From a virus (Duplodnaviria > Heunggongvirae > Uroviricota > Caudoviricetes): a DNA stretch of 6,214 bases. The notes below the pieces were generated by a model. The model was not told where the DNA came from, ran no database searches, and worked only from the letters and a program-made list of their open reading frames with translations. Made by a program: the position numbers and the translations under genes. Below, piece by piece: positions 1-6,214 of the stretch. Numbering within the stretch: position 1 is the first letter of the stretch; every line of letters begins with the position of its first letter. The stretch spans positions 1 through 6,214 of IMG/VR virus record IMGVR_UViG_2690316115_000003. The stretch is one strand, 5' to 3'.

Positions 1-46
1 CTGCCCGTTGACGGACTTCAGGGGAAAAACGAGTATTTTTAGTCAT
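1..46 (-). CDS. IS3-family transposase OrfA, first 15 codons only (partial, runs off the left edge)
   Basis: Minus-strand ATG at 46..44 preceded by AAGAGGTAAACAGG (GAGG Shine-Dalgarno). Translation is [15 protein letters not shown]..., which I recognise as the N-terminus of IS629/IS1203-type OrfA. Too short for the ORF track. Confidence 0.65.
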
Positions 47-100
47 CCTGTTTACCTCTTTCTCAGGAAGTTTAGTCTCCAGGATTCCCGGGGCGGTTCA
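1..100 (-). mobile_element. Terminal ~100 bp of an IS3-family insertion sequence (IS629/IS1203-like); the rest lies left of the window
   Basis: The reverse complement of 1..100 begins TGAACCGCCCCGGGAATCCTGGAGACTAAACTTCCTGAG, a 5'-TG terminal repeat of the kind IS3-family elements carry. About 54 bp inside that end a minus-strand ATG opens the OrfA-like reading frame. The boundary at 100/101 is placed from recall of IS629-type ends, not from an alignment. Confidence 0.65.
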
Positions 101-166
101 AATTGTAACCCACAGATTTGCAGAGTGGGCTGTGGGTGATTTCAACCGGCAGAAGGAGACAGTCCT

Positions 167-346
167 TTGCAACAAGTTAACCGCTGGTTCAAAGATCACT
201 ACGGAGTGCCCGTCAGAGTCATTCGTTGGGAACCGGAAACACAACGGGTTATCTACCTCCGCGAAGGCTATGAGCATGAGTGCTTCAGCCCGCTCGAACA
301 GTTTCGTCGTAAATTCAGGGAAATAGAGGTCGGTCATGAGCACTAA
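167..346 (+). CDS. Small hypothetical protein (59 aa, TTG start), translationally coupled to the downstream replication gene
   Basis: Reading frame open from 140 to the TAA at 344..346. TTG at 167 lies 7 nt after AAGGAGA (153..159). Translation (M)[58 protein letters not shown] looks like a real protein, unlike the Ser-rich frame of the listed 132..326 ORF. Its stop overlaps the ATG of the next gene by 11 nt. No ATG start exists, so this is uncertain. Confidence 0.35.
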
Positions 347-1277
347 ATTAACCGGCTATGTATGGGATGGTTGCGCTGCGTCAGGCATGAAGTTATCCAG
401 CGTGGCAATTATGGCCCGCCTGGCTGATTTCAGTAATGACGAAGGTGTGTGCTGGCCATCAATTGAAACCATTGCCCGCCAGATTGGCGCGGGGATGAGT
501 ACCGTCAGAACGGCTATCGCACGGCTGGAAGCAGAAGGCTGGTTAACGCGTAAGGCGCGTCGCCAGGGTAACCGCAATGCGTCGAATGTTTATCAGCTTA
601 ACGTTGCGAAGCTTCAGGCAGCGGCATTTTCTCAACTGTCAGATTCTGACCCGTCAAAATCTGACGCATCAAAATCTGACCCGTCAAAATTTGATGCGTC
701 GAAATCTGGCAAAAAAGCGGGTTTTCACCCGTCAGAATCTGGCGGGGATCCGTCAGTAAAATCAAAACATGATCCGTCAGATAAAAAACCTTCTCGTCCG
801 GACGCTTCGCAACCGGACACGCAGACGGATGAACAGGATTTTTTAACTCGCCATCCTGATGCGGTTGTATTCAGCCCTAAAAAGCGCCAGTGGGGAACGC
901 AGGATGATTTGACCTGCGCACAGTGGCTCTGGAAAAAAATCATCGCCCTGTACGAGCAGGCCGCCGAATGTGACGGCGAGGTGGTTCGTCCCAAAGAACC
1001 GAACTGGACAGCCTGGGCAAACGAAATTCGCCTGATGTGTGTGCAGGATGGTCGTACTCACAAACAAATCTGCGAGATGTACAGCCGCGTCAGCCGCGAT
1101 CCGTTCTGGTGCCGTAACGTGCTCAGCCCGTCGAAGTTGCGGGAAAAATGGGATGAGCTTTCCCTGCGCTTATCGCCGTCCGTCAGCACGCACACAGAAA
1201 AACGCGAAGACCCGTACTTCAAAGCCAGTTACGACAATGTGGACTACAGCCAGATCCCGGAAGGATTCAGGGGGTGA
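336..1277 (+). CDS. Phage replication initiation protein, O-like (N-terminal winged-helix DNA-binding domain, repeat-rich linker, C-terminal domain); resembles defective-prophage YfdO-type proteins
   Basis: ATG at 336 preceded by AGAGGT. N-terminus [73 protein letters not shown] is a typical winged-helix segment of lambdoid replication initiators. The central region encodes DPSKSD/ASKSD pentapeptide repeats over a DNA iteron array. Gene order (initiator, YfdN-like, methyltransferase) matches the CPS-53-type replication region as I remember it. Confidence 0.75.
   Translation: MSTKLTGYVWDGCAASGMKLSSVAIMARLADFSNDEGVCWPSIETIARQIGAGMSTVRTAIARLEAEGWLTRKARRQGNRNASNVYQLNVAKLQAAAFSQLSDSDPSKSDASKSDPSKFDASKSGKKAGFHPSESGGDPSVKSKHDPSDKKPSRPDASQPDTQTDEQDFLTRHPDAVVFSPKKRQWGTQDDLTCAQWLWKKIIALYEQAAECDGEVVRPKEPNWTAWANEIRLMCVQDGRTHKQICEMYSRVSRDPFWCRNVLSPSKLREKWDELSLRLSPSVSTHTEKREDPYFKASYDNVDYSQIPEGFRG
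638..790 (+). repeat. Iteron-like array inside the O-like gene: about 8 copies of a ~15-bp unit CCGTCA(A/G)AATCTGAC with internal dyad symmetry (GTCA...TGAC); putative phage replication origin
   Basis: Direct reading: five tandem units across 638..710 (GTCAGATTCTGAC, then CCGTCAAAATCTGAC, GCATCAAAATCTGAC, CCGTCAAAATTTGAT, GCGTCGAAATCTGGC), then after an A-tract spacer (GGCAAAAAAGCGGGTTTTCAC) further units at 729..743, 750..764 and 774..788, ending in GATAAAAAACC. In lambda the origin iterons lie inside gene O in the same relative position. Confidence 0.5.
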
Positions 1278-1768
1278 TCATGAGTCTTTTGAATGAAGTT
1301 CAGAAATTCATTGAAGCCCATCCGGGCTGTACTTCCGGAGACATTGCGGATGCTTTTGCAGGTTACTCACGGCAGCGCGTACTGCAGTCAGCAAGCAGGT
1401 TACGTCAGAGTGGGCGTGTGGCTCACCGTTGTGAAGGGGATACACGCAGACATTTCCCGCGTCTGACTGAGAGAGCGCAGGAGCCGGAACCACAACCAGT
1501 TCGTGAAACCAGACCTGTGCGCAATTTCTATGTCGTCACTAACGATCCCCGGGTGATTTTGTGCCTGACCCGCCAGGCTGAAGAACTGGAGTCAAGAGGC
1601 TTATACCGTCGTGCTGCAACCGTGTGGATGGCGGCATTCCGTGAAAGCCACTCCCAGCCAGAACGAAACAATTTTCTGGCACGTCGTGAGCGGTGCTTAC
1701 GGAAAAGCAGCAAGCGCGCTGCATCGGGTGAAGAGTGGTATCTGTCAGGGAATTACGTGGGGGCTTAA
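1274..1768 (+). CDS. Hypothetical prophage protein, YfdN-like (164 aa); N-terminal winged-helix-like segment, C-terminal PerC-like motif
   Basis: GTG at 1274 or, more likely, ATG at 1280 (AGGGGG just upstream); 164 aa from GTG matches the length I recall for K-12 YfdN. The stop at 1766..1768 overlaps the next start as TAATG. The C-terminal segment LTRQAEELESRGLYRRAATVWMAAF resembles the conserved core I associate with PerC/Pch-type small regulators (recall, not search). Confidence 0.6.
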   Translation: MIMSLLNEVQKFIEAHPGCTSGDIADAFAGYSRQRVLQSASRLRQSGRVAHRCEGDTRRHFPRLTERAQEPEPQPVRETRPVRNFYVVTNDPRVILCLTRQAEELESRGLYRRAATVWMAAFRESHSQPERNNFLARRERCLRKSSKRAASGEEWYLSGNYVGA

Positions 1769-2421
1769 TGAGTAATAAATATTGCCGGGCGCTGGTGGAA
1801 CTGCGGAACAAACCAGCCCATGAACTGAAGGACGTGGGCGATCAGTGGCGCACGCCGGATAATATTTTCTGGGGAATTAACACCCTGTTTGGTCCGTTTG
1901 TTCTGGATCTGTTCACTGACGGTGATAACGCCAAATGTGCCGCGTATTACACGGCGGAAGACAACGCGCTGGCGCATGACTGGTCAGAACGTCTTGCGGA
2001 GCTTAAAGGTGCTGCCTTTGGCAATCCCCCGTACAGCCGCGCCAGTCAGCATGAGGGGCAATACATCACCGGCATGCGTTACATCATGAAGCATGCCAGT
2101 GCCATGCGTGATAAAGGCGGGCGCTATGTTTTCCTGATCAAAGCTGCCACCAGCGAAGTGTGGTGGCCGGAAGATGCAGATCATATTGCTTTTATTCGCG
2201 GGCGTATTGGTTTTGAACTGCCTGCCTGGTTTATCCCGAAAGACGAAAAGCAGGTGCCAACAGGTGCTTTCTTCGCTGGTGCTATTGCTGTTTTCGACAA
2301 GACCTGGAAGGGACCGGCAATCAGCTACATCGGGCGCGATGAACTTGAGGCATGTGGTGAGGCATTTCTGGCGCAGGTTCGCCAGCAGGCGGAAAAACTG
2401 GTCAGGGAGATGGTGGCATGA
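1768..2421 (+). CDS. Phage DNA N6-adenine methyltransferase (Dam-like orphan methyltransferase)
   Basis: ATG at 1768 shares its A with the upstream TAA (TAATG). The ORF track starts the frame at GTG 1735, but the internal ATG is preferred. Catalytic-type motif NPPY is present (AAFGNPPYSR, near 2012..2035). Overall resembles phage Dam-family methyltransferases of lambdoid nin regions, including YfdM of CPS-53. Confidence 0.8.
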   Translation: MSNKYCRALVELRNKPAHELKDVGDQWRTPDNIFWGINTLFGPFVLDLFTDGDNAKCAAYYTAEDNALAHDWSERLAELKGAAFGNPPYSRASQHEGQYITGMRYIMKHASAMRDKGGRYVFLIKAATSEVWWPEDADHIAFIRGRIGFELPAWFIPKDEKQVPTGAFFAGAIAVFDKTWKGPAISYIGRDELEACGEAFLAQVRQQAEKLVREMVA

Positions 2422-2807
2422 AGCTAATACTGCCTTTTCCGCCCAGCGTGAACACGTACTGGCGACACCCCAACAAAGGGGCATTTGCTGGTAAGAGCCT
2501 GATAAGCGAGGCGGGGCGAAAATTTCAGAGCGCGGCGTGTGCCGCCATCATTGAGCAGTTACGTCGTCTGCCGAAACCAACGTCGGCACCTGCTTCAGTG
2601 GAGATCGTGTTGTTTCCTCCGGATAACAGGATCCGCGATCTGGACAACTATAACAAGGCGCTGTTTGACGCCCTGACCCACGCGGGTGTGTGGGAAGACG
2701 ACAGCCAGGTGAAAAGAATGCTGGTGGAGTGGGGACCGGTTATCCCGGAAGGGAAGGTCGAGATCACTATCAGTAAGTACGAGAAAACGGCGGGTGCAGC
2801 CGCCTGA
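2418..2807 (+). CDS. rusA: RusA-family crossover junction endodeoxyribonuclease (Holliday junction resolvase)
   Basis: ATG at 2418 overlaps the methyltransferase stop (ATGA), with GGGAGA 7 nt upstream. The 129-aa product MKLILPFPPSVNTYWRH...RDLDNYNKALFDALTHAGVWEDDSQV has the RusA hallmark layout, including the acidic RDLDN catalytic region. Confidence 0.85.
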   Translation: MKLILPFPPSVNTYWRHPNKGAFAGKSLISEAGRKFQSAACAAIIEQLRRLPKPTSAPASVEIVLFPPDNRIRDLDNYNKALFDALTHAGVWEDDSQVKRMLVEWGPVIPEGKVEITISKYEKTAGAAA

Positions 2808-2826
2808 TCAAGAGGAGAAACGAAGT

Positions 2827-3624
2827 ATGAATAATCTGATGGTCATTGATGGTATTGAAGTTCGTCGTGATGCTTATGGGCGTTACAGCCTGAACGATCT
2901 GCATAGGGCTGCTGGTTCTCTGGATAAGCATAAGCCTGCATTCTGGCTCCGCAATGAGCAAACTGAGCGTTTAATAAGCGAGTTGCAGATTTGCAACTCG
3001 GTCAATATAGAGCCAGTTAACGTTATTCGTGGCGGAAATAACCAGGGGACGTATGTCTGCAAAGAACTGGTGTATGCCTATGCAATGTGGATCAGCCCGT
3101 CATTCCATCTGAAGGTGATCCGTACTTTCGACATGGTAACCAGCGCACCGGAAAAATTATCCGGACAGGCTGCTGACAAGATGCAGGCTGGCGTGATCCT
3201 GCTGGACTTTATGCGCCGGGAATTAAATCTGTCTAACTCATCAGTGCTTGGAGCCTGTCAGAAGCTTCAGGAGGCTGTTGGCTTACCGAATCTGGCACCG
3301 CGCTATGCCATTGATGCTCCTGCTGACGCGCCTGATGGCTCAAGTCGCCCCACGCTGTCGCTGAGTGCACTGCTGAAGCAGTATGGTATCCGCCTGACGG
3401 CTAATCAGGCATATCACCAGATGGTGAAGCTGGGGATCGTTGAACAACGCGAACGATACAGCCGTACCGCGATTAACAACATCAAAAAATTCTGGTCGCT
3501 GACCGCGAAAGGCTGCATGTTCGGCAAGAACATCACCAGTCCTGCAAATCCGCGCGAGACGCAGCCGCATTTCTTCGAATCCCGATTTCCTGAGCTGTTA
3601 AAGCTGCTCGATACCGTTCATTGA
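2827..3624 (+). CDS. KilA-N domain-containing protein (N-terminal KilA-N DNA-binding domain, C-terminal domain of unknown function)
   Basis: ATG at 2827 with GAGGAG 8 nt upstream (the track's longer frame from 2794 lacks a Shine-Dalgarno). N-terminus MNNLMVIDGIEVRRDAYGRYSLNDLHRAAGSLDKHKPAFWLRNEQTERLISEL fits the KilA-N pattern. The C-terminal ~150 aa is not recognised. Confidence 0.7.
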   Translation: MNNLMVIDGIEVRRDAYGRYSLNDLHRAAGSLDKHKPAFWLRNEQTERLISELQICNSVNIEPVNVIRGGNNQGTYVCKELVYAYAMWISPSFHLKVIRTFDMVTSAPEKLSGQAADKMQAGVILLDFMRRELNLSNSSVLGACQKLQEAVGLPNLAPRYAIDAPADAPDGSSRPTLSLSALLKQYGIRLTANQAYHQMVKLGIVEQRERYSRTAINNIKKFWSLTAKGCMFGKNITSPANPRETQPHFFESRFPELLKLLDTVH

Positions 3625-3625
3625 G

Positions 3626-4621
3626 GTGACTGTGAGAGCACTACTGACCCCTGAAATTGCCCCGCGTATGGGGATCGTATTGTTCAGACCCGGTTCAGAG
3701 CTGATGCCCCTGTTTATGCAGGGGCGTGTCCTGCTGGAGCCTGAGCCGGAACGTTATTCATCTTTTGCCAGTGGTGCCGTTCCGGCAGCATCACAACCGC
3801 TGGCGGATGATCCTGCCGTTCGGGCCGTGTTCCGCAATGAGGCAGTGATCCGTCGTGCTGGTGGCGTGGAATGTCTTGAAAGCTGGTTACTTCGTGAAAA
3901 AGGTTGCCAGTGGCCTCATTCCGACTGGCACAGCGAGAACATGACCACAATGCGACACGCGCCGGGCGCAATCCGTCTGTGCTGGCACTGCGATAACCAG
4001 CTGCGCGATCAGTTCACGGAACGGCTGGAATCAATGGCAACGGATAACTGTGCCCGCTGGGTGTTGTCTGTTGTGCGTCGGGATCTCGGTTTTGATGACA
4101 GTCACGTTGTGACAATGCCGGAACTGTGCTGGTGGCTGGTTCGTAATGATCTGGCGGATGCCTTACCGGAAAGTGCAGCCCGTAAGGCACTGAGATTACC
4201 GAAGCCTGTTGTGCCGTCTGTCACCCGGGAGAGTGACCTTGTGCCTTCGGTTCCGGCCACCAGCATCATCCAGAATAAAGCGAAAAAGGTGCTGGCGCTG
4301 AAAGTGGATCCGGAGTCGCCGGAGTCTTTTATGTTACGCCCAAAACGTCGCCGCTGGGTTAACGAAAAGTACACGCGCTGGGTTAAGACGCAGCCGTGTG
4401 CATGTTGTGGAAAGCCTGCTGATGATCCCCACCACCTGATAGGCCACGGTCAGGGGGGAATGGGTACAAAAGCGCATGACCTCTTCGTGCTGCCTTTGTG
4501 CAGAAAGCATCACGACGAGCTGCATGCGGATACCGTGGCATTTGAAGAGAAGTATGGCTCCCAGCTGGAGCTGATATTTCGTTTTATCGATCGTGCGCTG
4601 GCAATAGGCGTGCTGGCCTGA
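3626..4621 (+). CDS. DUF968-like prophage protein (YdfU-like) with C-terminal HNH-type Cys/His cluster; putative nuclease
   Basis: GTG at 3626, 2 nt after the upstream stop; an alternative GTG at 3632 sits better behind GAGGTGA, so the start is uncertain by 2 codons. C-terminus QPCACCGKPADDPHHLIGHG...HDLFVLPLCRKHHDELH (about 4395..4524) has Cys and His spacing reminiscent of HNH/His-Me finger nucleases. Position between nin genes and Q is typical for this family. Confidence 0.65.
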   Translation: MTVRALLTPEIAPRMGIVLFRPGSELMPLFMQGRVLLEPEPERYSSFASGAVPAASQPLADDPAVRAVFRNEAVIRRAGGVECLESWLLREKGCQWPHSDWHSENMTTMRHAPGAIRLCWHCDNQLRDQFTERLESMATDNCARWVLSVVRRDLGFDDSHVVTMPELCWWLVRNDLADALPESAARKALRLPKPVVPSVTRESDLVPSVPATSIIQNKAKKVLALKVDPESPESFMLRPKRRRWVNEKYTRWVKTQPCACCGKPADDPHHLIGHGQGGMGTKAHDLFVLPLCRKHHDELHADTVAFEEKYGSQLELIFRFIDRALAIGVLA

Positions 4622-4638
4622 TTTTGTGGAGAAAGTTG

Positions 4639-5010
4639 ATGCGTGATATTCAAATGGTTCTTGAACGTTGGGGGGCATGGGTGGCAAATAATCACGAGGA
4701 TGTGGAATGGTCATCTGTTGCTGCAGGTTTTAAGGGATTAATTCCTTCGAAAGTAAAATCCCGCCCGCAATGTAGCGATGACGATGGCCTGATCATTAGC
4801 TCTGCGATGACAGTTCTTAAGAAAAAGGAACCGTATCAATACGAATTACTGGAAATGTATTATGTGTATGGGGTTACATTACGGGTATTGGGGGTAAAAC
4901 TGGGGATATCACTTAATCAGGTTGTTATCAGACTGCAGAAAGCTGAAGGGTTTATTGACGGTTGTCTGGCAATGTTGGGGGTATCTTTAGAAATTGATTG
5001 TTACATATAG
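4639..5010 (+). CDS. Late-gene antitermination protein Q, short phage-21/QuuD-type (123 aa)
   Basis: ATG at 4639 with GGAG 7 nt upstream (the track begins at 4624). N-terminus MRDIQMVLERWGAWVANNHEDVEWSSVAAGFKGLIPSKVKSRPQC closely matches what I recall of DLP12 QuuD-type Q proteins. Gene order (rusA ... Q) is canonical for lambdoid phages. Confidence 0.75.
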   Translation: MRDIQMVLERWGAWVANNHEDVEWSSVAAGFKGLIPSKVKSRPQCSDDDGLIISSAMTVLKKKEPYQYELLEMYYVYGVTLRVLGVKLGISLNQVVIRLQKAEGFIDGCLAMLGVSLEIDCYI

Positions 5011-5047
5011 TAATAAATTCAATCAAAGTAAATAATCATATTTTATT

Positions 5048-5084
5048 ATAACCTCCTGATGATACCTGTTCATTGGGAGGTTAT
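5048..5084 (+). promoter_or_regulatory. Shine-Dalgarno-sequestering hairpin in the 5' leader of the AT-rich orphan gene
   Basis: AUAACCUCC (5048..5056) is perfectly complementary over 9 bp to GGAGGUUAU (5076..5084), which contains the GGAGG Shine-Dalgarno of the ORF starting at 5086; the loop is 19 nt. Pairing was checked base by base. Confidence 0.4.
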
Positions 5085-5085
5085 T

Positions 5086-5703
5086 ATGGATAAAAATGTA
5101 GAGCATGTATTAGTTGATGCAATTGAAAATAAGCAATCTTTAACAGTCGTTTACTTAGGAGGGAGCCAGCCCGGAACATTAAGGAATATTTCTCCGATTA
5201 GTATAAATGGGGATAAATTGCGGGCAAGATGCCATAGTTCTGGAGCAGTAAAGGTTTTCAATCTTGGGAAAATACAGTTACCCAGTGACTCCTGCGCGGT
5301 ATCTATGCACTATGGAGATTTAAAAGTTAAAGCTTATGAGACGATGCAGAGCGTAAATGACAACTTTCATGCCCTTTATCCTGAAGGACGATGGGGTGTT
5401 GATTTTAATGAGCATCGCTTTGCTTTATTTGATTTTTTTAAAAACGGGAAACGAAAAAAAACGGCATTTATGGCAATTGAGTTCAGGGAAAGAGATGAAG
5501 AGAAAATAATAACAGGTGTAACAATTGATATTGGTATATCTGGAACAGTGATTTCTGAGAAGTCCCGAATCCCAAAAAGACGACCATGGGTAGTGGTTGG
5601 TCCCGAACACGGAGAATACAGTACTTATTCAACTTTGGACAAGGCTGCTACAGCGTTTTTTGAGAGGCTTTCGTTGATAGCATCCGGCCTGGAAGATAAT
5701 TGA
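5086..5703 (+). CDS. Orphan hypothetical protein (205 aa) in an AT-rich cargo block downstream of Q; function unknown
   Basis: ATG at 5086 lies 5 nt after GGGAGG; the in-frame ATG at 5059 has no Shine-Dalgarno. Hand-counted G+C is 19/60 for 5101..5160 versus 32/60 for 2401..2460. The frame stays open for 206 codons despite the AT richness. I recognise no family; the segment VVYLGGSQPGTLRNISPISINGDKLRARCHSSGAVKVFNLGKIQL has spacing loosely reminiscent of WYL/SH3-like beta-barrel domains (weak). Confidence 0.7.
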   Translation: MDKNVEHVLVDAIENKQSLTVVYLGGSQPGTLRNISPISINGDKLRARCHSSGAVKVFNLGKIQLPSDSCAVSMHYGDLKVKAYETMQSVNDNFHALYPEGRWGVDFNEHRFALFDFFKNGKRKKTAFMAIEFRERDEEKIITGVTIDIGISGTVISEKSRIPKRRPWVVVGPEHGEYSTYSTLDKAATAFFERLSLIASGLEDN

Positions 5704-5776
5704 TTTTATGTTTGGTATTCAGAGTTCGCCGTGCTTAAGAAAGTCAAGATTCTAAAAATACTGAATGAGCTACTTG

Positions 5777-5785
5777 TGTTATAAC
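5777..5785 (+). promoter_or_regulatory. Extended -10-like element TGtTATAAC (possible sigma70 promoter; weak -35)
   Basis: TGTTATAAC at 5777..5785 matches TGnTATAAT in 8 of 9 positions. The best -35 at 17-bp spacing (AATACT, 5757..5762) matches only 2 of 6. It sits about 50 nt upstream of a strong terminator, so any transcript would be short (about 65 nt). AT-rich DNA produces such matches by chance. Confidence 0.25.
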
Positions 5786-5833
5786 AAAAATGCTATTAGT
5801 GTGTTAAGAGTGGTTACTTCGCCACACAACTTA

Positions 5834-5858
5834 AACCCGCCACTGAGCGGGTTTTTTG
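5834..5858 (+). terminator. Rho-independent terminator
   Basis: AACCCGC (5834..5840) pairs with GCGGGTT (5847..5853) as a 7-bp stem with 5 G:C pairs and a 6-nt loop CACTGA, followed by a T-run (TTTTTTG). It lies 130 nt after the stop of the orphan gene. Confidence 0.75.
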
Positions 5859-5979
5859 TACCTGTAAACTTGGTGCAGTACAGTAAACACGCTGGTGGTC
5901 GTGAATACTGACTTTTTATCTTGCTGGCTTTTTAGACAAGAGTTATTGGTATGTCATGTTAACCAGAAGGGAAAAAGAC

Positions 5980-6177
5980 ATGCTAAAACAGCAAGATATG
6001 ACCGAAACCGCCAGAGTGGTGTTTAATGAATTGAGCGTCACCGAACCGGCGACAGTCGGGGAGATTGCGCAGAATACTTACCTTTCACGCGAACGCTGCC
6101 AGTTAATACTGACCCAGCTGGTTATGGCGGGTCTGGCAGACTATCAGTTCGGTTGTTACAGACGCCTTCCGCAGTGA
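5980..6177 (+). CDS. Small hypothetical protein (65 aa from ATG 5980; 73 aa from ATG 5956), helix-turn-helix/winged-helix-like
   Basis: Open frame 5956..6177. The second ATG (5980) is preferred because AAGGG lies 8 nt upstream. The segment TVGEIAQNTYLSRERCQLILTQLVMAGLADY has the look of a helix-turn-helix recognition region. G+C returns to about 50%. No family recognised. Confidence 0.45.
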   Translation: MLKQQDMTETARVVFNELSVTEPATVGEIAQNTYLSRERCQLILTQLVMAGLADYQFGCYRRLPQ

Positions 6178-6192
6178 AGGCTTTTTTATTTG
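6164..6192 (+). terminator. Rho-independent terminator overlapping the stop codon of the small HTH-like ORF
   Basis: GCCTTC (6164..6169) pairs with GAAGGC (6176..6181) as a 6-bp stem with loop CGCAGT, followed by TTTTTTATTTG. The TGA stop at 6175..6177 is inside the hairpin. Confidence 0.55.
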
Positions 6193-6214
6193 TGGTAAAT
6201 GGGCGGCTGGTGGG

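What the first reader, a model, noticed from the sequence alone, without database searches (positions are those of the whole stretch)
638..790. Iteron array with dyad symmetry embedded in the O-like gene: putative prophage origin
About eight copies of a ~15-bp unit CCGTCA(A/G)AATCTGAC lie inside the linker-coding part of the replication initiator gene and translate as DPSKSD/ASKSD repeats; the array is followed by A-tracts. This mirrors lambda, where the origin iterons sit inside gene O and are bound by the O N-terminal domain. The 15-bp period and the GTCA...TGAC half-sites give a concrete, testable binding-site model. Separately, no P/DnaC-type helicase loader follows the initiator (the next gene is the YfdN-like protein), so how this module recruits a helicase is unclear.
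Basis: partly seen in the sequence, partly recalled or inferred. Interest (0 to 1): 0.5.

Follow-up and report, generated by a model that had tools for sequence, protein, structure and literature searches.

The report
Replication origin inside phage initiator gene
The repeats are almost certainly the binding sites that form the replication origin of an SfII/SfIV-type temperate phage, built on the classic lambda plan (origin inside the initiator gene) but with a different DNA-binding domain, tighter 15-bp site spacing and no phage-encoded helicase loader.

Summary
The repeat is real, but there are six full 15-bp units, not eight: five in tandem at 636-710 and one at 729-743. The pattern gives 9 matches against 0.32 expected by chance. 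Each unit is a 13-bp dyad, GTCAGA-n-TCTGAC.

The host gene (336-1277) is a lambdoid O protein. Its C-domain is homologous to the lambda O C-domain (E=8e-26). Its N-domain is an HTH_36 winged helix, not Pfam Phage_rep_O.

- **Repeats follow the N-domain.** Across about 70 homologous loci the repeat tracks the N-domain, not the C-domain.
- **The constraint is on DNA.** Repeat codons are fixed (Ser TCA/TCT 86% against 29% elsewhere). In phage P27 the last unit is kept in a different reading frame.
- **The method was checked.** The same scan recovers the four annotated lambda iterons.

The two extra "copies" (747-761, 771-785) are a separate GATC-containing element. It is shared by different iteron types and overlaps the least stable DNA of the gene, where lambda has its AT-rich region.

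No P, DnaC or helicase gene is present. Literature already flags such "O-only" lambdoid phages as not understood. The O C-terminal tail type predicted P presence perfectly in my sample.

It is a variant of a known kind, of moderate interest.

The parts
336..1277 (+). Replication initiator gene (313 aa), a lambdoid O-type protein with an HTH_36 N-domain
   Evidence: ORF list. Pfam HTH_36 42.9 bits against cut-off 25, and no Phage_rep_O hit. PHROG 391 'replication initiation O-like' E=1e-135. 98-99% identical to genes of phages Kati, SfIV and SfII.
336..632 (+). N-terminal winged-helix DNA-binding domain (aa 1-99); predicted recognition helix aa 54-66, wing aa 70-88
636..650 (+). Iteron 1 (CTGTCAGATTCTGAC); its core 638-650 is a perfect 6-1-6 palindrome
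651..665 (+). Iteron 2 (CCGTCAAAATCTGAC), 0 mismatches to the consensus
666..680 (+). Iteron 3 (GCATCAAAATCTGAC)
681..695 (+). Iteron 4 (CCGTCAAAATTTGAT)
696..710 (+). Iteron 5 (GCGTCGAAATCTGGC), degenerate with 3 mismatches
711..728 (.). 18-bp spacer with an A6 run and a T4 run (AAAAAAGCGGGTTTTCAC). The A-run and GTTTT(C/G)AC are conserved in relatives. The terminator-like hairpin on the minus strand is not conserved.
729..743 (+). Iteron 6 (CCGTCAGAATCTGGC), an isolated unit at a fixed distance from the GATC element. It is replaced by the type-specific repeat in relatives with other N-domain types. In phage P27 it is kept as DNA in another reading frame.
747..761 (+). Conserved element 1, GATCCGTCAGTAAAA (contains a Dam site)
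771..785 (+). Conserved element 2, GATCCGTCAGATAAA (contains a Dam site)
757..786 (.). Least stable 30-mer of the gene; candidate DNA-unwinding element, in the position of the lambda AT-rich region
   Evidence: Nearest-neighbour profile. In 16 of 24 O-family genes, lambda included, the least stable 30-mer starts within -3 to +31 nt of the last iteron.
790..818 (+). Start of the shared C-terminal module (SRPDASQPD; direct repeat CTTCTCGTCCGGAC/CTTCGCAACCGGAC). It aligns with lambda SSENSGESSD, the palindrome to the right of the lambda AT-rich region. Likely recombination joint between modules.
819..1175 (+). C-terminal helical domain (aa 162-280), homologous to the lambda O C-domain
1239..1274 (+). 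C-terminal tail VDYSQIPEGFRG; this tail type occurs only in O genes that are not followed by a P homologue
1274..1768 (+). Next gene, YfdN/PerC-family (context only). It overlaps the initiator stop codon and is not a helicase loader. It is absent from several relatives that keep the same origin.

Best explanation
The array is the initiator-binding part of the replication origin of an SfII/SfIV/Kati-type lambdoid temperate phage (or prophage).

**Proposed mechanism**
- The gene 336-1277 encodes an O-type initiator.
- Its N-terminal winged-helix domain (aa 1-99), probably as a dimer, binds each 13-bp dyad GTCAGA-n-TCTGAC. The GTCA and TGAC tetranucleotides lie about 9 bp apart.
- Six such sites lie in the DNA that encodes the disordered linker of the same protein: five at 15-bp centre-to-centre spacing and one more 33 bp further on.
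- Cooperative occupation would build an O-some-like complex.
- That complex would destabilise the adjacent least stable segment (747-790), which carries two conserved GATC-headed repeats.
- The lambda-O-like C-domain with its IPxGFRG tail would then bring in the host replicative helicase without a phage P protein.

**What is shown here**
- The repeat anatomy.
- Homology of the C-domain to lambda O.
- Covariation of the repeat with the N-domain.
- DNA-level constraint on the repeats.
- The position of the least stable segment.
- Absence of a recognisable loader gene.

**What is inferred**
- Binding of the N-domain to the units and its stoichiometry.
- Unwinding at 747-790.
- Origin activity.
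- Any route of helicase recruitment.
For: 1. **More than chance and localised.** 9 matches against 0.32 expected, all in 636-745. The motif is confined to this gene in 29 kb of SfIV.

2. **A lambdoid O gene.** The C-domain matches lambda O at E=8e-26. Gene order is cI/cro/cII-like, then O..., RusA..., Q.

3. **Positive control.** The same repeat scan recovers the four annotated lambda iterons.

4. **General rule.** The 31 representative O-family genes sampled from the loci nearly all carry 3-7 copies of their own repeat in the linker.

5. **Covariation.**
 - L026 has a 97% identical C-domain and an unrelated N-domain: 0 type-A motifs.
 - phiNP, Flotzy and YeP1 have an 81-88% identical N-domain and an unrelated C-domain: 4 type-A motifs each.
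 - N-domain variants at about 62-66% identity carry different dyads at the same 15-bp spacing: GGTCAATGGTTGACC (L024) and GTTCAGATTCTGAAC (L028).

6. **DNA-level constraint.**
 - In a linker defined by peptide alone, Ser is TCA or TCT in 150 of 174 codons, against 87 of 295 elsewhere in the same genes. Lys is AAA in 70 of 71, against 133 of 214.
 - The motif TCAAAATCTGAC is kept from Escherichia to Klebsiella, Citrobacter, Pantoea, Providencia and Yersinia.
 - In phage P27 a compensated frameshift changes the peptide (TLQNL instead of PSESG) but keeps the DNA of the last unit.

7. **Functional context.** SfIV, SfII and Kati are deposited as phage genomes with this gene at 98-99% identity.

8. 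**Position of the unwinding candidate.** The least stable 30-mer of the gene starts 12 nt after the last unit. In lambda the figure is +13, and 16 of 24 family members fall within -3 to +31.

9. **Linker.** The iteron-coded peptide is predicted disordered, as expected for a sequence selected as DNA.
Against: - There is no experiment on this family in the searched literature. Binding, unwinding and origin function are all inferred.
- The region after the array is much less AT-rich than in lambda (z=2.0 against 3.4).
- A 15-bp spacing puts neighbouring sites on nearly opposite faces of the helix. Most relatives use about two turns (20-24 bp). The complex may therefore not resemble the lambda O-some.
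- No DnaA boxes are enriched and no helicase loader is present, so the downstream steps are unknown.
- O-only lambdoid phages may depend heavily on recombination-dependent replication (PMC12315714).
- The codon and covariation statistics use related sequences and tandemly duplicated units, so their p-values are indicative only. The unit-based matrix is circular in how it selects units.
Confidence: 0.8

Rival explanations
1. The units are real binding sites for the N-domain, but they act mainly in autoregulation, copy control or handcuffing, or as a roadblock. Replication would start elsewhere or be mostly recombination-dependent.
For: - Iterons of plasmids serve both initiation and negative control (established knowledge of iteron plasmids).
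- The adjacent unwinding candidate is weak.
- No loader or helicase is encoded.
- O-only lambdoid phages are described as not understood, in a paper centred on recombination-dependent growth.
Against: - The architecture is the same, element for element, as lambda ori: domain, iterons, least stable segment, C-module.
- No second cluster of the motif exists elsewhere in the window or in 29 kb of SfIV.
Confidence: 0.1
2. The repeat is a low-complexity expansion of a flexible Ser/Lys/Asp-rich linker. It would be selected, if at all, at the protein level. The DNA periodicity would be a by-product of slippage.
For: - The peptide is predicted disordered.
- Copy number varies between alleles and species, from 4 to 9 units plus collapsed alleles. 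That variation is what slippage produces.
Against: - The repeat changes with the N-domain type while the C-domain stays 97% identical.
- Synonymous positions are the most conserved.
- The units are palindromes.
- The P27 frameshift keeps the DNA but not the peptide.
- Unrelated N-domain types each have their own repeat, encoding quite different peptides.
Confidence: 0.04
3. In this particular window the element is a relic. The prophage copy is defective and the array no longer functions, whatever its ancestry.
For: - Many chromosomal alleles are decayed: collapsed arrays (P0015, P0017, P0033), an N-terminally truncated yfdO-type copy in K-12-like strains, and IS insertions.
- The window matches a Shigella flexneri chromosome at 99% (L013).
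Against: - The window gene is intact.
- It carries the full set of six units and is 98.9-99.2% identical to the gene of the deposited phage genomes SfIV and Kati.
- The downstream early genes are intact ORFs.
Confidence: 0.06

Closest known systems
Bacteriophage lambda ori and O protein
   Same: - Origin inside the initiator gene.
- Several dyad-symmetric initiator sites in the linker-coding DNA between an N-terminal DNA-binding domain and a C-terminal domain.
- The least stable DNA lies just 3' of the sites.
- The C-domain is homologous (E=8e-26).
- The following stretch aligns with the lambda SSENSGESSD palindrome region.
- Same place in the early right operon.
   Different: - The N-domain is HTH_36, not Phage_rep_O.
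- Six 13-bp dyads at 15-bp spacing, against four 18-19-bp sites at 20-24 bp.
- A weak AT-rich segment carrying two conserved GATC repeats, instead of a 40-bp AT block.
- A C-terminal tail IPxGFRG instead of NTDWIYGVDL.
- No P gene.
O-only lambdoid phages (phage LLS and 34 of 314 Enterobacteriales lambdoid phages; Genome Res 2025, PMC12315714)
   Same: The replication module has a single O homologue and no helicase or loader. The authors state that replication of this type is not understood.
   Different: I could not check whether SfII, SfIV or Kati are among those 34, because the supplement is not held. That paper does not describe iterons or the tail motif in the passages retrieved.
Origins of Stx phages 933W and 'P27' with six lambda-type iterons (PMC7466680)
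   Same: Copy number of in-gene iterons varies between relatives. The extra iterons lengthen the O linker. Synonymous iteron mutations abolish plasmid replication, which is the experiment needed here.
   Different: Those phages have lambda-type iterons (ATCCCTCAAAACGAGGGA) and a P protein. The 'P27' studied there is not the phiP27 L17 gene (AJ298298) used in my comparison.
Iteron plasmids with winged-helix Rep proteins (pSC101 RepA, R6K pi, RK2 TrfA, P1 RepA) - from established knowledge, not tested here
   Same: - A winged-helix initiator binds directly repeated sites next to an unwinding element.
- Helicase is recruited by contact with host DnaB/DnaC, with no dedicated loader on the replicon.
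- The P1 origin carries GATC repeats and depends on Dam methylation.
   Different: - Plasmid iterons lie outside the rep gene and are usually about 17-22 bp.
- They are accompanied by DnaA boxes. None are enriched here.
- No sequence homology beyond the generic winged-helix fold.
Other initiators sharing the same N-domain and origin module: phiNP, Flotzy and YeP1 (Phg_2220_C C-domain); phiP27 L17 (followed by DnaC plus helicase); and SfV orf39, which has a more distant HTH_36 N-domain
   Same: - phiNP, Flotzy, YeP1 and P27 L17 keep the type-A iterons and the twin GATC element.
- SfV orf39 has a more distant HTH_36 N-domain with its own repeats, and the same tail and downstream genes.
   Different: - The C-terminal domains are unrelated.
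- P27 has three GATC elements and its own loader and helicase.

Membership tests
Lambdoid O-type replication initiator | C-terminal domain homologous to the lambda O C-domain | tested here: met
   BLASTP of the window protein against lambda O: E=8e-26, 31% identity over 216 aa, about 44% in the core.
Lambdoid O-type replication initiator | N-terminal DNA-binding domain of Pfam family Phage_rep_O (PF04492) | tested here: not met
   The window protein has no PF04492 hit and matches HTH_36 instead. Lambda O, run as a control, hits PF04492 at residues 22-115.
Lambdoid O-type replication initiator | Initiator-binding repeats inside its own coding sequence, between the two domains | tested here: met
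   Six units at 636-743, coding aa 101-136. Same position as the lambda iterons in the family-wide scan.
Lambdoid O-type replication initiator | AT-rich unwinding region directly 3' of the repeats | tested here: inconclusive
   The least stable 30-mer of the gene is at 757-786, 12 nt after the last unit, as in lambda (+13). It is only 27% GC over 30 nt with z=2.0, against z=3.4 in lambda.
Lambdoid O-type replication initiator | Partner helicase-loader gene (P) immediately downstream | tested here: not met
   The next genes are YfdN/PerC, Dam and RusA. tblastn with six P homologues finds nothing downstream. SfIV has no annotated or PHROG-detectable loader or helicase in the 29.3 kb examined (record positions 10443-39758, which include the whole early region).
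Lambdoid O-type replication initiator | Specific binding of the N-domain to the repeats, and origin activity | not testable with these tools
   Needs EMSA or footprinting and a replication assay.
Iteron-type origin (general) | Three or more same-orientation repeats at regular spacing, more than chance | tested here: met
   Spacings 15, 15, 15, 15 and 33 bp. 9 matches against 0.32 expected, with 0 of 200 shuffles reaching 9.
Iteron-type origin (general) | Repeat sequence co-varies with the DNA-binding domain of the cognate initiator | tested here: met
   Same N-domain with a different C-domain keeps the motif. Same C-domain (97% identical) with a different N-domain loses it. More than ten N-domain types each have their own repeat.
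Iteron-type origin (general) | DnaA boxes near the repeats (typical of plasmid iteron origins) | tested here: not met
   TTWTNCACA with up to 1 mismatch: 13 hits against 11.9 expected in the window, none within 600-900.
Pfam HTH_36 (PF13730) | Score above the gathering threshold | tested here: met
   42.9 bits against cut-off 25, residues 23-70. The fold is confirmed as winged helix.
PHROG 391 'replication initiation O-like' | Full-length profile match | tested here: met
   E=1.1e-135, residues 1-313 against profile positions 1-298 of 298.
Plain low-complexity or slippage repeat | Conservation only at the peptide level; synonymous sites free to drift; no link to a DNA-binding domain | tested here: not met
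   Codon fixation, out-of-frame conservation in P27 and covariation with the N-domain.

The most novel reading that the evidence does not exclude
The O-only replication module works without a phage loader because the last 10-12 residues of the initiator, (D)YSxIPxGFRG, form a portable docking motif. It would recruit a host replication factor directly, most plausibly DnaB-DnaC, and so replace the O-P contact.

Support:
- In my sample every O-family gene with a Trp-rich lambda-like tail is followed by a P homologue (about 30 of 30).
- None with the GFRG tail (0 of 20) or with a long helical extension (0 of 10) is followed by one (after correcting three regex misclassifications by eye).
- The GFRG tail also ends initiators with two unrelated C-domain folds: SfV orf39, and phiNP/Flotzy.

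In the same reading, the twin GATCCGTCAG element (747-785) is a Dam-sensitive unwinding or sequestration element. It is conserved across iteron types. Its Asp codon is GAT at every Asp position I read off the 19 aligned sequences (37 positions, my own count), against 110 GAT to 86 GAC elsewhere in these genes. It would be served by the phage's own Dam gene (1735-2421).
Probability: 0.3. Interest if true: 0.65.

Novelty: new variant of a known kind. Interest (0 to 1): 0.4.

Why it matters
Origins of temperate phages are rarely annotated. Here the gene is labelled only 'helix-turn-helix domain-containing protein' in most genomes, although it occurs in more than a thousand complete E. coli genomes.

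The analysis gives a base-level origin model for the SfII/SfIV group of serotype-converting Shigella phages and their Klebsiella, Citrobacter, Pantoea, Providencia and Yersinia relatives.

It also turns a published open question into specific experiments. That question is how lambdoid phages with only an O gene load a helicase. The candidates to test are the tail motif, the twin GATC element and the 15-bp site packing.

The basic principle, a lambda-type origin inside O with specificity carried by the N-domain, has been known since the late 1970s. The main finding is therefore an extension of that principle, not a surprise.

Tried and rejected
- **Is unit 729-743 the universal lambda 'right-arm' palindrome?** It resembles lambda CGTCAGAGAATTCTGGCGAATCC. 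Rejected: in relatives with other iteron types this position holds their own repeat, and the lambda palindrome aligns with 791-818 instead.
- **DnaA boxes.** At chance level, none near the array.
- **Rfam, gathering threshold.** No RNA family in the window.
- **Promoters and terminators.** No promoter-like site in 1-1500. A terminator-like hairpin on the minus strand at 718-731 is not conserved in the Klebsiella homologue and is treated as chance.
- **ORFs across the array.** The other-frame ORF 577-759 (+) and the opposite-strand ORF 598-765 (-) are by-products of the repeat.
- **PDB sequence search.** Only weak MarR-type hits to the N-domain.
- **Plasmid collection.** The hits are prophage-like or phage-sized records. 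A 16-kb circular record carries a more distant O-like gene plus a DnaC-like gene. None gives independent proof of autonomous replication.
- **Literature.** No paper in the searchable library describes this origin. The term 'initiator-solo', which I recalled from memory, was not found.
- **Unit-based position matrix.** It selects units by DNA match and is therefore circular. I rely on the peptide-defined count.
Full report
**What the window is**

The 6.2-kb window is the early-right operon of a lambdoid temperate phage. The gene order is:
- a DUF4222 gene
- the initiator (336-1277)
- a YfdN/PerC-family gene
- Dam methylase
- RusA
- a KilA-N protein
- DUF968/HNH
- antiterminator Q
- a WYL-like ORF

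The initiator gene is 99.2% identical to that of Escherichia phage Kati, 98.9% to Shigella phage SfIV and 98.8% to SfII. It is 99% identical to a Shigella flexneri chromosome (L013). A place covering at least 80% of window 1-1800 occurs in 1,544 of 5,426 complete E. coli genomes, usually annotated only as 'helix-turn-helix domain-containing protein'. In a related E. coli prophage the genes upstream are cI-like, Cro and a YmfL (CII-like) regulator.

**Checking the observation**

Tandem Repeats Finder reports a 15-bp period at 645-708 (4.3 copies, 81% matches). A 30-bp period fits better (88%).

All lie in 636-745. The expectation from dinucleotide-preserving shuffles is 0.32, and none of 200 shuffles reaches nine.

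These correspond to six units: five head-to-tail at 636-710, and one at 729-743 after an 18-bp spacer. The core of each unit is a 13-bp dyad. 638-650 (GTCAGATTCTGAC) is a perfect 6-1-6 palindrome.

The array begins with GTCA and the isolated sixth unit stands alone. This fixes the register as GTCAGA-n-TCTGAC rather than the equally palindromic junction TGAC-nn-GTCA.

The units are in frame and encode (D)PSKSD/ASKSD.

As shown below, they are a different element.

**What the gene is**

The N-terminal 100 residues match Pfam HTH_36 (42.9 bits, cut-off 25) and not Phage_rep_O. PHROGs places the whole protein in family 391, 'replication initiation O-like' (E=1e-135).

BLASTP against lambda O gives E=8e-26 over the C-terminal two thirds. 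Conserved blocks include PDAxxxS..WGTxxDLTxAxW, WANxIRLM..DGRxH and NVLSPxKLRxKW. Lambda O, used as a control, hits Phage_rep_O only at residues 22-115. Pfam has no model for the C-domain, which explains the uninformative public annotation.

An AlphaFold2 model on a 57-sequence alignment gives:
- a winged-helix domain at 1-99
- a disordered stretch at 102-161, which is the iteron-coded part plus the following element
- a confident helical domain at 162-280

The protein is therefore a lambdoid O in which the N-terminal DNA-binding module has been exchanged.

**Comparative test of the iteron reading**

A scan of one genome per species with the conserved C-domain peptides returned 80 loci. Eleven annotated phage loci were added.

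A simple repeat scan of the linker was validated on lambda, where it returned exactly the four annotated iterons. It finds 3-7 copies of a repeat in nearly every family member. The repeat differs between N-domain types:
- Phage_rep_O types
- several HTH_36 types
- at least four N-domains with no Pfam match

The decisive contrasts are:
- L026 has a C-domain 112/115 identical to the window but an unrelated N-domain. It has no type-A motif and carries its own 23-bp-period repeat.
- phiNP, Flotzy and YeP1 have N-domains 79-86/98 identical and unrelated C-domains (Phg_2220_C). Each keeps four type-A motifs.

N-domain variants about 62-66% identical to the window carry different dyads at the same 15- or 30-bp spacing. 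Examples are GGTCAATGGTTGACC in L024 and GTTCAGATTCTGAAC in L028. Their recognition helix and wing differ from the window: STVRTAIA/RRQGNRNASN against TTVSAAID/RKSGGRNLSN and STVITAIT/RRNGQRSGTN. The repeat therefore travels with the DNA-binding domain.

**DNA constraint or peptide constraint**

I defined the linker by peptide landmarks only, which avoids circularity. Fourteen type-A genes from six genera were used.
- Ser is TCA or TCT in 150 of 174 linker codons, against 87 of 295 elsewhere in the same genes.
- Lys is AAA in 70 of 71 linker codons, against 133 of 214 elsewhere.

In phage phiP27 gene L17, a 1-nt deletion and a 22-nt insertion put the last unit into another reading frame. The peptide becomes TLQNL instead of PSESG, while the DNA TTTTGACCCTTCAGAATCTGG is retained.

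Copy number varies from four to nine. Some prophage alleles have in-frame collapses of the array. From established knowledge, this resembles the lambda ori-minus deletions r93, r96 and r99. The K-12-type yfdO copy keeps the array but has lost the N-domain: homology starts at window position 569.

These statistics come from related sequences and duplicated units. They are indicative rather than exact. Together with the frameshift case, however, they exclude a purely peptide-level explanation.

**The element after the array**

Aligning the region downstream of the last iteron across iteron types A, B, C and E shows a conserved DNA element, GATCCGTCAG(T/A)WA. It is present twice: spacing 24 bp in type A and 18 bp in the others, with three copies in P27. 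Its sequence does not change when the iterons change, so these are not iterons.

The Asp codon is GAT at every Asp position I read off the 19 sequences of that alignment (37 positions, my own count). This preserves a GATC site. Elsewhere in these genes the count is 110 GAT to 86 GAC.

The least stable 30-mer of the whole gene, 757-786, overlaps these repeats and starts 12 nt after the last iteron. In lambda the known AT-rich region starts at +13. In 16 of 24 family members the least stable 30-mer of the gene starts within -3 to +31 of the last repeat.

By position, this is the counterpart of the lambda unwinding region, although it is weaker (z=2.0 against 3.4). The next stretch (790-818, SRPDASQPD) aligns with lambda SSENSGESSD, the palindrome to the right of the AT-rich region. 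It marks the start of the shared C-module.

**Helicase loading**

The window contains no P, DnaC or helicase gene.

In the 29.3 kb of SfIV I examined, which include the whole early region, there is none among the annotated genes or among ten hypothetical early genes scanned with PHROGs. The first 10.4 kb of that record were not examined.

Relatives with the same origin are followed directly by a methylase, without the YfdN-like gene. YfdN is therefore not a hidden loader.

A 2025 paper states that 34 of 314 Enterobacteriales lambdoid phages encode only an O homologue. [quoted passage not shown]

In my sample the extreme C-terminus of O predicts the partner. Counts are after correcting by eye the regex misclassification of L061/L065 and L049-L051:
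- About 30 genes have Trp-rich tails (lambda NTDWIYGVDL, HWNSPEAWENTL and similar) or other short non-GFR tails. All have a P homologue downstream by tblastn.
- None of 20 genes with an IPxGFRG tail has one.
- None of 10 genes with a long helical extension has one.

The GFRG tail also ends SfV orf39 and the phiNP and Flotzy initiators, whose C-domains are unrelated. This suggests a portable docking motif.

Part of its conservation could instead reflect a shared recombination joint and a ribosome-binding site for the overlapping downstream gene. The last 76 nt of the gene are 94-96% identical in many otherwise different phages. I treat the docking idea as a lead, not a result.

**Mechanism proposed and its status**

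Shown:
- anatomy
- homology
- covariation
- DNA-level constraint
- position of the least stable segment
- absence of a loader gene

Inferred:
- Dimers of the winged-helix domain bind the six dyads.
- The 15-bp packing places neighbours on nearly opposite faces (15 bp is about 1.4 turns). The complex is therefore probably not a lambda-like wrapped O-some.
- Occupation strains and opens 747-790.
- The C-domain and tail recruit host DnaB, directly or through DnaC.
- Dam methylation of the twin GATC sites may modulate firing, as in oriC and P1 oriR (established knowledge).

**Comparison with the known, and verdict**

The element works like lambda ori and belongs to the lambdoid O family by its C-domain and architecture. 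It fails two classical features: the Phage_rep_O N-domain and the P partner.

It is best described as a variant of a known kind. I found no description of this origin in the searchable literature. The 'P27' origin studied in PMC7466680 has lambda-type iterons and is a different gene.

- Confidence that the array is the initiator-binding part of the phage origin: about 0.8.
- Interest: moderate (0.4). The principle is classical. The O-only problem and the tail and GATC observations give concrete experiments.

Noticed in passing
window 1239-1274 (tail VDYSQIPEGFRG); loci L013-L092: The last 10-20 residues of O-family initiators predict whether a lambda P homologue follows. With Trp-rich lambda-like tails P is always present (about 30 of 30). 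With IPxGFRG tails it never is (0 of 20), nor with long helical extensions (0 of 10). The GFRG tail also ends initiators with unrelated C-domains (SfV orf39, phiNP, Flotzy).
   Followed up: partly
window 747-761 and 771-785: A twin element GATCCGTCAG(T/A)WA is conserved across relatives whose iterons differ. The Asp codon is GAT at every Asp position I read off the 19 aligned sequences (37, my own count), so the Dam site is kept. The phage carries its own Dam gene at 1735-2421. P27 has three copies.
   Followed up: partly
proteins P0015, P0017, P0030, P0033; L014 2501-3205: Chromosomal alleles show in-frame collapses of the iteron array down to one or two units. One such Salmonella allele is seen on 128 contigs. 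The K-12-type yfdO copy keeps the array and C-domain but lacks the N-domain. These are probably origin-defective or initiator-defective prophages.
   Followed up: partly
L009 2831-2975 (phage phiP27 gene L17): A compensated frameshift (1-nt deletion, 22-nt insertion) re-reads the last iteron as TLQNL instead of PSESG while keeping its DNA. This gene is followed by DnaC-like and helicase genes, unlike the window.
   Followed up: yes
window 4987-5800: The least stable, AT-richest DNA of the window (z up to 4.1) lies just after the Q gene. It holds a 214-aa ORF (5059-5703) with a sub-threshold WYL-domain hit, annotated 'WYL domain-containing protein' in a related prophage. It looks like an inserted accessory gene.
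   Followed up: no
L094 (NZ_CP148542.1, 15,977 bp circular record): An E. coli 'plasmid' made only of lambdoid immunity, replication (a distant O-like gene plus a DnaC-like ATPase), Q and lysis genes. It is either a natural lambda-dv-like replicon or an assembly artefact.
   Followed up: no
E. coli hits H2 and H3: In some O157 and other strains the matched region, which spans this initiator gene, also contains an IS3-family element (IS1203).
   Followed up: no
window 709-731, minus strand: A terminator-like hairpin (CGGGTGAAAACCCG followed by a T run) lies in the spacer between iterons 5 and 6. The stem is not conserved in the Klebsiella homologue, so it is probably chance.
   Followed up: partly
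loci: Most O-family repeats have a 20-24 bp period. Only the HTH_36 types A, B and C use 15 bp, or 30 bp with alternating units. The SfV-type HTH_36 initiators use 21-24 bp.
   Followed up: partly

Follow-up and report, generated by a model that had tools for sequence, protein, structure and literature searches.

ORF205, a stand-alone WYL-family protein encoded in a variable slot between Q and the predicted late promoter of a lambdoid prophage

WYL domains form the ligand-sensing half of transcription factors for DNA-damage responses and defence, such as PafBC, DriD, CapW and BrxR. These regulators share a wHTH-WYL-WCX architecture, whereas ORF205, the protein described here, has neither the winged-HTH domain nor the linker helices. 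Without a winged-HTH domain, it cannot repress or activate genes by binding DNA. It may rather be likened to WYL1, the Cas13d accessory protein, and to other non-HTH WYL proteins, in which the WYL domain would function as a nucleic-acid-binding accessory module that works by contacting proteins or RNA in a non-transcriptional role.

The location of the gene can be compared with lambda rexAB, the P2/P4 hotspots and SNIPE/PD-lambda-1 (PMC13190303), with which it shares a fixed, variable slot, an atypical composition and the presence of validated or candidate defence genes in sister phages. Unlike rexAB and the P2 hotspots, the ORF205 slot is flanked by the antiterminator gene Q and the predicted late promoter pR', a location distinct from the immunity region, the P2 hotspots and the stretch 3' of tR'. 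The stx genes resemble ORF205 in being accessory cargo that lambdoid prophages carry near Q; they sit after pR'-tR', and their expression requires antitermination by Q (PMC6266700).

This work describes ORF205 and its surroundings in a window of 6,214 nucleotides (the whole stretch of DNA that was analysed, positions 1 to 6,214 of IMG/VR record IMGVR_UViG_2690316115_000003), together with the family of the protein and the other occupants of its slot.

ORF205 and its protein family

ORF205 (5086..5703, + strand) encodes a stand-alone WYL-family protein of 205 aa. As the original prediction stated, the gene is preceded by the Shine-Dalgarno sequence GGGAGG, located at 5075-5080, 5 nt upstream of the ATG; the N-termini of homologues favour this start at 5086 over a longer ORF from 5059. 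The gene had also been taken for an orphan, a status that no longer holds. An exhaustive profile search retrieved 954 cluster representatives at E ≤ 1e-3 (190 at E ≤ 1e-30), where a word-index homologue search gave only nine relatives. Moreover, phrog_8498 matches ORF205 over its full length (E 7.6e-126) and RefSeq names the protein a WYL domain-containing protein. Family members are almost all 187-210 aa long, are matched full length and are spread across phyla. Fusions to transmembrane (TM) segments are rare in the family; such segments, in several architectures, are carried by 8 of the 12 members longer than 240 aa. Direct scans of ORF205 against Pfam, NCBIfam, PADLOC and PHROGs gave only a sub-threshold WYL match and function-unknown PHROGs, and in PADLOC-DB v2.0 (2023) only generic Cas-associated WYL models were matched (E 0.0014 and 0.0073). 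A BFVD structure search returned no whole-protein match, and an accession-based literature search found nothing.

The protein is predicted to be composed of a helix followed by a WYL/Sm-like barrel (residues 1-66; 5086-5283), a disordered linker (residues 67-86; 5284-5343) and a family-specific α/β domain with basic FKNGK and RRPW loops (residues 87-205; 5344-5700). The helix begins at residue 3 and precedes a Sm/SH3-like five-stranded barrel, the arrangement that defines the WYL fold. The fold prediction is confident, and the WYL fold is nearest to those of the ssDNA-binding proteins DriD and CapW. On ORF205 itself, Pfam WYL (PF13280) scores 16.5 bits (E 0.0084), which is below the gathering score of 21.8; within the family, 25 of 71 members match it at E ≤ 0.01 (best E 1.2e-5). 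The family profile also matches the DriD, BrxR and CapW chains in the PDB, with E 2.6e-4 for the DriD WYL chains. The early guess of a WYL-type N-terminus proved right at the level of both family and structure. No HTH family was matched in Pfam, NCBIfam or PADLOC, and no HTH is present in the structure model.

Ten barrel residues (Y23, G25, G26, S27, P29, G30, R33, K56, F58 and K62) are invariant or near-invariant in the family. The W-Y-L triad on strand β3 is absent, being L-R-A in ORF205 and V-R-A in the family consensus (K44-L-R-A-R48-C and K-V-R-A-R-C for the whole strand). CapW and BrxR also depart from W-Y-L, with RWHVR (PMC11662680), so the motif is not strictly required. In CapW, the residues in contact with ssDNA are a Ser, the two Arg on either side of the WYL strand and another Arg further on (PMC11662680). 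[quoted passage not shown] Together with the fold, this register suggests an ssDNA-type ligand for ORF205.

The secondary structure of the C-terminal domain is predicted as H87-97, E104-107, E111-117, E123-133, a loop, E168-171, E178-181 and H184-199. Assignment as a WCX domain was rejected, as this order differs from the published WCX topology (PMC6789036), and a profile of the C-terminal domain only gave no match in the PDB or Pfam. No catalytic motif is conserved across the family, and no toxin or enzymatic motif is evident in ORF205.

The interval between Q and the predicted late-promoter cassette

Upstream of ORF205, Q (4639..5010, + strand; 123 aa) is of the short, 21Q-like type (Pfam Phage_antitermQ, E 1.3e-47; 21Q structures 6jnx/6p18, E 5.6e-10). 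Downstream, a candidate late promoter pR' is located at 5774..5802 (+ strand), with -35 TTGTGT (5774-5779) and -10 TAGTGT (5797-5802). Its 17-nt spacer holds CAAAAA, a candidate Q-binding element (QBE), and this geometry matches the 21Q cassette, in which the QBE lies between -35 and -10 (PMC6606751). The pattern (C/T)AAAAA-N6-(T/C)AnnnT is found in register, just before the conserved leader, in five divergent short-Q loci. The -10 is kept in all five, while the -35 and the spacing vary (form TTGnnn-17-TAnnnT), and both the -35 and the spacer change in step with the HTH-containing C-terminal half of Q. The promoter is followed by a conserved initial transcribed region, GTTAAGAGTGGTTACTTCGCCACACAACTT (5803..5832, + strand), a candidate sigma-dependent pause or Q-loading leader that every short-Q locus retains; phages of the 250-aa Q type have another sequence in its place. 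By computation, the candidate pR' implies a very short leader of ~50 nt.

Next to this leader lies an intrinsic terminator (5833..5857, + strand) with stem AAACCCGC/GCGGGTTT, loop CACTGA and a U-run to 5857. RNA folding gives a hairpin at 5833-5854 with a GC-rich stem of 8 bp, which a consensus terminator scan missed. The cargo block had been proposed to end at this strong terminator. The hairpin and U-run are indeed present, but the element also occurs in phages whose slot is empty and even in those with another type of Q; it is annotated as a terminator in SfV, and it lies 130 nt past the ORF205 stop with the promoter-like element in between. Most likely, it represents the backbone tR', the target of Q, and not a terminator of ORF205's own. 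The first gene past it is a conserved backbone ORF encoding a 73-aa winged-helix protein (5956..6177, + strand; phrog_331, sub-threshold TrmB-like). We also considered a pR' upstream of ORF205, which would place the gene in a constitutive leader. This placement was discarded because empty-site phages keep only the homologue of 5785-5835 beside Q, and because this element co-varies with Q.

The slot has the Q gene as one boundary and an exact 26-nt leader as the other. Across 97 IMG/VR contigs, the Q-to-leader distance ranges from < 50 nt to ~3 kb, with 10 empty sites; at least 28 architectures were counted, and the cargo falls into 38 clusters. The Q-to-pR' interval is a hypervariable hotspot; no literature was found that calls it one. 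The full ORF205 block is present in 51 of 5426 complete E. coli genomes, ~900 of which carry the flanking module, and in none of the deposited phage records. The variable presence of the gene agrees with its original description as accessory cargo. Other occupants of the slot resemble SNIPE/PD-lambda-1 (E 2e-89), PDC-S20/PifA (3e-177), NsnA/PD-T4-2_A (6e-45) and HEC-04/OLD (1e-36), or match PDC-M53A (1.5e-31) and KwaB (Kiwa-like). Almost all of them are minus-strand cassettes, whereas ORF205 is co-oriented with Q on the + strand, with neither a promoter nor a terminator that is evidently its own.

The block from 5011 to 5860 had been described as AT-rich, with composition dropping abruptly after the Q stop. 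Its low GC content is real (37.8%, and 39.5% for ORF205 with GC3 32%, versus 53.5% for bases 1-4638), but the fall does not occur at the Q stop. Q itself has a GC content of 41.9% (39.0% in its 3' part), its 3' two-thirds lie in the same low-GC mosaic segment as the cargo, and similarity to sister phages stops at 4687 or 4797, placing the mosaic breakpoints in or at the start of Q. The sole extreme value is that of the 75-bp spacer between Q and ORF205 (25.3%). The 3' tail of the cargo insert (5704..5773, + strand; 32.8% GC over 5704-5767) is matched neither in empty-site phages nor in the variant locus that carries a 72%-identical allele of ORF205.

Atypical composition and a mosaic position are what one would expect of decaying or functionless DNA hitch-hiking in a recombination-prone interval, an explanation that we regard as highly improbable for ORF205. 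Against the 72%-identical allele, dN/dS is 0.21 for the whole gene, and 0.15 for the WYL domain and 0.20 for the C-terminal domain versus 0.92 for the linker. A confident fold prediction and a two-domain architecture that is matched full length in the 954 cluster representatives, across phyla, likewise argue against decay. Judged from these substitution rates, ORF205 is under purifying selection in both folded domains, and judged from its sequence and position, it is a moron-type cargo gene in a lambdoid prophage slot.

Expression signals around ORF205

A consensus scan, which weak or non-canonical promoters could escape, found no + strand sigma-70-like site upstream of ORF205 except for one overlapping the ATG. 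There is no terminator between Q and ORF205. As the gene is co-oriented with Q, without an intervening terminator or a visible promoter of its own, ORF205 is probably the final gene of the early-right operon, on one transcript with Q. It does not appear to form an autonomous unit with its own promoter and terminator, the downstream terminator being part of the backbone. The implied analogy with post-Q cargo such as stx fails: ORF205 lies upstream of the inferred pR', in another transcription unit, whereas stx lies downstream of pR'-tR'. Given this position, expression of ORF205 should not depend on Q at tR'.

The start of the gene is predicted to lie within an RNA hairpin of 15 + 5 bp (5042..5090, + strand), in which the Shine-Dalgarno sequence (5075-5080) pairs with the anti-SD CCTCC (5052-5056) and the AUG (5086-5088) is also buried. 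Its MFE is -23.4 kcal/mol (z -3.96), and none of 200 shuffled sequences folds as well. The hairpin is kept in the 72% variant with two G.U pairs changed to Watson-Crick pairs, in a comparison for which only two sequence types exist. It is limited to the Q-linked enterobacterial clade and absent from distant homologues, and Rfam gave nothing above threshold. This candidate hairpin probably throttles translation of ORF205. An alternative cause for the conservation of the stretch is a sigma-70-like site on the minus strand, TGAACA-16-TATAAT (5045..5072), which overlaps the hairpin and points antisense into Q. With 10 of 12 positions matching, it is the best promoter-like match in 4600-6214; the corresponding sequence in the 72% variant is TGAACG-16-TACTGT.

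To work as a classical prophage defence gene, a gene must be expressed in the lysogen. The co-orientation of ORF205 with Q and the lack of a recognisable own promoter point to the lytic cycle as the time of expression more than to the lysogenic state, and they favour a reading in which ORF205 is a lytic-cycle helper or counter-defence protein that is expressed with Q and binds ssDNA from phage replication. Such a protein could aid DNA transactions like the nin-region proteins, or act as a sponge or decoy, so that host CapW or BrxR would not release CBASS or BREX from repression while the prophage is induced. The gene stands last in a nin-like operon whose other genes (Dam, RusA, KilA-N and DUF968/HNH among them) serve DNA transactions, and the similarity of its WYL fold to ssDNA binders is in line with this role. 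In addition, CapW senses ssDNA, and CapW-controlled CBASS blocks lambda prophage induction (PMC11662680). We nevertheless consider this reading unlikely, as the slot occupants listed above and the neighbours of homologues described below are defence or candidate defence genes and not known anti-defence genes.

Genomic contexts of homologues and possible function

Distant homologues of ORF205 occur in diverse accessory contexts. They are found after a PDC-S06 and an Mrr-nSTAND PDC-S73 gene, beside a HEPN gene, adjoining a DpdE/ZorD-like SNF2 helicase, and adjoining PDC-S52 in the accessory region at the 3' end of a satellite that encodes a capsid. In one lineage (L071/L072/L076) the homologue stands right after a CI-like repressor gene in a rexAB-like position, and further contexts include an IS-flanked site and the TerL-to-Rha interval. 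Some homologues reside in chromosomal defence islands outside phages, which, together with the lysogen-expressed position after the repressor gene in the one phage lineage, argues against a purely lytic helper; the TM fusions also fit a soluble sponge poorly. No conserved partner or effector gene was found across at least 12 homologue contexts.

These contexts and the other slot occupants make a defence-type role of ORF205 plausible, by guilt by association. With moderate confidence, we read ORF205 as a stand-alone nucleic-acid-sensing accessory protein in phage-host conflict, cotranscribed with Q and followed by tR' as a backbone element. The WYL domain would bind ssDNA or a related nucleic-acid ligand arising from phage replication, DNA damage or prophage induction, through the conserved top-face residues GGS27, K44/R46/R48, K56 and R33. 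Since ORF205 has no DNA-binding output, the signal would leave via the C-terminal domain through protein-protein, nucleic-acid or membrane-proximal contacts, and not through transcription. The role would most likely lie in phage-host or phage-phage conflict, as defence or exclusion or its modulation, as for most slot occupants. The missing conserved partner or effector, and the missing catalytic motif in what would be a lone soluble binder of 205 aa, count against this reading, as do the replaced W-Y-L triad, the lack of any PADLOC-DB v2.0 match beyond generic WYL models, and the strand and promoter situation that suits lytic expression better.

In the WYL regulators known so far, the WYL sensor is linked to an HTH as output (PMC6789036), and ORF205 might be one half, the sensor, of such a regulator split in two. 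After binding ssDNA it would act on a separate DNA-binding protein, namely a CI-like repressor without a cleavage domain or Q, tuning induction or the early-to-late switch. In L071/L072/L076, the homologue lies just downstream of a gene, divergent from cro, for a CI-like HTH protein of 138-152 aa that has no Peptidase_S24 match, and in both the window and the 72% variant ORF205 always adjoins Q. However, these three loci represent one lineage and not independent observations, and no partner is kept across the satellite end, the defence islands, the IS-flanked site and the TerL-to-Rha interval. Sister phages that share this type of Q function although their slot is empty or filled with unrelated cargo, so ORF205 is dispensable for the switch. 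A role as a regulator of phage development thus seems quite improbable.

Returning to the nucleic-acid-sensing accessory protein as the preferred reading, a broader proposal would be that the ~195-aa HTH-less WYL family forms a new class of immune or counter-immune proteins that sense nucleic acids on their own. Their WYL domain would detect ssDNA of an infecting or inducing phage, and a C-terminal domain not described before, which some relatives tether to the membrane, would pass the signal on without transcription; ORF205 would be carried in a new Q-pR' defence hotspot. We put this forward as a tentative and still doubtful generalization. The family keeps the sensor of the WYL regulators, loses their DNA-binding output and adds a domain of its own, which raises the question of how a WYL domain acts without transcription. 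If a defence or counter-defence role is true, ORF205 would add a small single-gene module with a directly testable ligand hypothesis (ssDNA). The Q-to-pR' interval itself is a compact and easily delimited hotspot in which many occupants match no defence model, and it is therefore a practical place to seek new systems.

The ORF205 gene and its family

The window is a lambdoid prophage early-right/nin region, in which genes for a replication HTH protein (336-1277), PerC (1280-1768), Dam (1768-2421), RusA (2418-2807), KilA-N (2824-3624) and a DUF968/HNH protein (3626-4621) precede antiterminator Q (4639-5010) and ORF205 (5086-5703, plus strand, 205 aa). Iteron-like direct repeats at 637-711 (TCTGACCCGTCAAAA and variants), located within the replication-initiator gene, are a probable marker of the phage origin; at the protein level they read as a repetitive SKSD(A/P)SK peptide, and they also account for a spurious sub-threshold Rfam 'mir-5880' match. 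In E. coli S88, a LexA-like gene (L001:8918-9244) is located between Dam and RusA, which is absent from the window (2418-2421), so the Q-WYL module occurs in slightly different nin-region backbones. The GC content is 53.5% over the upstream genes (1-4638), 41.9% in Q (39.0% in its 3' part), 25.3% in the spacer (5011-5085), 39.5% in ORF205 (GC3 32%) and 50% in the 73-aa ORF downstream of the terminator. The AT-rich region of the original prediction was thus recovered, but not its boundary after the Q stop, as the GC content has already dropped in Q.

ORF205 is a real gene under constraint, in line with the earlier gene call. A GGGAGG Shine-Dalgarno (SD) sequence (5075-5080) lies 5 nt ahead of its ATG, and position 5086 was preferred over the upstream ATG at 5059 because homologues begin at the same residue. 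Compared with a natural allele that is 72% identical, dN/dS is 0.21 overall, with values of 0.15 for the N-terminal domain, 0.20 for the C-terminal domain and 0.92 for the linker; the view that ORF205 is junk can practically be dismissed.

Its supposed orphan status did not hold. ORF205 has a full-length match to phrog_8498 (E 7.6e-126; PHROG category: function unknown) and also matches the first half of phrog_31886, and an identical protein of E. coli S88 (WP_000360285.1) is named "WYL domain-containing protein" in RefSeq. A word-index search returned few relatives; an exhaustive HMMER profile search against representatives of 50%-identity clusters returned 954 at E ≤ 1e-3, of which 607 also pass E ≤ 1e-10 and 190 pass E ≤ 1e-30. 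Members are nearly all 187-210 aa long and match end to end, with Leucothrix, Flavobacterium, Pseudoalteromonas, Alteromonas and Shewanella among the named sources. Standalone members have no transmembrane (TM) segments. TM segments were detected in eight of the 12 members longer than 240 aa (the rare long forms P0090, P0127, P0143, P0144, P0207, P0216, P0220 and P0221); the helices are placed either at the N-terminus or, behind double zinc ribbons, at the C-terminus. Tandem WYL domains occur in two further members. The family is catalogued by PHROG and under its RefSeq name, but no functional description of it was found in the literature search.

Domain composition of ORF205

The N-terminus of ORF205 has a WYL fold, which bears out the earlier guess of a WYL-type barrel. 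ORF205 itself stays below the Pfam WYL threshold (16.5 bits versus a cut-off of 21.8); 25 of the 71 aligned family members match this domain individually (best E 1.2e-5), and in the PDB the family profile retrieves DriD (E 2.6e-4), BrxR and CapW by their WYL domains. The AlphaFold2 model, based on the 71-sequence alignment (mean pLDDT 85.8), comprises a helix (residues 3-14), barrel strands within residues 19-59 and, after a disordered linker (~65-85), a C-terminal part made up of a second helix (87-97), three strands (104-133), a loop of low confidence (134-167), a further pair of strands (168-181) and a final helix (184-199). Residues Y23, G25, G26, S27, P29, G30, R33, P37, A47, C49, K56, F58 and K62 are invariant or near-invariant. 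CapW and DriD contact ssDNA with a conserved Ser, with an Arg on each side of the WYL strand (RWHVR) and with another Arg further along the chain (PMC11662680); judged by motif register, S27, K44/R48 and K56 would occupy these positions.

Both an HTH and a WCX domain are absent from ORF205. An HTH was found neither in the family scans nor in the AlphaFold2 model. The C-terminal domain is conserved (W103, an FKNGK loop, an RPW motif, A187 and F191), lacks conserved acidic or histidine residues of the kind expected at a catalytic site, and its profile gave zero matches in PDB and Pfam. It was not classified as WCX because its secondary-structure order differs from that of the ferredoxin-like WCX domain of PafBC (PMC6789036).

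The putative late-promoter cassette and the Q-to-leader interval

The terminator originally thought to close the cargo block turned out to be shared by relatives with either Q type. In phages with a short, 21Q-like Q, similarity to the window ends within Q (4687 or 4797) and restarts at 5785-5802, whereas in phages whose Q is of another, 250-aa type (SfV, Stx2k phage) it ends at 4633, just before Q, and restarts where the terminator core begins (5834). These breakpoints assign the terminator and the 73-aa ORF to the backbone; the ~45 bp ahead of the terminator follow the Q type. In five divergent short-Q loci, (C/T)AAAAA-N6-(T/C)AnnnT is directly followed by GTTAAGAGTGGTTACTTCGCCACACA, in register. 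The putative late promoter pR' of the window has a -35 element TTGTGT (5774-5779), a 17-nt spacer and a -10 element TAGTGT (5797-5802) on the plus strand. The -35 element and spacer are common only to the two loci that show 84% identity in the C-terminal (sigma-4-like HTH) half of Q, and Q C-halves of 33-52% identity go with unrelated spacers; the transcribed leader is identical across all compared short-Q loci. The window Q is a relative of 21Q (E 5.6e-10), and the cassette has the geometry published for 21Q, with a Q-binding element between -35 and -10, a -10-like initial-transcribed pause element and then a terminator (PMC6606751). From these computational comparisons we place pR'/qut at ~5774-5832 and the putative Q-responsive terminator tR' at 5833-5857, with a predicted leader of ~50 nt, which is unusually short. 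ORF205 would therefore precede the late promoter, and the strong terminator would not be its own.

The 73-aa winged-helix ORF (5956-6177, phrog_331) and the preceding terminator are conserved whichever of two unrelated Q types lies before them, and in sister phages (L004, L005, L006) this ORF is the first late-operon gene before methylase, tRNA and stx or lysis genes. On the minus strand, 5825-5961 gives a sub-threshold match to the enterobacterial sRNA STnc130 (Rfam, 30.1 bits versus a gathering threshold of 55, E 0.16) that uses the terminator hairpin as its own terminator, so the hairpin may work in both directions.

The interval between Q and the leader is a hypervariable hotspot, and the variable occupancy anticipated for this position was confirmed. 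ORF205 is absent from deposited phages, whose related members match Q and the segment from ~5785 onward; among complete E. coli genomes, 51 of 5426 contain the whole 850-bp block and ~900 contain the downstream module alone. For a survey of this slot, IMG/VR contigs were collected by the exact 26-nt leader and Q was placed by its conserved N-terminus. Over at least 97 listed contigs, the distance from Q stop to leader falls into over a dozen size classes, from <50 nt to ~3 kb, with at least 10 empty sites (<50 nt). At least 28 gene architectures and at least 38 cargo-protein clusters were counted in the slot (window 5011-5802; loci L081-L196); among the matches listed, the cargo is almost always encoded on the minus strand, the plus-strand WYL gene being one of few exceptions.

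This variably filled slot is rich in defence genes. Its occupants include phiP27 L22, which matches SNIPE/PD-lambda-1 (E 2e-89); SNIPE is a nuclease validated to cleave phage DNA during injection (PMC13190303). Other occupants are a PDC-S20/PifA-like KAP NTPase (E 3e-177), a match to NsnA/PD-T4-2_A (E 6e-45), an OLD-type ATPase-Toprim/HEC-04 gene with a cytosine methylase partner (E 1e-36), a match to PDC-M53A (E 1.5e-31) and a KwaB-like protein paired with a TM protein. Several abundant occupants have zero model matches among those listed. In several abundant cassettes, a multi-TM protein is accompanied by a soluble one of ~300 aa (clusters C0+C1 with DUF6731, C4+C3, C12+C13, C36+C37), and NA37-type proteins also occur (C9, C23); PADLOC models gave zero matches to either. 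The PhiR40_1 occupant (L003:3490-3936, minus strand; cluster C2, at least 12 contigs) is a 148-aa protein with zero Pfam and PADLOC matches and a lipoprotein signal (MNKMTVLLLSATIISGC), a signal typical of superinfection-exclusion lipoproteins. No description of the Q-to-pR' hotspot was found within the literature reachable by search, and a likely source lies outside it.

Expression and proposed role of ORF205

No terminator was found between Q and ORF205, and the promoter scan found a single plus-strand sigma-70-like site 5' of the gene, overlapping its ATG. By default, ORF205 is therefore expected to be reached by read-through from the early operon and would be co-transcribed with Q. A hairpin at 5042-5090 (15+5 bp, MFE -23.4 kcal/mol, z -3.96, matched by 0 of 200 shuffles) is predicted to pair a CCTCC-containing upstream arm with the SD sequence and AUG, and may throttle translation. 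The 72% variant keeps this hairpin, with two G.U pairs changed to Watson-Crick pairs; distant homologues lack it. The best sigma-70-like match of the region, TGAACA-16-TATAAT (5045-5072, minus strand), lies in the Q-ORF205 spacer, is directed antisense into Q, reminiscent of lambda paQ, and is partly retained in the 72% variant (TGAACG-16-TACTGT). Since it overlaps the hairpin, conservation of this stretch may have another cause.

The 72% variant is likewise located between Q and the same late-promoter cassette. Among distant homologues, one is found in a capsid-encoding satellite, at its 3' accessory end and adjoining a PDC-S52/DUF6988 gene, and another in a Bacteroidota island, after PDC-S06 and an Mrr-nSTAND PDC-S73 gene; one adjoins a HEPN gene, one a DpdE/ZorD-like SNF2 helicase, two lie between structural/terminase genes and Rha, and one is IS-flanked. 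No partner gene is conserved across these contexts. In one marine phage lineage (L071:7529-8579, L072:7576-8576, L076:7570-8570), the WYL gene lies directly 3' of a gene for a 138-152-aa CI-like HTH repressor, divergent from cro, in a position like that of lambda rexAB. This CI-like protein has no Peptidase_S24 match, and the arrangement is compatible with a split sensor/repressor pair.

There is about an even chance that ORF205 is a conflict-related sensor, and within that reading defence is more likely than counter-defence. A lytic helper or decoy is an unlikely reading, and a developmental regulator is more unlikely still. The conflict-related sensor would bind ssDNA as its ligand and give a non-transcriptional output through its C-terminal domain, in a conflict-related role. 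The family combines its WYL domain with an undescribed domain, lacks the DNA-binding output usual for WYL sensors and travels as cargo of mobile elements.

What the first reader, a model, noticed from the sequence alone, without database searches (positions are those of the whole stretch)
5048..5088. Perfect 9-bp hairpin that sequesters the Shine-Dalgarno of the orphan gene
AUAACCUCC (5048..5056) pairs without mismatch with GGAGGUUAU (5076..5084), burying the GGAGG ribosome-binding site 5 nt before the ATG at 5086. An anti-Shine-Dalgarno placed this precisely suggests translational control (RNA-thermometer-like, or opened by an upstream event). That would fit a product that is costly or toxic unless triggered.
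Basis: seen in the sequence. Interest (0 to 1): 0.45.

Follow-up and report, generated by a model that had tools for sequence, protein, structure and literature searches.

The report
Ribosome-site-locking hairpin before a prophage gene
A very stable RNA hairpin really does bury the ribosome-binding site of an extra gene carried by an E. coli lambda-like prophage, most likely keeping that gene untranslated on long read-through transcripts; this is a well-known kind of control, and it is not a thermometer.

Summary
The perfect 9-bp pairing (5048-5056 / 5076-5084) is the outer part of a 15-bp stem (5048-5062 / 5070-5084, two G.U pairs, 7-nt loop) of -20 kcal/mol. It buries GGAGG (5076-5080) five nt before the annotated ATG at 5086.

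The hairpin belongs to a ~800-bp low-GC cassette (a "moron") inserted between the antiterminator Q gene and the conserved late-regulatory block of a lambdoid prophage.

Evidence that it matters:
- The folding z-score is -4.5.
- The ribosome-site opening cost (22 kcal/mol) is the highest of 37 neighbouring genes.
- A second cassette lineage, 45% diverged at four-fold sites, keeps the stem (P about 0.001-0.01 under neutral drift). There is no two-sided compensatory change.
- The plus-strand RNA is always about 5 kcal/mol more stable than the minus strand.

The thermometer idea fails: the stem is still -17.8 kcal/mol at 42 C. It is not a canonical terminator and matches no Rfam family. Distant homologues of the gene lack it. 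The gene is not an orphan: it encodes a WYL-fold protein of a large uncharacterised family.

Best reading: a constitutive translational lock on read-through transcripts. It may be bypassed by a promoter whose -10-like hexamer (5044-5049) sits at the stem's base, as in T4 genes e and I-TevI. This is a new member of a known kind, of modest interest.

The parts
4639..5010 (+). Antiterminator Q gene (Q21-type, PF06530). It is the upstream gene whose transcript would read into the hairpin. Its last few codons mark the left junction of the inserted cassette.
   Evidence: Pfam E=1.5e-47. RefSeq start in S88 corresponds to window 4639. Homology with cassette-less phages ends at about 5000.
5000..5800 (+). 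Low-GC (36-40%) inserted cassette ('moron') made of leader, hairpin and WYL-like gene. It lies between Q and the conserved late-regulatory block.
   Evidence: Composition. Alignments with PPyecE_EH1910 and PhiR40_1, which share Q and the region from about 5800 onward but not the middle.
5011..5047 (+). A+U-rich unstructured leader with no ORF. It is a possible standby or S1-binding platform, or a promoter region.
   Evidence: Sequence. Left unpaired in the centroid structures. Lineage B carries an 11-nt insertion here.
5044..5049 (+). Candidate -10 hexamer: TATTAT here, TATAAT in 13 of 49 lineage-A copies, TACAGT in lineage B. T1, A2 and T6 are conserved. A start about 7 nt downstream (5056-5059) would omit the anti-SD arm. 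This part is hypothetical.
   Evidence: Allele table and alignment. No acceptable -35, so the scan tool does not call it in either lineage. 5'-end series for the folding consequence.
5048..5062 (+). 5' arm of the hairpin. ACCUCCU (5051-5057) copies the 16S rRNA anti-Shine-Dalgarno sequence.
   Evidence: Only two changes in lineage B (A>G, C>U), and both keep pairing as G.U.
5063..5069 (+). 7-nt loop, UACCUGU here and UACACGU in lineage B.
5070..5084 (+). 3' arm of the hairpin, containing the Shine-Dalgarno GGAGG (5076-5080).
   Evidence: pairing probability 1.000.
5086..5703 (+). Regulated gene of 205 aa: an N-terminal WYL (Sm-like barrel) domain without a helix-turn-helix, then a C-terminal alpha/beta domain of unknown function. 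Member of phrog_8498.
5836..5857 (+). First canonical intrinsic terminator downstream of Q (CCCGC-6nt-GCGGG plus T6). It lies in the block conserved with cassette-less relatives, the presumed late promoter / tR' region, and marks the end of any read-through transcript that is not antiterminated.
   Evidence: Sequence, conservation, terminator score +14.8.

Best explanation
The inverted repeat encodes a cis-acting inhibitory mRNA hairpin that locks the ribosome-binding site of a prophage moron gene.

On any transcript that contains the 5' arm, in particular read-through from the Q / early-right operon, the anti-SD mimic ACCUCCU folds onto GGAGG as soon as the 3' arm is made. The 5' arm is transcribed first, so there is no kinetic window for the ribosome. 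The resulting 15-bp, -20 kcal/mol stem keeps 30S subunits off, which should lower translation by two to three orders of magnitude. It is a constitutive lock, not a temperature sensor.

Productive translation then needs an mRNA that lacks or loses the 5' arm. The most economical route is a promoter belonging to the cassette itself, with its -10-like hexamer at 5044-5049 at the base of the stem. Its transcripts would start near 5056-5059 and leave the SD open, as in phage T4 genes e, soc, 49 and I-TevI.

Shown here: the structure, its stability, its position, its retention in two lineages and its + strand bias. Inferred: that it represses translation. Speculative: the route of relief.
For: Structure and stability:
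- 15-bp stem with z = -4.5.
- -20.0 kcal/mol at 37 C, with GGAGG pairing probability 1.000.
- Highest ribosome-site opening energy of 37 genes in related loci.

Retention:
- Lineage B (72% aa identity, 45% of four-fold sites differ) keeps a -16.5 kcal/mol stem.
- Simulated neutral drift at that divergence keeps such a stem in only 0.14% of trials with all positions free, and 0.8-1.0% with the SD fixed.
- Four of the five stem substitutions preserve pairing.
- Within lineage A, two of three stem polymorphisms strengthen or lengthen the stem.

Strand:
- G.U pairs at different positions in the two lineages make the + strand RNA 5-5.5 kcal/mol more stable than the - strand RNA in lineage A (window allele) and lineage B. 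This argues for RNA rather than a DNA palindrome.

Context:
- No canonical terminator lies between Q and the gene, so read-through transcripts should reach it.
- A 5' end at 5056-5059 drops the opening energy from 22 to 6-7 kcal/mol. With the usual thermodynamic translation model (beta about 0.45 per kcal/mol, my own knowledge) that is roughly 10^2-10^3 fold.

Precedent:
- T4 e, soc, 49 and I-TevI use exactly this logic, with a 100-fold effect reported for gene e (review PMC3014915).
Against: - No experimental data on transcripts or translation are available for this locus.
- Formal covariation is nil: there is no pair with changes on both sides, only two diverged lineages exist, and the shuffle control is uninformative.
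- The 3' arm is constrained anyway because it is the SD.
- Sequence conservation could reflect DNA-level signals, since -10-like hexamers on both strands overlap the stem base.
- The proposed internal promoter has no acceptable -35 in lineage A and is below the scan threshold in both lineages.
- Distant homologues of the gene (31-37% aa identity) show no such hairpin, so it is not intrinsic to the gene family.
- One lineage-A allele (three copies) weakens both stem and SD (5080 G>A).
Confidence: 0.55

Rival explanations
1. The conserved element is a DNA-level signal, not an RNA structure. The palindrome would carry promoter or operator elements: a plus-strand -10 at 5044-5049, or a minus-strand promoter TGAACA-16-TATAAT (5072 to 5045) that would make RNA antisense to Q, in the manner of lambda paQ. 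Alternatively it binds a dimeric regulator. The RNA hairpin would then be a by-product.
For: - The minus-strand promoter-like site scores 10 of 12 and is the best in 4500-6214.
- The T1, A2 and T6 positions of the plus-strand hexamer are conserved between lineages.
- The 5047 T>A allele makes a perfect TATAAT.
Against: - Promoter-like sites are no more frequent than in shuffles (3 found, 3.8 expected).
- Lineage B has no site on either strand at the same threshold.
- The substitutions create G.U pairs, which keep an RNA helix but break DNA symmetry. The + strand RNA is about 5 kcal/mol more stable than the - strand in both lineages.
- 15-bp arms are much longer than a promoter or an ordinary operator needs.
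- The product has no recognisable DNA-binding helix-turn-helix.
Confidence: 0.13
2. The hairpin is an RNA processing or stability element. Either it is an RNase III site, as in the lambda N leader where cleavage relieves a structure that hinders ribosome binding, or it is a 5'-terminal stem-loop of a cassette transcript starting at about 5043-5049 that protects the mRNA from 5'-end-dependent decay. SD occlusion would be secondary.
For: - The helix is long: 15 bp, 18 bp in the 5047A allele, and up to about 25 bp with the A-U extension 5037-5047 / 5089-5098 in the MFE.
- -10-like hexamers (AATAAT at 5031-5036, CATATT at 5037-5042) would put a 5' end at the stem base (sequence).
- Lambdoid precedent for RNase III control of an SD-proximal hairpin (my own knowledge: Kameyama et al. 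1991).
Against: - The outer A-U helix is absent from the centroid structure.
- 15 bp is short for a typical in vivo RNase III site.
- A double-strand cut about 11 bp from the loop would fall in the SD and inactivate the mRNA rather than activate it.
- No data are available.
Confidence: 0.12
3. The hairpin is a weak intrinsic terminator or attenuator that stops early-operon read-through after Q. The gene, and the late promoter region behind it, would then be transcribed only by antiterminated polymerase.
For: - If the four A-U pairs at the base are counted as tail, the G+C core (5052-5080, -15 kcal/mol) is followed by UUAUUAUG, with 5 U in 8.
- The scan tool also missed the genuine terminator at 5836-5857 for the same stem-extension reason.
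Against: - Terminator score (d'Aubenton-Carafa form, coefficients recalled from memory) is -16 to -38. The two real terminators in the window score +15 and +17.
- The U-tract is interrupted after two U.
- A terminator ending on the start codon would make the gene inexpressible from any upstream promoter without also solving the SD lock.
Confidence: 0.05
4. The hairpin has no selected function. It would be a fortuitous inverted repeat in A+T-rich foreign DNA, carried along in two recently related cassettes.
For: - Only two lineages exist, and there are no two-sided compensatory changes.
- Distant homologues lack it.
- The gene itself decays in about 15% of copies.
Against: - z = -4.5.
- The placement on the SD is exact.
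- Retention has P about 0.001-0.01 under the divergence measured at four-fold sites.
- A stem this stable would affect translation whether or not it was selected.
Confidence: 0.1

Closest known systems
Phage T4 genes e (lysozyme), soc, 49 and I-TevI, and Aeromonas phage Aeh1 mobE: hairpins that sequester the ribosome-binding site on read-through transcripts
   Same: - The SD (and, in the 5047A allele, the AUG) is buried in a local stem.
- The gene lies downstream of an operon that can read into it.
[quoted passage not shown]
- The expected effect is 100-fold or more. The effect for gene e and the overall logic are described in PMC3014915.
   Different: - The T4 promoters are gp55-dependent late promoters (TATAAATA) with mapped 5' ends. 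Here the candidate is an unmapped sigma-70-like hexamer without a -35.
- The host element is a lambdoid prophage cassette, not a T-even phage.
- The stem (15 bp, -20 kcal/mol) is strong, and no transcript data exist.
MS2 coat-gene initiation hairpin (de Smit and van Duin; my own knowledge)
   Same: Translation efficiency is set by the stability of a single hairpin holding the SD and start. This gives the quantitative expectation that stems much beyond about -6 kcal/mol shut initiation down steeply.
   Different: The MS2 hairpin is weak and tuned. This one is far beyond the tunable range, so it acts as a lock rather than a dial.
RNA thermometers (ROSE, fourU, prfA and lcrF types)
   Same: A cis hairpin pairs with the SD in a 5' leader.
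   Different: - Thermometers use short or imperfect stems that melt between 30 and 42 C. This stem loses only about 5 kcal/mol over that range and stays fully paired.
- There is no Rfam match.
Lambda N-leader and cIII mRNA structures controlled by RNase III; rpoS leader opened by the sRNAs DsrA, RprA and ArcZ (my own knowledge)
   Same: An inhibitory leader helix occludes the ribosome site and is relieved by a trans-acting factor.
   Different: No RNase III determinants or complementary sRNA were identified here. The only complementary stretch found upstream (4916-4928, 11 of 13) is too weak to compete.

Membership tests
RNA thermometer | The SD-occluding structure melts within the physiological range (about 30-42 C) | tested here: not met
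   The hairpin is -22.9, -20.0 and -17.8 kcal/mol at 30, 37 and 42 C. GGAGG pairing probability is 1.000 at 30-45 C. The MFE is still the full stem at 60 C.
RNA thermometer | Match to a curated thermometer family (ROSE, FourU, PrfA, cspA and others) | tested here: not met
   Rfam scan of 4600-6214 at E <= 10 gave only sub-threshold chance hits, none to a thermometer family.
T4-type RBS-sequestering hairpin with internal promoter (e, soc, 49, I-TevI, mobE) | The SD and/or start codon are paired in a local stem | tested here: met
   The 5047A allele also pairs the AUG.
T4-type RBS-sequestering hairpin with internal promoter (e, soc, 49, I-TevI, mobE) | Longer transcripts from upstream promoters extend into the gene | tested here: inconclusive
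   No canonical terminator lies between the Q stop (5010) and the gene, so read-through is expected. No transcript data are available.
T4-type RBS-sequestering hairpin with internal promoter (e, soc, 49, I-TevI, mobE) | A promoter lies within or next to the DNA for the 5' arm, so its transcripts lack that arm | tested here: inconclusive
   A -10-like hexamer at 5044-5049 (TATTAT, TATAAT or TACAGT) has its key positions conserved. There is no -35, and the scan does not call it in either lineage. Folding of 5'-truncated RNAs shows the SD would open.
T4-type RBS-sequestering hairpin with internal promoter (e, soc, 49, I-TevI, mobE) | Measured translational repression of the long transcript | not testable with these tools
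   Needs reporter fusions or toeprinting.
Rho-independent (intrinsic) terminator | G+C-rich stem immediately followed by a U-tract | tested here: not met
   The tail after the full stem is UAUGGAUA. The score is -16 to -38, against +15 and +17 for the terminators at 5836-5857 and 6164-6187 (hairpin plus T-run). The scan does not call it.
RNase III processing site | About two turns of dsRNA with permissive proximal and distal box base pairs, and cleavage in vivo | not testable with these tools
   The helix is 15-18 bp and only marginally extendable. Needs a comparison of rnc+ and rnc- hosts.
Type I toxin-antitoxin style inert mRNA | Small hydrophobic toxin ORF with an antisense sRNA and processing-dependent activation | tested here: not met
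   The ORF is a 205-aa soluble WYL-fold protein. No sRNA family hit overlaps the locus.
Lambdoid nut (boxB) or put antitermination RNA | Short 5-bp stem with a GNRA-like pentaloop, or a two-stem put structure, placed after pL or pR | tested here: not met
   This is a 15-bp stem with the 7-nt loop UACCUGU, located after Q.

The most novel reading that the evidence does not exclude
The hairpin and the -10 hexamer embedded at its 5' base form a transcript-isoform gate for a lambdoid moron. The gene is translationally silent on Q / early-operon read-through RNA made during lytic growth. It is translated only from its own promoter, whose start lies inside the 5' arm (expression in the lysogen). The common 5047 T>A allele tunes both sides at once, giving a perfect TATAAT and a longer stem that also covers the AUG. 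This would be the first T4-style 'promoter inside the RBS hairpin' insulator described for a lambdoid prophage accessory gene. It would guard a helix-turn-helix-less WYL protein that may sense single-stranded nucleic acid.
Probability: 0.2. Interest if true: 0.45.

Novelty: new member of a known kind. Interest (0 to 1): 0.3.

Why it matters
If the lock works as inferred, it shows how a foreign gene dropped between Q and the late promoter of a lambdoid prophage is insulated from the strong read-through transcription of the lytic programme. Lambdoid prophages often carry accessory genes after Q, and in lineage-B Stx2 prophages Shiga-toxin genes lie a few kb further downstream. It would also give a simple handle (one stem, one candidate promoter) for finding out when an uncharacterised but widespread WYL-only protein family is made. 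In itself, SD sequestration by a leader hairpin is textbook biology.

Tried and rejected
- Thermometer: rejected by the temperature series.
- Intrinsic terminator: rejected by tail composition and score. The coefficients of the score were recalled from memory, but two true terminators in the window scored positive as controls.
- Known RNA family: the Rfam E-value scan found nothing.
- Translational coupling to Q or to a leader ORF: rejected. The Q stop is 38 nt upstream and the leader has no ATG. The in-frame ATG at 5059 has no SD and is out of frame in lineage B.
- Competing upstream pairing: 4916-4928 matches the 5' arm at only 11 of 13 positions, which is too weak.
- Covariation test: only two diverged lineages exist. 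The search covered protein search, IMG/VR and GTDB locus scans, and exact-pattern scans of viral and metagenome contigs, which returned only alleles A and B plus chance matches. P0003 and P0006 turned out to be damaged copies of A and B. The pair count shows no two-sided change.
- Conservation in distant homologues: 11 loci at 31-37% aa identity have ordinary ribosome sites.
- Mapping PR': the Q21 structural paper gives the architecture but not a usable sequence. I could only place the late-regulatory block by conservation.
- Defence-system assignment of the product: PADLOC gave only weak WYL hits and NCBIfam gave none.

Full report
**1. What is in the sequence**

The finding's coordinates are exact. 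ATAACCTCC (5048-5056) is the reverse complement of GGAGGTTAT (5076-5084). GGAGG (5076-5080) lies five nt before ATG 5086. RefSeq starts the identical gene of E. coli S88 at the same ATG.

The stem runs for 15 bp (5048-5062 with 5070-5084), includes two G.U pairs and closes a 7-nt loop.
- The 71-nt context folds to -23.3 kcal/mol, against -10.95 +/- 2.74 for shuffles (z = -4.5, none of 200 as good).
- The 37-nt hairpin alone is -20.0 kcal/mol.
- A perfect 9-mer inverted repeat is not very rare (0.15 expected in the 800-bp cassette). The whole stem is: it ranks 6th of 4114 sliding windows on both strands despite 33% GC.
- The energy needed to open this ribosome site (22.3 kcal/mol) is the highest of 37 genes in this and four related prophage loci, whose median is about 11.
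- The 5' arm contains ACCUCCU, the sequence of the 16S rRNA anti-Shine-Dalgarno (my own knowledge).

**2. Context**

The window is the early-right / late junction of an E. coli lambdoid prophage. In order it holds:
- an O-like replication gene with iterons;
- a PerC-like gene, Dam, RusA and a KilA-N antirepressor;
- a DUF968/HNH gene;
- a Q21-type antiterminator Q (4639-5010);
- the gene in question (5086-5703);
- a small winged-helix ORF with a terminator.

Seventy-three of 5426 complete E. coli genomes carry at least 80% of 4600-6214. Related phages (PPyecE_EH1910, PhiR40_1 and several Stx2 phages) share Q and the region from about 5800 onward, but not the middle.
- Homology stops in the last codons of Q, at about 5000.
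- It resumes at TGTTAAGAGTGGTTACTTCGCC..., a block that contains the first canonical terminator after Q (5836-5857).

So the hairpin, a 37-nt A+U-rich leader and the gene form a ~800-bp low-GC insert (36-40% GC), i.e. a moron. It sits between Q and what, by the standard Q - PR' - pause element - terminator layout (bioRxiv 10.1101/651190), should be the late-regulatory region. I could not map PR' itself.

No canonical terminator separates Q from the gene. Transcripts that make Q are therefore expected to continue into it.

**3. The gene is not an orphan**

- An exhaustive profile search finds 954 cluster representatives at E <= 1e-3, most of them about 190-205 aa stand-alone proteins.
- The gene belongs to phrog_8498, function unknown.
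- Pfam and PADLOC give weak WYL hits over residues 8-64.
- There is no helix-turn-helix. The C-terminal domain is unassigned.

Nothing here shows toxicity.

**4. Is the hairpin conserved?**

Among 54 further copies fetched, lineage A has four alleles:
- the window sequence (23 copies);
- 5047 T>A (13 copies), which lengthens the helix to 18 bp, now including the AUG, at -23.3 kcal/mol;
- 5074 U>C (6 copies), which turns a G.U pair into G-C, at -22.8 kcal/mol;
- 5080 G>A (3 copies), which weakens both SD and stem, at -13.3 kcal/mol.

A second lineage, B, sits at the same position after Q in 22 genomes, some of them Stx2 prophages. It has 72% aa identity. It differs at five stem positions.
- Four keep pairing: A-U>G.U, C-G>U.G, G.U>G-C and U.G>U-A.
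- One makes an A.G mismatch.
- The resulting stem is -16.5 kcal/mol.

There is no pair with changes on both sides, so formal covariation is absent. However, the two lineages differ at 45% of four-fold degenerate sites (25 of 55; 9 transitions and 16 transversions). When the window hairpin is mutated at that rate and spectrum, a stem of -16.5 kcal/mol or better survives in 0.14% of trials. With the SD held fixed, or with only the 5' arm free, it survives in 0.8-1.0%.

In both lineages the + strand RNA is 5-5.5 kcal/mol more stable than the - strand RNA. This is because G.U pairs sit at different positions in each. That is what selection on a + strand RNA predicts, and it is not what a DNA palindrome predicts.

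Exact-pattern scans of viral and metagenome contigs returned only these alleles plus chance matches. Eleven loci with distant homologues (31-37% aa identity) have ordinary ribosome sites without a local anti-SD stem. The hairpin is therefore a feature of this E. coli cassette, not of the protein family.

**5. What it is not**

- *Thermometer.* The stem is -22.9, -20.0 and -17.8 kcal/mol at 30, 37 and 42 C. GGAGG stays paired with probability 1.000, and the full stem is still the MFE at 60 C.
- *Known RNA family.* Rfam gives no family.
- *Terminator.* After the stem comes UAUGGAUA. Even if the four basal A-U pairs are treated as tail, the U-tract is UUAUUAUG. A d'Aubenton-Carafa-type score (coefficients from memory) is -16 to -38, whereas the two genuine terminators in the window score +15 and +17.
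- *Translational coupling.* The Q stop is 38 nt before the stem and the leader has no ORF. The ATG at 5059 that an ORF finder picks has no SD and is out of frame in lineage B.

**6. How it most likely works**

The 5' arm is transcribed before the SD, so the helix can close as soon as the 3' arm emerges. A -20 kcal/mol local stem is far beyond the range in which ribosomes compete. For the MS2 coat gene, expression falls about ten-fold per 1.4 kcal/mol beyond roughly -6 kcal/mol (my own knowledge). I therefore read it as a constitutive lock on every transcript that includes 5048-5056, above all read-through from Q.

Relief must come from an RNA that lacks the 5' arm.
- Shortening the 5' end in silico leaves the lock intact down to 5052.
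- It opens abruptly at 5054-5059, where the opening energy falls from 22 to 6-7 kcal/mol.
- With beta about 0.45 per kcal/mol this predicts roughly a 10^2-10^3-fold difference (inference).

A -10-like hexamer sits exactly at the base of the stem, at 5044-5049. It reads TATTAT here, TATAAT in the 13-copy allele and TACAGT in lineage B (preceded there by TGAACA and 16 nt). The critical T1, A2 and T6 positions are kept. A start 7-9 nt downstream would fall at 5056-5058.

This is the design of T4 genes e, soc, 49 and I-TevI. In those genes, early read-through transcripts are silenced by an SD hairpin, and late promoters placed in the DNA for the 5' strand give translatable mRNA, with a 100-fold effect for gene e (PMC3014915).

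The weak points are these:
- there is no recognisable -35 in lineage A;
- the scan tool does not call the site in either lineage;
- A+T-rich DNA is full of such hexamers.

I give 0.55 to the lock itself, and about 0.2 to this specific route of relief.

**7. Rivals**

- DNA-level promoter or operator, including a 10-of-12 minus-strand promoter-like site (5072 to 5045) that would make anti-Q RNA. It is not conserved at threshold in lineage B and is contradicted by the strand asymmetry.
- RNase III site or 5'-terminal stabiliser. Possible but untestable here.
- Weak attenuator-terminator. Unlikely.
- No function. Unlikely given.

**8. Verdict**

This is a new member of a well-known kind of element. 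Its interest is modest, raised a little by the possible T4-style promoter-in-stem gate and by the uncharacterised WYL-only protein it guards.

Noticed in passing
window 624-746: Five to six 15-nt-period direct repeats (TCAAAATCTGACSCG-like) with nested inverted repeats lie inside the O-like replication gene (336-1277). They look like origin iterons, as in lambda ori inside gene O. They also encode the repetitive SDPSKSDASKS stretch of the protein.
   Followed up: partly
window 5800-5985 (terminator 5836-5857): A block conserved with cassette-less relatives (PPyecE_EH1910, PhiR40_1) contains the intrinsic terminator CCCGC-6nt-GCGGG plus T6. It is presumably the PR' / pause / tR' region served by Q. 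The promoter/terminator scan tool missed this terminator because the upstream AAA pairs with the T-run. PR' itself was not located.
   Followed up: partly
window 5072-5045, minus strand: A promoter-like site TGAACA-16-TATAAT (10 of 12) lies inside the palindrome and points into Q. It could give an anti-Q RNA reminiscent of lambda paQ. Lineage B has only TGAACG-16-TACTGT, which the scan does not call.
   Followed up: partly
loci L038, L004, L066, L055, L056, L065, L071/L072: About 8 of 55 copies of the cassette gene are inactivated independently:
- an IS1-like insertion in the hairpin itself (L038, at window 5065-5076);
- IS insertions in the ORF (L004, L066);
- nonsense mutations (L055, L056);
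- frameshifts (L065, L071/72).
This could be ordinary prophage decay or a sign that the gene is costly.
   Followed up: partly
window 5047 (allele in L006, L024, L029, L030 and others): The T>A polymorphism, in 13 of 49 lineage-A copies, does two things at once. It turns TATTAT (5044-5049) into the consensus -10 TATAAT, and it extends the RNA stem to 18 bp so that the AUG is also paired (-23.3 kcal/mol).
   Followed up: partly
[not shown]
   Followed up: partly
window 4555-4573 and 4597-4617: Two terminator-like hairpins with T-runs sit at the 3' end of the DUF968 gene, immediately upstream of the Q ribosome site (Q starts at ATG 4639 according to RefSeq). This suggests Q, and anything read through from it, needs antitermination, as with lambda tR3/tR4.
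   Followed up: no
window 5980-6177 and 6164-6187: A small ORF (about 65 aa, phrog_331, weak TrmB-like winged helix) is followed by a strong terminator. The unit is conserved after Q in SfV (orf47 plus an annotated terminator), phiP27 and Stx2 phages. Its role is unknown.
   Followed up: no
window 5059-5085: The mechanical ORF list starts the gene at ATG 5059 (adding MIPVHWEVI). That ATG lies in the 5' arm, has no SD and is out of frame in lineage B, so it is an ORF-calling artefact.
   Followed up: yes

Follow-up and report, generated by a model that had tools for sequence, protein, structure and literature searches.

In lambdoid phages, the textbook place of the late promoter PR' is next to the gene of the antiterminator Q, and the locus considered here raises the question of what becomes of this arrangement when another gene stands in between. 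The window (the whole stretch of viral DNA analysed, i.e. positions 1 to 6,214 of the IMG/VR record IMGVR_UViG_2690316115_000003, Caudoviricetes) covers the part of a lambdoid prophage where the early-right region meets the late region. It carries a promoter-like element and a strong terminator about 770 bp after Q, as the original prediction had stated (the Q stop codon ends at 5010), and an orphan gene occupies the interval. Two readings had been offered. Either this cargo gene lies between Q and its site of action, or the true PR' lies within 5011-5085, in which case the cargo gene would be a Q-dependent late gene and the elements at 5777-5858 would be its own terminator plus chance promoter matches. 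The evidence set out below makes it likely that the segment 5774-5857 is the PR'/Q-utilisation site/tR' cassette of a prophage of the Q21/QuuD family, displaced by cargo and working as proposed (Table 1).

The genes of the window indicate a conventional setting for such a cassette. A Q gene of a recognised family is present upstream, on the same strand. Its product matches PF06530 (E = 1.3e-47) and, over residues 8-81, the phage 21 Q structures 6JNX and 6P18 (E = 5.6e-10), and its helix-turn-helix belongs to a class referred to as 'D' (…GISLNQVVIRLQKAEGF…). The cargo ORF, which shows a weak WYL match at its N-terminus and is missing from cargo-free relatives, lies in a region with a GC content of 0.32-0.43, whereas that of the upstream DNA is 0.50-0.57. 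A prophage of Escherichia coli Z1323HEC0393 (L002) is 99.8% identical to the window and gives access to the genes beyond it: the window equivalent is followed by a DNA methylase gene, three tRNAs, a DUF6645 gene and a holin-lysozyme-spanin module, the latter 4.3-6 kb downstream on the same strand. The whole layout of 4600-6214 was found in 73 of 5426 complete E. coli genomes. The tRNA search of the window itself returned none, and an Rfam match to mir-5880 on repeats of the replication gene was discarded as spurious.

Table 1. Features of the window, with positions counted from its first nucleotide (negative and positive offsets refer to the predicted transcription start)
Feature	Position	Strand	Basis or remark
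Replication gene, DNA methylase gene, RusA gene		+	First genes of the window, in that order
KilAC-like gene, then DUF968/HNH gene (3626-4621)		+	5' of Q
Q antiterminator, 123 aa, Q21/QuuD family	4639..5010	+	PF06530, PDB match, PHROG 79
Strong RNA hairpin in the Q-cargo spacer	5042..5090	+	Predicted fold
AT-rich cargo ORF, 205 aa	5086..5703	+	PHROG 8498; RefSeq-annotated CDS
-35-like hexamer TTGTGT, 3/6 consensus	5774..5779	+	17 bp 5' of the -10; overlaps the palindrome
Perfect 10-bp palindrome TGTTATAACA	5777..5786	both	-32..-23; candidate Q-binding element (QBE)
A5 tract	5786..5790	+	-23..-19; fixed 11 bp before TGTTAAGAG
-10 hexamer TAGTGT	5797..5802	+	Family pattern TAnnnT
TAAGAGTGGTTACTTCGC, possible sigma-dependent pause module	5805..5822	+	Analogy to lambda
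Predicted transcription start, A	5809	+	Homology to the K-12 DLP12 start
5' hairpin of the short RNA	5810..5825	+	GUGGU / GCCAC, loop UACUUC
Intrinsic terminator tR'	5833..5857	+	8-bp stem with 5 G-C pairs, 6-nt loop, T6
TrmB-like winged-helix ORF, 65 aa	5980..6177	+	First gene 3' of tR'
Second terminator	6164-6190	+	After the TrmB-like ORF

The relatives of the conserved segment 5786-5860 (hereafter the block) were collected as the 119 IMG/VR contigs that contain GTTAAGAGTGGTTACTTCGCC. In all 108 IMG/VR or reference loci with enough upstream sequence, a gene of the Q family precedes the block, and the block always lies between the Q gene and the late/lysis genes. The distance from the Q stop to the block is only 27-38 bp in 15 loci and ranges from 525 to 3780 bp in the rest, where the intervening DNA falls into 27 unrelated cargo clusters that consist mostly of reverse-oriented genes. 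The block directly follows Q in the cargo-free loci L001, L081 and L114 as well as in Serratia (L196) and Kosakonia (L208). Likewise, megablast searches against phage genomes gave split matches that cover Q and resume from window positions ~5785-5802; just 38 bp separate the Q stop from the downstream ...GCGGTCCGCAAAAAGTATGTCAGTATGTTAAGAGTGGTTACTTCGCCACACAGCTTAAACCCGCC... in LC567835 and PhiR5_1, and in PhiP27 the slot holds a GIY-YIG gene. The first of the two original readings, i.e. cargo lodged between Q and its PR'/qut/tR' region, is thus supported by a block that accompanies Q21-family genes across 27 cargo types. A full-text literature search for the block sequence gave no match. PADLOC lists several candidates among the slot contents: PDC-S20, an NsnA-like gene with a Dcm methylase, an OLD-type ATPase with a Dcm methylase, and PDC-S60.

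The same loci bear on the second reading. A PR' at 5011-5085 would adjoin Q as in the textbook, and the spacer does contain several promoter-like matches such as ATGATA-17-TATTAT at 5059-5087. However, the best spacer promoter would start transcription past the ATG of the cargo gene, and a crude weight matrix found no compelling promoter among the AT-rich matches of 5011-5060. Moreover, the 110 bp that follow the Q stop have nothing in common between cargo types, which argues against a PR' at this place. This stretch usually opens with a GC-rich hairpin and, in most loci, with the terminator of a cargo gene that is reverse-oriented. It is the stretch 5786-5860 that is kept with Q where this cargo is missing, and it abuts Q in phages of E. 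coli, Serratia and Kosakonia. A late promoter directly after Q, with late expression of the cargo gene, therefore appears highly improbable, and the displaced cassette is retained in what follows.

Within the block, conservation points to a promoter whose -10 differs from the one originally proposed. Among 53 distinct variants, positions 5802-5819 are invariant and the columns beyond are conserved at 89-100%, except for the variable position 5829. On the 5' side of 5802, conservation is limited to the T-A of 5797-5798 and to the A tract of 5786-5790 (77-100% per column). The resulting pattern TAnnnT has nearly invariant outer positions (T 94%, A 100%, final T 100%) and three variable inner bases; of all positions scanned in 57 variants with a crude weight matrix, it resembles a -10 most closely and most consistently. 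In the window, TTGTGT-17-TAGTGT scores 5.35 with a crude self-made sigma-70 matrix, within the top ~1% of positions, and the promoter is weak by consensus, with 3/6 matches in each hexamer.

A mapped start in E. coli K-12 agrees with this assignment. The Cappable-seq data for MG1655 contain a primary + strand start at U00096.2:576452 (log2 enrichment 4.77; RRS 1.715, i.e. barely above the cutoff of 1.5) and list no other + strand start between 576081 and 576907. This position corresponds to NC_000913.3:577229 (position 4730 of our DLP12 locus, L128) under an offset between the two assemblies that we take to be +777; with this offset, the neighbouring start 576081 comes to lie exactly 7 nt past a TATTAT hexamer, in line with the conversion. 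The DLP12 start is then the A after GTTAAG, 7 nt past the final T of TAnnnT. At the density of the data set, a start would fall on one given base with a chance of ~1 in 560; the SMRT-Cappable-seq supplements contain no entry near it. The window and DLP12 are identical from -7 to about +13, and the equivalent position in the window is A5809. Taken together, a TAnnnT with free inner bases and a K-12 start 7 nt downstream suggest that TAnnnT is the promoter -10, so that in the window, judging from these alignments, TAGTGT at 5797-5802 is more likely the conserved -10 and A5809 the start.

The original prediction had placed the extended -10 of PR' upstream of this, at TGTTATAAC (5777-5785). On that assignment, transcription would start at ~5792, TAGTGT (+6..+11) would be the pause element, and the terminated RNA would measure 65-67 nt. 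The motif itself is present: save for its final base it is an exact extended -10, and it would seldom occur by chance, as TGNTATAAY is expected 0.29 times in the window (it is found twice, as a palindromic site reads alike on both strands). By our own calculation, the distance from the palindrome to TAGTGT also equals that between the proximal QBE subsite and the pause element of phage 21, and TAnnnT has exactly the features that a pause element needs. Several points nevertheless speak against TGTTATAAC as the -10. The highly conserved -7 T is replaced by a final C, and its matrix score is 4.2 versus 5.35 for TTGTGT-17-TAGTGT. The motif is not conserved among relatives, and other Q classes carry at its place GC-rich palindromes that could not serve as a -10. 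Furthermore, the sole mapped K-12 start lies 7 nt after TAnnnT and none is listed upstream of it, which led us to set aside TAnnnT as the pause element although the Q21 geometry would fit. We thus regard a -10 at 5777-5785 as unlikely, even if a second start near 5792 may exist because the palindrome also makes a fair extended -10. Two further placements that would leave TAnnnT as the pause put the promoter either on the A5 tract or, with an A-rich 'AAAAAT' motif, 5' of the palindrome; both were dropped since neither is consistently -10-like and since the K-12 start falls past TAnnnT. TAGTGT is therefore kept as the -10 below.

The motif at 5777-5785 probably has another function, as it lies inside the perfect palindrome TGTTATAACA. 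Homology to loci with other types of Q resumes at 5785/5786, immediately after this palindrome, and all classes carry a palindrome centred 21.5-22 bp 5' of the invariant GTTAAGAG. Sorted by the helix-turn-helix region of Q, the loci show a perfect correspondence: the Q class ...DEKLIRIEIQ... goes with GCGGTCCGC (39 loci), ...CSDGTIRKELQ... with GCGTACGC (30 loci), ...MTFMALA...RLQKAEG..., which includes QuuD, with TTTAC-N4-GTAAA (18 loci), the window class ...ISLNQVVIRLQ... with TGTTATAACA (13 loci) and the phiP27 class ...ISHTQILKRLQ... with GGAATTCC (1 locus). A scan of genome contigs with a short 15-mer gave 120 matches, most of them random; the true homologues came only from Enterobacter, Serratia, Trabulsiella, Kosakonia and one mis-binned contig. 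The two cargo-free loci from further genera served as a check of the prediction and again showed matched Q and palindrome variants, ...NEARIRQQMQ... with GCGCTACGC in Serratia and ...ISHNHVSVRLQ... with TGTAATTACA in Kosakonia. The helix-turn-helix class of Q therefore matches the palindrome in 101 of 101 loci plus these 2, i.e. seven classes for seven palindromes. In shuffled sequences, this position carries a palindrome with arms of 4 bp or more in ~7% of cases (~0.07 per class).

As each helix-turn-helix class of Q comes with its own palindrome and no exception was seen, the palindrome is likely the Q-binding element. Since no cargo type is common to different Q classes, physical linkage could explain part of the association. 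The next gene downstream behaves differently: alleles of the TrmB-like ORF, which begins ~180 bp further on, reassort freely among palindrome classes, indicating that recombination breaks linkage at the invariant block. The product of this winged-helix ORF was also considered as the protein that binds the palindrome and was rejected, given this reassortment and the fact that ~40% of the loci lack the ORF. The class-specific unit would thus comprise the second half of Q, the cargo and, at its far end, the palindrome. No biochemical characterisation of the seven Q specificity classes was found in the literature, and the comparison provides a candidate Q-binding site for each of them.

Where a Q loaded at this site would meet RNA polymerase is less clear-cut. 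The start region contains TAAGAGTGGTTACTTCGC, which does not vary among the relatives, shares 13/18 gapless identities with lambda AACGATGGGTTAATTCGC (+1..+18) and is one of two such matches in the window. It begins with a -10-like TAAGAG at -4..+2 that resembles the phage 21 pause element TAAGCT, except that it ends in G where phage 21 has T and that it overlaps the start site. No canonical -10-like pause hexamer (A-N3-T) was found at +1..+18, and CAACTT at +19..+24 is a second candidate for the pause element. By analogy, polymerase may pause at C5820/G5821 (+12/+13).

The terminator hairpin predicted at 5834..5858 is real and its limits can be set one nucleotide upstream: 5833-5840 pairs with 5847-5854 around the loop CACTGA, and the T-run covers 5852-5857. 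Its fold has a free energy of -13.7 kcal/mol (z = -4.4, equalled by 0/200 shuffles). A consensus promoter/terminator scanner listed neither it nor the weak promoter; the terminator was likely missed because its stem runs into the T-run via three A-T pairs, so that the tail retains too few T. Thirty-seven distinct block variants preserve the hairpin, with no changes other than one-sided or wobble ones. The short RNA would also form a 5' hairpin, whose sole variant is a C to U change in DLP12 that keeps the pair as G-U. A covariation test across block variants found no compensatory double change in either hairpin, all pairs being invariant or altered on one side, and is thus uninformative either way. 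A second line of evidence comes from phage SfV, where the same hairpin, annotated as a terminator, directly follows a lambda-type PR' with its AACGATGGG pause element. This suggests that 5833-5857 acts as tR'. Going by this comparison, the terminator is the tR' of two unrelated Q families, with a mosaic joint between the two Q systems just 5' of the hairpin. The RNA released there is more likely ~50 nt long (5809 to about 5857) than 65 nt, the promoter-terminator spacing originally estimated, as judged from the start transferred from DLP12. Such a very short leader would be normal for this Q family, since ~50 nt also separate the PR' start from the terminator end in phage 21.

A short RNA of this kind could also be read without Q, the block being a Q-independent small-RNA gene or attenuator and its palindrome the target of another phage or host regulator. 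The promoter is weak, a canonical pause element is absent, and Rueggeberg reportedly proposed in 2015 that the DLP12 lysis promoter is controlled by RpoE. Short RNAs of the PR' type can indeed be regulatory sRNAs, as exemplified by StxS (PMC7547250). However, across hypervariable cargo the type of palindrome always goes with the helix-turn-helix type of Q and not with the downstream winged-helix ORF, the block always keeps its place between Q and the late/lysis genes, and its + strand matched no family in Rfam 15, even with permissive filters. On the minus strand, a sub-threshold match to STnc130 was recorded (30 bits versus a gathering score of 55, E = 0.16). On balance, we find Q-independence quite improbable and return to the block as the site of action of Q.

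The position of PR' has consequences for the cargo gene. There is no terminator between Q and the cargo gene, and the latter has none of its own, so that tR' would end the cargo transcript too. In the spacer, the predicted hairpin is very stable (-23 kcal/mol, z = -5.5, equalled by 0/200 shuffles) and would sequester both the Shine-Dalgarno sequence GGGAGG (5075-5080) and the ATG at 5086. Because it lies upstream of PR', the gene should not be a Q-dependent late cargo; its co-transcription with Q from the early-right operon is to be expected, perhaps with the contribution of a promoter of its own. The orphan gene would accordingly be expressed early or in the lysogen together with Q and not in the Q-dependent late burst.

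Combining these data, the operation of the switch can be pictured as follows. Sigma-70 RNA polymerase would recognise the -10 TAGTGT and start at about A5809. In the absence of Q, it would stop at the hairpin 5833-5857 and release an RNA of ~50 nt. Once made from the early-right operon, Q would bind the palindrome TGTTATAACA at 5777-5786, probably as a symmetric pair, and be transferred to a polymerase held early, at a place that we guess to be near +12/+13. The Q-loaded polymerase would then pass tR' and also the second terminator (6164-6190) and so reach the methylase, tRNA and lysis genes, while the cargo gene would stay outside the control of Q.

More tentatively, a broader hypothesis can be formulated for the short (~115-135 aa) QuuD-like Q proteins as a group. 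These might bind as a symmetric pair to a class-specific palindrome centred ~28 bp 5' of the start, unlike Q21 with its direct repeat, and load on a polymerase that is held unusually early, with TAAGAG over the start site and a pause at ~+12/+13. The recognition helix of Q and its DNA site would then bracket a hypervariable slot and keep its cargo out of the late transcript. This goes beyond the reading of the window and is possible rather than probable. If it is true, the bracket would keep defence systems and other cargo (27 types, mostly reverse-oriented) outside the Q-dependent late transcript. The gap between Q and its promoter can in any case be described as a regular cargo slot in a common E. 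coli prophage family, filled by a porin gene in K-12 and by candidate defence systems elsewhere.

A functional parallel to the proposed switch is the PR'/qut/tR' region of lambda, the source of 6S RNA, where transcription from the promoter also ends early as long as Q does not act. Lambda Q belongs to a family unrelated to that of the window, and the lambda PR' RNA measures ~194 nt. The lambda pause element AACGAT covers +1..+6, thus beginning at +1, unlike TAAGAG of the window (-4..+2), and PR' lies within ~45 bp of the Q stop codon. Phage SfV has in common with the window the terminator hairpin, the downstream small ORF and the methylase genes. In contrast, its late promoter is lambda-like (TTGCAT-17-TAAGAT), a clear copy of lambda PR' and of its pause element. 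Its Q has 250 aa, with no BLASTP match to it among the block loci, and only 106 bp, free of cargo, separate Q from PR'.

The RNA StxS is made constitutively from PR' and ends at tR' in lysogens (PMC7547250). It measures 74 nt after processing of a 258-nt transcript that belongs to another Q/PR' type, whereas the RNA predicted for the window is ~50 nt long and gave no match in the Rfam search.

Phage 21, whose late cassette has been described (PMC6606751; bioRxiv 10.1101/651190), has a Q of the same family as the window. The comparison with it, suggested at the outset along with that of DLP12, gave a mixed result. The order of the parts is the same, with a Q site (a candidate one in the window) just 5' of the -10, then the start and a terminator within ~50 nt (in OL657228, PR' is annotated to start at 1974 and the terminator to end at 2023), but the direct-repeat QBE of phage 21 is missing here. 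In phage 21, this element consists of ATTGAGCA and AATGAGCA at -27..-12, whereas the candidate of the window is a 10-bp palindrome at -32..-23, centred at ~-28. Two TGAGCA direct repeats 8 bp apart and ending at ~-12 are absent from the window, where the interval -32..-12 is occupied by the palindrome and the A tract instead. A single AATGAGCT (5764-5771, -45..-38) was examined as a QBE subsite of the phage 21 type and judged a chance match; it is mutated in one variant (L070). The two systems also differ in the -35 (consensus TTGACA in phage 21, TTGTGT in the window), in the place of the pause element (TAAGCT at +2..+7, versus the similar candidate TAAGAG at -4..+2) and in the distance from Q to the cassette (7 bp versus ~770 bp). 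Q21 itself has 162 aa and a long loop in its helix-turn-helix, while the 123-aa Q of the window can be aligned to it only over residues 8-81.

The prophage DLP12 of K-12, which the original prediction had also named for comparison, has the same kind of layout. Its gene order is quuD, nmpC (disrupted by IS5), the block, then essD/rrrD/rzpD, and its Q is of the same family as that of the window. Between -7 and the terminator, its block differs from the window at one base, a C-to-T change at about +13, and here too cargo stands between Q and the block. A passage of PMC7918800, which cites Rueggeberg 2013 and 2015, places the DLP12 lysis operon under a Q-type antiterminator. The differences concern the surroundings. 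The gap between Q and the block is 2.9 kb in DLP12 and contains a porin gene in reverse orientation, whereas the cargo of the window is co-oriented with Q. The DLP12 Q is of class C, with the palindrome TTTACGTACGTAAA instead of TGTTATAACA. The holin gene follows directly after the block in DLP12, whereas in the prophage of the window the winged-helix ORF, the methylase gene, the tRNAs and another cargo gene come first. The arrangement found here is thus an ordinary one: it is the usual late switch (Q/PR'/tR') of the Q21/QuuD family, in a layout already present in E. coli K-12, and as such it will not surprise the specialist.

The interval between the Q gene, which encodes a Q21/QuuD-family antiterminator, and the late promoter is a cargo hotspot. 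Among 101 related loci (L002-L129), 27 unrelated cargo clusters are found between the Q stop codon and the palindrome that is the candidate Q-binding element (QBE), mostly carried on the opposite strand. The slot holds the nmpC porin gene in DLP12 and a GIY-YIG protein gene in phiP27; its contents in L002-L129 also include lipoproteins, together with several PADLOC candidates (see the table).

Cargo slot, its PADLOC candidates and the second terminator
Feature	Location	Description
Cargo slot	window 5011-5776; L002-L129	Q stop to palindrome
PADLOC candidate	cargo slot	PDC-S20 (KAP NTPase)
PADLOC candidate	cargo slot	NsnA-like DUF262 protein + Dcm methylase
PADLOC candidate	cargo slot	OLD-type ATPase-Toprim/HEC-04 protein + Dcm methylase
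PADLOC candidate	cargo slot	PDC-S60
Second intrinsic terminator	window 6164-6190	GCCTTC-CGCAGT-GAAGGC then T-rich tail, TTTTTTATTT

At the start of the cargo gene of the window, a strong hairpin (5042-5090; -23 kcal/mol, z = -5.5) pairs the GGGAGG of this gene with an anti-Shine-Dalgarno CCUCC and encloses its ATG. This structure could control translation, or could act as a weak terminator or a processing site after Q.

The 3' end of the Q reading frame and the candidate Q-binding palindrome share bases in some cargo-free relatives (L208 and L081). In the Kosakonia oryziphila locus L208, the TAA stop of Q falls within TGTAATTACA, so that the stop codon is part of the presumed binding site of Q itself. 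In the window, AATGAGCT (5764-5771) is identical in 7 of 8 positions to AATGAGCA, a subsite of the phage 21 QBE; this likeness was judged coincidental, as the sequence is present as a single copy at -45 to -38 from the predicted start and one class-D variant (L070) carries a mutated version. An enterobacterial class-B block is found at near identity in a 3.6-kb contig labelled as a Chitinophagaceae MAG (L168), a label that probably reflects faulty binning or contamination.

Downstream of the intrinsic terminator tR', the TrmB-like winged-helix ORF (5980-6177) has its stop codon inside the second terminator, and the methylase and late genes are therefore preceded by two serial terminators. This ORF is missing from about 40% of the loci; it and its homologues form two main alleles (65 and 67 aa) that differ in their central region and whose distribution is independent of both Q class and palindrome class.

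The replication-protein gene contains iterated TCTGAC and CCGTCA(A/G)AA repeats (630-790), which may be origin iterons. The mir-5880 Rfam match that they yield is spurious (30.7 bits versus a gathering score of 97).

Finally, window 5805-5822 (TAAGAGTGGTTACTTCGC) shares 13 of 18 positions, without gaps, with AACGATGGGTTAATTCGC of lambda, which spans +1 to +18 and covers the PR' pause element and pause site. Despite this likeness, the Q proteins of lambda and of the window are unrelated.
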